DNA of 64,000 bases from an uncultured Actinomycetes bacterium (GTDB lineage Bacteria > Actinomycetota > Thermoleophilia > Gaiellales > JAICJC01), in contig CAWCDI010000001.1 of NCBI GenBank assembly GCA_963794415.1, forward strand, positions 830,775-894,774. Direction: 5' to 3'. Position numbers and translations under genes: made by a program. Below the pieces are notes generated by a model. That model searched no databases, was not told where the DNA came from, and saw only the letters and a list, made by a program, of their open reading frames with translations. Position 1 is the first letter of the stretch; each line of letters begins with the position of its first letter. Shown piece by piece: positions 1 through 64,000 of the stretch.

Positions 1-404
1 TGGGGGGCGGCATCGGTGCAGCGGTGCTCCCGTGGCTGCGCGAGCAGCTCCAGCCCGAACACCAGGTCACCACCGTGCTCGGCTTCCGCTCGGAGGCATA
101 TGCGGTGTGCTCCGCGCTGGTCGATCCCGAAGCCACGGTGGTGCTCGACCCCACGGTGGTGACCGAGCCGCTCGCCGGGCTGCTCGACCCGGGATCGACG
201 GTGTATGCGTGCGGGCCCGATCCCATGCTCCAGGCGGTGGCCGGGCTCTGCGCGCTTCACGGCGTGCCGTGCCAGCTGGCCATGGAGGCGCCGATGGCGT
301 GCGGCTACGGAGCGTGCTTCGGCTGCGCGGTGCGCATCGACGGCGAGCTGAAGCGGCTGTGCATCGAAGGGCCTGTGCTGGAGGCGAGCCGTGTCCTTGC
401 CTGA
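1..404 (+). CDS. pyrK: dihydroorotate dehydrogenase electron-transfer subunit PyrK (5' end outside window)
   Basis: Frame of ORF 24..404 stays open back to nt 3 (GGGIGAAVLPW..). C-terminal 2Fe-2S Cys motif CGYGACFGC..C. Overlaps the pyrD start by 14 nt. Confidence 0.8.
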   Translation, partial: GGGIGAAVLPWLREQLQPEHQVTTVLGFRSEAYAVCSALVDPEATVVLDPTVVTEPLAGLLDPGSTVYACGPDPMLQAVAGLCALHGVPCQLAMEAPMACGYGACFGCAVRIDGELKRLCIEGPVLEASRVLA

Positions 405-1337
405 CCAGACTGCGTCGCTTGCAACCGAGCTCTGCGGCATCCAGCTCGAGAATCCGCTGGTGAACGGATCCGGCACGCTGGATGCGCTCACTGCCGGCAC
501 GCTCGGCCTCGGCGGATTCGTGTCGAAGACCGTCACGCTGAATCCGCGCGAGGGCAACGCGCCGCCGCGCATCGGCGAGGCCACGGGCGGCATGATCAAC
601 TCCATCGGCCTCGCGAACCCCGGGCTCGATCGGTTCTGCCGGGAGTACCTGCCCAGGCTCACTGCGCTCGGAGTGCCGCTGATCGTGAGCGTGGGGGCTT
701 CGCCCCGGAGGAGTACGCAATCGCAGTGGCCCGGATCGGGGCCGACCCCGGCGTCCGCGCGATCGAGCTCAACGTGTCGTGCCCGAATGTCGAGAGCGGG
801 TGCATCTCGATCGGGAGCGACTCGGCCGAGACGCGGAGCCTCGTCGAGCGCTGCCGGCTCGAGACCGGCCTGCCGATCCTGGTGAAGCTCTCGCCGAATG
901 TCGCCGATATCGGCGCGATCGCGGAGGCCGCTGCCGAGGGTGGCGCCGCGGGCCTCGTGGTGGTCAACACGTTGCGGGGAATCGCACTCGACCGGGAGAC
1001 GTTGCAGCCGCTCCTCGGCGGCGGCGGTGGCGGGCTCTCGGGACCGGCCATAAAGCCCGTCGGGCTCCATGCAGTTCATCGCGTGTACGAGTGCACCGGG
1101 CTGCCGGTGGTGGGCATGGGCGGCGTGGCCTCGACGCAGGACGTCCTCGAATATCTCGCTGCAGGTGCCGCGATTGTGGGCATCGGCACGACGCTCTTTG
1201 GAAAGCCCTGGATACCAACCGAGATCCTGACCGATATGCCTCGCGAGTTGGGCCGCCGAGGTCTGACAAGGGTGTCAGAGCTTGTTGGAAGAGCCCATAA
1301 CCCGGAACCTAAGGCTCTACAAAAGATTGAGCGTTGA
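391..1337 (+). CDS. pyrD: dihydroorotate dehydrogenase catalytic subunit PyrD (class 1B type), reading frame interrupted by a 1-nt indel at the G run 693-697
   Basis: N-terminal half lies in the frame of ORF 391..885 (LENPLVNGSGT..GMINSIGLANPG..LIVSVG). C-terminal half lies in the frame of ORF 726..1337 (FAPEEYAIAVARIG..IELNVSCPN..VKLSPN..GGLSGPAIKP..GMGGV). The halves join if GGGGG were GGGGGG. Confidence 0.85.
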
Positions 1338-1375
1338 CATGCCAGATTTCCCATGTTCAAGCCGTTTGCACCCGG

Positions 1376-1403
1376 TTGCACGGGGCGCACAGGGCTGTAT
1401 AAT
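1376..1403 (+). promoter_or_regulatory. candidate housekeeping-sigma promoter of mihF
   Basis: TTGCAC (1376-1381), 16-nt spacer, TATAAT (1398-1403), ending 11 nt before the mihF ATG. No Shine-Dalgarno sequence in between. Confidence 0.5.
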
Positions 1404-1414
1404 CGCTCCTCACG

Positions 1415-1744
1415 ATGATGCTCGAAACGCTCACCCAAGCACCCTCCCGTTCGCTCGACCAACGCATGGAAGCGCTCAACCGCGCCAACGAAATTCGCGT
1501 CGCGCGGGCGCAGTTGAAGCGCGACTTGAAGCTTCGCCGCGTGCGCATCGAACAGGTGATCGCGGATCCCCCCGAGTACGTCCTCACCGCAAAGGTGTAC
1601 GACATGCTGGTGGCTGTTCCGCGCCTCGGCCGGGTCAAGGTCGGCCGCCTGCTCACGCAGTGCCGCATCAGCCAGTCGAAGACCGTCGGCGGACTCTCGG
1701 AGCGCCAGCGCACCGAGTTGCTCGACATGTTCCGCCAGAGCTGA
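1415..1744 (+). CDS. mihF: integration host factor, actinobacterial type (mIHF)
   Basis: 109 aa with ..ALNRANEIRVARAQLKRDLK..VPRLGRVKVGRLL..GLSERQRTELL pattern. Sits in the conserved position directly upstream of gmk-rpoZ. Confidence 0.85.
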   Translation: MMLETLTQAPSRSLDQRMEALNRANEIRVARAQLKRDLKLRRVRIEQVIADPPEYVLTAKVYDMLVAVPRLGRVKVGRLLTQCRISQSKTVGGLSERQRTELLDMFRQS

Positions 1745-1763
1745 ATCCCGCGCGGTCTGCACG

Positions 1764-2339
1764 GTGAGCTCGCGGCTGTTCGTGATCGCCGGCCCGTCGG
1801 GCGTGGGCAAGGGCACGCTCATCGCGCGCGTGCTGAAGGACATGCCCGAGCTGGTCGTCGCGACCTCGGCCACCACCCGCAGCATGCGGGCCACCGAGCG
1901 CGATGGGGTGGAGTACCACTTCCTCACCGACGAGGAGTTCGACCGGCGTGTGGGGGAGGGCGAGTTTCTCGAGCATGTAACCTATGTGGGTAACCGGTAC
2001 GGCACGCTGCGCAGCGAGGTCGAACGGCGGCTCGCGGATGGTCAGAGCGTGGTGCTCGAGATCGAGGTCGTGGGTGCCCGCGAGATCAAGCGCCAGATGC
2101 CCGAAGCGGTGACAGTGTTTGTTGCTCCCCCGAACATGGAGGAGCTCGAGCGCCGACTGGCGGGCCGCGACACCGATCCGCCCGAGGTGATTCGAAACCG
2201 GCTGGCCATCGCCCGGGATGAGCTTGCAGAGAGACCCACGTTCGACCACGTGATCGTGAACCACGACGCCGACACCGCCGCCCGCGAGCTTGAATCAGTC
2301 GTCCGGGCGGAGATTGCCAACGAGGAGCGCACCACATGA
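1764..2339 (+). CDS. gmk: guanylate kinase
   Basis: P-loop GPSGVGKGTL, ..TTRSMRATERDGVEYHF.., 191 aa. 4-nt overlap with rpoZ. Confidence 0.95.
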   Translation: MSSRLFVIAGPSGVGKGTLIARVLKDMPELVVATSATTRSMRATERDGVEYHFLTDEEFDRRVGEGEFLEHVTYVGNRYGTLRSEVERRLADGQSVVLEIEVVGAREIKRQMPEAVTVFVAPPNMEELERRLAGRDTDPPEVIRNRLAIARDELAERPTFDHVIVNHDADTAARELESVVRAEIANEERTT

Positions 2340-2569
2340 TCTACCCGAAGATCGACAAACTGCTCGAGCACACCGACTCGAAGTACGCCCTGGTGATTGC
2401 CGCCGCCAAGCGGACCCGCCAGATCAACGACTACCACCATCAGCTCGGCGAGGGCAGCTTCGAGAACTTCCCGCCGCCGCTGGTCGAGTCGCGCTCCAAG
2501 AACTTCCTGACGATGGCCCTCGAGGAGATTGCCGAGGGCAAGCTCATCGTCGGCAAGTCCTCGATCTAG
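2336..2569 (+). CDS. rpoZ: DNA-directed RNA polymerase subunit omega
   Basis: 77 aa, ..SKYALVIAAAKRTRQIN.. omega signature, downstream of gmk. Confidence 0.9.
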   Translation: MIYPKIDKLLEHTDSKYALVIAAAKRTRQINDYHHQLGEGSFENFPPPLVESRSKNFLTMALEEIAEGKLIVGKSSI

Positions 2570-2581
2570 GTTCGCGCGCGC

Positions 2582-3352
2582 TCAGCCATCCTCGATGGCG
2601 TGGAAGCGCCCGGTGGGCTGGATGTGCGACACCAGCCCGCCGGCGGCGCTCCACCGGTGGATCGCGATGCCGGGCGGCTCATCCACCATCCTGATGTTCG
2701 CTCCCGGCTGAAAGGTCAGCTCGAGCTGCACGGTGGCGCTCGGGCACACCACCACCGGCACCCGGCCGGAGCGCCCTGTCATGGTGCGATGCAGATGCCC
2801 TGCGATCACCGCCTGCACGTGGTCGTGCTGCTCCAGCATGGCGTCGAACCCGGGGATGCCCGCGAGCCGTAGGTCGTCCATGGCGGTGATGCCCGTCACA
2901 ATCGGGGGATGGTGGATCGCGACGATCACGGGCGTTCCCGCGAGCTCTCCCAGCCGTGCGTCGATCCACTCCAACCGGCCCTCGTCGAGTGCGCCGGCAT
3001 CGCTCCCGGGGACGATCGAGTCGCAGAGCACGACCTTCAGCTCCCCGAGGTCGGCCACATACTGGCGATGCACGCCGGCGGCGGGCCGGCCAAACGCTTC
3101 GGCCATCGCCTCACGATCGTCGTGATTTCCCGGAATCGCGTGGAGGGGAGCGCTGATCGGTGCCAGGAGCTGCGCCGCGCGAGCGTACGACTCCGGGGCG
3201 CCGTCATCCACGATGTCACCGGTGATCACCACCGCCGCCGGGGCCGGCCAGAGCGCGTTCACGCACTCGACGGCCGCCTGCACGCCGCGGGCTGCGCGGT
3301 CGCCCTGGGGGCCGCTGGTGACGTGCAAGTCGGTGAGCTGGGCGATGAGCAC
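2582..3352 (-). CDS. metallophosphoesterase (CpdA-like phosphodiesterase family)
   Basis: Calcineurin-like motifs DLH, GDIVDDG, GNHD, HHPP in order. 256 aa. Confidence 0.75.
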   Translation of the reverse strand: MLIAQLTDLHVTSGPQGDRAARGVQAAVECVNALWPAPAAVVITGDIVDDGAPESYARAAQLLAPISAPLHAIPGNHDDREAMAEAFGRPAAGVHRQYVADLGELKVVLCDSIVPGSDAGALDEGRLEWIDARLGELAGTPVIVAIHHPPIVTGITAMDDLRLAGIPGFDAMLEQHDHVQAVIAGHLHRTMTGRSGRVPVVVCPSATVQLELTFQPGANIRMVDEPPGIAIHRWSAAGGLVSHIQPTGRFHAIEDG

Positions 3353-3411
3353 GCGGCAACTCTACGGGCTGCCCCGGCTGGGCAAACGGAGTCGCGCGCG
3401 AGAGTGGCTTC

Positions 3412-4611
3412 ATGCACACTACGACCATGATCATCGTGGGGGTGTGCGGCGGGATCGCGGCGTACAAGGCGTGCGAGCTCGTCCGGGTGCTGGTCGGAGC
3501 AGGGCATGACGTGCAGGTGATCCAGACGCCTGACTCGCGGCGCTTCGTTGGTCCCACGACGTTTGCAGCCCTCTCCCGCCGGCCGGTGCTGACCGACGAC
3601 GGAAGCGACGTCTTTCCCCATCTGGAGGCCTCTGCGCAGGCAGCGCTCCTCTGCATCGCGCCACTCACCGCTACCACCATGGCCCGCATGGCCCACGGCG
3701 AGGCCTCGAACGTCCTGACGGCAACCGCGCTCGCGTTCACCGGGCCGGTCATCGCCGCCCCGGCCATGAACCCGCGCATGTGGCTCGCTCCCGCGACCCA
3801 GGAGAACGCCGCGCTGCTGCTTACCCGCGGGGTGGAGTTCGTCGGCCCCGCGCACGGCGACACCGCCGAGGGCGAGATCGGCGTCGGCCGCATGGCCGAG
3901 CCCGATGCGATCGCCGCGGCGGTGGGCAACCGGATCGAGTCGAGCCGCGCCCTCGACGGCAAGCGCGTGCTCGTGACCGCCGGCGGCACGCGTGAGGCGC
4001 TCGACGCCGTGCGGTACGTGGGCAACCGCTCGAGCGGCAAGATGGGCGCCGCGGTCGCCGACGAGGCGGCCCGCAGGGGCGCCGACGTGACGCTGATCCG
4101 GGCCGGGGCGGCTGTGGCTCCCAGCGCCGGGATGCGCGTGCTGCACGCGGAGTCGGCGCAGGATCTCGAGCGGGTGACGCTGGCGGAGGCCGCGAACGCC
4201 GACATCGTGGTCATGTCGGCTGCCGTCGCCGACTACCGGCCCGTCTCGGCCGACTCCGGGAAGCGCACGAAGTCGGGCGACCGCTGGCTGGTCGAGCTCG
4301 AGCCCACCACCGACATCCTGGCGCGGCTCGGTGAGCTCCGCGGGCCGGGCCAGCTCCTGATCGGCTTTGCCGCCGAGCATGGCGACGGCGCGGGAGAGCG
4401 GGCCCGTGCGAAGCTTCAGCGCAAGGGAGCCGACATGATCGTCATGAACGACGTGAGCCGTCCCGGGATCGGCTTCGACGCAGAGTCCAACGAGGTCACG
4501 CTCATCACTCCCGACGGCGAGCAGCACGTTTCCCGCAGGTCGAAGCAGGCGTGCGCGTCTGCGATGTGGGATGCGGTCCAGCGATCCGTTCGCATGGGTG
4601 CGACCGTATAA
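3412..4611 (+). CDS. coaBC: bifunctional phosphopantothenoylcysteine decarboxylase / phosphopantothenate-cysteine ligase
   Basis: N-terminal flavoprotein motif GVCGGIAAYK, C-terminal CoaB motifs ..GNRSSGKMG.. and AAVADYRP. 399 aa. Confidence 0.95.
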   Translation: MHTTTMIIVGVCGGIAAYKACELVRVLVGAGHDVQVIQTPDSRRFVGPTTFAALSRRPVLTDDGSDVFPHLEASAQAALLCIAPLTATTMARMAHGEASNVLTATALAFTGPVIAAPAMNPRMWLAPATQENAALLLTRGVEFVGPAHGDTAEGEIGVGRMAEPDAIAAAVGNRIESSRALDGKRVLVTAGGTREALDAVRYVGNRSSGKMGAAVADEAARRGADVTLIRAGAAVAPSAGMRVLHAESAQDLERVTLAEAANADIVVMSAAVADYRPVSADSGKRTKSGDRWLVELEPTTDILARLGELRGPGQLLIGFAAEHGDGAGERARAKLQRKGADMIVMNDVSRPGIGFDAESNEVTLITPDGEQHVSRRSKQACASAMWDAVQRSVRMGATV

Positions 4612-4639
4612 CCGACCAACACCGGCAGGAGGACGAACC

Positions 4640-5617
4640 GTGGAGACACCCCAAGTCAAGGACGAAGCCACCTCAGCGGCAATCATGGCCGCGGGCGACA
4701 CGGCGCGGCGGGTGGTCGAGAACGTCTCGCGGGTGATCCACGCTCCGTCCGAGCTCCTGGAGCGCTGTGTCCTTGCCCTGCTCTGCGAGGGCCACATCAT
4801 CCTCGAGGACTTCCCGGGCGTCGGCAAGACGATGCTTGCCAAGTCCATCGCGCGCTCCCTCGACTGCGAGTTCGCCCGCGTGCAGGCGACGCCCGACCTG
4901 CTGCCTTCAGACATCACGGGCGTGAGCGTGTTCAACCTGCAGGGCGACGAGTTCGACTTCAAGCCCGGCCCGGTGTTCGCCAACCTGGTGCTGGTCGACG
5001 AGATCAACCGCGCGTCGCCGAAGACCCAGTCGGCGCTCCTTGAGTGCATGCAGGAGGCCCAGGTGACGGTCGACGGCCACACCCACCCGCTTGCCCGGCC
5101 GTTCATGGTGATCGCCACCCAGAACCCCATCGAGTACGAGGGGACGTTCCCGCTCCCCGAGGCGCAGCTCGACCGCTTCACGATGCTCCTGACGCTGGGC
5201 TATCCGGGCCCGGACGAGGAGGCCCAGATGCTCTCCGAGCACGCCGCGCGCGAGCCGCTCGACGAGCTCGAAGCGGTCACGACCGCCCCGGAGCTCGAGG
5301 CCGCCATCGCAGCGGTCAAGGAGGTGTTCGTCGAGGAGAGCCTGCACCGCTACGTCGTCTCGATCGTGCGCCACACCCGCGGCGACGCCCGCCTCGCCCT
5401 GGGCGCGAGCCCGCGGTCGGGCATCTCGCTGCTGCGGGTCGCAAAGGCCTATGCAGCGCTTCGCGGACGCGACTACGTGATCCCATCCGACATCAAGGAC
5501 GTCGCGGTGGACGTGCTCTCTCACCGCGTGATCCTCGCCGCCGAGTCACGCACCGCGGGGGTGCTGGCCGCAGACATCATCCAGGAGGCGGTCGACCGCA
5601 CCCCGGTGCCGGTGTGA
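4640..5617 (+). CDS. MoxR-family AAA+ ATPase
   Basis: Walker A FPGVGKT, Walker B/sensor LVDEINRASPKTQSALLECMQE, ATQNP. Start chosen at GTG 4640 behind AGGAGG (4627-4632) rather than the longest-ORF start 4571, which overlaps coaBC. Confidence 0.9.
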   Translation: METPQVKDEATSAAIMAAGDTARRVVENVSRVIHAPSELLERCVLALLCEGHIILEDFPGVGKTMLAKSIARSLDCEFARVQATPDLLPSDITGVSVFNLQGDEFDFKPGPVFANLVLVDEINRASPKTQSALLECMQEAQVTVDGHTHPLARPFMVIATQNPIEYEGTFPLPEAQLDRFTMLLTLGYPGPDEEAQMLSEHAAREPLDELEAVTTAPELEAAIAAVKEVFVEESLHRYVVSIVRHTRGDARLALGASPRSGISLLRVAKAYAALRGRDYVIPSDIKDVAVDVLSHRVILAAESRTAGVLAADIIQEAVDRTPVPV

Positions 5618-5627
5618 GGCAGCCGCA

Positions 5628-6857
5628 GTGCTGACCCGCACGGGGAAACGCACGCTGGCAGCGTCCATCGTGCTCTACATCGCTGCCTGGGGCTTCGGCA
5701 CGCAGGCGCTCTTCCCGATCGCCGTGGGGCTGATGCTCGCGCCCATCATCGCCGTCGTCTGGGTGCGGACGTTCACGCGGCCGGTGCGCCTTCGCCGCAC
5801 GCTCGGCCAGCACGAGATGGTGGAGGGGACGACCGTGAAGATCGGGCTCGAGGTGCGCCCGGAGGCAGGCCCGCTGCCCGCCCGCGCGACGCTGGTCGAC
5901 CATCTCGGTGACGATCAGATCCTCACGGCCGAGCTCGTCCGGCTCGGGAAGCGCCTGAAGGGCAGCCACGTGCTGCAGTCGGCCCCGCGCGGCCGCTACC
6001 GGCTGCACGGCGCCCAACTCGTGCTGTCGGATCCGTTCGGCCTGGCCCGGTCGCTGGTACCGGTCGAGCGCACCGACGCCGTGCTCGTCTACCCGCGGGT
6101 CTACCAGCTCGACAGCCTCTTCACCGACGCCGGCGCGGGCGGGGGAGACGCCTCGCGGATGCTCCTGCACCGCACCTCGGGCTACGACCTGCACTCGATC
6201 CGCGACTACCAGACCGGCGAGAGCCTTCGGCGCGTGCACTGGCGGTCCACCGCCCGCCGCCGAAAGCTGATGGTCAAGGAGCTCGAGGATTCTCCGCGCG
6301 ACGAAGCCGCCGTCCTGCTCGACGGCGACGCCGCGGGCCAGGTCGGCCCGTTCGGGAACACCAGCTTCGACGTGCAGGTGCGGGCTGCGGCCTCCGTGCT
6401 CACGCGCCTGGCCGAGGGCGGGCAGCGCTGCTCGCTGGTGATCCAGTCCGGCGACCGGCAGCGCATCCGCCTCGGCACCGGCTCCGACAACATGGGCACC
6501 GCGATGGCCGCCCTCGCCGTGGTGCGCGCCGGCGGCACGCTGCCGCTGCACATCACCCTCGGCGATGCCGCGAGCGGCGGCGACGCCGTCGATGCCGCCC
6601 GGATCTACGTGATCACCTCGGTGATGACGCCTGCCCTCGCAGAGCGGCTGCTGCAGCTGAGCGGCGCACGGCGCGAGGTGGCGGTGGTGTGGGTGGATGC
6701 GGCCTCGTTTGCCAACGGCGGGATGGTGACGTCGGCCGAGTCCGCGGCGCTTCGGCTGACGACGTCGGGCGTGCTGGTCACCCGCGTGCGCTCGAACGAC
6801 GACCTCGGTCACATGCTGTCGCGATCGAGCGCAGTCCGGATGGCCGTCAATGCGTAG
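5628..6857 (+). CDS. DUF58 domain-containing protein
   Basis: Two N-terminal TM helices, then the DUF58 signature ..SIRDYQTGESLRRVHWRSTARRRKLMVKELE... Immediately downstream of MoxR. Confidence 0.85.
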   Translation: MLTRTGKRTLAASIVLYIAAWGFGTQALFPIAVGLMLAPIIAVVWVRTFTRPVRLRRTLGQHEMVEGTTVKIGLEVRPEAGPLPARATLVDHLGDDQILTAELVRLGKRLKGSHVLQSAPRGRYRLHGAQLVLSDPFGLARSLVPVERTDAVLVYPRVYQLDSLFTDAGAGGGDASRMLLHRTSGYDLHSIRDYQTGESLRRVHWRSTARRRKLMVKELEDSPRDEAAVLLDGDAAGQVGPFGNTSFDVQVRAAASVLTRLAEGGQRCSLVIQSGDRQRIRLGTGSDNMGTAMAALAVVRAGGTLPLHITLGDAASGGDAVDAARIYVITSVMTPALAERLLQLSGARREVAVVWVDAASFANGGMVTSAESAALRLTTSGVLVTRVRSNDDLGHMLSRSSAVRMAVNA

Positions 6858-9186
6858 CCGCGCGCTCCAGACCGGCCCGTGGGTGGCGCTCGTCGCGCTC
6901 GTGGCCGTGGGCGGATGGCACTGGGCGCGCATCGAGAGCCCGCGGATCCCCGTGATCGAGATGCTCGCGATGTGCGCCATCGTCCTTGCGCCGACGCTCG
7001 TCGCCCAGATCTGGGGGCGGGTCGCGGGCATCGTCGCGGCCGTGATCGCCGTTCCCGTGGCGCTCGGTGCGGCCAGCGGCATGTGGCCCGGCAGCTCGGG
7101 CCGCCACAGCTACGTCCCCGCCGTCGCGCACGCCGTGAACGACGGAGCCCACAACTGGTTCAACGCGACCACCCCCTTCGACTACAGCCGGTTCGGCACG
7201 GTCGATGTCGATGCTCGCCTCCTCTTCATGGTGATCGTCGGGGTGCTGGGATGGACGCTCGTCCTGCGGCGCTGGACGGTGGTCTCCATCGCCCTTGCCC
7301 TGATCCTCTTCGCGTTCCCCTCGACGGTGCTCGATCTGAGCCATCCGTGGCTTCGGGCGGCGTTCTTCCTGGCGGCGGCGCTCGTGACGCTTCGGCTGGT
7401 GCCCGTTCACGCCATCGGCGGAGGCGGCTCCAGCCAGGCATGGGCGCTCGGGACGGCCGTGGTGGTGCTGGGACTGGTCGTCTCGGCCCTGCCCGGCGTG
7501 AACAAGGGCGCATTCATCGGCTGGCACGAGTGGGATCCGCTGGCGAGCGCGGTGGCGCCGCGGAGCCTGTCCTACGTGTGGAATGAGTCGTACAAGCCGC
7601 TGCACTGGCACGGCAAGCCGACCACCGTCCTGAACGTCTGGGCCCAGAAGCCGTCCTACTGGAAGCTCGGGACGCTCGAGACGTTCAAGGAAGGGCGCTG
7701 GACCGAGAACACCTATCCCATCACCAACGGCCTTGGCACGCCCGAGAACGGCGCGCTCTCGGTGCCGTCGCGCCGGCTCGCCGCGAAGGTGCAGAACCCG
7801 TCGCGCAAGGCGATCTCGACCGTGCGCGTGCAGGTCGAGGCGCTGGCCGACCGCCACCTCGCCACGTCGGTGCAGCCCATCAAGTGGATCGCCCCTTCCG
7901 ACACGCCGTTCACGATCAACACCGACTCGTCGGCCGAGGCCGACAGCGCCCTTGCGCGCGGCACCACGTACTCCTCGGTGGTCTATGCGGCCGACCCGAC
8001 GCCCAAGCAGCTTGCCAACGCCGGCACGGGCTTCCCGCGGCTGGTCGATCAGGATCTGACCGTCGGCGACGTCCGGATGGAGCCCTTCCCGGCCGACAAC
8101 ACCGCCGGGGCATCCGAGGCGCTGGCGCCGATGACCGATCTGATCACGGCCTCAAACCAGGTGTGGCACGCCTCCGGGGCCGACCAGGATCTGACGGAGT
8201 ACGCAGCGGCCGTTGACGTCGAGGCCTACTTCCGCAGCAAGGTCTTCACGTACGACCTCACGCCGAAGTTCTCCGGCGGATCGCCGATCCTCGCCCAGTT
8301 CATGCTCACCGGCCACAAGGGCTACTGCCAGATGTTCTCGGGCTCGATGGCCCTCGTCCTGCGCCTGCACGGCATCCCGGCCCGGGTGGCGTTCGGGTTC
8401 ACCACGGGGCAGGCGCCGGCCACGCTGGGAGCGCCGTACGTCGTGAGCGATCGCGATGCGCACGCCTGGGTCGAGGTGTTCTTCCCGAAGCTCGGCTGGC
8501 AGCCGTTCGACCCGACCCCGTCGCGCCACCTGCCCGAGCAGGCCTCGGCGTCCAACCCGGGCTGGAAGACGACGGCGGCAAAGACGCAGTACACGAGGGG
8601 GAACGGCCCCGCCGGGGCGGCGGTCAGCGGCGTCACGCCCCAGAACCACGGCGGGTCGAAGCCCGGGCTCCAGCTGGGCGGCAAGGGCGGCGTCGATCCC
8701 GGGCGCTCGGGAGGCGCGAAGCCGACGGCCTCGTTTACCGCCAAGGCGCCGTCGTCGGGGCATGGCTTCTTCGCGTGGCTCTTCGTGCTCGCTGCGGGCC
8801 TCGTGATCCTGGTGGGCGCCGTCAAGTTCGCCGCGGTCAGGTGGCGGTACCTGCGCCGCGGGCCGCGCGCGCAGGCGGCTGCCGCCTACCGTGAGCTCGC
8901 CACCTTCGTCGGCGATCAGGGCATCGCGGACTCACCGGAGCGTACGTTCGAGGATCTCTCGGGCGAGATCTCCCGGGTGTTCGGGGTGGACGCCTCGGAG
9001 TTCGCAGACCATGCCAGCCGCGCCCGGTACGCGCCGGCGGAGCAGGCAGCGGAGGCGAGCCGCTCGATCCGCGGCGATCTGCGCGGGGTCAAACGGGGCA
9101 TCCGCCGCGAGCTCTCGCTGCGCGACCGGTTCACGGGAGCCCTCCGCGTGCGCTCGGCGCTCGCGCAGATCACCAGCCTGGAGTGA
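6850..9186 (+). CDS. transglutaminase-like domain membrane protein (TgpA-like)
   Basis: Polytopic N-terminus. Transglutaminase core: Cys in GYCQMFS, His in DAHAWVEVF, Asp in QPFDPTP. Gly/Pro/Lys-rich linker and a terminal TM helix. Overlaps the DUF58 gene by 8 nt. Confidence 0.85.
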   Translation: MRSRALQTGPWVALVALVAVGGWHWARIESPRIPVIEMLAMCAIVLAPTLVAQIWGRVAGIVAAVIAVPVALGAASGMWPGSSGRHSYVPAVAHAVNDGAHNWFNATTPFDYSRFGTVDVDARLLFMVIVGVLGWTLVLRRWTVVSIALALILFAFPSTVLDLSHPWLRAAFFLAAALVTLRLVPVHAIGGGGSSQAWALGTAVVVLGLVVSALPGVNKGAFIGWHEWDPLASAVAPRSLSYVWNESYKPLHWHGKPTTVLNVWAQKPSYWKLGTLETFKEGRWTENTYPITNGLGTPENGALSVPSRRLAAKVQNPSRKAISTVRVQVEALADRHLATSVQPIKWIAPSDTPFTINTDSSAEADSALARGTTYSSVVYAADPTPKQLANAGTGFPRLVDQDLTVGDVRMEPFPADNTAGASEALAPMTDLITASNQVWHASGADQDLTEYAAAVDVEAYFRSKVFTYDLTPKFSGGSPILAQFMLTGHKGYCQMFSGSMALVLRLHGIPARVAFGFTTGQAPATLGAPYVVSDRDAHAWVEVFFPKLGWQPFDPTPSRHLPEQASASNPGWKTTAAKTQYTRGNGPAGAAVSGVTPQNHGGSKPGLQLGGKGGVDPGRSGGAKPTASFTAKAPSSGHGFFAWLFVLAAGLVILVGAVKFAAVRWRYLRRGPRAQAAAAYRELATFVGDQGIADSPERTFEDLSGEISRVFGVDASEFADHASRARYAPAEQAAEASRSIRGDLRGVKRGIRRELSLRDRFTGALRVRSALAQITSLE

Positions 9187-9212
9187 TTTGCGCCCTTCGC
9201 TACCGTTAGAGC

Positions 9213-9578
9213 ATGGGCACGAACACACACGAAGACACCTACGAGCTCTTCCAGAAGGGCCGGGAGCTGCTGTCCCAGGGCCACTGCGCCCAGGCGACGG
9301 TGTCGCTCGAGAAGGCCAAGCGCCGCGAGCCCGACAAGGCATCCATCCGCGAGGCGCTGGGCGTCGCATACCTGCGGTCGCGCCAGTACACCAGGGCAGC
9401 CGAGGAGTTCGAGTACATCCTCGAGTCGGCCCCGAGCGACCACTATGCGCACTACTGCCTGGGCCGCTGCCTGCAGCGGCTGGGTGAGCGCAAGTTCGCC
9501 CTCGGCCACTACAAGATGGCAGTCTGGCTGCGCCCCTCGGTGGACTACTACCAGAAGGCCGTTGACGATCTGAGCTGA
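9213..9578 (+). CDS. tetratricopeptide-repeat protein
   Basis: 121 aa with TPR-like A/Y/L periodicity (..ALGVAYLRSRQYTRAAEEFEYILESAPSDHYAHYCLGRCLQRLG..). Confidence 0.6.
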   Translation: MGTNTHEDTYELFQKGRELLSQGHCAQATVSLEKAKRREPDKASIREALGVAYLRSRQYTRAAEEFEYILESAPSDHYAHYCLGRCLQRLGERKFALGHYKMAVWLRPSVDYYQKAVDDLS

Positions 9579-9602
9579 TGCATGAGCGGTGCCGGGCACC
9601 GT

Positions 9603-10070
9603 TCATGCACGGCCGCCCCGCGTGGCCGAGTCGATCCAGATCGTGACCGGGCCGTCGTTCACCAGCGCTACCTGCATGTCTGCGCCGAACCGGCCCGTCT
9701 CGACCGGGATGCCGAGGCCGCGGAGGTCGGCCGCGAACTGCGCCACGAGCTGTTCGCCGAGCTCCGGCTCGGCGGCCGTCACGAAGCTCGGCCGGTTCCC
9801 GCGCGAGACGTCGCCGTAGAGCGTGAACTGCGAGACGCAGAGCACGCTTCCGCCGACCTGGGGGAGGGCCAGGTTCATCTTGCCGTCGGCGTCGCTGAAC
9901 ACGCGCAGGCGGGCCACCTTCCCGGCCATCCACGCGGCCTCCGCAGGCCCGTCGCCGGTGCCCGCCGCCAGCAGCACGAGCAAGCCCCGATCGATGGCTC
10001 CAAGCCGCTCTGGGCCGGAGTCCACGGCCGCTTCGGACACCCGCTGGATCAGCGCGCGCACGGAGCCCAC
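9603..10070 (-). CDS. dtd: D-aminoacyl-tRNA deacylase
   Basis: MRALIQRV.., ..SQFTLYGDVSRGNRPSF.., C-terminal NDGPVT. 155 aa. Confidence 0.9.
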   Translation of the reverse strand: MGSVRALIQRVSEAAVDSGPERLGAIDRGLLVLLAAGTGDGPAEAAWMAGKVARLRVFSDADGKMNLALPQVGGSVLCVSQFTLYGDVSRGNRPSFVTAAEPELGEQLVAQFAADLRGLGIPVETGRFGADMQVALVNDGPVTIWIDSATRGGRA

Positions 10071-10094
10071 CCGGTTTCGGGTTCATACATCGCC

Positions 10095-10103
10095 TGCTAG
10101 AGT
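10095..10103 (+). promoter_or_regulatory. candidate extended -10 promoter element of the rimP-nusA-infB operon
   Basis: TGcTAGAGT (TGn + TANNNT) in the dtd/rimP divergent gap. The -35 region is poor (TTTCGG). Confidence 0.35.
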
Positions 10104-10137
10104 ACGCGGTTAGTCAGAAGAATTCGAGGCGGTGAAC

Positions 10138-10164
10138 GAGGTGGGCTTGTACCCGCCTCTTTTT
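10138..10164 (+). terminator. intrinsic-terminator-like hairpin inside the rimP-nusA leader (possible attenuator)
   Basis: GAGGTGGG (10138-45) / loop CTTGTA / CCCGCCTC (10152-59): 8-bp stem with one G.U, followed by TTTTT (10160-64). An upstream near-duplicate arm GAGGCGG (10126-32) can pair with the same 3' arm. Confidence 0.5.
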
Positions 10165-10187
10165 CGCCCCGGAATGGATGGTGGGCA

Positions 10188-10640
10188 GTGGCAAAGACGG
10201 GCGCAAGGCAGCTCCAACGCGAAATAGAGGACACGCTCTCGGCACAGATGCCGGAGGTCGAAGTGGTACTCGCCGAGGGCCCGTCGTCAGGTGTTGTGCG
10301 CGTCTACATCGACCGCGAAGAGGGCGGCGTGGACGTGGAGCTGTGCCAGCGCGTCAGTCGCGAACTGGCCTCGGTACGTGAGAAATACACGCTCGAAGTG
10401 TCATCGCCGGGACTCGAGCGGCCTCTGACGAAGCCGGCGCACTATCAGCGTGTGCTGGAGAAGACCGTGGCGGTTCGGACGGCCGACGACATCGACGGAC
10501 GGCGACAGTTCAAAGGTCGTTTGATGGCAGCAGACGACACTCATATCGAGCTCGACCAGGACGGTTCGGCAGTGCAGATCTCCTACGAGGAGATCCAGCG
10601 CAGCAACCTGGTGTTCGACAAGGTGGGAGGCGCAAGGTGA
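10188..10640 (+). CDS. rimP: ribosome maturation factor RimP
   Basis: 150 aa, ..LEVSSPGLERPL.. motif. Directly upstream of and overlapping nusA. Confidence 0.85.
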   Translation: MAKTGARQLQREIEDTLSAQMPEVEVVLAEGPSSGVVRVYIDREEGGVDVELCQRVSRELASVREKYTLEVSSPGLERPLTKPAHYQRVLEKTVAVRTADDIDGRRQFKGRLMAADDTHIELDQDGSAVQISYEEIQRSNLVFDKVGGAR

Positions 10641-11917
10641 ACAAAGAGATTCTCGAGGGCGTAAAACTTGTGGAGAAGGAGAAGGGCATCGAGCCGGGCA
10701 CGCTGCTGCCCGCGATCGAGGATGCCCTCCAGGCCGCATACCGCAAGATGCCCGACGCCCGCCACCCGGTGCGTGTCGACATCGACCGCGAGTCCGGCGA
10801 CTACACCGTCTGGTCGGTCACGCCCGAGGCGTGGGAGGCCTATCTCGAGGCGCATCCGCACCACCGGGAGTTCGCCGAGGCGCCGCCCGAGGTCGTGTCC
10901 ACCGACGGGCATGCCGCCGACGAGCACGCCGAGGCCGAGCCGGAGATCGAGTGGAGCTGGTTCACGCCCGACGTGAAGGTCGATGTGACCCCCGCCAACT
11001 TCAGCCGCATCGCCGGGCAGACCGCCAAGCAGGTGCTCAAGCAGCGGATCAACGAGGCCGAGCGCTCCATGATGTACGACGAGTACCACGACCGCGTCGG
11101 CGAGATCGTGACCGGCATCGTCCAGCAGGACGACTCCCGCTACGCGTTCGTCGATCTCGGCCGCATGGAAGCGATCCTGCCGGGCTCCGAGAAGGTGCCG
11201 GGCGAGCGCTACGAGCAGGGCAGTCGCATCAAGGCAGTCATCATCGAGGTGCGCAGCGAGGGCAAGGGCCCGCAGGTGGTGCTCTCGCGCCGCTCCGACG
11301 ACCTCATCCGCCAGCTCTTCGAGCTGGAGGTGCCTGAGATCGCCGACAACCTGGTGACCATTCGCGCCGTTGCGCGCGAGCCCGGGTACCGCGCCAAGAT
11401 CGCCGTCGAGTCCAAGGTGCAGGGGGTCGACCCCGTCGGCGCCTGCGTCGGCCCGCGCGGCTCGCGCGTGCGCATGGTGGTCTCCGAGCTTCGCGGCGAG
11501 AAGATCGACATCATCCCGTGGAACGACGAGCCCGCGCGGTTCGTCGCCAAGGCGCTCTCGCCTGCCAAGGTGCGCGAGGTGTACGTCGATGACGACGGCC
11601 GCCAGGCCACCGTTGTCGTGCCCGACGACCAGCTCTCGCTGGCCATCGGCAAGGAAGGGCTCAACGCCCGGCTCGCCCACCGGCTCACCGGGTGGCGCAT
11701 CGACATCGTGTCGGAGACCGACTACTACTCCGACGAGTCTGATTCGCCGTACACCGGGGCCGATGGTGAAGAGGACGAGTTCCCCGGCCGCTGCGTCGCG
11801 GTGACCTCGTCCGGCAAGCGCTGCCCGAACCAGGCGATCGAGGGAAGCCGCTACTGCGGCATCCCCGCTCACCGGGAGCTGGCTGCGGCAGAGGAGGGAG
11901 CGCCGGCCGCGTCGTGA
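10637..11917 (+). CDS. nusA: transcription termination/antitermination factor NusA
   Basis: MNKEIL.. N-terminus, S1 domain, KH motifs (..DPVGACVGPRGSRV.., ..LAIGKEGLNARLA..). Extra acidic linker and a C-x9-C-x10-C-x4-H tail. Confidence 0.95.
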   Translation: MNKEILEGVKLVEKEKGIEPGTLLPAIEDALQAAYRKMPDARHPVRVDIDRESGDYTVWSVTPEAWEAYLEAHPHHREFAEAPPEVVSTDGHAADEHAEAEPEIEWSWFTPDVKVDVTPANFSRIAGQTAKQVLKQRINEAERSMMYDEYHDRVGEIVTGIVQQDDSRYAFVDLGRMEAILPGSEKVPGERYEQGSRIKAVIIEVRSEGKGPQVVLSRRSDDLIRQLFELEVPEIADNLVTIRAVAREPGYRAKIAVESKVQGVDPVGACVGPRGSRVRMVVSELRGEKIDIIPWNDEPARFVAKALSPAKVREVYVDDDGRQATVVVPDDQLSLAIGKEGLNARLAHRLTGWRIDIVSETDYYSDESDSPYTGADGEEDEFPGRCVAVTSSGKRCPNQAIEGSRYCGIPAHRELAAAEEGAPAAS

Positions 11918-12198
11918 ACCTGCATGTCCCCATCCGCCAATGTGCAGGCTGCGGAGCCCGTCGGCCACAGGCCGAGCTCGTCAGGGTGAGCGTGCATGCA
12001 GGTGCGGCAGTGGTGGACAGGGAACGACGCCGGGAAGGACGGGGCGCGTACTTCTGCCCCGAAGGAGAATGCGCACGTCGTGCCCGCAGCAAGGGCGCCC
12101 TCGCACGGCGGTTGCGCCAGAAAATTGAGAATTACGAGAGCGTGGACCGATGGCTCGCAACCGAGCACGCCGCCCTCGGAACGGAAGGATCAGCATGA
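11914..12198 (+). CDS. ylxR: YlxR/DUF448 family RNA-binding protein
   Basis: 94 aa, ..IRQCAGCGARRPQAELVRV..GRGAYFCP... Conserved position between nusA and infB. GTGA overlap with nusA. Confidence 0.85.
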   Translation: MNLHVPIRQCAGCGARRPQAELVRVSVHAGAAVVDRERRREGRGAYFCPEGECARRARSKGALARRLRQKIENYESVDRWLATEHAALGTEGSA

Positions 12199-14308
12199 TG
12201 GCAAAACGAGCTCCGGCCAAGGAGCCCAAGGCAACGAAGGCCGCAAAGGCGGCCGAAGCCACAGCAGCAGCAGCAAAAGCACAGGCAGCGGAGGCCGCGA
12301 AGGCCCCTGCCGCCGCACCCGCCAAGGCGGCCGAGGCACCGGCAGGCGCCGTGGCCACTGCGGCCGCTCCCAGCGACGGCACTGCGCCTGCGCAGCAGCC
12401 CGGCCAGGCGGCCCGGCATGCGCGCCCACAGCGCGGCGCCTCGCCCAAGGGCAAGCGGCGCGTGGTCATCGACGCCCAGGCCGGCCGCAAGCCCCCGGTG
12501 CGCCGCGAGCGAAGCGCGCGCCCGGAGCCAAAGCAGGTCGTCGAGGCGCCCACGGGACCCGTCAAGGTTCCGTCGGGGATCACCGTCAAGGAGCTCGCCG
12601 AGGCCCTCGGCATCTCGCCCGCCCGCATCATCACCGTGATGATGGGCCTGGGGGAGATGGTGACCCTCACCGTCTCGCTCTCCGACGACGCCGTCGAGCT
12701 GCTCGCGAGCGAGCTCGACCGCGAGATCACCATCCAGCACGCCGCTGACGAGGAAGACGAGGAGATCACCTACGACGACGCGCCCGAGGATCTCGTGCCG
12801 CGGCCGCCGGTGGTCACCATCATGGGCCACGTCGATCACGGCAAGACCACCTTGCTCGACTCCATCCGCGAGGCATCGGTCGTCTCGACCGAGGCCGGCG
12901 GCATCACCCAGCACATCGGCGCCTACCAGGTGGACGTGCCGGACGGACGCAAGGTCACGTTCCTGGACACGCCGGGCCATGAGGCCTTCACGGCCATGCG
13001 CGCCCGCGGCGCGAAGGTCACCGACGTCGCCGTGCTGGTCGTGGCCGCCGACGACGGCGTCATGCCGCAGACCATCGAGGCGATCGACCACGCCAAGGCG
13101 GCCGACGTGCCCATCGTGGTTGCGGTCAACAAGATCGACAAGCCCGGCGCCAACTCCGATCGCGCCCGGCAGGAGCTGACCACGCACGGCCTGCAGCCGT
13201 CCGAGTGGGGTGGCGACACCATCTTCGAGGACGTCTCGGCCAAGAACGGCACCAACCTGGACAAGCTGCTCGAGTCGATCCTGCTGCAGGCAGACGTGCT
13301 CGACCTGCACGCAAACGCCAAGGCCGAGGCCTCGGGCGTGATCATCGAGTCGCGCCTCGACGTCGGCCGCGGCCCCGTGGCGACCATGCTGGTCTCGCGC
13401 GGCACGCTGCGCGTCGGCGATGCCGTCGTCGCAGGCGACGCCTGGGGCAAGGTGAAGGCGCTCAACGACTACAGCGGCAAGCGCGTGCGCGATGCAGGCC
13501 CGGGAACGCCCGTCGAGATCCTGGGCTTCGACCGCCCGCCGCCGGCCGGTGAGTTCTGCCACGTGGTCGAGAACGAGCGCGTCGCTCGCCAGATGGCGCA
13601 GCAGCGGGCCCAGCGGCTTCGCACCGAGGCGCTTGCCCGGCGCTCCAAGTCGGTCAGCCTCGAGGATCTGTTCAGCGCCGTGCAGGAGGGCGCCGTCCAG
13701 GAGCTCAACCTGGTCATCAAGGCCGACGTGCAGGGCTCCGTGGAGGCCGCCATCGACGAGCTGGAAAGATCCAGCACGACGAGGTCTCGGTCAACGTGAT
13801 CCACTCCGGCGTCGGCGGCATCGTCGCGTCGGACATCAACCTGGCCGCCGCCTCGAATGCGATCGTGATCGGGTTCAACGTCCGGCCCAACGCCGAGGCC
13901 AAGGCGCTCGCCGACCGCGAGGGCGTGGACATCCGCACCTACCGCGTGATCTACAAGCTGACCGAGGACATCCAGCAGGCCCTCATCGGCATGCTGGCGC
14001 CCGAGAAGGTCGAGGAGGTCATGGGCGAGGCCGAGGTGCGCCAGACGTTCAAGGCGTCCAAGGTCGGCACCATCGCCGGCTGCATGGTGACCCAGGGCGT
14101 GCTTCAGCGCGGCGCCCAGGTGCGCATCGTGCGCGACGGCGCGATCGTCCACGACGGCCGCATCGAGACGCTCAAGCGGTTCTCGGAGGATGCCCGCGAG
14201 GTCGCTCAGGGCTTCGAATGCGGGCTCACGCTGGAGAACTTCGACGACATCAAGGTCGACGACGTGCTCGAGGCCTACTCGATCAAAGAGGTTGCGCGTC
14301 AGGCGTGA
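12195..14308 (+). CDS. infB: translation initiation factor IF-2, reading frame interrupted by a 1-nt indel at the A run 13765-13767
   Basis: G-domain [25 protein letters not shown] in the frame of ORF 12150..13799. C-terminal domains ([26 protein letters not shown]..) continue in the frame of ORF 13796..14308. Start ATG 12195 behind GGAAGGA. Confidence 0.95.
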
Positions 14309-15501
14309 TCGGAGGGCGGCCCGATGGCCACTCCGACACGCCGTGCGACCCACTCGATCAGTGATCCCTGGATCGGCACCGAGACGGTCACCACGATGAA
14401 GACGATCCCGTAGACCGTGTGGGCCTGCTGGATGTGCTCGTCCACGGCGAACGCAGCCAGCAGGATCGGCACGGCCCCGCGGAGGCCCAGCCAGCCGACG
14501 AACACCTTCTCGCCCCGACGCAGGTCCACGGGCCAGATCAGCGCTCCGACGGCCAGCGGGCGGGCGATGACGATCAGGATGGCGGCCAGCAGCAGCCCGT
14601 CGCCGATGACGGTGTGCAGGTTGAGCGAGCTCAGCGAGACCGTGAGCCCCAGCGCGACGAACACCACGAGCTCGGCCACGGACGCGAGCTGGGCGCTGAG
14701 CGTCCGCACGTCATCGCCGTGCGTGGTGGCGTTGTCGCCGATCAGCATCCCTGCGATGAACACCGCCAGGAACCCCGATCCGTGGGCGACGGCGCCAACG
14801 CCGTAGATCATGCCCGCCGTGGCGAGGGCGGTGATCGGGTCGAGCGGCCGCTCCCAGCGGTTGACCAGGCGCATCACGATGATCCCGCCGATCGCGCCCA
14901 CCACGACGCCCACGAGCATCTCCCAGCCGACGTCGGCCAGCACGAGCAGGTGAGAGTTGCCCGGGTGCTGGACGGCGCTCAGCACGCCGATCATGAGCGC
15001 GATGCCAACGGGATCGTTCGCGCCGGACTCGGCCGCGAGGATGGTGGTGACGCGGCCCTGGGGGGCGTGGTCGCCCAGCACCGAGAACATCACAGCGGGA
15101 TCGGTCGGCGAGAGCGCCGTGCCGATCACCGCGGCGGGCACCCAGTCGAAGCCCAGCACGTAGTGCGCGGCCACTGCCATGATCCCCGCCGTGGCGAAGG
15201 TGCCGAGCACGCCGAGCGCGAGGATCGGGCCGAGCGAGCGGTGCACCTCGCGCCAGCCCAGCTCCATGCCGCCGTCGAAGAGGATCACGATGAGCGCCAC
15301 GACCCCGATGCGCGTGACGTCGTGGATCGAGACCGTGGTGGCGAGCCGCGGTGCGATCTCCGAGACGATCTCTGCACCGAAGAGGAGCACGGCGGCCGCA
15401 GGCACCCGCATGCGCGTCGAGAGCCGGCTGCAGAGGATCGCCAGCACGAGCGCAGCTGAGACGACCAGCACCACCTCGCCGAAGTCAGAGATCTCCTGCA
15501 T
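14299..15501 (-). CDS. cation:proton antiporter (Na+/H+ exchanger family)
   Basis: 400 aa, about 11-12 hydrophobic helices, typical ..ESGANDP.. motif. Converges on infB with a 10-nt overlap. Confidence 0.8.
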   Translation of the reverse strand: MQEISDFGEVVLVVSAALVLAILCSRLSTRMRVPAAAVLLFGAEIVSEIAPRLATTVSIHDVTRIGVVALIVILFDGGMELGWREVHRSLGPILALGVLGTFATAGIMAVAAHYVLGFDWVPAAVIGTALSPTDPAVMFSVLGDHAPQGRVTTILAAESGANDPVGIALMIGVLSAVQHPGNSHLLVLADVGWEMLVGVVVGAIGGIIVMRLVNRWERPLDPITALATAGMIYGVGAVAHGSGFLAVFIAGMLIGDNATTHGDDVRTLSAQLASVAELVVFVALGLTVSLSSLNLHTVIGDGLLLAAILIVIARPLAVGALIWPVDLRRGEKVFVGWLGLRGAVPILLAAFAVDEHIQQAHTVYGIVFIVVTVSVPIQGSLIEWVARRVGVAIGPPSDHA

Positions 15502-15514
15502 TACCGTCCACCAT

Positions 15515-15823
15515 ATGGAAAACTCCGGCTACCTCGGCGTGTTGACCTTCGACCTGCACTTCCCCGAGAGCCACTCGCTGAAGGCCAAGCGCAGCCATCT
15601 CCGCCACACCAAGGCACAGCTCGAGCGCCAGCTGGGAGCGTCTGTGGCCGAGGTCGACTTCCATGATCTGTGGCAGCGGGCGCGGCTCACGCTGGTGGTC
15701 GTCCGGCGCGAGTCACACGCGGCGGTGGAGGCTCTCGACCGCGCCGAGCGATACCTTTCGGCACAGGACTACGAGCTGACCAGCTGCACCCGCAGCCTGC
15801 TGTCGGTCGAGGAGGATCTATGA
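15515..15823 (+). CDS. DUF503 domain-containing protein (YlxP-like)
   Basis: 102 aa, ..LTFDLHFPESHSLKAKR... Conserved placement just upstream of rbfA. ATGA overlap with rbfA. Confidence 0.75.
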   Translation: MENSGYLGVLTFDLHFPESHSLKAKRSHLRHTKAQLERQLGASVAEVDFHDLWQRARLTLVVVRRESHAAVEALDRAERYLSAQDYELTSCTRSLLSVEEDL

Positions 15824-16185
15824 GCAGGCCGCCGAGCGAGCGCATGCGAAAAGTGAATGAGGCCCTGCGCGAGGTGCTCGCGTCGGGCATCGAGTCGCTG
15901 GGTGACCCCGGCGTCGGCTTCGTGACCGTCACGGGCGTCCAGGCGACGTCCGACCTGACCGAGGCCGCGGTCTACGTGAGCGTGCTCGGCAACGACAAGA
16001 AGCGCCAGCGCTCGCTGGAGTCGCTCCGCCGGGCCACCGGCGTCTTGCAGGGAAAGGTCGCACGGGAGCTGAAGTTCAGGCGCACGCCCTTGCTGACCTT
16101 CCACTATGATGAGACTCTCGATCGCGCGTTGCGCATGAATGACCTCCTCGAGCAGGAGCGCCCGGCGGTCGAGGACTCTCAATGA
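15820..16185 (+). CDS. rbfA: 30S ribosome-binding factor RbfA
   Basis: 121 aa, ..RMRKVNEALREVLA..VTVTGV..DL..A.VYVS.. pattern. Position in the nusA-infB cluster. Confidence 0.9.
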   Translation: MSRPPSERMRKVNEALREVLASGIESLGDPGVGFVTVTGVQATSDLTEAAVYVSVLGNDKKRQRSLESLRRATGVLQGKVARELKFRRTPLLTFHYDETLDRALRMNDLLEQERPAVEDSQ

Positions 16186-17201
16186 CGGATATCAGTCTGC
16201 AGCAAGACCTCGAACAGGTGGTCGCGGCCCTTGCGGCCGCCGATCGCGTGATGGTCGTGAGCCACGAGAACCCCGACGGCGACGCCATCGGCTCGCTGAC
16301 GGCTGCCGCCACGGCGCTGCGCGGCCTCGGCAAAGAGGTGCGGACGTTCATCCACGCCGACTCCACCGTCCCGCACGAGCTGACGTTCCTCGACATGCAG
16401 GGCCTCGAGCGCACCATCGACCCGGCGTCGCTCGAGGGCTGGACGCTTCTGGCGCTCGACTGCGGCAACGAGCGGCGCATCGGCCCGGAGTACAAGGAGA
16501 TTCTCGCCGCCTCGGCCAACGTCGTGGACATCGACCACCACCACGACAACAGCCGCTTCGGCTCGGCCAACCTCATCGACGGCCATGCATCGTCCACCGC
16601 CGAGATCCTGTCGCACGTCTTCGAGAAGCTCGGCGTCGAGCTCACGCCCGAGGTCGCCGAGGCGCTCTACGTCGGCCTCGTGACCGACACCGGCCGGTTC
16701 CAGTACCGCACCACGAGCGCCGAGGCACTGCGCCTGGCCGCGCAGCTCGTCGACGCCGGCGCCAGCATCTCCAAGGTGTATGAGCTGGTGTTCGAGAGCC
16801 AGCCGTACGGAAAGCTCCAGCTGCTCGGCCGCGTGATCGCCAACACGCAGCCGTACGAGGGCGGCCGGCTCCTCATCGGACACGTGACCCGCGAGGATCT
16901 CGCATTCGTGGACGGCGACGAGGCCACCACCGAGGGCCTCATCGACGACCTCCGAAGCGTCGAGGGCGTCGAGGTGGCCAGCGTCATCCGCGAGCAGGTT
17001 CCGCTCCCCGACGGCTCGATCCCCGAGAACCGCGTGTCGCTGCGGTCGCGCGGGGGCGTCGATGTCTCGGTCATCGCCCGGAAGTCGAGGGGCGGCGGTC
17101 ACAAGCTGGCAGCCGGGTTCTCGCACAGCGGCACCGTCGATGAGATCCGCGCCTTCATCGTCGCGGAAGTCTCGGCTCAGCTGGCCGCAACCGCGGCCTG
17201 A
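16182..17201 (+). CDS. nrnA: DHH-family phosphoesterase (NrnA-like bifunctional oligoribonuclease/pAp phosphatase)
   Basis: DHH motifs: SHENPDGDAIGS, DIDHHHDN, and DHHA1 GGGH (SRGGGHKLAAGF). Confidence 0.8.
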   Translation: MTDISLQQDLEQVVAALAAADRVMVVSHENPDGDAIGSLTAAATALRGLGKEVRTFIHADSTVPHELTFLDMQGLERTIDPASLEGWTLLALDCGNERRIGPEYKEILAASANVVDIDHHHDNSRFGSANLIDGHASSTAEILSHVFEKLGVELTPEVAEALYVGLVTDTGRFQYRTTSAEALRLAAQLVDAGASISKVYELVFESQPYGKLQLLGRVIANTQPYEGGRLLIGHVTREDLAFVDGDEATTEGLIDDLRSVEGVEVASVIREQVPLPDGSIPENRVSLRSRGGVDVSVIARKSRGGGHKLAAGFSHSGTVDEIRAFIVAEVSAQLAATAA

Positions 17202-17203
17202 CG

Positions 17204-18067
17204 ATGACCGGCCAGGGCGGCATGTTCCTCGTGGACAAGCCCGCCGGGCCCTCATCCTTCGGGGTGCTCCGGCAGCTTCGGCCTGCGCTCGGCAAGAAGC
17301 AGGGCCACGCCGGCACCCTCGACCCGTTCGCCACCGGCCTTCTGCTGGTGCTCGCAGGGCGGGCGACCAGGCTCGCGCAGTACCTCTCGGGCATGGACAA
17401 GAGCTACCGCGCGGTGGTGCAGTTCGGCGCGCGCTCGTCAACGCTCGATCCCGAGGGTGAGATCGAGCCGTCCGGCGCAACCACCGAGCTCGCTGCCGTC
17501 CGGCTGGCTGCTGCCGCCCAGGTGGGGGAGATCCTCCAGCAGGTGCCCGCCGCCTCGGCGGTGAAGATCGATGGCAAGCGCTCGTATGCCCGCATGCGAA
17601 GCGGCGAGACCGTCACCGCCGCCCCGCGCCTGGTTCGCATCAGCGCGCTGGAGGTGCGCAGCTTCGATGCCGGCGTGCAGCGGGCCGAGATCGACGTGAC
17701 GTGCTCCAAGGGCACCTACGTGCGGCAGATCGCCTCCGACCTTGGCGAGGCCACCGGGGCCGGCGCGTACTGCCTCGAGCTGCGCCGCCTCACGATCGGC
17801 CCGTGGAGCGTTGAGGACGCAGGCACGCCCGAGCAGATCACGGCCCAGCCGCTGGGCCGCTGGTATCGCACGCCGTTCGAGGCGATCGCCCACCTGCCCA
17901 GCCACGAGCTCTCTGCCGCCGAGCGCGCCCTGATCGCAAACGGCCGGGCGATCGACGCCGCGGCCGACGACGCTGGCGAGGTCGTGCGGCTGGCAAGCGA
18001 TGGGGAGCTGGTGGCGGTCGCCGAGCACCGCTCGGGTCGGCTTCATCCGATCATGGTGCTGGCATGA
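17204..18067 (+). CDS. truB: tRNA pseudouridine(55) synthase
   Basis: ..VDKPAGPSS.., catalytic GHAGTLDPFATGLL. 287 aa. Confidence 0.95.
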   Translation: MTGQGGMFLVDKPAGPSSFGVLRQLRPALGKKQGHAGTLDPFATGLLLVLAGRATRLAQYLSGMDKSYRAVVQFGARSSTLDPEGEIEPSGATTELAAVRLAAAAQVGEILQQVPAASAVKIDGKRSYARMRSGETVTAAPRLVRISALEVRSFDAGVQRAEIDVTCSKGTYVRQIASDLGEATGAGAYCLELRRLTIGPWSVEDAGTPEQITAQPLGRWYRTPFEAIAHLPSHELSAAERALIANGRAIDAAADDAGEVVRLASDGELVAVAEHRSGRLHPIMVLA

Positions 18068-18990
18068 CCGACGTCTACATGAGCCACGACCTGGTGCCGC
18101 CGGCGGATCGGTCGCTGGCCATCGGCACCTTCGACGGCGTCCACCTGGGACATCGCGCCGTGATCGAGGCGGCCATCGCGACCGCGGCGGATCGAGCCCT
18201 GCGATCGGCTGTCGTCACCTTCCATCCCCACCCGATGGAGATCGTGCGGCCCGGGCTCGCGCCGCCCGAGCTCTCGACCATCTCCCGCCGCATCGAGCTC
18301 GCCCGCGAGCTGGGGCCCGACGAGGTGGTGGTGGTGCCGTTCACGCCCGAGCTCTCGCAGATGGATGCCGGGCGGTTCGGCCGCGAGGTGATCAGCCGCT
18401 GCCTGGGCGCCCGCGCCGTCAGCGTCGGCGAGAACTTCCGCTACGGCCACCGCGCCGCCGGCACCACCCAGCAGCTCTCGGAGTCCGGCGCCGAGCTGGG
18501 CTTCGACGTGAACGTCATGCCGCTCCTGCAGATGGACGGCGAGCCCGTGTCGTCGTCGCGCATCCGCGCGCTGGTGGGCGCGGGGGACATGGAGGGCGCC
18601 GCCCGGCTGCTCGGCCGGCCCGCGTGGCTCGACGGCGAGGTCGTCCACGGCGACAAGCGCGGCCGTGAGATCGGCTTTCCCACCGCAAACGTCGGGTCGG
18701 GGCCGCTGGCGGTGCTGCCCGGCCGCGGCATCTACGCCGGGCGTGCCCACCTGCCGGAGAGCTCCCACGTGGCGGCGATCAGCGTCGGCTACAACCCGAC
18801 GTTCACCGACGTGCGCGACGGCATCAAGGTGGAGGCCTACCTGCTCGACTTCGACGCCGACATCTACGGCTCGCCGATCCAGCTCGAGTTCGTCCACCGG
18901 CTCCGCGACGAGCTCACCTTCAGCTCGGTCGATGCGCTCGTGGAGCAGCTGCACCAGGATGTCCTCCAGACGCGGTCACTGCTGGCGTGA
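18064..18990 (+). CDS. ribF: bifunctional riboflavin kinase / FMN adenylyltransferase
   Basis: GTFDGVHLGH, ..GENFRYGH.., riboflavin kinase GFPTAN motif. 308 aa. Confidence 0.95.
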   Translation: MTDVYMSHDLVPPADRSLAIGTFDGVHLGHRAVIEAAIATAADRALRSAVVTFHPHPMEIVRPGLAPPELSTISRRIELARELGPDEVVVVPFTPELSQMDAGRFGREVISRCLGARAVSVGENFRYGHRAAGTTQQLSESGAELGFDVNVMPLLQMDGEPVSSSRIRALVGAGDMEGAARLLGRPAWLDGEVVHGDKRGREIGFPTANVGSGPLAVLPGRGIYAGRAHLPESSHVAAISVGYNPTFTDVRDGIKVEAYLLDFDADIYGSPIQLEFVHRLRDELTFSSVDALVEQLHQDVLQTRSLLA

Positions 18991-19547
18991 CCGTCGTGCG
19001 CGCAGCAGACCAGGTGCGCATGCCGTGGAAGAACGGCGGCGGGGTCACGAGCGAGGTCGCGCGGGCGCCCGAGGGCGGGGGAGGCGACTTCGACTGGCGC
19101 ATCAGCATCGCCGAGGTGGCCGAGGGCGGGCCGTTCTCGAGCTTCCCGGGCATCGACCGCGTCATCATCCGGCTGGGCGAGGCGCCGCTCGTGCTCGACG
19201 TGGACGGGGTCGAGCACGACCTCGCGCGGTTCGTCCCGTTCGCGTTCACGGGCGAGGCCGCCACATCGGCAGCGCTTCCCGGCGGCCCGACGCGCGACCT
19301 GAACGTCATGACCCGCCGCGGCCACGCGACTGCCGAGGTCTCGGTGCGCGTGCTGGAGGGCATCGACCGGCTCACGCCGCCGCTCGGCTTCCGCATGGCC
19401 GTGATCGTGCTCGAGGGCGTGCTCGAGGTGAGCACGGTGGAGGAGACCACTGAGCTGCACGAGCACGATGCGCTCGTGAGCGACGGCGGCGAGCCGCTGC
19501 TCCTGCAGAGCGGCCGGGCCCTGCTCGTGCTGGCCGAGCTGGGTTGA
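18987..19547 (+). CDS. HutD/Ves-family protein
   Basis: ..MPWKNGGGVTSEV..DWRISIAEV..GPFSSFPGIDRVI.. matches the HutD pattern as I recall it. GTGA overlap with ribF. Confidence 0.65.
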   Translation: MTVVRAADQVRMPWKNGGGVTSEVARAPEGGGGDFDWRISIAEVAEGGPFSSFPGIDRVIIRLGEAPLVLDVDGVEHDLARFVPFAFTGEAATSAALPGGPTRDLNVMTRRGHATAEVSVRVLEGIDRLTPPLGFRMAVIVLEGVLEVSTVEETTELHEHDALVSDGGEPLLLQSGRALLVLAELG

Positions 19548-19548
19548 G

Positions 19549-20487
<939 letters not shown>

Positions 20488-20665
20488 GTTGAACCCCTCG
20501 ATTGATCGACGCCGACAGGGTATCCGGTGGGGCGGTGGGCGCAAACCGCTGCGGCAAGGCGGTCTGCTACCCTGCCGAGCGGCCTCATCGCGGTCCCGCG
20601 CCACTTGCCGGCACGGTTCTGGGATGGAGGCGTCCCGATGCACCTACGGCAAGGAGGTGGTAAGC

Positions 20666-20935
20666 ATGCCGCTTACCCAGGATCAGAAGTCCGAGCTCAT
20701 TGCGAAGTTCGGCGAGAACGACAAGGACACTGGATCGACCAAGGTGCAGGTGGCACTGCTCACTCAGCGGATTACCGAGCTGACCGAGCACATGAAGATC
20801 CACTCGCACGACCATCACTCGCGACGCGGCCTCCTCAAGATGGTGGGCCGGCGCCGCAGGCTTCTGACGTACATGCAGAGGCACGACCTGGAGGGCTATC
20901 GCGCCCTCATCAAGGAACTGGGCCTGCGCCGATAG
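20666..20935 (+). CDS. rpsO: 30S ribosomal protein S15
   Basis: 89 aa, [24 protein letters not shown]...[12 protein letters not shown]... AAGGAGG at 20651-57. Confidence 0.95.
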
Positions 20936-20958
20936 CGGCCAGCCGGTTCACGGAGGAT

Positions 20959-20979
20959 GGCCCCCGCAATGGAGGGGCC
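20959..20979 (+). promoter_or_regulatory. stem-loop in the rpsO-pnp intergenic region (possible processing/attenuation site)
   Basis: GGCCCC (20959-64) pairs with GGGGCC (20974-79) around a 9-nt loop. No U tract. Directly followed by the pnp RBS GGAGGAG. Confidence 0.35.
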
Positions 20980-20993
20980 GGAGGAGACAGAGA

Positions 20994-23444
20994 ATGAGTA
21001 TTGCAGTCGAACCGGAAGCGACTCGCGTCACCGCCACCATCGGTGACAAGGAGATCAGCTTCGAGACCGGGAACGTCGCCAAGCAGGCGCACGGAGCGGT
21101 CCTCGTACAGCAGGGAGATACGGTGGTGCTCGCCACCGCGGTGGGACGCACCGAGGGACGTGAGGGGGCCGATTTCTTCCCGCTGACGGTCGACGTCGAG
21201 GAGAAGGCGTACGCCGCCGGCAAGATTCCCGGCGGATTTTTCAAGCGCGAGGGACGGGCCGGCGAGAAGGCCATCCTGAACGCCCGCATGGTCGACCGGC
21301 CCATCCGGCCGCTGTGGCCCAAGGGCTACAAGAACGAGGTCCAGATCATCGTGACCACGCTCTCGGCCGACATGGTCAACGGCCACGACATCCTGGCTAT
21401 CAACGGCGCGTCGGCATCGCTGATGCTCTCGCCGATGCCCTTCCTGGGCCCGGTTGGCGCCGTTCGCATCGGCCGCATGGACGGCGACCTCGTCGTCAAC
21501 CCGACCATGCCCGAGCTGAAGGAGTCAACGCTCGATCTGATCGTGTGCGGAACCCCCGAGGCCATCACCATGGTCGAGGCCGGCGCGCAGGAGGTCGATG
21601 AGGAGACGCTCATCGCCGCCCTCGAGCTCGCCCACGCCGAGATCAAGAAGCTGTGCCAGATCCAGATCGACCTGGCCGCCAAGGTCGGCCAGCCGAAGTG
21701 GGCCGACGGTGCCGTCACCGAGGGGCTGCGCCAGAAGCACGCCCAGTCGCTCCAGTCGGCAGTGTCCGGCGGTGGACTCTCCGCGCTCCAGCCGGCCGCC
21801 GACGCGATCATCGCGGACGAGACCCCCGCTGTCAGCGGAAGCTCGACCGAGGCTGACCTGCTTCAGCGCACGCGCACGCAGTTCGCGCTTGCAGACCTGG
21901 TCGTCGAGGCCCGCGAGGCCGCCGTCTACCCGGCAGTCAAGGAGCAGTTCGGCGACGCCGTCCGCGAGCTCACCGACGCCGAGCAGGACTCCAAGGAGCT
22001 CAAGTCGGCCAAGCGGCACGCGCTGCTGGATCAGATCGTCTCCGGCATCGACCTGCCGTTCCCGGCACGCAACGATGACGGCGTGCTCGACCCGGGTGCC
22101 AGGGCTGCCGTCTCGGCTGCCGTGGACAAGCTCTACAAGGCCACCGTGCGCACCAAGATCGCGGTCGACAAGCGCCGTCCCGACGGTCGCTCCGAGACCG
22201 AGATCCGCCCGATCCACTCCGAGGTCTCGGTCATGCCCCGGACACACGGCTCGGCCCTCTTCACCCGCGGCCAGACGCAGGCGCTCACGCTTGCGACGCT
22301 CGGCACCGGCAAGGAGGAGCAGCGCATCGACGACCTGTCGCTCGACGACACGAAGCGCTACATCCATCACTACAACTTCCCGCCGTACTCGGTGGGGGAG
22401 ACCGGGTTCATGCGCGGCCCCAAGCGCCGCGACATCGGCCACGGCGCGCTCGCCGAGCGGGCGCTCCTGCCGGTCATCCCCAGCCAGGAGGACTTCCCGT
22501 ACACCATGCGTCTGGTGTCCGAGATCCTGGAGTCGAACGGGTCGTCGTCGATGGCGTCGGTGTGCGGTTCGACGCTCTCGCTGATGGACGCCGGCGTGCC
22601 GATCAAGGCTCCGGTGGCGGGCATCGCCATGGGCCTGATCAAGGAGGGCGACGACTACGTCATCCTGACCGACATCCAGGGCGCCGAGGATCACCTCGGT
22701 GACATGGACTTCAAGGTCGCCGGCACCGAGCAGGGCGTCACCGCGCTGCAGATGGACATCAAGATCACGGGTGTCACCACCGAGATCCTGCGAAACGCAC
22801 TGACCCAGGCCCGCGAGGCCCGGCTGTTCATCCTCGGCAAGATGAGCGAGGCCCTGGCAGCTCCCCGCGACGATGTGGCGGCGCACGCACCGCGCATCAT
22901 CTCGACCAAGGTGCCGCCGGACTACATCGGCATGGTCATCGGCAAGGGCGGCGAGACCATCCGCGGCCTCGAGGCCGACTACGAGGTGCAGATCGACATC
23001 GAGGAAGACGGCACCATCCGCATCTACGGTGCCAACGGTGAGCTGGCCGAGCAGGCCCGCAGCACCATCGACGCGATGTGCAAGGACGTCGAGGTCGGGG
23101 ACGAGTACACCGGCAAGGTCGTGAAGATCGCCGATTTCGGTGCCTTCATCGAGCTCCGCAAGGGCGTCGACGGCCTGCTGCACGTGAGCCGCATCCTCCC
23201 GAAGGGCAACCGGCTGCAGTCGGCCGCCCAGGTCATGGAGCGAGGCGACGTCGTACGAGTCCAGGTGGTCGAGGTCGACAAGGATCGCGGCCGCATCGGC
23301 CTCACCTTGCAGGCCAAGCTCGACGGCGAGTCGGAGATCACTCCGGAGCAGCTGATCGAGGTCGCAGCATCCACGCCGGCTCCCGAGCCGCGTGAGGAGC
23401 GTCCGCGCGGCGGCGGTGGCCGCGACCGCGGCGGGCGGCGCTAG
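20994..23444 (+). CDS. pnp: polyribonucleotide nucleotidyltransferase (PNPase)
   Basis: Two RNase PH-like domains (..[11 protein letters not shown].., ..[10 protein letters not shown]..), KH (GKGGETIR), S1 (..[17 protein letters not shown]..), Arg/Gly-rich C-terminal tail. Confidence 0.97.
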
Positions 23445-23458
23445 CCACTGAAGCACGG

Positions 23459-23512
23459 CGGCCCGTGCATGTGGGGTGCTCGAAGCACCTCGCATGCGCG
23501 GGCCGTTTTTGT
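23459..23512 (+). terminator. intrinsic terminator downstream of pnp
   Basis: CGGCCCGTGCATG (23459-71) pairs with CATGCGCGGGCCG (23493-505, one G.U). It encloses a small inner hairpin GGTGC-TCGAA-GCACC and is followed by TTTTTGTT. Confidence 0.7.
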
Positions 23513-23548
23513 TGGAGCTTTGTGATGATCTGAGCCAGACCTGCGCGC

Positions 23549-24496
23549 ATGGCACCCGCGCACGGCGATACTGAGGGCATGCTCGTCTGGGCCCAGAAAT
23601 CCACGTCCTCGTCGTTCACCGACTCGCTGCCCGGCGACCCCTGGCAGACGCTCGGGCTCATCATCGTCGTCTTCGCGGTGGCCTGGCTCATCGCGAGCTG
23701 GTCGAACCGGGTAGCCACATGGATCGTTCGCCGCAACGAGCGCAAGCACCTCGACCGCGACGAGGCCGACACCGGCGTCTTCCGCGGCCTGCAGCGGCGT
23801 GAGACCGCCGTCTCGCTGATCCGCACCACGCTTCGCTACACGGTGTTCGGCATCGCGCTCTTCTACGCGCTCGCGCAGATCCCCGGAGCCGGCAAGGTCA
23901 CGACCGTCGCAGGCGCATCGCTCATCGTGCTGCTCATCGCGTTCTCGGGCCAGCGGTTTCTGACCGACATCCTGGCCGGGGCATTCATGTTCTTCGAGGG
24001 GTGGTTCGCGGTGGGCGACAACATCACGGTGGAGCCGTGGTCGCTCGAGGGCATCGTCGAGGAGGTGGGCCTTCGCTCCACGCGCCTTCGCAGCGTCACC
24101 GGGGAGGTGGTGCGCGTCAACAACTCGGCCATCTACGCGACCAGGGTCAGACCCACCGGCGCCCGCGAGATCGCCCTCGAGATGTACGCGTCCGACGAGG
24201 AGCGGGCCCGGGCGCTCATCGCCGATCTCGCCTCGATCGTCCCCAAGGGCCCCACCCAGTTCGTGATCGCGCCGTGGGTGGAGGAGACCGAGCAGCTGGA
24301 CGACGGCCTCGTCCGCGTGCGGGTGAGGGCAACCGTCGCCTACGGCCGCGAGTGGCTGGCCGAGCAGTTCATGCCCGACCTCCTCAAGGAGCGCGCCCCC
24401 GACGACCTGATCAAGCACGGCCCGGTGGTCATGCACGTGGACGAGAGCGCCAACCGCCGCTTCGCACGATCGCTCGCACTCAGCAAGCGCCGCTGA
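23549..24496 (+). CDS. mechanosensitive ion channel family protein (MscS-like)
   Basis: Three TM helices, then ..SGQRFLTDILAGAFMFFEGWFAVGDNITV..EGIVEEVGLRSTRLRS..GEVVRVNNS.. (MscS beta domain pattern). Confidence 0.8.
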   Translation: MAPAHGDTEGMLVWAQKSTSSSFTDSLPGDPWQTLGLIIVVFAVAWLIASWSNRVATWIVRRNERKHLDRDEADTGVFRGLQRRETAVSLIRTTLRYTVFGIALFYALAQIPGAGKVTTVAGASLIVLLIAFSGQRFLTDILAGAFMFFEGWFAVGDNITVEPWSLEGIVEEVGLRSTRLRSVTGEVVRVNNSAIYATRVRPTGAREIALEMYASDEERARALIADLASIVPKGPTQFVIAPWVEETEQLDDGLVRVRVRATVAYGREWLAEQFMPDLLKERAPDDLIKHGPVVMHVDESANRRFARSLALSKRR

Positions 24497-24523
24497 CGCC
24501 AACTCGGGGCTACCATGCGCCGG

Positions 24524-25813
24524 ATGCAGCGGTACACGATGACAACTCTTGACGGTGGCGAGCGGATCGTCTCCGAGCGCGTCGCGAGCGTCCGATCCAT
24601 CTCCATCGGCATCTGGATCGGTGCCGGATCCCGCGACGAGACGCCGGCGCAGGCCGGCATCTCCCACTTCATCGAGCACATGCTCTTCAAGGGCTCCTCG
24701 CGCTACTCCGCCATCGAGATCGCCGAGATCTTCGACGGCCTGGGCGCCGAGCTGAACGCCGCCACGGGCAAGGAGTTCACGGTGCTGCACGCCCGTGTCC
24801 TCGATGCGCACCTCGAGACCGCCCTCGATGTGATGAGCGACATGCTGCTCTCGCCGCGCTTCGAGCCGGCCGACATGGCCTCCGAGCGCGAGGTGGTGCT
24901 CGAGGAGATCGCGATGTACGAGGACGCTGCCCAGGACATGGTGCACGACCTCATCGCGAGCGCCGTGTTCTCGGATCATCCGCTCGGCGCGCCGGTGATC
25001 GGCACCGCCGACATCGTCTCGACCGTGCCTCCAGCCGCAGTGCGCGCGTACCACGACTCCCGCTACGTCGGCCCGAACATCGTGGTCGCCGCCGCCGGGA
25101 ACCTCGAGCACGAGCCGCTGGTGCACGCCATCGAGACGCGGTTTGCGCCGCTCACGAAGACTCCCGACGCCACCGTGGGCGTGCGCTCGCCCTGGATCGG
25201 CGAGGCCAGGCCCAAGCTGGTGTTCCAGGAGCGCGAGCAGGAGCAGTACCACGTGTGCCTCGGCGGCATCGGCCTGCCGCGCTCCGACCGGCGCAGGTTC
25301 GTGGAGTCGCTGCTCGACTCGATCCTGGGCGGCTCGGCGTCGTCACGGCTCTTCCAGCAGATCCGCGAGCAGCGCGGCATGGCGTACTCGGTGTACTCGT
25401 TCACGTCGCAGTACGCCGATACCGGGATGGTCGGGGTGTACGTCGGCACCCGCGAGGAGAACCTGGCCGAGTGCCTGCGGGTCATCGACGACCAGCTGCG
25501 GCGGGTGGGGGACGGCGACATCGGGCCCACCGAGCTCACCCGCGCGAAGGAGAACCTCAAGGGCCGCATCATGCTGGGCATGGAATCGACCTCCAACCGG
25601 GCCGCCCGGCTGGGAAAGTCGATCCTCACCGACTCCGAGCTCCTGTCCCTCGACCGGGTCTGCGCAGAGATCGACGCTGTGGAGCCCGACGCCATCGCAG
25701 CCCTCGCCCGGCAGCTCTTCGACCCCGCCAGGCTCTCCATCGCCGGCATCGGCCCCAGCCGCGAGCGCTTCGACGACGCGGTGGCAGCACTCGACCTCGA
25801 GTTCTCCAGCTGA
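24524..25813 (+). CDS. M16-family zinc peptidase (pitrilysin/PepR-like)
   Basis: Inverted zinc motif HFIEHMLFKG. Conserved position after pnp in actinobacteria. Start ATG 24524 preferred (7 nt after TACCAT); the longest ORF starts at 24515. Confidence 0.85.
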   Translation: MQRYTMTTLDGGERIVSERVASVRSISIGIWIGAGSRDETPAQAGISHFIEHMLFKGSSRYSAIEIAEIFDGLGAELNAATGKEFTVLHARVLDAHLETALDVMSDMLLSPRFEPADMASEREVVLEEIAMYEDAAQDMVHDLIASAVFSDHPLGAPVIGTADIVSTVPPAAVRAYHDSRYVGPNIVVAAAGNLEHEPLVHAIETRFAPLTKTPDATVGVRSPWIGEARPKLVFQEREQEQYHVCLGGIGLPRSDRRRFVESLLDSILGGSASSRLFQQIREQRGMAYSVYSFTSQYADTGMVGVYVGTREENLAECLRVIDDQLRRVGDGDIGPTELTRAKENLKGRIMLGMESTSNRAARLGKSILTDSELLSLDRVCAEIDAVEPDAIAALARQLFDPARLSIAGIGPSRERFDDAVAALDLEFSS

Positions 25814-25839
25814 CGCGCTCAGCCGTTAGGCTGCCCGTC

Positions 25840-26220
25840 ATGCTTGCCGAGCGCGACCTGATTGCCTTCGTCGGGACGTCCAACCTGGACACCGCGCAGG
25901 CCTTCTACGGCGACCTGCTGGGCCTGAAGCTGGTCGAGCGATCGCCCTTCGCCTGCGTGTTCGATGCCCACGGCACCATGCTGCGCGTCACCCTGGCCGA
26001 CGTCCAGGCGGCGCGCTACACGGTGCTCGGCTGGGCGGTCGAGAACCTCTCCGACACGCTTGCGGTGCTCACCGAGCACGGCATCGATCCGCTGCTCTTC
26101 CCGGGCCTCGAGCAGGATGCGCGCGGCATCTGGGATGCGCCCGGCGGCGGCCGCGTCGCGTGGTTTGCCGACCCTGACGACAACGTGCTCTCGCTCACCC
26201 AGTTCCCGGCGGCGGCATGA
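25840..26220 (+). CDS. VOC/glyoxalase-family protein
   Basis: 126 aa, ..AQAFYGDLLGLKLV.. and ..WFADPDDNVLSL.. typical of the glyoxalase/bleomycin-resistance fold. ATGA overlap with dapB. Confidence 0.65.
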   Translation: MLAERDLIAFVGTSNLDTAQAFYGDLLGLKLVERSPFACVFDAHGTMLRVTLADVQAARYTVLGWAVENLSDTLAVLTEHGIDPLLFPGLEQDARGIWDAPGGGRVAWFADPDDNVLSLTQFPAAA

Positions 26221-26882
26221 TCCGCGTCGTCGTCTCGGGGGCGAGCGGCCGCGTGGGAGCAGCACTAGGCCCCGCCGTGGACGCTGCCGACGACCTCGAG
26301 CTGGTCGCCTCGGCAGCGCCGTCGCTGGGAGTGTCGCTGCGCGACGTGCTCGCCAAGATCGAGGCGGATGTCGTGATCGACTTCACGGTGCCCGCCGCCG
26401 CCGCCGAGGCCTGCGCCGCATGCACCGACGCCGGCGTCTCGCTCGTGCTCGGCACCACCGGCCTTTCGCCATCGGACCGGGCACATGCCGACACCGCAGC
26501 GCGACAGGCCGGGGTGCGGATCCTCTATGCCCCCAACTTCGCCATCGGCGCGGTGCTCATGATGCGCATGGCGGCCGAGGCCGCGAAGCTCATGCCCGAC
26601 GCGCACATCGTCGAGCTGCACGCCGACACCAAGGTCGATGCGCCGTCTGGCACGGCGCTTGCGACGGCCGAGCTGATGGGCGGCGGCATCCCCATCTCGA
26701 GCGTGCGCCTGCCCGGGCTGATCGCCCACCAGGAGGTGATCTTCGGCGGGCTGGGGGAGACGCTCACCATCCGCCACGACACCACGTCACGCGAGACGTT
26801 CGTGCCGGGCGTGCTCCTGGCCACTCGCCGGATCGCCCAGCTCGAGCCCGGCCTCACCGTCGGCCTCGATGCTCTCCTCTGA
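26217..26882 (+). CDS. dapB: 4-hydroxy-tetrahydrodipicolinate reductase
   Basis: GASGRVG NAD(P) motif, ..GTTG.., signature ELHADTKVDAPSGTA. Short 221-aa form. Confidence 0.9.
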   Translation: MIRVVVSGASGRVGAALGPAVDAADDLELVASAAPSLGVSLRDVLAKIEADVVIDFTVPAAAAEACAACTDAGVSLVLGTTGLSPSDRAHADTAARQAGVRILYAPNFAIGAVLMMRMAAEAAKLMPDAHIVELHADTKVDAPSGTALATAELMGGGIPISSVRLPGLIAHQEVIFGGLGETLTIRHDTTSRETFVPGVLLATRRIAQLEPGLTVGLDALL

Positions 26883-26927
26883 GCGCTAGAGGATGCCCCG
26901 GCCGGGAGACGAACTAGAATCGACCCC

Positions 26928-27824
26928 ATGAACTCCGGCCTCGGCACGCTCCTCACCGCCATGGTGACCCCGTTTGCGAGCGATGGCTCCGTCGATATCG
27001 GCTCAGCCAGGCGGCTCGCGCGCTATCTCATCGAGAACGGCTCCGACGGCATCGTCGTCTGCGGCACCACCGGCGAAGGGCCCACGGTGTCCGATCGCGA
27101 GGCGCTCGACCTGTTCGAGGCGATCGTGTCGGAGGTCGGCGGCTCCGCCACCGTCGTGGCGAACACCGGCACCTACGACACGCACCACTCGGTGGCTCTG
27201 ACGCGCGCGGCGCTCGCCACCGGCGTCGATGCCATCATGGCGGTCACGCCGTACTACTCCAAGCCGCCCCGGGCGGGCATCGTGGCCCACTTCGGCGCCA
27301 TCGCCGAGGCCGCCGCCGGGCGTCCGGTGATCGTCTACAACATCCCGCAGCGGGTGATCGTGAACCTCGAGCCCGACGTGCTGGCCGAGCTTGCCGGGAT
27401 CCCCAACGTGGTCGCGGTCAAGCAGGCCACGTCCGACATCGAGCAGGCCCGCCGGATCCTGGCCGAGACCGATCTCGTGCTCTACGCCGGAAACGACGAC
27501 CTGGCGCTGCCGTTCTCGGCGATCGGGGGCGCCGGGCTCATCTCGGTCGGCTCGCACATCGCCGGGCCGCAGATCCACAAGATGATCGACCTGGCCCATG
27601 CCGGCGATCTTGAAGGTGCACGTGCGATCGACCACTCATTGGAGCCCCTGAATGAAGCGCTTGCCGTGACGATCAACCCGATTCCCCTGAAGTTTGCGCT
27701 GAACGTCCTCGGGCACGAGGTGGGCGGCGTGCGGCTGCCGCTCGTCGAGGCGACCGACGCCGAGGCCGCCCAGATCACGCGCGGGCTCGAGCGCTTCGGG
27801 CTGCTGCCGGCGGCCACCACCTGA
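26928..27824 (+). CDS. dapA: 4-hydroxy-tetrahydrodipicolinate synthase
   Basis: GTTGEG, ..YYSKP.., YNIPQR, active-site Lys context VAVKQAT. 298 aa. Confidence 0.95.
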   Translation: MNSGLGTLLTAMVTPFASDGSVDIGSARRLARYLIENGSDGIVVCGTTGEGPTVSDREALDLFEAIVSEVGGSATVVANTGTYDTHHSVALTRAALATGVDAIMAVTPYYSKPPRAGIVAHFGAIAEAAAGRPVIVYNIPQRVIVNLEPDVLAELAGIPNVVAVKQATSDIEQARRILAETDLVLYAGNDDLALPFSAIGGAGLISVGSHIAGPQIHKMIDLAHAGDLEGARAIDHSLEPLNEALAVTINPIPLKFALNVLGHEVGGVRLPLVEATDAEAAQITRGLERFGLLPAATT

Positions 27825-29497
27825 TGCCCGCCGATTCGGTGCGGATCATCCCGCTCGGCGGGCTCGGCGAGGTGGGCAAGAACATGACCGTCTTCGAGTA
27901 CCGCGGCCGCATGGTGCTGCTCGACGCCGGCCTCACGTTCCCGCACGACGACATGCTGGGCATCGACATCGTGCTGCCCGACTTCAGCTACGTCGCCGAG
28001 CGGGTGGGGCAGCTCGACGCGATCGTGCTCACGCATGCCCACGAGGATCACATCGGCGCGCTGCCGTACCTGCTCCGCGAGATCGGCACCGACGCCGAGG
28101 TGTGGGGGACGCGCTTCACGCTGGGCCTCGTGAAGTCCAAGCTGGACGAGCACGGGCTCACCCCGCACGTCGATCTCATGGAGATCAAGCCCGAGGGCGG
28201 CAAGGTCAAGGTCGGCCCGTTCATGATGGAGTTCATGCGCGTCACCCACTCGGTGCCCGACGCCGTGTCGGTGGCGTTCCACACCGATTTCGGCCCCATC
28301 ATCCACACCGGCGACTTCAAGCTCGACCCGACGCCCATCGACAACCGGCCGACCGATCTGGCGCGGCTCGCAGCGCTCGGCGATGCGGGCGTTGCGCTGC
28401 TGATGTCCGACTCCACAAATGCCGAGGTGCCGGGATCGACGGCGTCCGAGCGCACCGTGGGTGCCTCGCTTCGCGAGATCATCCGCTCCGCGCCGGGCCG
28501 CGTGATCGTCACGGCGTTCTCATCCCACGTCCACCGGCTGCAGCAGGTGGTCGATGCCGCGGTCGAGAACGGCCGCGTGGTGGCGATCGTCGGGCGCTCG
28601 ATGAACCGCAACTTCAACATCGCGCGGAACCTGGGCTACGCCGAGGTGCCCGACGACGTGATCATCAAGCCGCGTCGCCTCGACGAGTTCATGCACCATC
28701 AGATCGTGGTCATCTGCACCGGCAGCCAGGGAGAGCCGATGTCGGCCCTCACGCGCATCGCCGGAGGCACCCACCAGGCGCTGCAGATCCACTCGACCGA
28801 CACCGTCGTCATCTCGGCCAGGGCGATCCCCGGCAACGAGGGCAAGGTCAATGAGACCATCAACCGGCTCGCCCGGCAGGGCGCCCGCGTCCTCACCGAC
28901 AGCTCCGACTACGTGAACGCGTCGGGCCATGCGTCGGCCGAGGATCTGCGGGCCATGCTCGAGACGGTGCGGCCGCGGGCGTTCATGCCCGTTCACGGCG
29001 AGTACCGGATGCTGCAGGCCCACGCCCGCATCGCCGAGGAGACCGGGGTGCCGGCCCACGCCGTGCGCATCGCCGACAACGGCACCGTGCTCGAGCTCGA
29101 TGCCGAGGGGCTCAGCGTCGAGGGCCAGATCGAGGCCGGCATCGTGCTGGTGGACGGGTTCAACATGGGCGACCCGGGCGACGTGGTGCTGCGCGACCGC
29201 CGCCACCTGGCGAGCGACGGCGTCGTCATCGTGGTCGCGACCCTCTCGGCGGAGACGGCCGAGAGCATCGCCCCGCCCGAGGTGATCCTCCGCGGCCTCG
29301 CGGCGCCCGACGAGGACGACGATCTGCTGGTCGAGCAGGCGCGGCTCGCCGTCGATCGCGTGCTGGCCGAGTGCCAGGAGCATCGCACCACCGAGGTGCA
29401 CCTCGTCCAGCAGCAGCTGCACGACTCGCTGGCCGAGATGGTCTCGCGGCTCACGGGCAAGCGCCCGATGGTGCTCCCGGTGGTCGTCGAGGTGTGA
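27824..29497 (+). CDS. rnj: ribonuclease J
   Basis: Metallo-beta-lactamase/beta-CASP: ..IPLGGLGEVGKNM.., HAHEDHIGALP, ..SGHASAEDL... 557 aa. Confidence 0.95.
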   Translation: MPADSVRIIPLGGLGEVGKNMTVFEYRGRMVLLDAGLTFPHDDMLGIDIVLPDFSYVAERVGQLDAIVLTHAHEDHIGALPYLLREIGTDAEVWGTRFTLGLVKSKLDEHGLTPHVDLMEIKPEGGKVKVGPFMMEFMRVTHSVPDAVSVAFHTDFGPIIHTGDFKLDPTPIDNRPTDLARLAALGDAGVALLMSDSTNAEVPGSTASERTVGASLREIIRSAPGRVIVTAFSSHVHRLQQVVDAAVENGRVVAIVGRSMNRNFNIARNLGYAEVPDDVIIKPRRLDEFMHHQIVVICTGSQGEPMSALTRIAGGTHQALQIHSTDTVVISARAIPGNEGKVNETINRLARQGARVLTDSSDYVNASGHASAEDLRAMLETVRPRAFMPVHGEYRMLQAHARIAEETGVPAHAVRIADNGTVLELDAEGLSVEGQIEAGIVLVDGFNMGDPGDVVLRDRRHLASDGVVIVVATLSAETAESIAPPEVILRGLAAPDEDDDLLVEQARLAVDRVLAECQEHRTTEVHLVQQQLHDSLAEMVSRLTGKRPMVLPVVVEV

Positions 29498-30780
29498 ACG
29501 AGGAGCTCGCACACCGGCTCGCGCGCTTTGCCGAGAGCAGGATCGTTGCCGGCGACACGCCCGGCGTATCGGTGGCGCTGACCGACCGCGAGCAGCCCGT
29601 GCTGGTCGAGGCCTATGGACACGCCCGTGCCGGCACGCCCTGGACACCCGGCATCCCCGGCCAGATCGGGTCCATCCACAAGTCGCTCACCGCGGTCTGC
29701 ATCGTCGCGCTGGCCGAGGAGGGGAAGATCGATCTGGACGCGCCGGTCGAGCGGTACCTGCCGTGGTTTCGCTTCGGCGAGCCGGAGACGATCACCATCC
29801 ACCACCTGCTCACGCACACGGGCGGCCTGCCCGTGGGCAGCGAGCCTGCTCCGCCCTCGCGCGGCGCCGTGGCCCTGCTGGCCGGCATCGAGCCGTGCTG
29901 GAAGCCGGGGGAGAAGATGTGGTACTCGAACACCGGCTACTGCACGCTCGGCCTGGTGGTGGAGGCGGTGACCGGCATGCCGGCGGCCGACGCGGTCGAG
30001 GCACGCGTGCTGCGCCCCCTCGGGATGCAGCAGGCCGTGGCGCGCATCACCTGGGACATGCGCCCGGCCCTGCCAGACGGCCACGACGAGCATGGGGTGA
30101 GCCCCTACATCGTCACGGAGTCGGCCGACGGGTCGGTCGTCGCGACCGCCGAGGAGATGACCGCCCACGTGCGCCTGCTGCTCGCAGGGGAGGCCGACGG
30201 CGTGGTGTCCCGCGAGGCGTTCGCGCAGATGGTGGAGCGCACCGAGCCCGACGAGGAAGGGCTGCCATACGGCTACGGCCTGGGCGTGGAGGTGGCCGCC
30301 GGCACGCGGGAGCTCTCGCACTCCGGCGGGATGGTGGGCCACCACGCGATGATGATCGCCGACGTCGGGCGCGGAGTGGGGGCGTTCGTGCTGGTCAACG
30401 GGCCGGCCGGGGCCACCACCATCGCCGAGTACGCGATGGCGCTCCTGCGGGCCGACCACGACGGGTTGGCGCTGCCCGAGCCGCCGGTGGTGGAGCCCCC
30501 GAAGCCGCCCGCGCCGGCCGACGAGGTGGACGATCTCTACGCGGGGTTCTACCGAAGCCACAACCCGTGGACGCCGGAGGTCAGGCTGGTGCGCGTCAAC
30601 GGAGCCCTCGCGGGCAGGATGACCGACCTCCAGGACCTCGATCAGGTGGGCGAGCACCGGTTCCGCGCGCGCGATGCCCGCGGCCCGCTCCCCGAGTACC
30701 TCCAGTTCGACCTGGAGGTGGAGGGGCGGATGCAGCGGTTCGACTGGAACGGCTCGGCCTTCTACCGCGCTCTGCGCTAG
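29494..30780 (+). CDS. serine hydrolase (beta-lactamase/esterase class C-like family)
   Basis: S-x-x-K motif SIHKS, ..YSNTGY... Start GTG 29494 overlaps the rnj stop (GTGA); the longer ORF start 29371 lies inside rnj. Confidence 0.75.
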   Translation: MNEELAHRLARFAESRIVAGDTPGVSVALTDREQPVLVEAYGHARAGTPWTPGIPGQIGSIHKSLTAVCIVALAEEGKIDLDAPVERYLPWFRFGEPETITIHHLLTHTGGLPVGSEPAPPSRGAVALLAGIEPCWKPGEKMWYSNTGYCTLGLVVEAVTGMPAADAVEARVLRPLGMQQAVARITWDMRPALPDGHDEHGVSPYIVTESADGSVVATAEEMTAHVRLLLAGEADGVVSREAFAQMVERTEPDEEGLPYGYGLGVEVAAGTRELSHSGGMVGHHAMMIADVGRGVGAFVLVNGPAGATTIAEYAMALLRADHDGLALPEPPVVEPPKPPAPADEVDDLYAGFYRSHNPWTPEVRLVRVNGALAGRMTDLQDLDQVGEHRFRARDARGPLPEYLQFDLEVEGRMQRFDWNGSAFYRALR

Positions 30781-30806
30781 AGGCCCTGATCCTCGGCTGA
30801 CGCCGC

Positions 30807-32057
30807 CTACGGCGCGGTCGGCAGCGTGTGGAAGAGCGCGACTCCCTCGCGGTCGGTGCCGCCGATGCGCGTGAAGTAGCCGCCAAACGCCACGGCGTTG
30901 GTGCCGGCGGCGATTGCGAGGATCCCGTGGTTCGAGTTGGCCGTCGGGTTCCACGTCTGGATCACGGCGCCGGTATCGGCCCGCAGCGCGGCGACGTGCA
31001 GCCGGTTGGTGCAGAACTGCAGCGCGTTGGGCTGGCAGTTGAAGCCCGCGACCAGGAAGTGGCCACCCACGTAGAGCACGTTGTTGCGAAGAGCGCAGCC
31101 GGGCGTGTCGCCGTCGTCCTGGCCGCGGAACGCCGAGACGAGCTTGCCGGTGGCGGGATCGAAGGCCGACACGTTGAACGACCGCGCCGTTCCGTTCACC
31201 TGCCAGTAGCCGCCGCAGGTGTAGATCCGCGTGGCCGTCGGGATGATGTTGTAGACGCGGCTGGTCTCGGGGGTGGTGCACGCCGGGCAGTTGGCGTCGG
31301 CGTAGATGTCGGGGTTGAAGGCCATCAGCGCGCCGCCCGAGAGCGACACCTCCGCCGCCTCGTTTCGCGCCACGCCGTTGACCAGGCCGAAGTGGCCGCC
31401 GAAGTAGACGCTCTTCTGATCGGACGAGAGCTTGATCGAGAACACCGTCGGATGGCAGCGCGGGGGACAGGCAAAGCCGCTGATCTGCCCGACCTTTGGT
31501 GCCCAGGCAGTCACGGCCGACGTGGCGGTCACCTGCGCGAGGTGTGCGCGCGAGACGCCGTTCACCGCCGTGAACTCACCGCCCATCAGCACGTTGCCGC
31601 TGGGCGTGAGCGCCAGCGAGCGCACCGAGGCGTTGGTGTCGGCCCGCCAGTTGGCGATGCCGCCCTTGTCGGGCCCTACCGCCGCGGCATTCGCATGGGC
31701 CACGCCGCCGACCTTCGTGAAGAGCCCGCCGAGATAGACGCGCGTGGCGTTGGCCCGGATCGCGTCCACCCGGCCCGTGACGTTGGGGTTCCACGGCAGC
31801 AGCGCGCCCGTCGTGACATCCAGTGCCGCGGCGTTGTGGCGGACGACTGTGGAAGGAGCGCCGATGGGTGCTCCGGCCGGCCGCATCGACGAGAACTGGC
31901 CGCCGAGGAAGACCACGCCGTTTGAGATGGCGATGGTGCGAACCACACCGTTGGTCTGCCAGGACGTGTCCGGCGGGTTCTGGGCGAGCGCCTCCGAGGC
32001 GCTCGTGCTCGCGATCGCAGCGACCGCAGCAAGAGACAGAGCGAACTTTCGGAGCAT
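30807..32057 (-). CDS. secreted repeat protein, probable beta-propeller
   Basis: Signal peptide MLRKFALSLAAVAAIASTSASEALA. About 8 iterations of a ~45-50-aa unit (GG.F..vnG..r..lA.....tGal..WnP). Start at ATG 32057, not the 521-aa longest ORF. Confidence 0.6.
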   Translation of the reverse strand: MLRKFALSLAAVAAIASTSASEALAQNPPDTSWQTNGVVRTIAISNGVVFLGGQFSSMRPAGAPIGAPSTVVRHNAAALDVTTGALLPWNPNVTGRVDAIRANATRVYLGGLFTKVGGVAHANAAAVGPDKGGIANWRADTNASVRSLALTPSGNVLMGGEFTAVNGVSRAHLAQVTATSAVTAWAPKVGQISGFACPPRCHPTVFSIKLSSDQKSVYFGGHFGLVNGVARNEAAEVSLSGGALMAFNPDIYADANCPACTTPETSRVYNIIPTATRIYTCGGYWQVNGTARSFNVSAFDPATGKLVSAFRGQDDGDTPGCALRNNVLYVGGHFLVAGFNCQPNALQFCTNRLHVAALRADTGAVIQTWNPTANSNHGILAIAAGTNAVAFGGYFTRIGGTDREGVALFHTLPTAP

Positions 32058-32145
32058 GAGCGCCGAGGATACCCGAATGCGATAACCGGGAAACCTGCGC
32101 AGCTCACAAACCCGCAGGGGGCTCGCGCCCGCGGGCAACACCGGT

Positions 32146-33420
32146 ATGATTTCGATCATCGCTGTGCAGACACCATCGATGCCTCGCGAGGCCGTGCTGA
32201 GTCCCGAGGAGCAGCCGCTCCCCGGGCCGTGGCTGAGGCTCGCCGCAATCGGCGCCGCCGTCGCCACCGGAGCGGTCATCGCCGCCGCCGCGATGGGGCA
32301 CAAGCAGTTCCACGACCTGCTCAGCCTGATCGCCCTGGCGTTCCTCGCCGTGATCGCGATCGCGAGCGTCATCTCCTATCCGGCCCTCCGCCGGCCGGTG
32401 GGCGTGGCCGTGGGGGCGATGCTCGTGCAGATCGCGCTCGGCGGGCTGATCGCGCTCAGCGGCCGCGGGCCGGTACTGCACGTCGCTCACATCGCGGTCG
32501 CCGCCGTGGCGTTCGCAGCCACCCTGGCCGTCGCGGTGCGGGTGCGCTGGGATCGCACCCCGCAGCCGTCCACCTGGCGCGACTACCTGACGCTGACGAA
32601 GCCGCGCATCATGTCGCTGCTCCTGCTGACGGCGCTCTGCGGCATGTTCGTGGCCGCCGAGGGCGTCCCGTCGGCCGGCCTGATCGTCGCCACGATGGCC
32701 GGCCTCGCGCTGGCCTGCGGCGGCGCGAGCGCGCTCAACCACTACATGGATCGCGACATCGACATCCACATGAGCCGCACCGACGGCCGTCCCGTCGCGA
32801 CCGGCCGCGTCGCCCCGGAGCGGGCGCTCGAGTTCGGGCTCACGCTCTCGGCGCTCTCGTTCGTGCTGCTCGCCTGTACCACCAACCTCCTCACCGCGGT
32901 GCTCGCGATCATCGGCGATCTCTTCTACGTGGTGGTCTACACGGGCTACCTCAAGCGCCGCACCGCCCAGAACATCGTCATCGGCGGAGCCGCCGGAGCT
33001 GTGCCGCCCCTGGTGGGCTACGCGGCGGTGAGCGGCGACCTCACGTGGACGGCGGCGCTCCTCTTCCTGATCGTCTTCGTGTGGACGCCGCCGCACTTCT
33101 GGGCGCTCGCCATGCTCATCAAGGACGACTACAAGGCGGCGGGCATCCCGATGCTGCCGGTGGTGCGCGGCGACGCCGAGACCACCCGCCAGATCGTGCG
33201 CTACACGTTCCTCATGATCGCGGTCACCCTGCTGCCCATCGCATTCGGCATGGGGTGGTTCTACGCGGTGTCGGCGCTGCTCCTCGGAGCCGTGTTCCTG
33301 TGGATGGCCCTCGCCCTGCGAAAGGCGGTCTCCCGCCATGCCGCCAAGGTGCTCTTCCACTACTCGCTGCTCTACCTCGCGCTGCTCTTCGTCGCCATGG
33401 CGGCGGACGCGGTCATCTGA
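32146..33420 (+). CDS. ctaB: protoheme IX farnesyltransferase (heme O synthase) with ~140-aa N-terminal 4-TM extension
   Basis: UbiA-family motifs (..YLTLTKPRIM.., NHYMDRDID, ..GGAAGAVPPLVG..). Residues 1-143 form 4 extra TM helices containing His residues. Confidence 0.9.
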   Translation: MISIIAVQTPSMPREAVLSPEEQPLPGPWLRLAAIGAAVATGAVIAAAAMGHKQFHDLLSLIALAFLAVIAIASVISYPALRRPVGVAVGAMLVQIALGGLIALSGRGPVLHVAHIAVAAVAFAATLAVAVRVRWDRTPQPSTWRDYLTLTKPRIMSLLLLTALCGMFVAAEGVPSAGLIVATMAGLALACGGASALNHYMDRDIDIHMSRTDGRPVATGRVAPERALEFGLTLSALSFVLLACTTNLLTAVLAIIGDLFYVVVYTGYLKRRTAQNIVIGGAAGAVPPLVGYAAVSGDLTWTAALLFLIVFVWTPPHFWALAMLIKDDYKAAGIPMLPVVRGDAETTRQIVRYTFLMIAVTLLPIAFGMGWFYAVSALLLGAVFLWMALALRKAVSRHAAKVLFHYSLLYLALLFVAMAADAVI

Positions 33421-33447
33421 TCCGATAAACCTGTAACAACTTCACCG

Positions 33448-35883
33448 TTGTTGAAGGAATCGGTAATCCGAGGGCGAATTGCGTCGTCGATGGCCAGAAC
33501 AACGACGCGGAGACCCCAACGCGCCGCTGGTTCAAAGACGGCTCGGCGTCCGCGCAAGACCCCCCTCCGCTCAACGACCCCCCAGCGGAAACGGACGCCG
33601 AGCCGAAACTCTTTCCAGCACCGCCCAGATCTGATCGGCGCAGCCCTTATCGGGCTGGGCGTCTTCCTGGGCTTTGTCGAGTACATGGGCTGGGACGGCG
33701 GAGTGATCGGCGCCAAGATCGACGGGGCGCTGCACCTCGCCGTGGGCCGCGTTGCCGCCGTCGCACCGGTGCTGCTGGTGCTGGCCGGCGCCGCCGTGTT
33801 CCTGCGCTCACGCGCGCTTCACGTACGGCCGCTTCGCACGGGCATCATCCTGCTGCTGACGGGCGCGGTGCTCGCGTTCTCCACGACCGACTCGAGCACG
33901 GCCGAGAAGCACGGCGGCCTCTTCGGCTCGTACGCGCGCTCGATCCTCGAGGGCCTCGTCGGCTCGGTGGGCGTCACCATCCTCGTCGCGCTCTGCATCA
34001 CCGCCGCCATCGTCCTCATCACGGGCGGCTCGATCGGCCTTGCGATGCGCTCGTCCGGTCAGCGCGTCGCGCGTGCCGCAGGCGCCGGGGCGCGTCTCTC
34101 AGAGGACTTCGTGCGGATGTACCGCGACCGTCCGGTCTCGCGCCCGACGCTCAAGTCCGTGCCCACCGAGAAGGCTCCCCGCGAGCCAAAGAAGCCGAAG
34201 CCGCTTGACGGCGAGAGCGCGTTTGCAGACATCTTCGCCGACCTCCCCGAGATGGACGAGCCCGAGCAGCCGTCGTTCGCCGAGCCCACGCCGGCCCCGC
34301 TGATTCCCGATCCCGAGCCTGCCGAAGAGCCGCAGGCCGTTCAGCCAGAGCTGCCCCTGGAGCCGGCCGACGAGCCGTCGGAGGATGACATCACCGCAGC
34401 GCTCGGCGTGAACATCGTGGCCGACCGCACGCCGTACAAGCTGCCCAACCCGTCGATCCTGCAGAAGAGCAAGGCCACGGGCGTGAAGCCCAACTACGAG
34501 CCTGTCGCCCGCCAGCTGGTGGAGGCGCTCTCCAACTTCGGCGTGGAGGCGAGGCTGATCGGGATGGTCGATGGCCCGCGCGTCACCCGCTTCGAGCTCC
34601 AGCTCGCGCCCGGCACCAAGGTGAGCCGCGTCTCCGCGCTTCGCGACGACCTCGCCTACGCGCTCGCCACCACCGAGATCCGCATCCTGGCGCCGATCCC
34701 CGGAAAGCAGGCGGTGGGAGTGGAGGTGCCCAACACGACCTCCAACATCGTCACCCTGGGCGATATCTACGCGACGCCCCCCGAGGGCTCGAGCCCGCTC
34801 ACCGCGTGGCTCGGCAAGGACATCACGGGCGCGGGCGTCTCCTGCGATCTCGCGCGCATGCCGCACCTGCTGATCGCAGGCACCACCGGCGCCGGCAAGT
34901 CGGGCTGCATCAACGCCATCCTCTCGTCCATCCTCCTGCGCGCCACGCCGGACGAGGTGCGCATGATCCTGGTCGACCCCAAGCGCGTCGAGCTGAACCA
35001 CTACGAGACGATCCCGCACCTGCTCACGCCGGTTGTGACCAACATGAAGAACGCCTCCCTCGTGCTGCAGAACGTGGTGCGCGAGATGGAGAGCCGCTAC
35101 GAGCTCATGGGCGCCGCAAAGGCCCGAAACCTGGTGGAGATGAACCGTGGCCGCGCCGCCCGCGGAGAGGACACGCTGCCGTACGTCCTGGTCGTGATCG
35201 ACGAGCTGGCAGACCTGATGATGGTTGCCCCGGCCGAGGTGGAGGACGCCATCATCCGCCTCGCGCAGAAGTCCCGCGCCGTCGGCATCCACCTCGTGCT
35301 GGCCACCCAGAGCCCGCGCGTGGACGTGATCACCGGCATGATCAAGGCCAACGTGCCGTCGCGCATCGCCTTCGCCGTGTCGTCCCAGACCGACTCCCGC
35401 GTGATCCTCGACGTGAACGGCGCCGAAGCGCTGCTGGGTCAGGGCGACATGCTCTACAAGCCGCTCGGCACCTCGAAGCTGAACCGCGTGCAGGGCGCCT
35501 ACATCTCCGAGGACGAGACGCGCCTCATCGTGGAGTCGTGCCGCCGTCAGGGCCAGCCGACGTTCGAGGAGGAGCTGCTCGAGACCCCCTCCGACGTGGA
35601 GCCCGAGCGGCTCGAGGCCGACGAGGATCCCGTGCTCGAGGATGCCATCCGGCTCGTCGCACAGCATCAGACCGCCTCGGTGTCGCTCATGCAGCGGCGC
35701 CTGCGGGTGGGCTACACCAGGGCAGGCCGCATCATCGACATGCTCGAGCGGCGCGGCATCGTGTCCGGCTACGAGGGCTCCAAGGCGCGCAAGGTGCTCA
35801 TCACCGAGGCCGACCTCTCCAGGATTCTCGGTGACCAGGAGCCCGCTCCGGTAACCGACGAGGACACGCAAGCCACCTTCTGA
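33448..35883 (+). CDS. ftsK: DNA translocase FtsK
   Basis: N-terminal TM helices, Pro/Glu-rich linker, Walker A GTTGAGKS, Walker B VVIDELADLM, C-terminal gamma wHTH ..SVSLMQRRLRVGYTRAGRIID... Start uncertain (TTG 33448 or ATG 33490). Confidence 0.95.
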   Translation: MLKESVIRGRIASSMARTTTRRPQRAAGSKTARRPRKTPLRSTTPQRKRTPSRNSFQHRPDLIGAALIGLGVFLGFVEYMGWDGGVIGAKIDGALHLAVGRVAAVAPVLLVLAGAAVFLRSRALHVRPLRTGIILLLTGAVLAFSTTDSSTAEKHGGLFGSYARSILEGLVGSVGVTILVALCITAAIVLITGGSIGLAMRSSGQRVARAAGAGARLSEDFVRMYRDRPVSRPTLKSVPTEKAPREPKKPKPLDGESAFADIFADLPEMDEPEQPSFAEPTPAPLIPDPEPAEEPQAVQPELPLEPADEPSEDDITAALGVNIVADRTPYKLPNPSILQKSKATGVKPNYEPVARQLVEALSNFGVEARLIGMVDGPRVTRFELQLAPGTKVSRVSALRDDLAYALATTEIRILAPIPGKQAVGVEVPNTTSNIVTLGDIYATPPEGSSPLTAWLGKDITGAGVSCDLARMPHLLIAGTTGAGKSGCINAILSSILLRATPDEVRMILVDPKRVELNHYETIPHLLTPVVTNMKNASLVLQNVVREMESRYELMGAAKARNLVEMNRGRAARGEDTLPYVLVVIDELADLMMVAPAEVEDAIIRLAQKSRAVGIHLVLATQSPRVDVITGMIKANVPSRIAFAVSSQTDSRVILDVNGAEALLGQGDMLYKPLGTSKLNRVQGAYISEDETRLIVESCRRQGQPTFEEELLETPSDVEPERLEADEDPVLEDAIRLVAQHQTASVSLMQRRLRVGYTRAGRIIDMLERRGIVSGYEGSKARKVLITEADLSRILGDQEPAPVTDEDTQATF

Positions 35884-35899
35884 GCGGTACAGTCCAGGC

Positions 35900-36778
35900 G
35901 TGATCGAGGACTGGTACCAGCGGTTGACCGACGAAGGGCTGATGGACACCCTCTCGCCGTACTCGCCCGTGATCGTGGGCGTTTATCCGCTCGAGATCGC
36001 CGGTCCGGACGACCCGGTCGAGATCGTGTGCCGCGCCGTCGACCTGCCGGCGTTTGCCCGCACGATGGAGCGCACGTACGGCGAGTACGACGATTTCACC
36101 CTGCACGGAGGCTCGCTCGACAACGAGGACGCCGTGTTCGCGGAGTTCTCCATCCACGGCGTACCGGTCGAGGTCTCGGCCCAGGCCCAGCACGTCAACC
36201 AGCGGCTCGGCCGCGCGACGCTCGGCATCTCCCACGTGCTCGACGAGACGGGCGAGCTTGCCCGAAACCGGCTCCGTGGCCGCGTGGCAAACGGCCAGGA
36301 CTGGCTGGACGCCGCCATGGAGCAGTTCGACCTCACCCGGGCCGCCGTGGAGTCGCTCTCGGGCGCGAAGCCGGCGCTGGTGCGCACGGTGATGGGCATC
36401 AAGGGCCCCAGGATCCCCTGGGAGGCATACGTGCTGCCGATCGGCGTGGGGATCGCAGCCGACGTGCTGATCGTGCTCGCGGGGGCGGCGCGCGGCTCCC
36501 AGCAGTACACCGGCCTCATGCTGCTCGTCGAGGCGGCGCTCCTCGGATTCCTCTTTGGCGCGCGGATGGGCATGGTGGCGACGCTCGTGCCGCTGGTCGC
36601 GATCGGCATCTGGCTGCTGGCTCCGCTCGCGGTCGGGTCATCCACCGACTCGGGCTCGGGCGAGGCGATCGCGGGCTACGTCTTCGTCCTCCTGCTCGCC
36701 GCGAGCGCCAGCGGCTTCGTCGGCGCCCTCCGTGACAGATACCGGCCCTTGAACACGTCGGAAGGCCGTGCACGGTAG
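35900..36778 (+). CDS. hypothetical protein: DUF4269-like N-terminal domain fused to a ~4-TM C-terminal region
   Basis: The N-terminal ~165 aa resembles the DUF4269 pattern as I recall it (..YSPVIVGVYPLEI..EIVC..F..VPVEV..Q...). The C-terminal half is hydrophobic. Confidence 0.45.
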   Translation: MIEDWYQRLTDEGLMDTLSPYSPVIVGVYPLEIAGPDDPVEIVCRAVDLPAFARTMERTYGEYDDFTLHGGSLDNEDAVFAEFSIHGVPVEVSAQAQHVNQRLGRATLGISHVLDETGELARNRLRGRVANGQDWLDAAMEQFDLTRAAVESLSGAKPALVRTVMGIKGPRIPWEAYVLPIGVGIAADVLIVLAGAARGSQQYTGLMLLVEAALLGFLFGARMGMVATLVPLVAIGIWLLAPLAVGSSTDSGSGEAIAGYVFVLLLAASASGFVGALRDRYRPLNTSEGRAR

Positions 36779-36817
36779 ACTGCGCGTCGTCTACGACGGC
36801 TGGGGCGGCCACGGTAC

Positions 36818-37654
36818 ATGTTTGAGATAGGACCTTCACTGCGAGAGGCGCGCGAGCGTCGCGGGCTGGGCTACACCCAGGTCGAGCTCGACACCGCGAT
36901 CCGCTCGCGGTACGTCCGGGCACTCGAGGAAGAGGACTTCGGGATCCTGCCCGGCCCCACGTACACCAAGGGCTTCCTGCGCGCCTACGCCGACTACCTG
37001 GGCCTGGACGGCCAGCTCTACGTCGATGAGTTCAACTCGCGCCACCACGATCCCCGCCGTGAGTTCGACCAGCCCATCGCCTCGCGGCCGCGGTCCCGCC
37101 CGCAGCAGCAGCGAAGGCGCCGGCGGGAGTCGCAGATCGTCATGATCGCGCTGGCCACCATCGTCGCGATCACGTCCATCATCTTCCTGGTCGCGCTCAA
37201 GCGGCCGGCGAACACGGCGCCGCGGCTCACCACCCAGCAGACCGTCACCACCAACACGCCGGGCTCCTCGTCGCAGGGCTCAACGGGAGGCGCAAGCTCC
37301 CAGCAGAGCAGCACGGGCTCCTCGACATCGACCAAGACGAAGAAGCACACCGCGACGCATCCCACGTTCACCGTCAGCATGACGGCCACCGACAAGTGCT
37401 GGATCACGGCCAACACCGGATCCTCGTCGGGCAAGGAGGTGTCCTCGACGCAGGGCACCGGGCTCGGCGGCTACATGATCGACCCGGCCGTGGATGCGAC
37501 AGTCGCGTTCACCTCCAAGTGGCCCGTGGTCATCACGGTCGGCGCGCCGGGCAGCATCACGATCTCGGTCAACGGCAAGGTCACGCCGCTGCCGGCGGGA
37601 GCGGGCGCCGGTACGCCGATGACCGTGACCAGCAAGGGCCTCACAGTCGGTTGA
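36818..37654 (+). CDS. RodZ-like helix-turn-helix membrane protein
   Basis: N-terminal Xre-type HTH (..LREARERRGLGYTQVELDTAI..YVRALEEEDF..LPGPTYTKGFLRAYADYLGLD), basic linker, one TM helix, Ser/Thr-rich spacer, C-terminal DUF4115-like domain. Confidence 0.65.
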   Translation: MFEIGPSLREARERRGLGYTQVELDTAIRSRYVRALEEEDFGILPGPTYTKGFLRAYADYLGLDGQLYVDEFNSRHHDPRREFDQPIASRPRSRPQQQRRRRRESQIVMIALATIVAITSIIFLVALKRPANTAPRLTTQQTVTTNTPGSSSQGSTGGASSQQSSTGSSTSTKTKKHTATHPTFTVSMTATDKCWITANTGSSSGKEVSSTQGTGLGGYMIDPAVDATVAFTSKWPVVITVGAPGSITISVNGKVTPLPAGAGAGTPMTVTSKGLTVG

Positions 37655-38940
37655 GCGAGGCGCCGACCCGCCCGACCGCAGCGGTGCTGCTCACGGGAAA
37701 CGAGCTTCTGCGCGGGGTCATCTCCGATCTGAACTCGTCGCACCTTGCACGCGACCTCGAGCTGCGCGGCTTCTCGGTGGAGCGGTCGCTCACCGTCGGT
37801 GACGGCCTCGACGCCATCGAGCAAGGCCTTCGGGAGCTCGTCTCCGGCCACGACCTGGTCGTCACGTCCGGCGGCCTGGGGCCGACCCATGACGATCGCA
37901 CGGTGGAGGCCATCGCCCGCATGGCAGGGGTTGACCTGGTGGTGGATCACGGCGTCCTCGACCAGGTGAACGCGTGGACGGCCGAGGTCGCCGAGCGAAA
38001 CGGCTTCGACCCGGGCAGGTTCGCCGCCGGCAACCTGAAGCAGGCGCACATCCCCGCCGGCGCGTCGGTGCTGGGGCTCGCGGGCACGGCTCCGGGCCTC
38101 GTGCTGGACGTGGGGGAGGCGACGGTGGTGGTGCTCCCGGGCGTGCCGTCGGAGCTGCGGCGGCTCTGGAGCCTCGCACCGCAGTTCCCGCGCCTCCAGC
38201 CGCTCTTCGGCCGCGCCCGGCCGCGCGCGCGAAACCTGCTTCGCACCTACGGCATCGGTGAGTCCCACGTGGCCGACATCTTCGCGGAGGTGGGCGGCGA
38301 TCCCGAGGGCGTGGAGACCTCGATCTGCGCCCGGCGGTTCGAGATCGAGATCGACATCCGGTCAGCCGAGGGCGCCGAGCCGGCCGGGGCGGCGCTCGCC
38401 GCAGCCATGCGCCGCGAGCTCGGCGAGTACGTGTTCGCCACCGACGAGGCCACGATCGCCGAGATCGTGCTCGACGCGGTGCGCTCGCGGGGCTGGACGC
38501 TCGCGACGGCGGAGTCGTGCACCGGCGGCGAGATCGCCCGCCGCCTCACGGACGTGCCGGGCAGCTCCGACGTCTTCACGGGGGCGGTCGTGAGCTACTC
38601 GAACGAGATCAAGCACGCTCTCCTGGGCGTCCCCGACGAGGTGCTCGCCACGCACGGCGCCGTCAGCCCGGAGACGGCGGCGGCGATGGCCGCCGGCGCC
38701 CGTTCGGCGCTCTCGGCCGACGTTGCCGTGTCGGTCACCGGGATCGCCGGCCCCGGCGGCGGCACCGACGAGAAGCCGGTGGGCCTCGTCTACATCCATC
38801 TCAGCACGCCCGCGGACGAGGTCGGGCGGGAGTACCGGTTCTCCGGCAGCCGCGCGATGGTGCGCGAGCGGGCGACGACGGCGGCCATGCAGCTAATCCG
38901 CGCGCAACTCGGCACAGGCCCGCAACACCTCACCCCTTGA
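37651..38940 (+). CDS. cinA: competence/damage-inducible protein CinA (MoCF-like domain + nicotinamide-nucleotide amidase PncC domain)
   Basis: ..[18 protein letters not shown].. N-terminus, C-terminal ..[20 protein letters not shown]... Upstream of recA. Start TTG 37651 (TTGA overlap) or GTG 37684. Confidence 0.85.
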
Positions 38941-38973
38941 TCGCCGTCCGACCGGCCGTCTAGAGTTCTCCAA

Positions 38974-38989
38974 TCGAACGCGTGTTCGT
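38974..38989. promoter_or_regulatory. LexA SOS box upstream of recA
   Basis: TCGAAC-GCGT-GTTCGT. Matches the Gram-positive/actinobacterial consensus TCGAAC-N4-GTTCGA at 11/12 positions. 85 nt upstream of the recA ATG. Confidence 0.7.
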
Positions 38990-39073
38990 GTCCGGGTTTT
39001 GTCTGACGGGCCGGGCACCTACACTTTGTCCCATTGCGTCTCGGCGCTCAGTGCGGCCAGGAAGGTGATTCAC

Positions 39074-40168
39074 ATGGAGAAAAAAGAAGAGGCTCTGGAC
39101 GCGGCGGTCAGCCAGATCGAGCGTCAGTTCGGCAAGGGCGCGATCATGAAGATGGGGGATGCGTCTCCCGTCGATATCGACGTCGTCTCCACCGGTGCGC
39201 TCTCGCTCGACCTCGCGCTCGGCATCGGCGGCCTCCCGCGCGGACGCGTCGTCGAGGTGTTCGGCCCCGAGTCCTCGGGCAAGACGACGCTCTGCTACCA
39301 CGTCATCGCAGAGGCGCAGCGCAAGGGCGGCCTGGCCGCATTCATCGATGCAGAGCATGCGATGGACCCGAGCTATGCGCGCCGCATCGGCGTGAACGTG
39401 GACGATCTCCTGCTGTCGCAGCCCGACAACGGCGAGCAGGCGCTCGAGATCGCCGAGATGCTCATCCGCTCCGGCGCGCTCGACGTGCTGGTGATCGACT
39501 CCGTGGCCGCACTGGTGCCACGGGCCGAGATCGAGGGTGAGATGGGCGATTCGCACGTCGGCTTGCAGGCACGCCTGATGAGCCAGGCGCTGCGGAAGAT
39601 CGCCGGTAACCTCAACCGCACCGGCACCATCTGCATCTTCACCAACCAGCTGCGCGAGAAGATCGGCGTGATGTTCGGCTCGCCCGAGACCACCACCGGC
39701 GGCCGTGCGCTCAAGTTCTACTCGTCGGTGCGGCTCGACATCCGCCGCATCGAGACGCTCAAGGAGGGCACCGAGGCCGTCGGCAACCGCTGCCGCGTCA
39801 AGGTCGTCAAGAACAAGGTCTCACCGCCGTTCAAGCAGGCCGAGTTCGATATCGCGTACGGCGAGGGCATCTCCTGGGAGGGCTCGGTGCTGGACGTCGC
39901 GCTCGAGAAGAAGGTCATCACGAAGGCCGGCTCGTACTTCTCGTTCGGAGACGAGCGGCTCGGACAGGGCCGCACCAACGTCAAGGCGTTCATGGTCGAG
40001 CATCCCGACGTCACCACCAAGGTGCTCGAGGGCATCCAGGCGGCGATGCCCGATACGGTCGTGCCAATCCGCGAGCCGCGGGAGCATCCGCCGGTCACCA
40101 TCCCGCAGGACGTGGCTGATTCGGCCGAGGTCTCCGAGCACTCGCTGAGCACGCAGAACTCCAAGTAG
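39074..40168 (+). CDS. recA: recombinase RecA
   Basis: ..[23 protein letters not shown].., Walker [10 protein letters not shown], ..[29 protein letters not shown]... Start ATG 39074 behind GGAAGG. Confidence 0.98.
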
Positions 40169-40184
40169 CCCAGCACGCCCGCTG

Positions 40185-40796
40185 GTGCCTTCGGTACGCG
40201 CACTTCGTCGCCCCTCGGCGTATCCGGCACTGGTCGATGTCTGCCTGACAGACGGAGATCAGTGCCGGGTGCACGAGCGGCGGCTGCTGGAGTTCGATCT
40301 GACGGTCGGCACGCCGGTGACCGGCGAGACGCTCGGCGAGCTGCAGCGCTGCGCGGGCATCGACGCCGCAGAGCGGCGCATGGTGGGGCTCATCGCGCGG
40401 CGGGCTCGGTCGGAGGCCGAGATCCGCGACCGGCTCGAGACCCTCGGCATCGATGAGGCCGCCACCGCTGACATGCTCGAGCGGTTTCGCAGCATCGGGC
40501 TGCTCGATGACCAGGCCCTCGCCGAGGATGTCGCCGACCGCACGCGGCGGCGCGGTCATGGGGAGCTTCGCACGCGAAGCGATCTGCGGCGGCTCAGGGT
40601 CGAGCCCGACGTGGCGGCCACCGTGCTGACCGCAACCCCGCAGGAGCAGCGGGAGCAGGCAGAGGCGGCCATCCTGAAGCGGTTCGGGGAGATTCCCGCC
40701 GAACCGGCCGGCCTGTCGCGCGCGTCGGCGTTCCTTGCCCGCCGCGGCTACGACGCTGACACCGTCGCCGCCGTGCTGCGCCTCGATCTGGACTGA
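40185..40796 (+). CDS. recX: recombination regulator RecX
   Basis: 203 aa of helical repeats (..ARRARSEAEIRDRL.., ..FLARRGYDADTVAAVL..). Directly downstream of recA. Confidence 0.85.
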   Translation: MPSVRALRRPSAYPALVDVCLTDGDQCRVHERRLLEFDLTVGTPVTGETLGELQRCAGIDAAERRMVGLIARRARSEAEIRDRLETLGIDEAATADMLERFRSIGLLDDQALAEDVADRTRRRGHGELRTRSDLRRLRVEPDVAATVLTATPQEQREQAEAAILKRFGEIPAEPAGLSRASAFLARRGYDADTVAAVLRLDLD

Positions 40797-41052
40797 CGCC
40801 TCTGCCGGCAGATTGCGTCGCGATTGCAGATCCGGGTACGATGATTCCATCGTGTGAACTCTGATGAGCGGCTGTCCCGGCCTCGAGCCGGGGGCTATCC
40901 CGGCCTCACTCGTCGCGGTTCGCGTCCCAGCTTCGTGTTCGCGGAGCCGATGCGAGCGGTGACCGGTGGATCCGGGCATCACCAGGGAACACGCTGGATC
41001 TATTGACTTTCAGCCCTCCGTCCGGGGGGCAAAAATACTCGAAGGAGACGCG

Positions 41053-42582
41053 GTGGAGACTCTTCTCATCCCGCTCGCGCTCGTTGTCGGAATCGCCGCG
41101 GGATACGTGGTGCACAGCCGTATGGGCGCTTCACGGCTGTCGGATGCACAACGGGAGGCCGACAGGATCCTGCAGGACGCCAATCGCGAGGCTGAGGCCC
41201 AGATGAAGGACGCACGGGTCACGGCGCGAGAGGAGCTCCTGGCGCAGCGGTCAGACAGCGAGCGTGAGATCTCGGATCGTAAGGCCGAGGTGGCGAAGCT
41301 CGAGGAGCGGGTGGCTGCCCGCGACGCGGCGGTCGAGGCCAGATCCGAGGAGCTCTCGCGGCGCGAGCAGTCCATCTCGGATCGCGACGCGCACGCCAAG
41401 CAGCTCCAGGAGGAGCTGAAGGCGGCTCGCGACTCCGAGCTCACCGAGCTCGAGCGCATCTCCACGGTGACCGCAGCCCAGGCACGCGAGATGCTGCTGG
41501 AGCGGACCGAGGAGACCAGCCGTAAGCAGATGGCAAAGCTCGTACGCGCCGTGGAGGAGGAGGCCAAGCTCGAGGCCGACCGGCGCGCCCGCAACATCCT
41601 CTCGGTCGCGATCCAGCGGGTCGCCTCGGGGCATACGGCCGAGACCACGGTGTCGGTCGTCCAGCTGCCGTCGGACGACCTGAAGGGCCGGATCATCGGC
41701 CGCGAGGGGCGAAACATCCGCGCGCTCGAGAACCTCACCGGCGTTGACATCATCATCGACGACACGCCGCAGGCAGTCGTGCTCTCGGCGTTCGACGGGG
41801 TGCGCCGCGAGATCGCCCGGCTTACCATCCAGAGCCTCATCGCCGACGGCCGGATCCATCCCTCGCGCATCGAGGAGATGTACCACCAGGCCAAGACCGA
41901 CATCGAGCAGAAGATCGTCGAGGCGGGGGAGCGGGCATCGCTCGAGGCAAACGTGCACGGCCTGCACCCGGAGCTCATCAAGGTGCTCGGCCGGCTCCAC
42001 TACCGCACCTCCTACGGCCAGAACGTGCTGAAGCACTCGGTGGAGTGCGCCCACCTGGCGGCCATCATGGCGGCGGAGCTCGGCGCGAGCCAGAAGACGG
42101 CCCGCCGTGCGGCGCTCCTGCACGACCTCGGGAAGGCCGTCACCCATGAGGTGGAAGGCCCGCACGCCGTCATCTCGGCACAGCTCGCCAAGCGCTATCG
42201 CGAGAGCCCCAGCGTGTGCCACGCAATTGAGGCCCACCACTACGACGTGGAGCCCCAGACCGTCGAGGCGGTGCTCGTGATCGCGGCCGACGCGGTGTCG
42301 GCATCGCGCCCCGGCGGCCGCGGCGAGAACCTCGAGAACTACATCCAGCGGCTGGAAGCGCTCGAGGAGATCGCGACCTCCAAGAACGGCGTCGAGCGCT
42401 GCTATGCGATGCAGGCGGGACGCGAGGTGCGCGTGATGGTGCGGCCCGAGGAGATCGACGACGACACGGCGGTGCTCCTGAGCCAGGAGATCGCCCGCGA
42501 GATCGAGGACAACCTCGAGTACCCGGGGCAGATCAAGGTCACCGTCATCCGCGAGTCACGAGCCACCGAGATCGCCACGTGA
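41053..42582 (+). CDS. rny: ribonuclease Y
   Basis: N-terminal TM helix, long coiled-coil, KH (GRIIGREGRNIRALE), HD domain (..HSVECAHLAAIMA..LLHDLGK..). Start GTG 41053 behind GAAGGAG. Confidence 0.95.
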   Translation: METLLIPLALVVGIAAGYVVHSRMGASRLSDAQREADRILQDANREAEAQMKDARVTAREELLAQRSDSEREISDRKAEVAKLEERVAARDAAVEARSEELSRREQSISDRDAHAKQLQEELKAARDSELTELERISTVTAAQAREMLLERTEETSRKQMAKLVRAVEEEAKLEADRRARNILSVAIQRVASGHTAETTVSVVQLPSDDLKGRIIGREGRNIRALENLTGVDIIIDDTPQAVVLSAFDGVRREIARLTIQSLIADGRIHPSRIEEMYHQAKTDIEQKIVEAGERASLEANVHGLHPELIKVLGRLHYRTSYGQNVLKHSVECAHLAAIMAAELGASQKTARRAALLHDLGKAVTHEVEGPHAVISAQLAKRYRESPSVCHAIEAHHYDVEPQTVEAVLVIAADAVSASRPGGRGENLENYIQRLEALEEIATSKNGVERCYAMQAGREVRVMVRPEEIDDDTAVLLSQEIAREIEDNLEYPGQIKVTVIRESRATEIAT

Positions 42583-42588
42583 GGGGAT

Positions 42589-42616
42589 TTACAGAAGCCT
42601 TACAGCACGGCTGTAG
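42589..42616 (+). promoter_or_regulatory. 11-bp-phased hexamer repeats (candidate response-regulator binding site / hairpin)
   Basis: TTACAG (42589) - N5 - TTACAG (42600) - N5 - CTGTAG (42611). Copies 2 and 3 also form the inverted repeat TACAGC-ACG-GCTGTA. Confidence 0.4.
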
Positions 42617-42649
42617 ACGGATCGCACACCCTCGCCAATACTGAGAATC

Positions 42650-43108
42650 ATGAGAAGGGTCACGGGTCTACTGGTGGTAAGCCTCCTGGCGCTCGGCACT
42701 GCGGCCTCGGTCGCGACAGCATCGCCGAGGCAGCTTCTGGCGAACTGCACCAACTGCGGGTACGTCTCGGCGCACGGCACGGGCACCATCACCGAGCGCG
42801 CGACGAGCGGCATCGGCTTTGCAACCGTCAACCACGGTTCCATCGCCATCCGGTACGGCCGCACGAAGGTGCACGGCGCGTCGAGGCACCACTGGAACCG
42901 ATCGCTGCATGCCATGGTCTACACCGGGAAGCGCATGTCGTTCACCGGCACCGGAGCGTTCTGGGTACGCATCCAGGGGCAGATCTCGAACTTCGGTTCG
43001 ACCGCCCGCGCGAGCGTTACCCTGCGTGGGTCGGGCGTCTACACTCTGAACAACGGTTCACGCAGAGCGTGGTCGCACTCCCCCCACACGTACGCAGTCC
43101 GGTGGTAA
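42650..43108 (+). CDS. secreted hypothetical protein
   Basis: Signal peptide MRRVTGLLVVSLLALGTAASVATA. No family motif recognised. 3 nt upstream of the response-regulator gene, so probably co-transcribed. Confidence 0.5.
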   Translation: MRRVTGLLVVSLLALGTAASVATASPRQLLANCTNCGYVSAHGTGTITERATSGIGFATVNHGSIAIRYGRTKVHGASRHHWNRSLHAMVYTGKRMSFTGTGAFWVRIQGQISNFGSTARASVTLRGSGVYTLNNGSRRAWSHSPHTYAVRW

Positions 43109-43111
43109 ACC

Positions 43112-43801
43112 TTGGCGGAAAAAATTCTGATCGTCGAAGACGAACGCAACATTGCCTCGTTCGTCTCGATGTATCTGAAAAAAGAGCGCTACGCGGTTGA
43201 TATCGCTCGCGACGGCGCGGAAGCCCTCGCGAAGTTCGAGAGCGTCAAGCCCGACCTGATGGTGCTCGATCTCATGCTGCCCGACATGGACGGGCTCGAG
43301 ATCTGCCGCCAGATCCGCACCACCTCGGACGTGCCGATCCTGATGCTCACCGCCCGCGACGACGACGTGGACAAGATCGTCGGCCTGGAGGTGGGGGCGG
43401 ACGACTACCTGACCAAGCCGTTCAACCCGCGTGAGCTGGTTGCCCGCATCAAGACCATCCTCCGCCGGTCGGCGACCACCGCCCGGCGCCCGCAGGAGGC
43501 CGCGATGGAGCACGGCAACGTGCGCATCGACGCCGGCCGCCGCGAGGTGACCGTCCGGGGGGAGCAGGTGCAGCTCGCGCCGAAGGAGTTCGACCTGCTG
43601 TGGGAGCTGCTCGATCACCGCGGTCTCGTCCTCACCCGAGACCAGCTGCTCGAGCGGGTGTGGGGCTACACCTTCGCGGGCGATACCCGCACCGTGGACG
43701 TGCACGTGCGCCAACTCCGGCGTAAGCTCGGCGACGACTGTCCGGTAGCCACCGTCTGGGGCGTCGGATACAAAGTCGCAGACGATGCTTCGCTCACTTA
43801 G
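43112..43801 (+). CDS. OmpR/PhoB-family response regulator
   Basis: Receiver domain ([16 protein letters not shown], ..LTARDD.., K in YLTKPF) plus winged-helix output (..[25 protein letters not shown]..). Confidence 0.9.
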
Positions 43802-45203
43802 GGCCCGACTCGCATTCCTCTTCGTCGGCACGCTGCTCCTCGCGACAGTGATCGCCGGGGCGGTGGTCGTGAGCCTCTACCAGTCCTACAGCCGCGACCA
43901 GACCGTGAAGACCCTCACGATGCAGGTCAACGGCGTCGCCGCCTACTACGGCCACGCGTGGGACTCGGTGTACAACAAGCAGAAGCAGGTGCAGCTGGTC
44001 TCGCCCTCGGACTTCGAGGAGGCGACGGCCGCACACCTCTACTTCACCGGCCCGCAGATGTTCAACGGCCAGGGTGCCCAGAACCCCAATCCGGCGAAGG
44101 GGAACATCCCGCCGGAGACCGTGACGACGCTCAAGGAGAACGACCGCAAGGTGGTGGAGTTCCACTCGATGGACGCTCCCGAGAGCGGCAAGCTCATCGG
44201 CGTGGCCGCACCGGTCTACGGCAACGGCAACCCGATCGGCCTCGTCGTCCTCGCCAAGCCCCTGACCGACGTGAACAACGCGTGGAAGAACGTCCTCGGC
44301 CTGGTCATCATCGGCACGCTGATTGGCCTTGCAGTGGCGTTCGTGCTGGCCACGTTCGTCTCGCGCCGCATCACGCGGCCGCTCACGCTCATCGGCACGG
44401 CGGCCGACCGCGTGGCCCGCGGCGATCTGGATGTGAACGTCGTCTCCGAGAAGACCTCCGACGACGAGCTCGGCCAGCTCGCCACGCGGTTCCAGGGCAT
44501 GGTGGACCGCCTCCGCGAGATCGACGAGCTCGAGCGGAACTTCCTGATGCGCGTCACCCACGAGCTGCGCACGCCTCTCACCGCCATCTCGGGCCACGTG
44601 CAGGCGGTCTCGGAGGGCATCGTCGAGCCCGAGGACATGGATGACTCGCTCACGGCGGTGAACGAGGAGGTGCGCCGGCTCGAGCGGCTCGTGAACGACC
44701 TGCTCGACCTGACCCGCCTGGAGGCCCACCAGTTCAGGGTGGTGCAGGAGGAGGTCGGCCTCGAGGCGCTCCTCGAGCAGGCCGCCGCCGGCTTCCGCGA
44801 GATCGCCCGCGCCAACGAGGTCGATTTCGACACCACCACCGCTGCAGCGCCCACGGTGATCACCGACGGCGACCGCGTGCTTCAGATCGTCAACAACCTC
44901 CTGGACAACGCCTTCCGCTGGACGCCGCGCGGCGGCTCGGTGAAGCTCGCCTGCATCACCTCGAGCGGCGTCGCCGCGATCACGGTGACCGATACCGGCC
45001 CGGGCATCTCGCCGTCCGACCACGAGGCCGTGTTCCACCCGTTCTACAGCCGGCGGGGTGAGGGCGGCACCGGCCTGGGGCTCTCCATCGCGCGCGAGCT
45101 GGCATCCGCGCTCGGCGGCCGGCTGACCGTCACGAGCGAGCCGGGGGAGGGGTCGACGTTCACGCTCTCGCTCCCGCGCAAGCGCCGGCGGCTACGCCGA
45201 TAG
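43785..45203 (+). CDS. sensor histidine kinase (HAMP-HisKA-HATPase_c)
   Basis: Two TM helices flank a ~140-aa periplasmic-type loop. H box [13 protein letters not shown] box ..[11 protein letters not shown].., G boxes DTGPGI / GTGLGLSI. Overlaps the RR gene by 17 nt. Confidence 0.9.
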
Positions 45204-45710
45204 GCTGAGCTTCGCCTGCGCGGCCCGGTACGCCGCCAGATCGTCGTCGGAGAAGAGCACGAAGCGGATCAGGCCCACGCCGGGCGCGCGCTGGCCGGCG
45301 GCCCAGGCCGACGCCAGGGCGATGGTGGATGCCCGCGTCACCGGAAACCCGTAGATGCCGGTCGAGATCGACGGAAACGCGACCGATTGGCAGCCGAGCC
45401 CGGCCGCGGTCTCGACCGAGCGCCGATAGGCCGACGCAAGGAGCTCGGGCTCGCTCTCCTTGCCGCCCCGCCACACGGGGCCGACGGCGTGGATCACGTA
45501 GCGCGCCTGCAGATCGCCTGCGCCCGTCGCAACGGCATCGCCCGGCCTGCAGCCACCGGCGCGGCGGCACTCCTCCATGATCGCCGGGCCGCCCGCGCGA
45601 TGGATCGCGCCGTCAACCCCGCCGCCGCCGGCCAGCGCCGGGTTCGCGGCGTTCACGATCGCGTCCACCACCTGCAGCGTGATGTCGCCGCGCACCAGCT
45701 CGAGCTTCAC
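45192..45710 (-). CDS. macro domain protein (O-acetyl-ADP-ribose deacetylase / ADP-ribose-binding family)
   Basis: 172 aa, ..[30 protein letters not shown].., ..[12 protein letters not shown]... Start GTG 45710. The 557-aa ORF in the track is a read-through artefact. Confidence 0.85.
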
Positions 45711-46669
45711 GCCGGCCCCGTCGAGTCGCGCAGCACCAGCGTGGGGGGAAACTCGACCGATGCGGGCTGTGATCCGCCGGTGAACGCCCTGTTCAGGATC
45801 CGCGCGGCGGTGGCCGCCGCCCGCGGCGTGTCCCAGCCGACGGTGGTGAGCGCGGGCGCGAGCAGGGCCGAGAGGGGGTGGTCGTCGAAGCCCGCGACGC
45901 TCACATCGCCGGGCACGCCCAGCCCCAGCCGGCCGCACGCGGCATAGACGCCGCAGGCGATCGCATCGGTGAGCGCAAACACCGCCGTGGGGCGGTCGGC
46001 CGCGCTCAGCGCGGTCACCGCTGATGCTGTCGCCTCGGCCATCGAGAAGCCGCACTCGATGACGGCCGTCTCGTCGGGCTCGGGGTGCACGTGGGGCCCA
46101 GGGCTCATCACCAGCACGCGCTGATGCCCGAGGCCGTGGAGGTGCTCGGTCATCAGCCGCCGCCCGGCAGCCGCATCGAACCGTACAGAGCCTGACGGCG
46201 GCGGAAGCGCCGCGCCCACGGCCACGGTGGGAATGCGCTCGACCACCGCGCGCCAGTCGGGCGAGAGCGGATCGACGGGCAGCACCACGAGGCCGTCGAT
46301 GCGGTGATCCATCAGCCGGGTGGCGACCTGGATCTGGTTTCGGTGGCTGCCCCCGGCGCCGGCGAGCAGCATCTGGCGGCCGTCCTCGCGCAGCTCGCGG
46401 CCGAGCTCTGCAGCGAAGTCCTGGTGCCAGTAGTCGTTGAGGCTCCCGCCGACCACGCCCACGAGCCCGCTCGAGCCGCCGCGCAGCGCGCGGGCGACGG
46501 GATCCGAGCGAAACCCGATCCTCCGGGCCTCGGCGCGCACCCGTGCCGAGGTCTCGGCCGAGACGCGCTCGCCCCGCAGCGCGTAGTGGGCTCCCGCAGG
46601 GGAGAGGCCCGTGAGCTCGGCCAGATCCTTGAGTGTTGGACGTTTGCGTTTGACCGCAGAATCGGGCAT
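45707..46669 (-). CDS. LacI-family transcriptional regulator
   Basis: N-terminal HTH ..PTLKDLAELTGLSPAGAHYALRG.. plus a periplasmic-binding-protein-like sugar-binding core. Its stop overlaps the macro-domain start (GTGA). Confidence 0.85.
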   Translation of the reverse strand: MPDSAVKRKRPTLKDLAELTGLSPAGAHYALRGERVSAETSARVRAEARRIGFRSDPVARALRGGSSGLVGVVGGSLNDYWHQDFAAELGRELREDGRQMLLAGAGGSHRNQIQVATRLMDHRIDGLVVLPVDPLSPDWRAVVERIPTVAVGAALPPPSGSVRFDAAAGRRLMTEHLHGLGHQRVLVMSPGPHVHPEPDETAVIECGFSMAEATASAVTALSAADRPTAVFALTDAIACGVYAACGRLGLGVPGDVSVAGFDDHPLSALLAPALTTVGWDTPRAAATAARILNRAFTGGSQPASVEFPPTLVLRDSTGPA

Positions 46670-46673
46670 GATC

Positions 46674-46689
46674 TGTTAATCGTTTCACA
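46674..46689. promoter_or_regulatory. candidate LacI-family operator
   Basis: TGTTAAT-CG-TTTCACA, an imperfect palindrome centred on CG. The right half equals the GalR/LacI-type half-site CGTTTCACA. Lies 5 nt from the lacI-family start and 21 nt from the divergent amidohydrolase start. Confidence 0.5.
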
Positions 46690-46709
46690 AGACCCCCGGA
46701 GGCGCAAGC

Positions 46710-47673
46710 ATCGCGCGCATCGACTTCCACCAGCATCTCTGGCCCGAACCGCTCCTCGCCGAGCTCGCCCGCCGCTCTGAGGCCCCCTGCCTGAACGGAT
46801 CCGGCCCGGCGAGGCTGCTCGAGCTCGCGTGGGAGCCGAGCTGTGCGACCGACCTCACCCGGCACGAGCTCACCCGCCGCATCGCCGACCTCGACCGCCA
46901 GGAGATCGACGTCGCGGTGCTCTCGATCTCCTCACCGGTGGGGTGTGAGGCGCTCCCCGCGGCCGAGGCAGCGCCGCTGGTCGATGCATACAACGAGGGC
47001 ATCGCGGACGTGGTGCGCGAGCTCGGGCGGGCGGTTCGTCGCACTCGCCGCGGTGGTGCTCGACGACGTCCCGGGCTCGCTCCAGGGCCTTCGCCGGCGG
47101 CTCGATGACGGGTTCGTCGGTCTCTCCGTGCCGTCCGAGCTGATCGCGACCGAGGCGGGGCTCGAGCACGCAGCACCGCTCCTCGAGATCGCCCAGGCCA
47201 GCGGGCGGCCGCTCTTCGTCCATCCCGGGCCCGCCCCGTGGACGCCGCGCGATCCGGCCGCCGGCGACCTGCCGGGGTGGTGGACGTCGCTCGGCCAGTA
47301 CCCGGCGTGGTCGCAGCGCGCGTTCTACACCTGGCGGGCAAACGGCGCGGCCCGCTACCCGGAGCTTCGCACCGTCTGGGCGATCATGGCCGGCGGCGCG
47401 CCGTTCCTCGAGCACCGCCGCAGCGTGTTCAGCGGCGACCCGGGATCCATCGACCAGAACATCTTCTTCGACACCGCGAGCCACGGCCGGGAGGCGATCG
47501 AGCTCACGCTGTCGACCTACGGCGCCGAACAGGTGGTGTACGGCAGCGACCACGCCGTGATCGACACCGAGCCCACCCGCCGCGCGGTGGACGGCCTCGG
47601 CCCAGGCGCGGCCGATCTCATCCTCGAGCAGAACCCCGCCCGGCTGCTCGCAACCAACGGAGGTGAACCATGA
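46710..47673 (+). CDS. amidohydrolase-2 family protein (ACMSD-like decarboxylase/hydrolase), frame interrupted near 47025-47034 and lacking a canonical start codon
   Basis: ..RIDFHQHLWP.. (metal-binding HxH) through ..DAYNEGIADVVRELG in frame 3. Continues as GRFVALAAVVLDD..FVHPG..FDTASHG..VVYGSDH.. in the frame of ORF 46843..47673. GGAGG at 46698-702, then ATC at 46710. Confidence 0.7.
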
Positions 47674-48200
47674 GCGACGACACCCTGTCCGGCATCGACC
47701 GGTGGCTGAGCGAGCGCGCGATCCCCGACCGCGACCTCGAGCCCGCCGAGCTCTCGGCGCTCGCCGCCGATCTGGGCGATCGTGACGATCTGTGGTCGCC
47801 GCTCGAGGAGCACACGCCGCTCAAGCGCCACTACGTGCGGCTGCGGCGCGACCACCACATCGAGGTGTGGCTCATCTGCTGGATGCCTTCGCACGACACC
47901 GGCCTGCACGACCACGACCTCTCGTGCGGCGCAGTGCGCGTGGTGCGCGGCTCCATCGCCGAGGAGCGGCTGGTGATGGGCCGGCCCGAGCTGGACGTGG
48001 ACACCTACCAGACCGGCCAGAGCTTCACGTTCGACGCATCGCGCATCCACAACGTCCGCCACGCGGGCGAGCAGGCCGCGACGTCGCTGCACCTCTACTC
48101 GCCGCCGCTTTGGCGCATGGGCTACTACGAGGAGGGTGCGGACGGCCGCCTGGCGCGCCGCTCGGCCACCTACGTGGAGGAGCTGGGCGCCGGAGTCTGA
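47670..48200 (+). CDS. cysteine dioxygenase type I-like cupin protein
   Basis: 176 aa. Cupin metal motif ..WMPSHDTGLHDHDLS.. and ..IHNVRH.. resemble bacterial CDO homologues. ATGA overlap with the amidohydrolase gene. Confidence 0.7.
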   Translation: MSDDTLSGIDRWLSERAIPDRDLEPAELSALAADLGDRDDLWSPLEEHTPLKRHYVRLRRDHHIEVWLICWMPSHDTGLHDHDLSCGAVRVVRGSIAEERLVMGRPELDVDTYQTGQSFTFDASRIHNVRHAGEQAATSLHLYSPPLWRMGYYEEGADGRLARRSATYVEELGAGV

Positions 48201-48231
48201 GCAGTCCGGAGGATCGGGTACCCTCTGCGAC

Positions 48232-49332
48232 ATGCTTGCAGCGGTCCTCCGGGAGCCCAACTCCGGTTTTGATGTCGTCGAGGTTGATCTGGCGCCTCCG
48301 GGCCCCGGCGAGGTGTGCGTGGACCTCCGCGCAAGCGGGGTCTGTCACAGCGACTGGAACACGGTCACCGGCGACACGCCAAGCCCGCTCCCGGCCGTCC
48401 TCGGCCACGAGGGCGCGGGCGTGGTGGAGAGCGTCGGCGACGGCGTCACGTCCGTGGCGCCGGGCGATCACGTGGTGCTCTCGTGGCTGCCCGCCTGCGG
48501 GCGCTGCGGCCCCTGCGTGGGCGGGCGGCCCAGCCTCTGCGAGGCCGCGGCACCGGCGCTCCTGGCCGGCACGCTGCTCGACGGATCCACCCGGCTCTCG
48601 CTCGACGGCGTGCCCATCCATCACTACTCGTTTCTCTCGACCTTCGCCGAGCGCACGGTGGTGCCGGAGGCAAGCTGCGTGCGCATCCGCCGCGACGCGC
48701 CGTTCGAGATCGCAGCGCTCGTCGGCTGTGCGGTGATGACGGGCATCGGCGCCGTCCTGAACCGCGCGATGGTCCGCACGGGCGGCTCGGTCGTCGTGTT
48801 CGGCGCCGGCGGCGTGGGCCTCTCGGCCATCCAGGCGTGCAAGCTGGTGGGGGCGAGCATCATCGTCGCCGTCGATCCCAACCCCGATCGCCGCGAGCTG
48901 GCCCTCGAGCTGGGCGCCACCCATACCGTCGATCCCACCCAGGTGGATCCCGCCGAGGCCGTGCGCGACCTCACCGCAGGGCGCGGCGCGGGCTACGGAT
49001 TCGAGGCCTCGGGGGCACGGGGGATGGCATCGGCGCTCTGGCCCGCAGTCGCCCGCGGCGGCACCATCGTCTGCATCGGCGTGCCTCCGCTGGGAGCCAC
49101 CGTCGAGCTCCCGGGAGCCGACCTGGTGCGCGACGAGAAGATCGTCACCGGCAGCCTCTACGGCTCGTGCCGGCCGCACCTGGACATGCCCATGGTGCTC
49201 GACCTCTACATGAGCGGCAAGCTCGACCTCGACCGGCTGAAGGGCTCGACCTACCCGCTGCACCGCATCAACGAAGCCTTCGGGGACATGCTCGCCGGGC
49301 ACGGCGCGCGCACCCTGATCGACGTCACATGA
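48232..49332 (+). CDS. zinc-dependent alcohol dehydrogenase (class III / formaldehyde-dehydrogenase-like)
   Basis: GVCHSD, GHEGAGVVESVG, structural-zinc Cys cluster CGRCGPCVGGRPSLC, Rossmann VFGAGGVG. Start ATG 48232. Confidence 0.85.
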   Translation: MLAAVLREPNSGFDVVEVDLAPPGPGEVCVDLRASGVCHSDWNTVTGDTPSPLPAVLGHEGAGVVESVGDGVTSVAPGDHVVLSWLPACGRCGPCVGGRPSLCEAAAPALLAGTLLDGSTRLSLDGVPIHHYSFLSTFAERTVVPEASCVRIRRDAPFEIAALVGCAVMTGIGAVLNRAMVRTGGSVVVFGAGGVGLSAIQACKLVGASIIVAVDPNPDRRELALELGATHTVDPTQVDPAEAVRDLTAGRGAGYGFEASGARGMASALWPAVARGGTIVCIGVPPLGATVELPGADLVRDEKIVTGSLYGSCRPHLDMPMVLDLYMSGKLDLDRLKGSTYPLHRINEAFGDMLAGHGARTLIDVT

Positions 49333-49428
49333 GTTTCACAAACCCTTGACATCACCCGGCCGGTAGGAAAAGATCCCGCATCCGACAAATTGCCCGGCAG
49401 CAACATCTACTCACAGAAAGAGGCGACC

Positions 49429-51129
49429 ATGGAACGGAATCCTCACGAGCTCGATGAGCTGCGCCGCAACCGCAGCGATCTGGAAAACAACCTGATCGAC
49501 GGTCTGGTCTCGGGCCAGTTGAGCCGGCGGGACTTCCTCCGCCGCGGATCGGTGATCGGCCTCTCGATCCCGCTCCTCGGAGCCATCGTCACTGCATGCG
49601 GCGGCGCGAACTCGAGCAGCTCGTCGTCCAGCGGCTCGAGCGCGACCACCTCGGAGCTTCCGAAGGCGGGCGCGACCATCAAGATCGGCGGCGTTGTGCC
49701 CACCGGCGACATCAACCCCCTCACGATCGCCGACGAGGGCGGCCTGACGATGCTGCAGCAGTCGGGCGAGTTCCTCTCGTTCAACAACCCGCGCACGGAC
49801 ATCCTCCAGCCGATGCTCGCCACCAAGTTCACGCCGAACGAGAATGGCGACGTGTGGACGTACAAGCTGCGCCCGGGAGTGACCTTCAACAATGGCGCGG
49901 CGATGACGGCCGACGACGTGGTCTACTCGATCCAGTCGCAGACCGACCCCAAGAACCCGGTCAACGCGACCTCTGCGTTCCAGGGCGTGCTCGTGAAGGA
50001 CGGCGTCAAGAAGGTGGACGACATGACGGTCGCCTTCCACCTGCAGGCGCCCAACGGCAACTTCCCGTACCTGCTCTCGTCGGACAACTACAACCTGATC
50101 ATCGTGCCTGCCAACACCGACTACACGAAGTGGCAGAGCACGTTCGTCGGCACCGGCCCGTTCAAGCTGGTCGCCTACCACGCCAAGCAGGGCGCGACGT
50201 TCACGTCCAACCCGTCGTACTGGGGCGGAAAGCCGCTTCCCGCCGGCCTGCAGCACATCTTCTACGACACGCAGCAGCCGCAGATCAACGCGCTCCTGGG
50301 TGGCGACGTGGACGTCGTCAACCAGATCGTCCCGCAGGGCGCCGAGGCCGTGCTCAACAACAGCTCCTACCACGTGTGGTCGGTGCCGTCGTCCCAGCAC
50401 CGCGAGCTCTCGATGCGAAACGACATGAAGCCGTGGACGGACAAGCGCGTCCGCCAGGCCATGGCGCTCACCCTGAACCGCCCGCAGATCTCCCAGGCGC
50501 TCTTCAAGGGCTATGCGCAGCTCGGCAACGACAACCCGTTTGCCCCCAGCTTCCGCTCCACCGACAAGTCGGTGCCGCAGCGAAAGCAGGACATCGACCA
50601 GGCAAAGCAGCTCCTCTCGGACGCAGGCGTCGCCAGCGGCTTCACCACCGACCTCTACGCCGAGATCTACGAGGAGATCCCCGATCTCGCCCAGATCGTG
50701 AAGCAGGCAGGTGCGCAGGTCGGCATCAACATCAACCTGCACGTCGAGAACCAGGCCAAGTACTACGGCGACGCCGTCTACGGCAAGTCCGACTGGCTCG
50801 ACGGTGAGATGAGCCTCGTCGACTACGGCGCCCGCGGCGTGCCCAACGTGTTCCTGAACGCACCGCTGCGCTCGGACGGCACGTGGAATGCGGCGCACTT
50901 CAAGAACCCGCAGTACGACGCGCTCGCAAGCCAGTACACCGAGGCGATCGACTTCCAGACGCAGAAGACGGTGGCGGGCAAGATCCAGCGCCTGCTGCTG
51001 GACGAGACGCCGCTCATCATCCCGTACTGGTTCGATGCCATCACGGTCTCGAAGAAGACCATCGGCGGTGTGGTGAACACCGGAATGGGCCAGATCTTCC
51101 TGCACGGCGCCGGAACCGTGGGGGCCTAG
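49429..51129 (+). CDS. ABC transporter substrate-binding lipoprotein (family 5, peptide/nickel/opine type)
   Basis: Twin-arginine signal SRRDFLRRG, lipobox ..IVTAC, poly-Ser linker, then an SBP_bac_5-like body (..KFTPNENGDVWTYKLRPGVTFNNG..). Confidence 0.85.
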   Translation: MERNPHELDELRRNRSDLENNLIDGLVSGQLSRRDFLRRGSVIGLSIPLLGAIVTACGGANSSSSSSSGSSATTSELPKAGATIKIGGVVPTGDINPLTIADEGGLTMLQQSGEFLSFNNPRTDILQPMLATKFTPNENGDVWTYKLRPGVTFNNGAAMTADDVVYSIQSQTDPKNPVNATSAFQGVLVKDGVKKVDDMTVAFHLQAPNGNFPYLLSSDNYNLIIVPANTDYTKWQSTFVGTGPFKLVAYHAKQGATFTSNPSYWGGKPLPAGLQHIFYDTQQPQINALLGGDVDVVNQIVPQGAEAVLNNSSYHVWSVPSSQHRELSMRNDMKPWTDKRVRQAMALTLNRPQISQALFKGYAQLGNDNPFAPSFRSTDKSVPQRKQDIDQAKQLLSDAGVASGFTTDLYAEIYEEIPDLAQIVKQAGAQVGININLHVENQAKYYGDAVYGKSDWLDGEMSLVDYGARGVPNVFLNAPLRSDGTWNAAHFKNPQYDALASQYTEAIDFQTQKTVAGKIQRLLLDETPLIIPYWFDAITVSKKTIGGVVNTGMGQIFLHGAGTVGA

Positions 51130-51142
51130 CCGGAGCACTGAC

Positions 51143-52096
51143 ATGGCGCTCTACATCCTCAAGCGGGTGCTTCTGGCCCTGGTGACTCTCTGGATCCTCT
51201 CGGTGATCATCTTCCTGGCCGGTCAGAAGCTGCCGGGTGATCCGGGGCGGCAGATCCTCGGTCATCTGGCGAACCCGGCGGCGGTGGAGAAGCTCGATCA
51301 CCAGCTCGGGGTGGACCGGCCGCTCGTGACCCAGTACAAGGACTGGATCAGCGGCCTCCTGCACGGGGACATGGGCACGTCCTACACCTACCAGCAGCCC
51401 ATCAAGCCGTTCGTCACGAGCGCGCTCTCGCACTCGCTGAAGCTCGCGATCGTCGCGTTCCTCATCTGCGTGCCCCTGGCGATCCTCGCGGGGGTGGTGG
51501 CGGCGCTCAACTCGGGCGGGTGGGCCGACCGGTCGATCAGCATGTTCGGGCTCTCGCTGCTGGGCCTGCCCGAGTTCGTCTCGGGTGTGTTCCTCATCCT
51601 GATCTTCGGCATCTGGCTGGACGTGCTGCCGGTACAGGCTTCCACGGATGCGGGTGCCGGCATCGGCACGCAGATCTTCCACCTGATCATGCCCGCCCTC
51701 GCGATCGCATGCGTGCTCTTCGGCTACATCATGCGGATGGCGCGCGCGGGCACCATCGCCGCGCTCGACGCCGACTACACGCGCACGGCCGTGCTAAAGG
51801 GACTCCCGACTAGGACGGTCGTCCGCCGCCACGTGCTGCGAAACGCGCTCCTTCCGACCATCACGGTGGTGGCCACCCAGGTCGGCTACCTCATCGGCGG
51901 CCTACTGGTGGTGGAGTACCTCTTCCACTACAGCGGCATCGGCTCGCTCACATTCAAGGCGGCGCAGGACAAGGACTTCCCGATGCTCGAGGCGTGCGTG
52001 CTCACCATCGGCGTCGTCTACCTCATCGCAACGCTCATCGCAGACATCGTCTACACGCTGCTCAACCCGCGGCTGCGGCTGGGAAGTGACCAGTGA
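51143..52096 (+). CDS. ABC transporter permease (DppB/OppB-like)
   Basis: MALYILKRVLLALVTLW.. N-terminus typical of DppB. EAA-loop region ..ALDADYTRTAVLKGL... 317 aa. Confidence 0.9.
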   Translation: MALYILKRVLLALVTLWILSVIIFLAGQKLPGDPGRQILGHLANPAAVEKLDHQLGVDRPLVTQYKDWISGLLHGDMGTSYTYQQPIKPFVTSALSHSLKLAIVAFLICVPLAILAGVVAALNSGGWADRSISMFGLSLLGLPEFVSGVFLILIFGIWLDVLPVQASTDAGAGIGTQIFHLIMPALAIACVLFGYIMRMARAGTIAALDADYTRTAVLKGLPTRTVVRRHVLRNALLPTITVVATQVGYLIGGLLVVEYLFHYSGIGSLTFKAAQDKDFPMLEACVLTIGVVYLIATLIADIVYTLLNPRLRLGSDQ

Positions 52097-52990
52097 GCAC
52101 GGTGCCACTGGATCCCGCTGCAGTCGTGGACCCGGCCGGCTCGGTCGACTCCGACGCCGCCCAGATCCGGCGCGAGCAGTGGGCGGAGCTTCGGAAGTCC
52201 AAGAGCTTCATCATCGGGTCGGCGATCCTGATCTTCTGGATCGTCTGCGCGATCTTCGGCTACCGGATCGTGCCGCACAGCCCGTTCGCCCAGGATCTGC
52301 TGCACACCGACACGGCGCCCAACGGGACGTACTGGTTCGGTACCGACCAGCTGGGCCAGGACGTGTTCTCGCGCGTGATCACGGGCGTTCGCGTGGTGCT
52401 GATCGTGGCGTTCTTCGCCACCCTCATCGGCACGATCCTCGGCACCTTCATCGGCCTGCTCACCGGCTACATGCGCGGCTGGGTGGACGAGGGCATCGGC
52501 CGGTTCATGGACGCGCTCCTGGCGCTGCCGGTGATCGTCACCGCAGTGCTCGTGATCGCCGCGCTCGGCCCCTCGAACCTCACCGACACCATCTGCATCG
52601 CGGCCATCTTCACGCCGCTCATCGCCCGCACCGTCCGCACGGCCGTGATCCAGGAGCGCGAGCTCGACTACATCACCGGCGGCCCAGCTGCGGCGTGAGG
52701 GAGCGCTCTACATCATGATCTCCGAGCTCCTGCCGAACGTCATGCCGCCGGTGATCGTCGAGTTCACCGTGCGCCTCGGCTACGCGGTGTTCACCATCGC
52801 GACGCTCGACTTCCTCGGCCTCGGCATCCAGCCGCCCACGCCCGATTGGGGCGGTGACATCAGCGCCAACATCTCGGTGGTCTCGGCCGGGTACTGGTGG
52901 GAGGTGCTGTTCGCCGCCGCCGCCATCGCGTCGCTGGTGATCGCTGTGAACCTCGTCGCCGACGCCATCGAGAGCGTGGTCGACCAGTGA
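52093..52990 (+). CDS. ABC transporter permease (DppC/OppC-like), frame interrupted by a 1-nt indel near 52678
   Basis: ORF 52093..52698 (..WFGTDQLGQDVFSRV..) ends prematurely at ..ELDYITGGPAAA*. The EAA-loop continuation ..AAQLRREGALYIMISELLPN..LDFLGLGIQPPTPDWG.. lies in the frame of ORF 52715..52990. Confidence 0.85.
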
Positions 52991-55035
52991 GCGTCCCGCA
53001 GATCGACGTGCAGACGGCCGCCCTCGCGGTTGACGAGCTTGAGATCACCTACCGCGTGCGCGGCCACGACCGGGCTGCCATCCGCGGGATCTCGTTCGCG
53101 GTGGGCAAGGGCGAGTCGTTCGGCCTGGTGGGGGAGTCCGGCTGCGGCAAGTCAACCGTCGCGCTGGCGCTGGTGCGCTACCTCTCGCGGAACGGGCGCG
53201 TGTCCGGCGGCTCGATCCTCATCGACGGCCAGAACCCGTACGACCTGGGCGAGGCGGAGCTTCGCCGGCTGCGGTCGCGGAGCGTCTCGATGGTGTACCA
53301 GGATCCGTCGCGCGCGCTCAACCCGTCGATCCGCATCGGCCGGCAGGTGGCCGAGGTGTTCGAGGTGGCGGGCGCCGCCCGCAAGGAGGCGCTCGATCGC
53401 GCGGAGGAGGCGCTCCGGCGCGTGCGCATCTCCGATCCCGGGAACGTCATGCAGCGCTATCCGCACCAGCTCTCCGGCGGCATGCAGCAGCGCGTGGTGA
53501 TCGCGATGGCGCTGGCCGTCGAGCCGGCGCTCCTGATCCTGGACGAGCCCACCACCGGGCTCGATGCAACGGTCGAGGCCGAGGTGCTCGACCTGGTCTC
53601 GGCGCTGCGCAAGGAGCTCTCGACGTCGCTCCTCTTCATCAGCCACAACCTGGGCGTGATCGCGAAGATGTGCGATCGCGTGGGAGTGCTCTACGCGGGC
53701 GAGATGGTGGAGCAGGGGCCTGCGGCCGAGGTGTTCCACGAGCCGCGGCACCCCTACACGGTGGGCCTCCTTCGCTGCATCCCGCGGCGGGGCAAGCTGA
53801 AGGCCGACGGCTGGCTCGACACCATCCCCGGATTCCTGCCGCCGCCGGGCGCCGAGATCACGGGATGCATCTTCGCCGACCGCTGCGCGCTGGTGCAGGA
53901 TCGCTGCCGTACCGAGCACCCGCCGATGTACGAGGTGAGCCCCGTGCGCGGCTCACGCTGCCACTACTACGAGAAGGCGCCCACGCTGCCACACGTCGAG
54001 GGCGAGGAGCTCACCGAAGCCCCTGTGCGCGACCTCAAACCCCTTCTGAGCGCACGCGGGCTCTCCAAGACGTTCCGCATCTCGGGAACCGACATCCACG
54101 CGCTCGCGGGCGTTGAGATGGAGATCCGCGAGGGCGAGACGCTGGGCCTCGTGGGCGAGTCGGGCAGCGGCAAGACCACCCTGGCGCGGCTGCTCCTCGG
54201 CATCATCTCGCCCGACGAGGGCTCCGTGCTCGAGCTCGACGAGGCGCCGCTTGCCGGCAGCACCAAGAAACGCACGGGCGATCAGGTCAAGGCCATGCAG
54301 ATCGTGTTCCAGAACCCCGACTCGGCGCTCAACCGCCGCCACACGGTGCGAAAGCTCGTCGGCCGATCGCTCTCGAAGCTCGGCGGCCTCACGGGCAAGG
54401 CCCGTGACGACCGGCTGGTGGAGCTCACCCGCTCGGTGAAGCTGGCCGACCGCTACCTCGGCATGCGCCCGGTGCAGCTCTCCGGCGGCCTCAAGCAGCG
54501 CGTGGCCATCGCGCGCGCCTTCGCCGGGAATCCGCGCCTGGTGGTGTGCGACGAGCCCACCTCGGCGCTCGACGTGTCGGTGCAGGCCGCGATCCTGAAC
54601 CTGCTCTACGAGCTGCAGCGCAAGGAGGGCGTGGCCTACCTCTTCATCAGCCACGACCTGGGCGTGGTGCGCTACCTGTCGGATCGCATCTGCGTGCTCT
54701 ACCTGGGCCGCGTGATGGAGCTGGGCGAGGCCCAGGCCGTGTTCTCGGCACCGCACCACCCGTACACCGAGGCGCTGCTCTCCGCGGTGCCGACGCTGGA
54801 CGACACCGATAGCGACCGCATCCGGCTCGAGGGCGAGATCCCGAGCCCGGCCGATCCGCCTTCCGGGTGCGTGTTCCACACGCGCTGCCCGCGCAAGATC
54901 GGTGAGATCTGCGAGACCACCGAGCCGCCGCTGGCCGAGGCTGAGCCGGGCCACGCGATGCGCTGTCACATCCCGCTCGAGGACCTCCGGCGGATGCAGG
55001 CGGAGCCCGCCGCGGCTGCGGCCGTGCCGGAGTAG
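52987..55035 (+). CDS. fused double ABC ATPase (DppD-DppF type)
   Basis: Two cassettes: Walker A GESGCGKST and GESGSGKTT, signatures LSGGMQQR and LSGGLKQR, Walker B LILDEPTT and VVCDEPTS. Start GTG 52987 (GTGA overlap with the permease). Confidence 0.9.
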   Translation: MSVPQIDVQTAALAVDELEITYRVRGHDRAAIRGISFAVGKGESFGLVGESGCGKSTVALALVRYLSRNGRVSGGSILIDGQNPYDLGEAELRRLRSRSVSMVYQDPSRALNPSIRIGRQVAEVFEVAGAARKEALDRAEEALRRVRISDPGNVMQRYPHQLSGGMQQRVVIAMALAVEPALLILDEPTTGLDATVEAEVLDLVSALRKELSTSLLFISHNLGVIAKMCDRVGVLYAGEMVEQGPAAEVFHEPRHPYTVGLLRCIPRRGKLKADGWLDTIPGFLPPPGAEITGCIFADRCALVQDRCRTEHPPMYEVSPVRGSRCHYYEKAPTLPHVEGEELTEAPVRDLKPLLSARGLSKTFRISGTDIHALAGVEMEIREGETLGLVGESGSGKTTLARLLLGIISPDEGSVLELDEAPLAGSTKKRTGDQVKAMQIVFQNPDSALNRRHTVRKLVGRSLSKLGGLTGKARDDRLVELTRSVKLADRYLGMRPVQLSGGLKQRVAIARAFAGNPRLVVCDEPTSALDVSVQAAILNLLYELQRKEGVAYLFISHDLGVVRYLSDRICVLYLGRVMELGEAQAVFSAPHHPYTEALLSAVPTLDDTDSDRIRLEGEIPSPADPPSGCVFHTRCPRKIGEICETTEPPLAEAEPGHAMRCHIPLEDLRRMQAEPAAAAAVPE

Positions 55036-55044
55036 CCTGCGCAC

Positions 55045-55575
55045 ATGACTCCCCTGAAGCTGGACGAGATCGACGGGAGCATCGGCGAGGCGTGGGCCGG
55101 TGACATCCCCAACGGCAGCCACATCAACGTGGCCATCGCACGGCGCGGATCACCCACCGCAGCGGCAGCCGCAACGGCGTTTGCCGTTCCCGGGCCGGGA
55201 CACGCCCCGGTGGTCTGCTGCCTCGGCGCGGGCTTCGCGGTGCGACCCGCGACCATCGTGCTCAACAAGGCCACGGCCACGGAGGAGCTGCACTCCCTGC
55301 TGACGTGGGGCGCGGCCCAGCTCGGCATCGGCTCGGGCGTGATGGACGCCGTGGCGAGCGGCGTGATCGCCCGCAGCATCGTCGACGACCTCGTGCTGCT
55401 CGTAGCCGTGTGGGTCGATCCCGACGCCACCGACAAGGTGGCCGTGCGCGCGGCCAACCGCGAGGCGACGTACCGGGCGATCGAGGACGCGTTCAACCGC
55501 GACCGCGACTCGCGCATCAAGGAGCTGCTCGAGCTGCGAAACACCGCCACGAACGTCTTCTACGAAACGAGCTAG
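55045..55575 (+). CDS. formaldehyde-activating enzyme (Fae) family protein
   Basis: 176 aa. IGEAWAGD..SHINVAIARRGSP, ..PATIVLNKAT.., ..WGAAQLGIGSGVMDAVASGVI..DDLVLLVAVWVD..REATYRAIEDA parallel the Methylobacterium Fae sequence as I recall it. Confidence 0.7.
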   Translation: MTPLKLDEIDGSIGEAWAGDIPNGSHINVAIARRGSPTAAAAATAFAVPGPGHAPVVCCLGAGFAVRPATIVLNKATATEELHSLLTWGAAQLGIGSGVMDAVASGVIARSIVDDLVLLVAVWVDPDATDKVAVRAANREATYRAIEDAFNRDRDSRIKELLELRNTATNVFYETS

Positions 55576-55577
55576 CG

Positions 55578-56687
55578 GTGCGGATCACGGCGGTCGAGAC
55601 CCGCGTCTATCGCCATCCCATCGACCCGCCGCTCAGCGCCGCGTGGGATCCCGAGCCGCGCCGCTTTCAGGAGGCCACCATCGTCTCGGTGACCACCGAT
55701 GAGGGCGTCACCGGCCACGCCAGCGGCGACGCGCTCCCCGACCGGGCGCAGCTGGAGCGCCTCGTGGTGGGCCTCGACCCGTTCCGCACGGAGGTGATCC
55801 GCGGCATCTGCGAGACGGTGGACTTCCACGCGGCCCGCCCGTGGACGCTCGAGGCCGCGGTGTGGGACGTCGTCGGCCGGGCCTCAGGGCAGCCGCTCTG
55901 GAGGCTCCTCGGCGGACGCTCGGAGCGCCTGCTCGCATACGCCTCGGCAGCGCACATGGTGGAGCCGGCCGAGCGCGCCCGGCGGGCGGTGGCGCTGCGC
56001 GATGCCGGCGTCGGGGCGATGAAGCTCCGCTTCGGCCTGGGCGACTGGCGCACCGACGTCGAGGCCGTGGCGCAGGTGCGCGACGCCGTCGGCACCGGCA
56101 TGGAGATCATGGTGGACGCCAACCAGGGGTGGCGGATGCCGGGTGATCTGCGGCCGCGCTGGGACGTCGCCGAGGCAGCGCAGTGCGCCCGGGCGCTCGA
56201 GCCGCTGGGCGTGTACTGGCTGGAGGAGCCGCTGGCGACCGACGACATCGACGGATATGCCGCGCTTCGCCGCCGCACCGATCTGCGGATCGCGGCCGGG
56301 GAGATGGTGCGTAGCGCCGCTGAGGCGCGGGATCTGGTGGTGCGGGGCGGGGTGGACGTGATCCAGACCGACGTGATGCTGGCGGGCGGGATCGGCGGCT
56401 GCCGGCAGGTGTCGGCGCTTGCTGACCTCTACCGCCGGGCGTGGTCGCCGCACACGTGGTCGAACGGCTACGGGCTGGTGGTCAACCTGCATGCTGCGCT
56501 CGCGTTCTCGGCGGGGACGTACGTGGAGGTGCCGTTCGATCCGCCCGAGTGGAGCGCCGCTGCGCGCGATTGGCTCCTCCCGGCCCCGGTCGAGATCGCC
56601 CCCGACGGCACCATCGTGCCGCCTCCCGGCCCGGGCCTCGGGATCGAGCCGGACTTCGATCGTCTGGAGCAGTGGCGGGTCGCCTGA
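55578..56687 (+). CDS. enolase-superfamily enzyme (mandelate racemase / muconate lactonizing enzyme family)
   Basis: Capping domain, then a barrel with metal-ligand contexts ..IMVDANQGW.., ..WLEEPL.., ..IAAGEM... Start GTG 55578. Confidence 0.8.
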   Translation: MRITAVETRVYRHPIDPPLSAAWDPEPRRFQEATIVSVTTDEGVTGHASGDALPDRAQLERLVVGLDPFRTEVIRGICETVDFHAARPWTLEAAVWDVVGRASGQPLWRLLGGRSERLLAYASAAHMVEPAERARRAVALRDAGVGAMKLRFGLGDWRTDVEAVAQVRDAVGTGMEIMVDANQGWRMPGDLRPRWDVAEAAQCARALEPLGVYWLEEPLATDDIDGYAALRRRTDLRIAAGEMVRSAAEARDLVVRGGVDVIQTDVMLAGGIGGCRQVSALADLYRRAWSPHTWSNGYGLVVNLHAALAFSAGTYVEVPFDPPEWSAAARDWLLPAPVEIAPDGTIVPPPGPGLGIEPDFDRLEQWRVA

Positions 56688-56703
56688 TTGTAGAATCAGC
56701 CGG

Positions 56704-56955
56704 ATGTGGATTGTCTGGGCGGCTCTACTCGGCTTGATGGTTGGTGCGATCGCTCGTCTGATCGTGCCCGGTGACCACCCGCGCGGGGTGCTGATCACCG
56801 TCGTGATCGGCATCGTCGGGGCGGAGCTCGCGACGATCGTGCTCCACATCGCCGGCCTGCGCGGCTCGGCGGGCCTTCTGGGCTCGGTGCTCGGCGCGGT
56901 GGTGCTGCTGCTGATCCTGCAGTCGCTCTCGAACCGCTCCCGCCCAGCGCACTGA
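56704..56955 (+). CDS. GlsB/YeaQ/YmgE-family small membrane protein
   Basis: 83 aa, 3 TM helices, ..LGLMVGAIARLIVPG..VIGIVGAELA.. pattern. Confidence 0.75.
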   Translation: MWIVWAALLGLMVGAIARLIVPGDHPRGVLITVVIGIVGAELATIVLHIAGLRGSAGLLGSVLGAVVLLLILQSLSNRSRPAH

Positions 56956-56984
56956 CGAGTACCGGTGGTGGTGAAGACCGGCTC

Positions 56985-57017
56985 TGAATAGACGGTGCCA
57001 GGCACTGGTTATTCACG
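56985..57017. repeat. left 33-bp inverted repeat (internally palindromic)
   Basis: TGAATAGACGGTGCCAGGCACTGGTTATTCACG. Its reverse complement matches 57638-57670 at 29/33 positions (hand alignment). Confidence 0.7.
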
Positions 57018-57030
57018 CTATGGTCGAACG

Positions 57031-57642
57031 GTGTGGTTCGATCACATCCCGTGGGCTGTCGCCGACCTCGACTCCGCGAGCGATGAGTTCCGGCGCCTTC
57101 ACGGACTTGGCTGGTCGGGCGAGGGGCGGCACCCCCAAGGCACGCTGACCCGAGTCATTCCGATCGCGCCGACGCAGTACATCGAGCTGCTCCAGGCCTA
57201 CGACACGTCGCTCGAGTGGGGTGCAGATGTGGCTGCGGCGGTCGCCCGGAGGGAGCCGCTGCTCGGATGGTCGATCGAGGTGGACGACATTGAGTCGGTG
57301 TCCTCGCGCACCGGTATCGCGATTCACGATGGAACCGTCGAGCTCGAGGACGGATCGCGTGGCGGCTGGAAGTCGGTCAGCCCCCAGGACGACGACCTGC
57401 CGTTCTTCATCCGATACGGCCGCTCTCATGGGGAGCGGGTCACCGGCAATCAGGAGCGATTCGCGGCGGCCGCACACACCTGTGACCCGGCGGGTATCAC
57501 CTGGGTCGAGGTCGGAGGCGACGAACCCGAGCTGCGCCGCTGGATCGGTGACACCGAGCTGGAAATACGATTCGTCGGCGGACGGCCGGGCCTGCACCGT
57601 TTTGCCGTGGGCACATCGGGCGGGGAGCTCGTGCTGCCGTGA
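57031..57642 (+). CDS. VOC/glyoxalase-like domain protein (hypothetical)
   Basis: ~203 aa, ..FDHIPWAVADLD..F..LG.. and ..ITWVEVGGD.. resemble a glyoxalase-like fold. Start GTG 57031 preferred; the longest-ORF start 56995 lies inside the left repeat. Confidence 0.55.
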   Translation: MWFDHIPWAVADLDSASDEFRRLHGLGWSGEGRHPQGTLTRVIPIAPTQYIELLQAYDTSLEWGADVAAAVARREPLLGWSIEVDDIESVSSRTGIAIHDGTVELEDGSRGGWKSVSPQDDDLPFFIRYGRSHGERVTGNQERFAAAAHTCDPAGITWVEVGGDEPELRRWIGDTELEIRFVGGRPGLHRFAVGTSGGELVLP

Positions 57643-57670
57643 ATATTTAGTGCCTGGCACCGTTTATTCA
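57638..57670. repeat. right 33-bp inverted repeat (internally palindromic)
   Basis: CGTGAATATTTAGTGCCTGGCACCGTTTATTCA. Contains the stop codon (57640-42) of the enclosed gene. Confidence 0.7.
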
Positions 57671-57688
57671 CCGGGTACAGTTCGGCGG

Positions 57689-59008
57689 ATGCGGACGTAC
57701 TCGGTCACAACCTTCGGCTGCCAGATGAACGTGCACGACTCCGAGCGCATCAAGGGCCTGCTCGAGTCGTCGGGGCTGGGGGAGGCGCAGGACGCCTCCG
57801 ACGCGGACGTCATCGTCTTCAACACGTGCACCATCCGCGAGAAGGCCGACGAGCGCCTCGTCCAGCACCTCATGAACGCGCGCGTCGCCAAGCAGCGCGA
57901 TCCCGACAAGCTCATCGTCGTCGGCGGCTGCTGGTCGGAGTCGATGAAGGACACGCTCTTCGAGGAGTACCCGTTCGTCGACTTCGCCTTCGGCCCGGGA
58001 AACATCCACCGCCTGGGCGAGTACATCACCGCCGGCGGCGCCATCCCGCGCGGGCACTTCTCCACGTTCGACAACTTTGCCGGCGAGCTGCCCCTCAAGC
58101 GCGACCGCGAGCACCAGGCCTGGCTCCAGATCTCGACCGGCTGCAACTGCAACTGCGCCTACTGCATCGTCCCCGCCGTCCGCGGCCGCGAGAACAGCCG
58201 CCTGCCGGCCGACCTGCTCGCCGAGGCTTCGGCGCTCGCCGATGACGGCGTCATCGAGCTCACGCTGCTCGGCCAGAACGTGAATGCCTACGGCCGCGAC
58301 CTGCGCCCGGCGATCGACACGAGCTTCGCGAAGCTCCTGCGCGGGCTCGACGCGATCGACGGCATCGGCCGCATCCGCTACACGAGCCCGCACCCCAAGG
58401 ACATGCGCGCCGACGTGATCGCCGCCATGGCCGAGTGCGACGCGGTGTGCGAGCAGCTGCACCTGCCGGTGCAGTCGGGCTCCACCCGCGTGCTCAAGGC
58501 CATGCGCCGCACCTACACCCGCGAGCGCTACATCAAGCTGGTCGGCGACATCCGCGCGGCCATGCCCCAGATCGCGCTCACCACCGACATCATCGTCGGC
58601 TTCCCGGGCGAGACCGACGCCGACTTCGAGGACACGCTCTCGCTCTACGACGAGATCGGCTACGACCACGCGTTCACCTTCGTGTTCTCGCCGCGCCGCG
58701 GCACCGAGGCCGCCCGGATGGACGACCAGGTGCCCGACGAGGTCAAGAAGGAGCGCATCCAGCGGCTCGTCGATCTGGTGCAGCACCACGCTGCGCTGCG
58801 AAACCAGGCCCTCATCGGCACCGTGCAGGAGGTGCTCGTCGAGGGGCCGAGCCGTACGGATCCCGAGGTGCTCCGCGGGCGCACGCGCGGCAACAAGGCC
58901 GTCAACTTCCACGGCGACGCGGCAGCGGGCGACCTCGTGGACGTGGTCATCGACCGCTCCACCAGCCAGACGCTGGCCGGCCGGGTGCACGCGCCCGCCG
59001 CGGTCTGA
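57689..59008 (+). CDS. miaB: tRNA (N6-isopentenyl adenosine(37)-C2)-methylthiotransferase
   Basis: ..TFGCQMNVHDSE.., radical-SAM CNCNCAYC, TRAM domain at the C-terminus. Start ATG 57689. Confidence 0.95.
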   Translation: MRTYSVTTFGCQMNVHDSERIKGLLESSGLGEAQDASDADVIVFNTCTIREKADERLVQHLMNARVAKQRDPDKLIVVGGCWSESMKDTLFEEYPFVDFAFGPGNIHRLGEYITAGGAIPRGHFSTFDNFAGELPLKRDREHQAWLQISTGCNCNCAYCIVPAVRGRENSRLPADLLAEASALADDGVIELTLLGQNVNAYGRDLRPAIDTSFAKLLRGLDAIDGIGRIRYTSPHPKDMRADVIAAMAECDAVCEQLHLPVQSGSTRVLKAMRRTYTRERYIKLVGDIRAAMPQIALTTDIIVGFPGETDADFEDTLSLYDEIGYDHAFTFVFSPRRGTEAARMDDQVPDEVKKERIQRLVDLVQHHAALRNQALIGTVQEVLVEGPSRTDPEVLRGRTRGNKAVNFHGDAAAGDLVDVVIDRSTSQTLAGRVHAPAAV

Positions 59009-59011
59009 TCA

Positions 59012-59914
59012 ATGCTGCCCGCAATCGCGATCTTCGGCCCGACGGCGTCGGGCAAGAGCGCGGTGGCACTCGAGCTGGCCACCCGGCTGAACGGCGAGAT
59101 CCTCTCGTGCGACGCCATGCAGGCCTACCGCGGCCTGCCTGTCCTCACCAACCAGCCGTCTGCCGCTGAGCTCGCCGCCGTGCGGCACCACCTGGTGGGC
59201 ATCTGGCCGCTGGGTCACGAGGGCTCGGTGGCCGAGTTCGGGGCGCTGGCACACGCAGCAGCCGACGACGTGATCGCCCGCGGGCGCCGGCCCGTGTTCG
59301 CAGGCGGCAGCGGCCTCTACCTGCGCGCTGCGGTCGGCGAGCTGCACGCCCGGCCGCAACCCGACCCGCGGCAGCGGGCCGAGATCGGCGCGCTCTACGA
59401 CCGCGATCCGGCCGCGGCGCACGCAAAGCTCCAGCTGGTGGATCCCGCGGTCGGAGCCGCCGTGCACCCCAACGACCGCCGGCGGGTGGTGAGGGGGCTC
59501 GAGCTGCACGCTGCGGGCACCAGCCTCGCGCCCGATGCCGACACCCTGTGGGCCCCGGACACCCGCGTGCCCACGGTGGCGATCGGCCTCGACCTGCCCC
59601 GCGAGACGGGCGACGAGCGGATCGCCGCCCGCACCCGGGCGATGTTCGAGGCCGGGGTGGAGGAGGAGGTGCGCGCGGCCCTTGCAGGCCACGAGCTCTC
59701 GCTCACCGCCGCGCGCATCCACGGCCTCCAGGACGTCACCGCGGTGCTCGCCGGCGAGATCGACCGCGCCGAGGCCATCCGCCGCCTCACCCTGCGCACG
59801 CGCCAGTACGCAAAGCGCCAGCGCACGTGGATGCGGCGGGTCGCGGGCATCACCGTGCTGGACGCCGACCGCCCCGCGGCGGCAGTCGCTGCCGACATCC
59901 AGGAGCTGCTGTGA
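59012..59914 (+). CDS. miaA: tRNA dimethylallyltransferase
   Basis: P-loop GPTASGKS, ..DAMQAYRGL..LTNQP.., ..YAKRQRTWMRR... Confidence 0.95.
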   Translation: MLPAIAIFGPTASGKSAVALELATRLNGEILSCDAMQAYRGLPVLTNQPSAAELAAVRHHLVGIWPLGHEGSVAEFGALAHAAADDVIARGRRPVFAGGSGLYLRAAVGELHARPQPDPRQRAEIGALYDRDPAAAHAKLQLVDPAVGAAVHPNDRRRVVRGLELHAAGTSLAPDADTLWAPDTRVPTVAIGLDLPRETGDERIAARTRAMFEAGVEEEVRAALAGHELSLTAARIHGLQDVTAVLAGEIDRAEAIRRLTLRTRQYAKRQRTWMRRVAGITVLDADRPAAAVAADIQELL

Positions 59915-60315
59915 CCACCCCGCGCAGGGAGAGCGACGCCGTGCGCGAGGCGCGCGACGCGTTCGTGATCGTGGTGGCGTGCCTGCCGATCGTGCTCGCC
60001 GTCTCGGTGCTGGTCGGCGCGGGCACCGACGAGGTGGTGCTCTGGCTCCAGCGGGTCACCGCCCCCGCGGTCATGGCCGCGCTCCTTCTGGGCACGCTCG
60101 CCTCGGCCCTGGTGCTGGCCGACCGGGCCGGCCGCCAGTTCCTGCAGCTGCGCCCGCATCCCATCAGCCGCTGGCCGCTGATCCTCGTGGCAGTGCTCGT
60201 CGGCGTCATCCTCGTTGCCGGCATCCCCACGACGTGGCCCATCGTGATCGGCTGCACCATCGTCTGCGCGGTGCTGGGCAGCATCATCGTGGTCGGCTCC
60301 CTCGTCCAGAGCTGA
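59911..60315 (+). CDS. hypothetical membrane protein
   Basis: 134 aa, about 4 predicted TM helices. GTGA overlap with the miaA stop. No motif recognised. Confidence 0.45.
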   Translation: MTTPRRESDAVREARDAFVIVVACLPIVLAVSVLVGAGTDEVVLWLQRVTAPAVMAALLLGTLASALVLADRAGRQFLQLRPHPISRWPLILVAVLVGVILVAGIPTTWPIVIGCTIVCAVLGSIIVVGSLVQS

Positions 60316-60339
60316 GCGATCTGGATAAGCTGCGGCCCC

Positions 60340-61143
60340 ATGCGATTCGAGAAGTTCCAGGCCGCCGGCAACGCCTATCTGGTGATGGAGGGCGAGGGCC
60401 CGGAGGGCGGCATCCCCGAGCGGCACGTCCAGCGCATCTGCCACGCCGACTACGGCGCGGGCTCCGACGGCATCCTCGAGATCCTGCCGTCGCAGGTGGC
60501 CCACGCCCGCGTGCGCATCTACAACCCCGACGGCGGCCAGGCCGAGTTCTCGGGCAACGGCAGCCGCATCGCAGTCGCCTACCTCTGCCGCCGCGACGGC
60601 CTCGCGGGAGTCAAGATCGAGACGGTGAAGGGCATCGTCGACGGCGCGGTTGACGGCACCTCGGTCACCATCGATGCCGGAGTCGCGGCGCTCGACGGCC
60701 CCGACCACGTCAAGGGCGACGGCCCGCCGCCCGCCGCGGCCTATACCTACGTGAACGTGGGCAATCCCCACTGCGTGATGCGCGCCGACGACGTCGACGA
60801 CCTCGACCTCCCGGCCATCGGGCCTGCGATCGAGCACCACAGCTGGTTTCCCAACCGCACCAACGTGGAGTTCTACCGGCCGCTCGGGCCCAACGACATC
60901 CGCATGCGGGTGTGGGAGCGCGGCGCGGGCGAGACGCTCTCGTCGGGCAGCGGATCCACCGCCGCTGCAGTCGCGGCCGTGACCGCCGGCGACGTGGCGA
61001 GCCCTGTGACAGTCCATACCGACGGAGGCAACCTGGTGATCGAGATCGATGACGCGCTCAACATCCGCATGACCGGGCCTGTAGAGCCCGTGCTCGCCGG
61101 CACCTTCGACGCGGTGTTCGTCGCAGGGCTGGAGCGGCTCTGA
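60340..61143 (+). CDS. dapF: diaminopimelate epimerase
   Basis: ..FQAAGNAYLV.., active-site contexts ..FSGNGSR.. / ..VGNPHCVM.. and ..SSGSGSTAAA... 267 aa. Confidence 0.85.
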   Translation: MRFEKFQAAGNAYLVMEGEGPEGGIPERHVQRICHADYGAGSDGILEILPSQVAHARVRIYNPDGGQAEFSGNGSRIAVAYLCRRDGLAGVKIETVKGIVDGAVDGTSVTIDAGVAALDGPDHVKGDGPPPAAAYTYVNVGNPHCVMRADDVDDLDLPAIGPAIEHHSWFPNRTNVEFYRPLGPNDIRMRVWERGAGETLSSGSGSTAAAVAAVTAGDVASPVTVHTDGGNLVIEIDDALNIRMTGPVEPVLAGTFDAVFVAGLERL

Positions 61144-62309
61144 TGCGGCTCGCCAGACGCGTCTCGGACCTGCCGCCGTACCTCTTCGCCGAGCTCGAGC
61201 GAAAGATCGCCGAGCGCCGCGCCGCCGGCATCGACGTCATCTCGCTGGGCATCGGCGATCCCGACCTGCCGACACCCGACGTGGTGGTGCAGGAGGCCCA
61301 GCGTCAGGTGGCCCTCCCCGACACGCACCAGTACCCGTCCAACCGCGGCCGCGCCGCATTCCGCGAGGCGGTCGCGACGTTCTACCAGCGGCGGTTCGGC
61401 GTCGAGCTCGATCCCGAGACCGAGATCCTGCCGCTCCTCGGCGGTAAGGAGGGCGTCGCCCACGTGTGCTGGTCGATGCTCGACCCCGGCGACGTGTGCC
61501 TGGCCGCCGACCCCGGATACCCGGTCTACACGGGCTCCACGGCGCTCGCGGGCGCCGAGCCGGTGCTCATGCCGCTCCGGGCCGAGAACAGCTTCCAGCC
61601 CGACCTCGAGTCGTTCGGGCCGAAGGTGACCGACCGCGCCAACCTGCTCTTCTGCAACTACCCCAACAACCCCACGGGCGCGGTGATCGAGGACGACTTC
61701 TTCGACCGCCTCGCGGCGTTCGGCCTCGAGAAGGGCGTGCCGATCGTGCACGACAACGCCTACTCCGAGCTGACCTACGACGGGTACGTCGCGCCCAGCT
61801 TCCTGCAGAGCCCCGGCGCCAAGGACGCGGGCATCGAGATGTTCTCGCTCTCGAAGGCCTACAACATGACCGGGTGGCGCGTCGGCGCCGCAGTCGGCAA
61901 CGCCGAGATGATCAGGGGCCTCTGGACGCTCAAGACCAACATCGACTCGGGCATGTTCGATGCCATCCAGATGGCGTCGGTGCCTGCACTCGAGGGCCCG
62001 CAGGACTTCGTGGGCGAGATGTGCGCCGTCTACAAGCGCCGCCGCGACCTGGTCATCGCCGCGCTGGGGGCCGTCGGCATCGACGTGCCGGCACCGAAGG
62101 GCACCATCTACATCTGGGTGCCGGTGCCCGAGGGGCACACCTCGGTGTCGTTCGCCGAGCTCGTGCTGGATCAGGCTGCGGTGGTGGTATCGCCGGGCTC
62201 CGCCTACGGGCCCAACGGCGAGGGCTACGTGCGCCTCTCGCTCACGCTGGCCGACGAGCGCCTGATCGAGGCGGTCGGGCGCATCGAAGAGCACCTTCGG
62301 CTGGGCTGA
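61143..62309 (+). CDS. dapL: LL-diaminopimelate aminotransferase-type class I aminotransferase
   Basis: ..LPPYLFAELE.., ..NYPNNPTG.., PLP-Lys context SLSKAYNMTGWR, ..RLSL... Adjacent to dapF (stop/start overlap). Confidence 0.75.
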   Translation: MRLARRVSDLPPYLFAELERKIAERRAAGIDVISLGIGDPDLPTPDVVVQEAQRQVALPDTHQYPSNRGRAAFREAVATFYQRRFGVELDPETEILPLLGGKEGVAHVCWSMLDPGDVCLAADPGYPVYTGSTALAGAEPVLMPLRAENSFQPDLESFGPKVTDRANLLFCNYPNNPTGAVIEDDFFDRLAAFGLEKGVPIVHDNAYSELTYDGYVAPSFLQSPGAKDAGIEMFSLSKAYNMTGWRVGAAVGNAEMIRGLWTLKTNIDSGMFDAIQMASVPALEGPQDFVGEMCAVYKRRRDLVIAALGAVGIDVPAPKGTIYIWVPVPEGHTSVSFAELVLDQAAVVVSPGSAYGPNGEGYVRLSLTLADERLIEAVGRIEEHLRLG

Positions 62310-62330
62310 GCCGCTCTCTATACTGGCTCG

Positions 62331-63608
62331 ATGGCCGACCTCATCGATCACCGTACCGACGACATCCCCGAGCGGGCGATCATCATCGCGAGCGTCAGCG
62401 CGCCCAACCCCGAGGACGAGAACCTCGAGGAGATGCGCGAGCTGCTGCGCACCGCGCGGGTCAACACCGTCGGCCTCATGGTGCAGCGCCGCCACCGGCC
62501 GGATCCGGCCACCTACCTCGGCAGCGGCAAGCTCGAGGAGCTGAAGGTGTACGCCAAGGAGCACGACGCCGAGGTGATCGTCTGCGACGACGAGCTCACC
62601 CCGCGCCAGCAGCGGCTCCTCGAGGACAAGCTCGAGATGCGGGTGGTGGATCGCACCGCGGTCATCCTCGACATCTTCGCCCAGCACGCCCACACGGCCG
62701 AGGGCAAGCTCCAGGTCGAGCTGGCACAGCTCCAGTACAACCTCCAGCGGATGCGCGGCATGTGGAAGCACCTCGAGCGGCTCGGCGGCGGCGTCGGCAC
62801 CCGCGGCCCCGGTGAGTCCCAGCTCGAGACCGACCGCCGGCTGGCACGCGACCGGGTGTCGCTCCTGCGCTCGCGGCTGAAGGACGTCGAGGGCCACCGC
62901 ACGCTCATGCGCAAGCGCCGCACGCGCCAGGCCGTGCCCACGGTCGCGCTCGCCGGCTACACCAACGTCGGCAAATCGACCCTCCTGAACGCCCTCACCG
63001 GCGCGGACGTGAGCGTGAACGACCGCCTCTTCGAGACGCTCGATCCCACGACGCGGGCGTTTCGCGAGGATGGCCGCTCCTACCTGGTGACCGACACCGT
63101 CGGGTTCATCCGCAAGCTCCCGCACGGCCTGGTCGAGGCGTTCGCAGCCACCCTCGAGGAGACGCTCGCGGCCGACCTGGTGCTGCTGGTGGCCGACGGC
63201 TCGGGCACCGAGGAGCAGCTGATGGATCAGCTCACCGAGGTGCGCGCCGTGCTCTCGGACATCGGCGCCGACGACCTGCCGCAGATCATCGTGCTGAACA
63301 AGATCGACCGGCTCGACGAGGTCGGCCGAAGGCGCCTCGCGAACCGGCTCGGCGACGCAGTGCAGGTCTCGGCGGCCACCGGCGAGAACCTCGAGGAGCT
63401 GAAGGCCCGCATCGCCGAGTTCTTCGCCAACCGGTTCGTGGACGTGCGGCTCCTGATGCCGCACGAGAGCGGCTCCGAGCTCTCCGCGCTCTATGCCAGC
63501 GGCGCGCCGATCACCGAGCGGGAGGACGGCGAGGCCGGCGTACTCGTGAGCGCGCGGCTGCCGCGCGAGCTGCTCGCCCGCTACGACACCTACCGGGTGG
63601 ACGAGTGA
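62331..63608 (+). CDS. hflX: GTPase HflX
   Basis: HflX N-domain (..DELTPRQQRLLE..VVDRTAVILDIFAQHA..), G-domain GYTNVGKSTLLN, DTVGF, NKID. Confidence 0.95.
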   Translation: MADLIDHRTDDIPERAIIIASVSAPNPEDENLEEMRELLRTARVNTVGLMVQRRHRPDPATYLGSGKLEELKVYAKEHDAEVIVCDDELTPRQQRLLEDKLEMRVVDRTAVILDIFAQHAHTAEGKLQVELAQLQYNLQRMRGMWKHLERLGGGVGTRGPGESQLETDRRLARDRVSLLRSRLKDVEGHRTLMRKRRTRQAVPTVALAGYTNVGKSTLLNALTGADVSVNDRLFETLDPTTRAFREDGRSYLVTDTVGFIRKLPHGLVEAFAATLEETLAADLVLLVADGSGTEEQLMDQLTEVRAVLSDIGADDLPQIIVLNKIDRLDEVGRRRLANRLGDAVQVSAATGENLEELKARIAEFFANRFVDVRLLMPHESGSELSALYASGAPITEREDGEAGVLVSARLPRELLARYDTYRVDE

Positions 63609-64000
63609 CCGCGGCGCTGGTGTTCCAGCGTCTCCATCCCGATGCGCGCGTCCCCGTGCGGGCCTACGGCGGTGACGCCGGGCTCGATCTCACGAGCGTC
63701 GAGGAGGCCGTCATCGAGCCTGGTGCGCGCGTGGTGGTGCCGACCGGTCTCGCAGTGGCCATCCCCGACGGCCATGCCGGCTTCGTGCAGCCGCGATCCG
63801 GCCTGGCCGTGAAGCACGGGATCACCATCGTGAACACGCCGGGCCTCATCGACTCGGGCTACCGCGGCGAGCTGAAGGTGGTGCTGCTCAACACCGATCG
63901 CGAGCACGCCTTCGAGGTGCAGCCGGGCGATCGCATCGCCCAGCTCGTGATCGTGAAGCTGCCCGACGTGGAAGTGGTGGAGGCAGACGAGCTGCCGGGC
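63605..64000 (+). CDS. dut: dUTP diphosphatase (3' end outside window)
   Basis: My translation from GTG 63605 gives ..YGGDAGLDL.., ..RSGLAVKHGITIVNTPGLIDSGYRGEL.., ..GDRIAQLV... GTGA overlap with hflX. The frame is open to the window end, so it is absent from the ORF track. Confidence 0.9.
   Translation, partial: MTAALVFQRLHPDARVPVRAYGGDAGLDLTSVEEAVIEPGARVVVPTGLAVAIPDGHAGFVQPRSGLAVKHGITIVNTPGLIDSGYRGELKVVLLNTDREHAFEVQPGDRIAQLVIVKLPDVEVVEADELPG

Follow-up and report, generated by a model that had tools for sequence, protein, structure and literature searches.

One of the closest described systems is TRIT of Mycobacterium, the 'Tuberculosis Rho-independent terminator' motif (Gardner et al. 2011, RNIE). 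TRIT counts 147 palindromic copies, mostly bidirectional, whose position is narrowly fixed at about –8 from the stop codon (PMC3152330). REP, BIME and REPIN elements of Enterobacteria and Pseudomonas, which have RAYT transposases, consist of short, imperfect palindromes that recur many times outside genes and are enriched at 3' ends and between convergent genes. DNA uptake sequences (DUS in Neisseria, USS in Pasteurellaceae) are over-represented motifs whose inverted pairs form hairpins after genes and double as terminators. Finally, integron attC cassettes and IS200/IS605-type elements can present a single gene flanked by imperfect hairpin palindromes.

We analyzed a 64-kb stretch of DNA (the window), in which the initial annotation had singled out a VOC-like gene bracketed by inverted repeats and had offered three readings: a mobile cassette or MITE-like unit, a pair of operator sites, or members of a REP-like or terminator hairpin family. 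We consider it fairly likely that the repeats are lineage-specific dispersed hairpins at gene 3' ends, most likely bidirectional, terminator-like elements of the REP/TRIT type. The locus contains the following features:

56704–56955, forward strand: gene for a GlsB/YeaQ/YmgE-like small membrane protein, 83 aa (sub-cut-off profile matches; synteny in relatives L007 and L008)
56956–56984, forward strand: spacer of 29 nt from the glsB stop to the left copy (sequence; comparison with L008)
56985–57015, no strand: left palindromic hairpin copy, TGAATAGACGGTGCCAGGCACTGGTTATTCA (pattern match; covariance model, 45.9 bits)
57019–57024, forward strand: putative –10 element of the VOC gene, TATGGT, of the form TANNNT (sequence; analogy with the miaB arrangement)
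57031–57642, forward strand: Glyoxalase_3 (VOC-superfamily) gene, 203 aa, GTG start (Pfam PF13468, E = 1.6e–20)
57640–57670, no strand: right palindromic hairpin copy, TGAATATTTAGTGCCTGGCACCGTTTATTCA (pattern match; covariance model, 52 bits)
57676–57681, forward strand: putative –10 element of miaB, TACAGT (sequence; equivalents in L007, L008 and L009)
57689–59008, forward strand: miaB, tRNA methylthiotransferase, a conserved neighbor on the downstream side (TIGR01574, E = 3e–137)

The repeats are real and lie where they were first placed: the 33-nt segments 56985–57017 and 57638–57670 are complementary at 29 of 33 positions (88%). Their low identity in direct orientation, given earlier as 25/33, also stands (25/32 in our alignment). 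Each repeat is itself palindromic, as had been claimed, and comprises a 31-nt unit (56985–57015 and 57640–57670) of the pattern TGAATA-N4-GTGCC-N-GGCAC-N4-TATTCA, with all 22 specified bases matched in both copies. No other match to this pattern was found in the window even with three mismatches allowed, and shuffled versions of the window give an expectation of 0 (100 shuffles); the 11-nt core alone is not over-represented there (10 matches versus 6.7 expected). The left copy begins 29 nt past the stop of the glsB-like gene and ends 15 nt ahead of the VOC start. Its N4 arms pair imperfectly (G·U, A/G, C–G and G·U on the + strand), and its RNA fold reaches –20.9 kcal/mol (z = –3.5). Nucleotides 1–3 of the right copy are the VOC stop codon, and 5 nt lie between the end of the copy and the putative –10 element of miaB, 18 nt between it and the ATG. 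The single copy in L008 has the same placement relative to miaB. In RNA folding both window copies are among the worst-paired members of their family. The flanks carry no target-site duplication, in agreement with the initial annotation, and a search of the neighboring genes revealed no transposase or integrase.

Exactly one ORF is enclosed by the two palindromes, from the GTG at 57031 to the TGA at 57640–57642, so the description of a single bracketed gene with its stop inside the right repeat is correct. The same is true of the hand count by which about one codon in five of this gene ends in A or T: its GC3 is 0.81 (versus ∼0.90–0.97 in most genes), the third lowest among 65 predicted genes. 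Homologs of the VOC protein are rare (only 6 in 5.8 billion proteins), and the non-identical ones are 55–60% identical. We looked at the contigs of four of the six, leaving out P0002 and P0005. The gene stands there in other contexts, adjoining GCV_T or acetyltransferase genes, and no flanking palindromes were found at these four contigs. Given the identity of 55–60%, the other contexts and the missing palindromes, these homologs were rejected as donors.

The wider neighborhood reads ABC transporter, Fae, MR/MLE, glsB, miaB, miaA, dapF, and the glsB-like gene closes the upstream fae / MR-MLE / glsB run. Its product matches Pfam Transgly_assoc (E = 3e–4) and NCBIfam PRK10457 (E = 5.5e–6), both under the cut-offs. 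Throughout the 29-nt spacer the glsB frame stays open, until a TAG that forms nt 5–7 of the left palindrome; L008 lacks the spacer, and its palindrome directly abuts glsB. The peptide encoded by the spacer does not resemble the C-termini of the GCV_T genes beside the VOC homologs. Downstream of each palindrome lies a –10-like element, TATGGT at 6 nt ahead of the VOC GTG and TACAGT at 7 nt ahead of the miaB ATG; the equivalents of the latter in L007, L008 and L009 are TAGAGT or TAGTCT. TANNNT is found 5–8 nt before an in-frame start at 44 of 81 miaB loci versus 0.6% of shuffles. By analogy, the VOC promoter is putatively of the leaderless type.

The initial annotation reported no third copy in the window. 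This holds for the exact motif but not for the family, since a covariance-model scan recovered a diverged member:

9579–9609, no strand: diverged third family member, TGCATGAGCGGTGCCGGGCACCGTTCATGCA (covariance model, 28 bits, E = 3e–6)

The next best match scores 11 bits, and by this census only three family members are present in the 64 kb. The third copy sits between convergent genes (9213–9578 on the + strand and 9603–10070 on the – strand), and L026 has a canonical copy at the orthologous position. Its double changes keep the pairing (TGAATA to TGCATG together with TATTCA to CATGCA). The retention of this diverged copy at an orthologous site, together with its compensatory changes, suggests maintenance of the hairpin structure.

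Beyond the window, the exact 22-base pattern is present in at least 115 copies in 19 Gaiellales/Thermoleophilia MAGs, distributed over at least 108 stretches of 8 kb and mostly single at unrelated gene ends; this answers the question, raised by the initial annotation, of whether the repeat recurs in relatives. Among the matches listed, all host MAGs but one are labeled Actinomycetes, Actinomycetota, Gaiellales or Thermoleophilia. At least 26 copies occur in one MAG and at least 11 in a complete chromosome of 3.79 Mb. The family unit of ∼31–33 nt consists of AT-rich arms (TGAATA/TATTCA), complementary variable N4 segments and a GC-rich core (GTGCC-W-GGCAC). Since the exact pattern was used to gather the sample, arms and core are necessarily invariant in it. 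The N4 arms covary (AAAG/CTTT, AATG/CATT, ACCG/CGGT), also within one genome, which yields a hairpin with a 15-bp stem. Pairing is found in 94% of cells versus 87% in shuffles (0 of 500 as high), and three variable pairs show AU, UA, CG and UG types. Folding energies of perfect copies range from –23 to –27 kcal/mol (z from –4.7 to –7). At least 7 sites carry doublets, in which a 29-nt variant lies 13–16 nt from a 31-nt copy, and clusters with a spacing of 183–330 bp are also seen. Because each unit is itself palindromic, the inverted-doublet layout of a REPIN is indistinguishable here from tandem insertion. The flanks show only a preference for G on the 5' side and for C on the 3' side of the palindrome, and no GTAG-type 5' tetranucleotide. 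Searches against Rfam gave nothing for the window copies and, for a perfect copy, hits no better than noise (E > 1), and we found no description of a Gaiellales hairpin family in the literature searched. The family thus appears to be undescribed, in an abundant uncultured order of soil actinobacteria.

The distribution of copies with respect to genes is strongly biased. We found 56 copies in convergent, 38 in tandem and 7 in divergent contexts and 3 within genes. Convergent contexts are overrepresented (55% versus 19%) and divergent ones make up 7% (background 19/64/17% convergent/tandem/divergent; chi-square test, P-value = 2e–19), these context statistics resting on a purpose-made GC3-based gene caller and not on curated annotation. 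Intragenic copies account for only 3 of 118, and roughly half of the copies overlap a stop codon. The palindrome carries stop codons at both ends and on either strand, TGA at nt 1–3 and often TAA or TAG at nt 5–7. Of 162 facing 3' ends, 50 have their stop at nt 1–3 of the palindrome, 33 at nt 5–7 and 34 within 0–20 nt; the palindrome's own TGA or TAA therefore serves as the stop codon for 51% of facing genes (83/162). Where no palindrome is present, the median spacer between convergent genes is 6 nt. The 79 abutting genes match 96 different Pfam families and are functionally unrelated. Where a copy abuts a single gene, its center base on the sense strand of that gene is A in 39 cases versus T in 15 (P-value = 0.0015). 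Within the asymmetric subfamily, it is the sense-strand RNA whose pairing is poorer (14:4). This polarity argues against a role in the sense RNA only and suggests that an oriented process at the DNA level also shapes the family.

More than 100 single copies at unrelated gene 3' ends in 19 genomes favor the last of the three initial readings, a REP-like or terminator hairpin family, and to judge from sequence the family probably consists of two-way transcription stop signals. Transcribed either way, a copy would form a hairpin with an A-tract, a GC stem and a U-rich tail, predicted to terminate transcription in both directions and/or to stabilize 3' ends. At this locus, transcription of the fae / MR-MLE / glsB run would stop at the left copy and that of VOC at the right one, and either copy would shield the –10-only promoter of the leaderless type just downstream (VOC and miaB, respectively) from read-through. 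Two copies would bracket the VOC gene because each marks a gene end, and not as the termini of one element. The first 8 nt past the GC core (GGUGCC/GGCACC) hold 3–6 U depending on the variant; on the + strand each window copy has 5, and some variants have only 3–4. A consensus promoter/terminator scan called no site at either window copy, nor at a perfect copy. It is uninformative here because it extends the stem over the T-rich arm, which is paired with the A-rich 5' arm.

Comparison with relatives shows how the locus may have arisen. The VOC gene is missing from the glsB-miaB junction of L007, L008 and L009 (MiaB 87–88% identical), while synteny around glsB is also seen in L007 and L008. At the junction, L007 and L009 lack a palindrome, and L008 has a single perfect copy. 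Of the cassette reading in the initial annotation, only a likely insertion of VOC at this junction is retained. Among the miaB matches listed from a metagenome scan, all at ≤81% identity, none has a palindrome upstream of miaB. The complete palindrome-VOC-palindrome unit is confined to one species (two MAGs, 99.4% identical). The VOC gene thus looks like a lineage-specific insertion, and under the terminator-like reading it would have entered recently into a junction where such a hairpin was already present or arrived at the same time. A palindrome lies at one or both boundaries of the insertion, which makes a role in recombination possible, and the palindromes may have been involved in the recombination that brought in VOC. 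We estimate a chance of ∼0.1 that two of the three window copies flank one atypical, lineage-specific gene; since this adjacency is mildly unlikely by chance, some link between palindromes and insertion is possible. In all four filled-versus-empty pairs examined, the terminal triplet of the palindrome is the site of the stop codon in the empty ortholog. The hairpins themselves might have spread by transposition with a Y1/RAYT-like enzyme, or by gene conversion or recombination.

Near-identical copies at many sites, with presence or absence differing between close relatives, could also be expected of a purely selfish mobile hairpin, REP/REPIN-like and copied by a Y1 transposase (RAYT or IS200/IS605-type), that inserts in a fixed orientation beside TGA and has no terminator function. 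We regard this as unlikely. Bringing stop codons of their own, such copies would be tolerated at the ends of genes. In filled-versus-empty pairs the insert indeed reads as ∼28 nt directly 3' of TGA, the polarity bias concerns the strand that pairs worse as RNA, and the doublets look like BIMEs. However, no Y1/RAYT homolog was found in 0.85–1.3 Mb around 116 copies, a weak negative: tblastn with E. coli RayT gave nothing at E < 1 in 1.31 Mb, and a HUH-motif scan of 847 kb around 116 copies gave nothing credible (a weak hit in L106 is a spurious 59-aa ORF). A transposase with related ends, as envisaged by the initial annotation, was thus found neither near the window repeats nor, as a RAYT, around the 116 copies. 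The GTAG-type guide tetranucleotide is absent as well. Moreover, short native spacers (median 6 nt) together with built-in stops could yield the stop-codon coincidence by selection alone, and the diverged orthologous copy with its compensatory changes suggests a maintained structure. Tentatively, and with low probability, we also consider an oriented, stop-codon-seeking mobile hairpin, in which a unit of ∼28 nt would insert 3' of TGA in a Y1-like manner and resident copies would serve as recombination portals for genes like VOC. If so, the TGA would become the foot of the stem, and a gene in these extremely compact Gaiellales genomes would receive a stop codon plus a two-way terminator with its protein length unchanged.

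It is doubtful that palindrome, VOC and palindrome were acquired, and are able to move, as one unit, whether through a circular VOC-plus-palindrome intermediate recombining with a resident palindrome at the glsB-miaB junction or as an IS200/IS605-like element that has hairpins at its ends and carries a passenger gene. Such a unit would fit the atypical GC3 of VOC, its stop inside the right copy, the abutment of both copies to the VOC gene, the position of two of the only three members known from the 64 kb on either side of it, and the absence of VOC from the junction of relatives (MiaB 87–88%), one of which holds a single palindrome there. But single copies of the 31-mer are found at the ends of more than 100 unrelated genes in 19 genomes, which runs against the cassette or MITE reading of the initial annotation; the whole unit is seen in one species only (two MAGs, 99.4% identical), and the VOC homologs inspected elsewhere lack flanking palindromes. 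In the family sample, exact copies at the same locus lie 183–330 bp or 3–7 kb apart, not at single-gene spacing. The 29-nt left spacer is not what a simple crossover inside the palindrome would leave, the unit is accompanied neither by a target-site duplication nor by an integrase or transposase, and the adjacency has a chance of ∼0.1. A MITE or composite transposon was rejected for the missing target-site duplication, the restriction of the whole unit to one species and the occurrence of single repeats elsewhere; an integron gene cassette was rejected as no integrase, attI or cassette array lies near VOC.

A pair of operators, at which a dimeric transcription factor would control the VOC and miaB promoters, is very improbable. 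Dyad symmetry, the 10-bp spacing of sub-elements and a fourfold GTGCCWGGCAC core upstream of an Nramp gene in L005 are what one would expect of it, and both window copies overlap the –35 region of the putative leaderless promoters, 3–5 nt upstream of the –10-like elements. Against it, copies lie mostly between convergent genes (55%) and rarely between divergent ones (7%), their neighbors are functionally unrelated (96 Pfam families), they are near-identical and not degenerate, their N4 arms covary even within one genome, and most miaB relatives retain the –10/start arrangement without a palindrome. The operator option of the initial annotation is therefore contradicted by 3'-end placement, the 7% divergent share, near-identity and arm covariation. 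A sigma-54 promoter at TGGCAC-N5-ATTC was rejected, as the –12 element misfits and the 3'-end placement of the family argues against such a promoter, and a Xer/dif-like module was rejected as there is no arm, central region and arm layout.

Several consequences follow. A false lead is removed: the repeats are not cassette ends, and they give no grounds for annotating VOC as belonging to a mobile unit. The hairpin family can serve annotators as a gene-end marker. A portable module of stop codon plus hairpin would explain how transcription units are punctuated where convergent spacers have a median of ∼6 nt, and polarity together with stop-codon coincidence can be used to ask whether REP-like elements target stop codons.

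Among known systems, integron cassettes and IS200/IS605-type elements likewise enclose a single gene between imperfect hairpin palindromes, but no integrase, attI, array, tnpA or tnpB was found at the VOC locus, and the Gaiellales palindromes stand single at more than 100 unrelated sites while the bracketed unit is unique. Inverted DUS and USS share the over-represented motif and the hairpin after genes; the Gaiellales family differs in density (∼1 per 20–100 kb versus ∼1 per kb) and in its varying N4 segments. With REP, BIME and REPIN elements it has in common the short imperfect palindromes, the many extragenic copies with 3' and convergent enrichment, the clusters and doublets, and the presence/absence variation between relatives. 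Unlike REP, it has no RAYT that we could find (0.85–1.3 Mb around 116 copies) and no GTAG-like 5' tetranucleotide, its copies overlap stop codons whereas REP copies lie downstream of them, and its copy number is at least tens versus hundreds. TRIT is a named terminator reported only in Mycobacterium, whereas termination by the Gaiellales family is predicted from sequence; the latter has another sequence, Gaiellales/Thermoleophilia hosts, no Rfam match and, unlike TRIT, a stop codon inside the stem (TGA at nt 1–3, TAA at nt 5–7). Compared by description, both are conserved, dispersed palindromic hairpins of high-GC actinobacteria, mostly bidirectional and overlapping the ends of coding sequences, and the Gaiellales family shows the TRIT-type overlap with stops, 83 of 162 of which fall within nt 1–7 and 34 more at ≤20 nt.

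The two inverted repeats bracketing the VOC (Glyoxalase_3) gene are explained as members of a dispersed hairpin family and are ordinary for their lineage. Their geometry was as the initial annotation described it: 56985-57017 and 57638-57670 are complementary at 29 of 33 positions, direct-register identity is low (25/32 in a pairwise alignment), and each arm on its own reads as a palindrome of 31 nt, TGAATA-N4-GTGCC-N-GGCAC-N4-TATTCA. All 22 bases fixed in this pattern agree in both copies, and chance alone is expected to give no match in the window. They enclose exactly one ORF. Its stop codon (TGA, 57640-57642) is also the first triplet (nt 1-3) of the right copy, and no target-site duplication accompanies the repeat-bounded unit.

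Features of the window
9579-9609: third, diverged palindrome, TGCATGAGCGGTGCCGGGCACCGTTCATGCA, between convergent genes 9213-9578 (+) and 9603-10070 (-)
56704-56955, +: GlsB/Transgly_assoc-like small membrane protein gene, directly upstream of VOC
56985-57015: left palindrome
57019-57024, +: TATGGT (TANNNT hexamer) before VOC
57031-57642, +: VOC, Glyoxalase_3 protein (PF13468, E=1.6e-20), GTG start
57640-57670: right palindrome
57676-57681, +: TACAGT (TANNNT hexamer) before miaB
60326-60342 region: TAAGCT (TANNNT), 6-8 nt before the dapF start

The palindrome forms a family of hairpins with covarying stems. We scanned one genome per GTDB species for the exact pattern and found at least 115 copies on at least 108 stretches in at least 19 MAGs, at unrelated gene ends, which bears out the proposal of a REP-like or terminator hairpin family. 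Among the matches listed, all MAG labels except one are Actinomycetes, Actinomycetota, Gaiellales or Thermoleophilia; the highest per-MAG count is at least 26, and a complete 3.79-Mb chromosome holds at least 11. One exact copy (L094, JBBRIM010000396.1) comes from a contig of 1.6 kb that was assigned to 'Candidatus Limnocylindrales' (Chloroflexota); the assignment is probably a binning error, because the copy's flanks share 81–97% identity with a locus (L031) of a Gaiellales-like MAG. Arms and core are constant by construction because copies were collected with the exact pattern. The N4 segments are complementary in most copies and differ among them (AAAG/CTTT, AATG/CATT, ATTG/CAAT, ACCG/CGGT, TCCG/CGGA). 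In a 118-sequence alignment, paired cells amount to 94% (versus 87% in shuffles; 0/500 as high), with AU, UA, CG and UG at the three variable pairs. Variants met by chance carry compensatory arm or core changes: a 29-nt N3 form, a GGGCC/GGCCC core, and the window copy at 9579-9609, whose outer arms (TGCATG...CATGCA) are changed on both sides with pairing kept. The claim that the window has no third copy therefore stands for the exact motif with up to three mismatches but not for diverged members: a covariance model built from the family alignment returned exactly three (52, 46 and 28 bits; next best 11 bits). The copy at 9579 is the positional ortholog of a canonical copy in L026. The left and right copies behave like typical though rather degenerate members.

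Several arrangements recur around family copies. A 29-nt variant, GTGAATAACGGTGCCWGGCACCGTTATTCAC, lies 13–16 nt from a 31-nt copy in BIME-like doublets without conserved spacers (L016 ~6925-7000, L038, L042, L045, L056, L110, L116). Some copies sit in a larger repeat (…ggtgga-palindrome-cggccgcaggccg…) recurring at 229–330 bp spacing (L013 4411/4741, L080 4920/5149, L112 620/849; also L036, L081, L111), which hints at a longer element of composite or tandem type. An mgtE-like/Nramp spacer (L005 3333-3449) holds four GTGCCWGGCAC cores without TGAATA arms, on a contig that also bears a VOC homolog. Other A-tract/GC-stem hairpins (e.g. AAAAGGGGTCTGACCCC) occur beside copies (L025 ~1390-1415, L107 ~4200-4225, L098 ~2245-2270); these genomes may have several conserved terminator-like hairpin families.

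Copies are located at gene 3' ends and carry built-in stop codons. Contexts were assigned by simple gene calling based on GC3, which recovers the gene order of the window, and they differ from background (chi-square, p=2e-19).

Context of family copies (background: share of intergenic regions)
Convergent genes: 56/118; background 19%
Tandem genes: 38/118; background 64%
Divergent genes: 7/118; background 17%
Intragenic: 3/118
Locus edge: 14/118

Of 162 facing gene 3' ends, 50 stop with the TGA at palindrome nt 1-3, 33 stop at nt 5-7, and 34 fall 0–20 nt away. The 79 complete genes abutting copies match 96 different Pfam families, so they share no functional theme, and their strong scores indicate that the gene calls are real. 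Convergent genes with no palindrome between them are closely packed (L011-L118), with a median spacer of 6 nt and overlaps in 34%; hence, in most convergent pairs, a terminator has space only where there is a palindrome. Copies are polymorphic in presence. In all four filled-versus-empty ortholog pairs examined (L093/L020 versus L049; L049 versus L093; L102/L010 versus the window and L007, 5' of dapF; L008 versus L007), the terminal TGA/TCA of the palindrome takes the position of the empty ortholog's stop, and protein lengths are the same.

RNA of the commonest variants has an A-tract, a GGUGCC/GGCACC stem and a U-rich tail (UUUUAUU, AUUUAUU). Two-way intrinsic terminators have this form, and we infer that the hairpins act as bidirectional terminators or 3'-end hairpins. 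U-tracts are weak in some variants, and a consensus terminator scan of the window copies and one perfect copy made no call. A TANNNT hexamer follows both the left and the right copy by 3–5 nt, with a start codon 6–7 nt further on. Equivalents (TAGAGT or TAGTCT) precede miaB in L007, L008 and L009, and 44 of the 81 miaB loci listed have TANNNT 5–8 nt before an in-frame start (shuffles, 0.6%). This spacing, conserved at miaB, suggests leaderless transcripts for VOC, miaB and dapF. On the simplest account, the left hairpin would mark the end of the glsB transcript and the right one, which supplies the VOC stop codon, that of VOC, and both would shield the putative promoters that follow (VOC, miaB). 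Bracketing of VOC is only mildly surprising, since by our estimate the chance of two of three window copies being adjacent among ~64 intergenic sites is ~0.1.

The family also has a polarity. Where a single gene abuts, the centre base read on its sense strand is more often A (39 cases) than T (15 cases; p=0.0015; 118 copies, L008-L118 and the window), and copies of an asymmetric subfamily pair less well as RNA on the sense strand than on the other (14:4). Together these biases suggest that copies spread through an oriented step acting on DNA, or else that the replication strand has an effect.

VOC precedes miaB, miaA and dapF. Its codon composition is atypical: GC3 is 0.81, third lowest among 65 predicted window genes, most of which have 0.90–0.97. 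A search of 5.8 billion proteins gave only six homologs; those that are not identical to VOC share 55–60% identity with it. The four on contigs examined adjoin a GCV_T or acetyltransferase gene, in other contexts and with no flanking palindromes. By its MiaB protein the window belongs with Gaiellales-like soil MAGs, and the 686-bp unit is absent from all three junctions compared.

The glsB-miaB junction in relatives
L007: MiaB 88%; 10-bp spacer lacking both palindrome and VOC
L008: MiaB 87%; single perfect palindrome TGAATAATTGGTGCCAGGCACCAATTATTCA, no VOC
L009: MiaB 87%; no palindrome, no VOC

Palindrome presence thus differs between close relatives; in L008 the first TGA of the palindrome is the glsB stop. 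Absence from this junction, with few and distant homologs elsewhere, argues that VOC is a lineage-specific insertion. A second MAG (L001), 99.4% identical, shares the palindrome-VOC-palindrome layout, with a G/T difference in the left palindrome (window 57009). In that MAG, 1–2 nt indels at 58203 and 59671-59672, probably assembly errors, divide miaB between two gene calls and lengthen miaA to 433 aa.

The initial annotation also entertained an operator pair, which we set aside on finding that the repeats do not belong with transcription-factor operators, and a mobile cassette or MITE-like unit. VOC did arrive at a hairpin-carrying junction and ends exactly at one palindrome, and recombination at a palindrome is possible. 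A cassette moved in this way is nonetheless improbable: the repeats are dispersed elsewhere, the unit is confined to this species, and no integrase, transposase or target-site duplication was found. The left copy, moreover, starts 29 nt past the glsB stop, and this spacer, in the glsB frame, ends at a TAG in the palindrome, which misfits a simple crossover within it. Read through the TGA at 56953, glsB would gain 11 sense codons (RVPVVVKTGSE, 56953-56991) before that TAG at nt 5-7, the register used by one third of family neighbours; the spacer may be what is left of the end of an ORF.

Among known systems, the unit is neither an integron gene cassette nor a MITE, and Rfam gave no match for the window copies or the perfect copy. 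The family works like REP/BIME elements, but a search of 1.3 Mb of sequence turned up no RAYT/Y1 transposase, and no GTAG-type guide tetranucleotide is conserved in the alignment flanks. Its closest precedent is the mycobacterial TRIT motif (147 palindromic, mostly bidirectional copies in Mycobacterium, placed narrowly ~-8 from stop codons; PMC3152330), which differs in sequence and host lineage. The family is a demonstrated member of neither group. Overall, given its stop-codon embedding, its polarity and the extremely short spacers native to these genomes, it would be reasonable to use in studying how REP-like hairpins reach gene ends.
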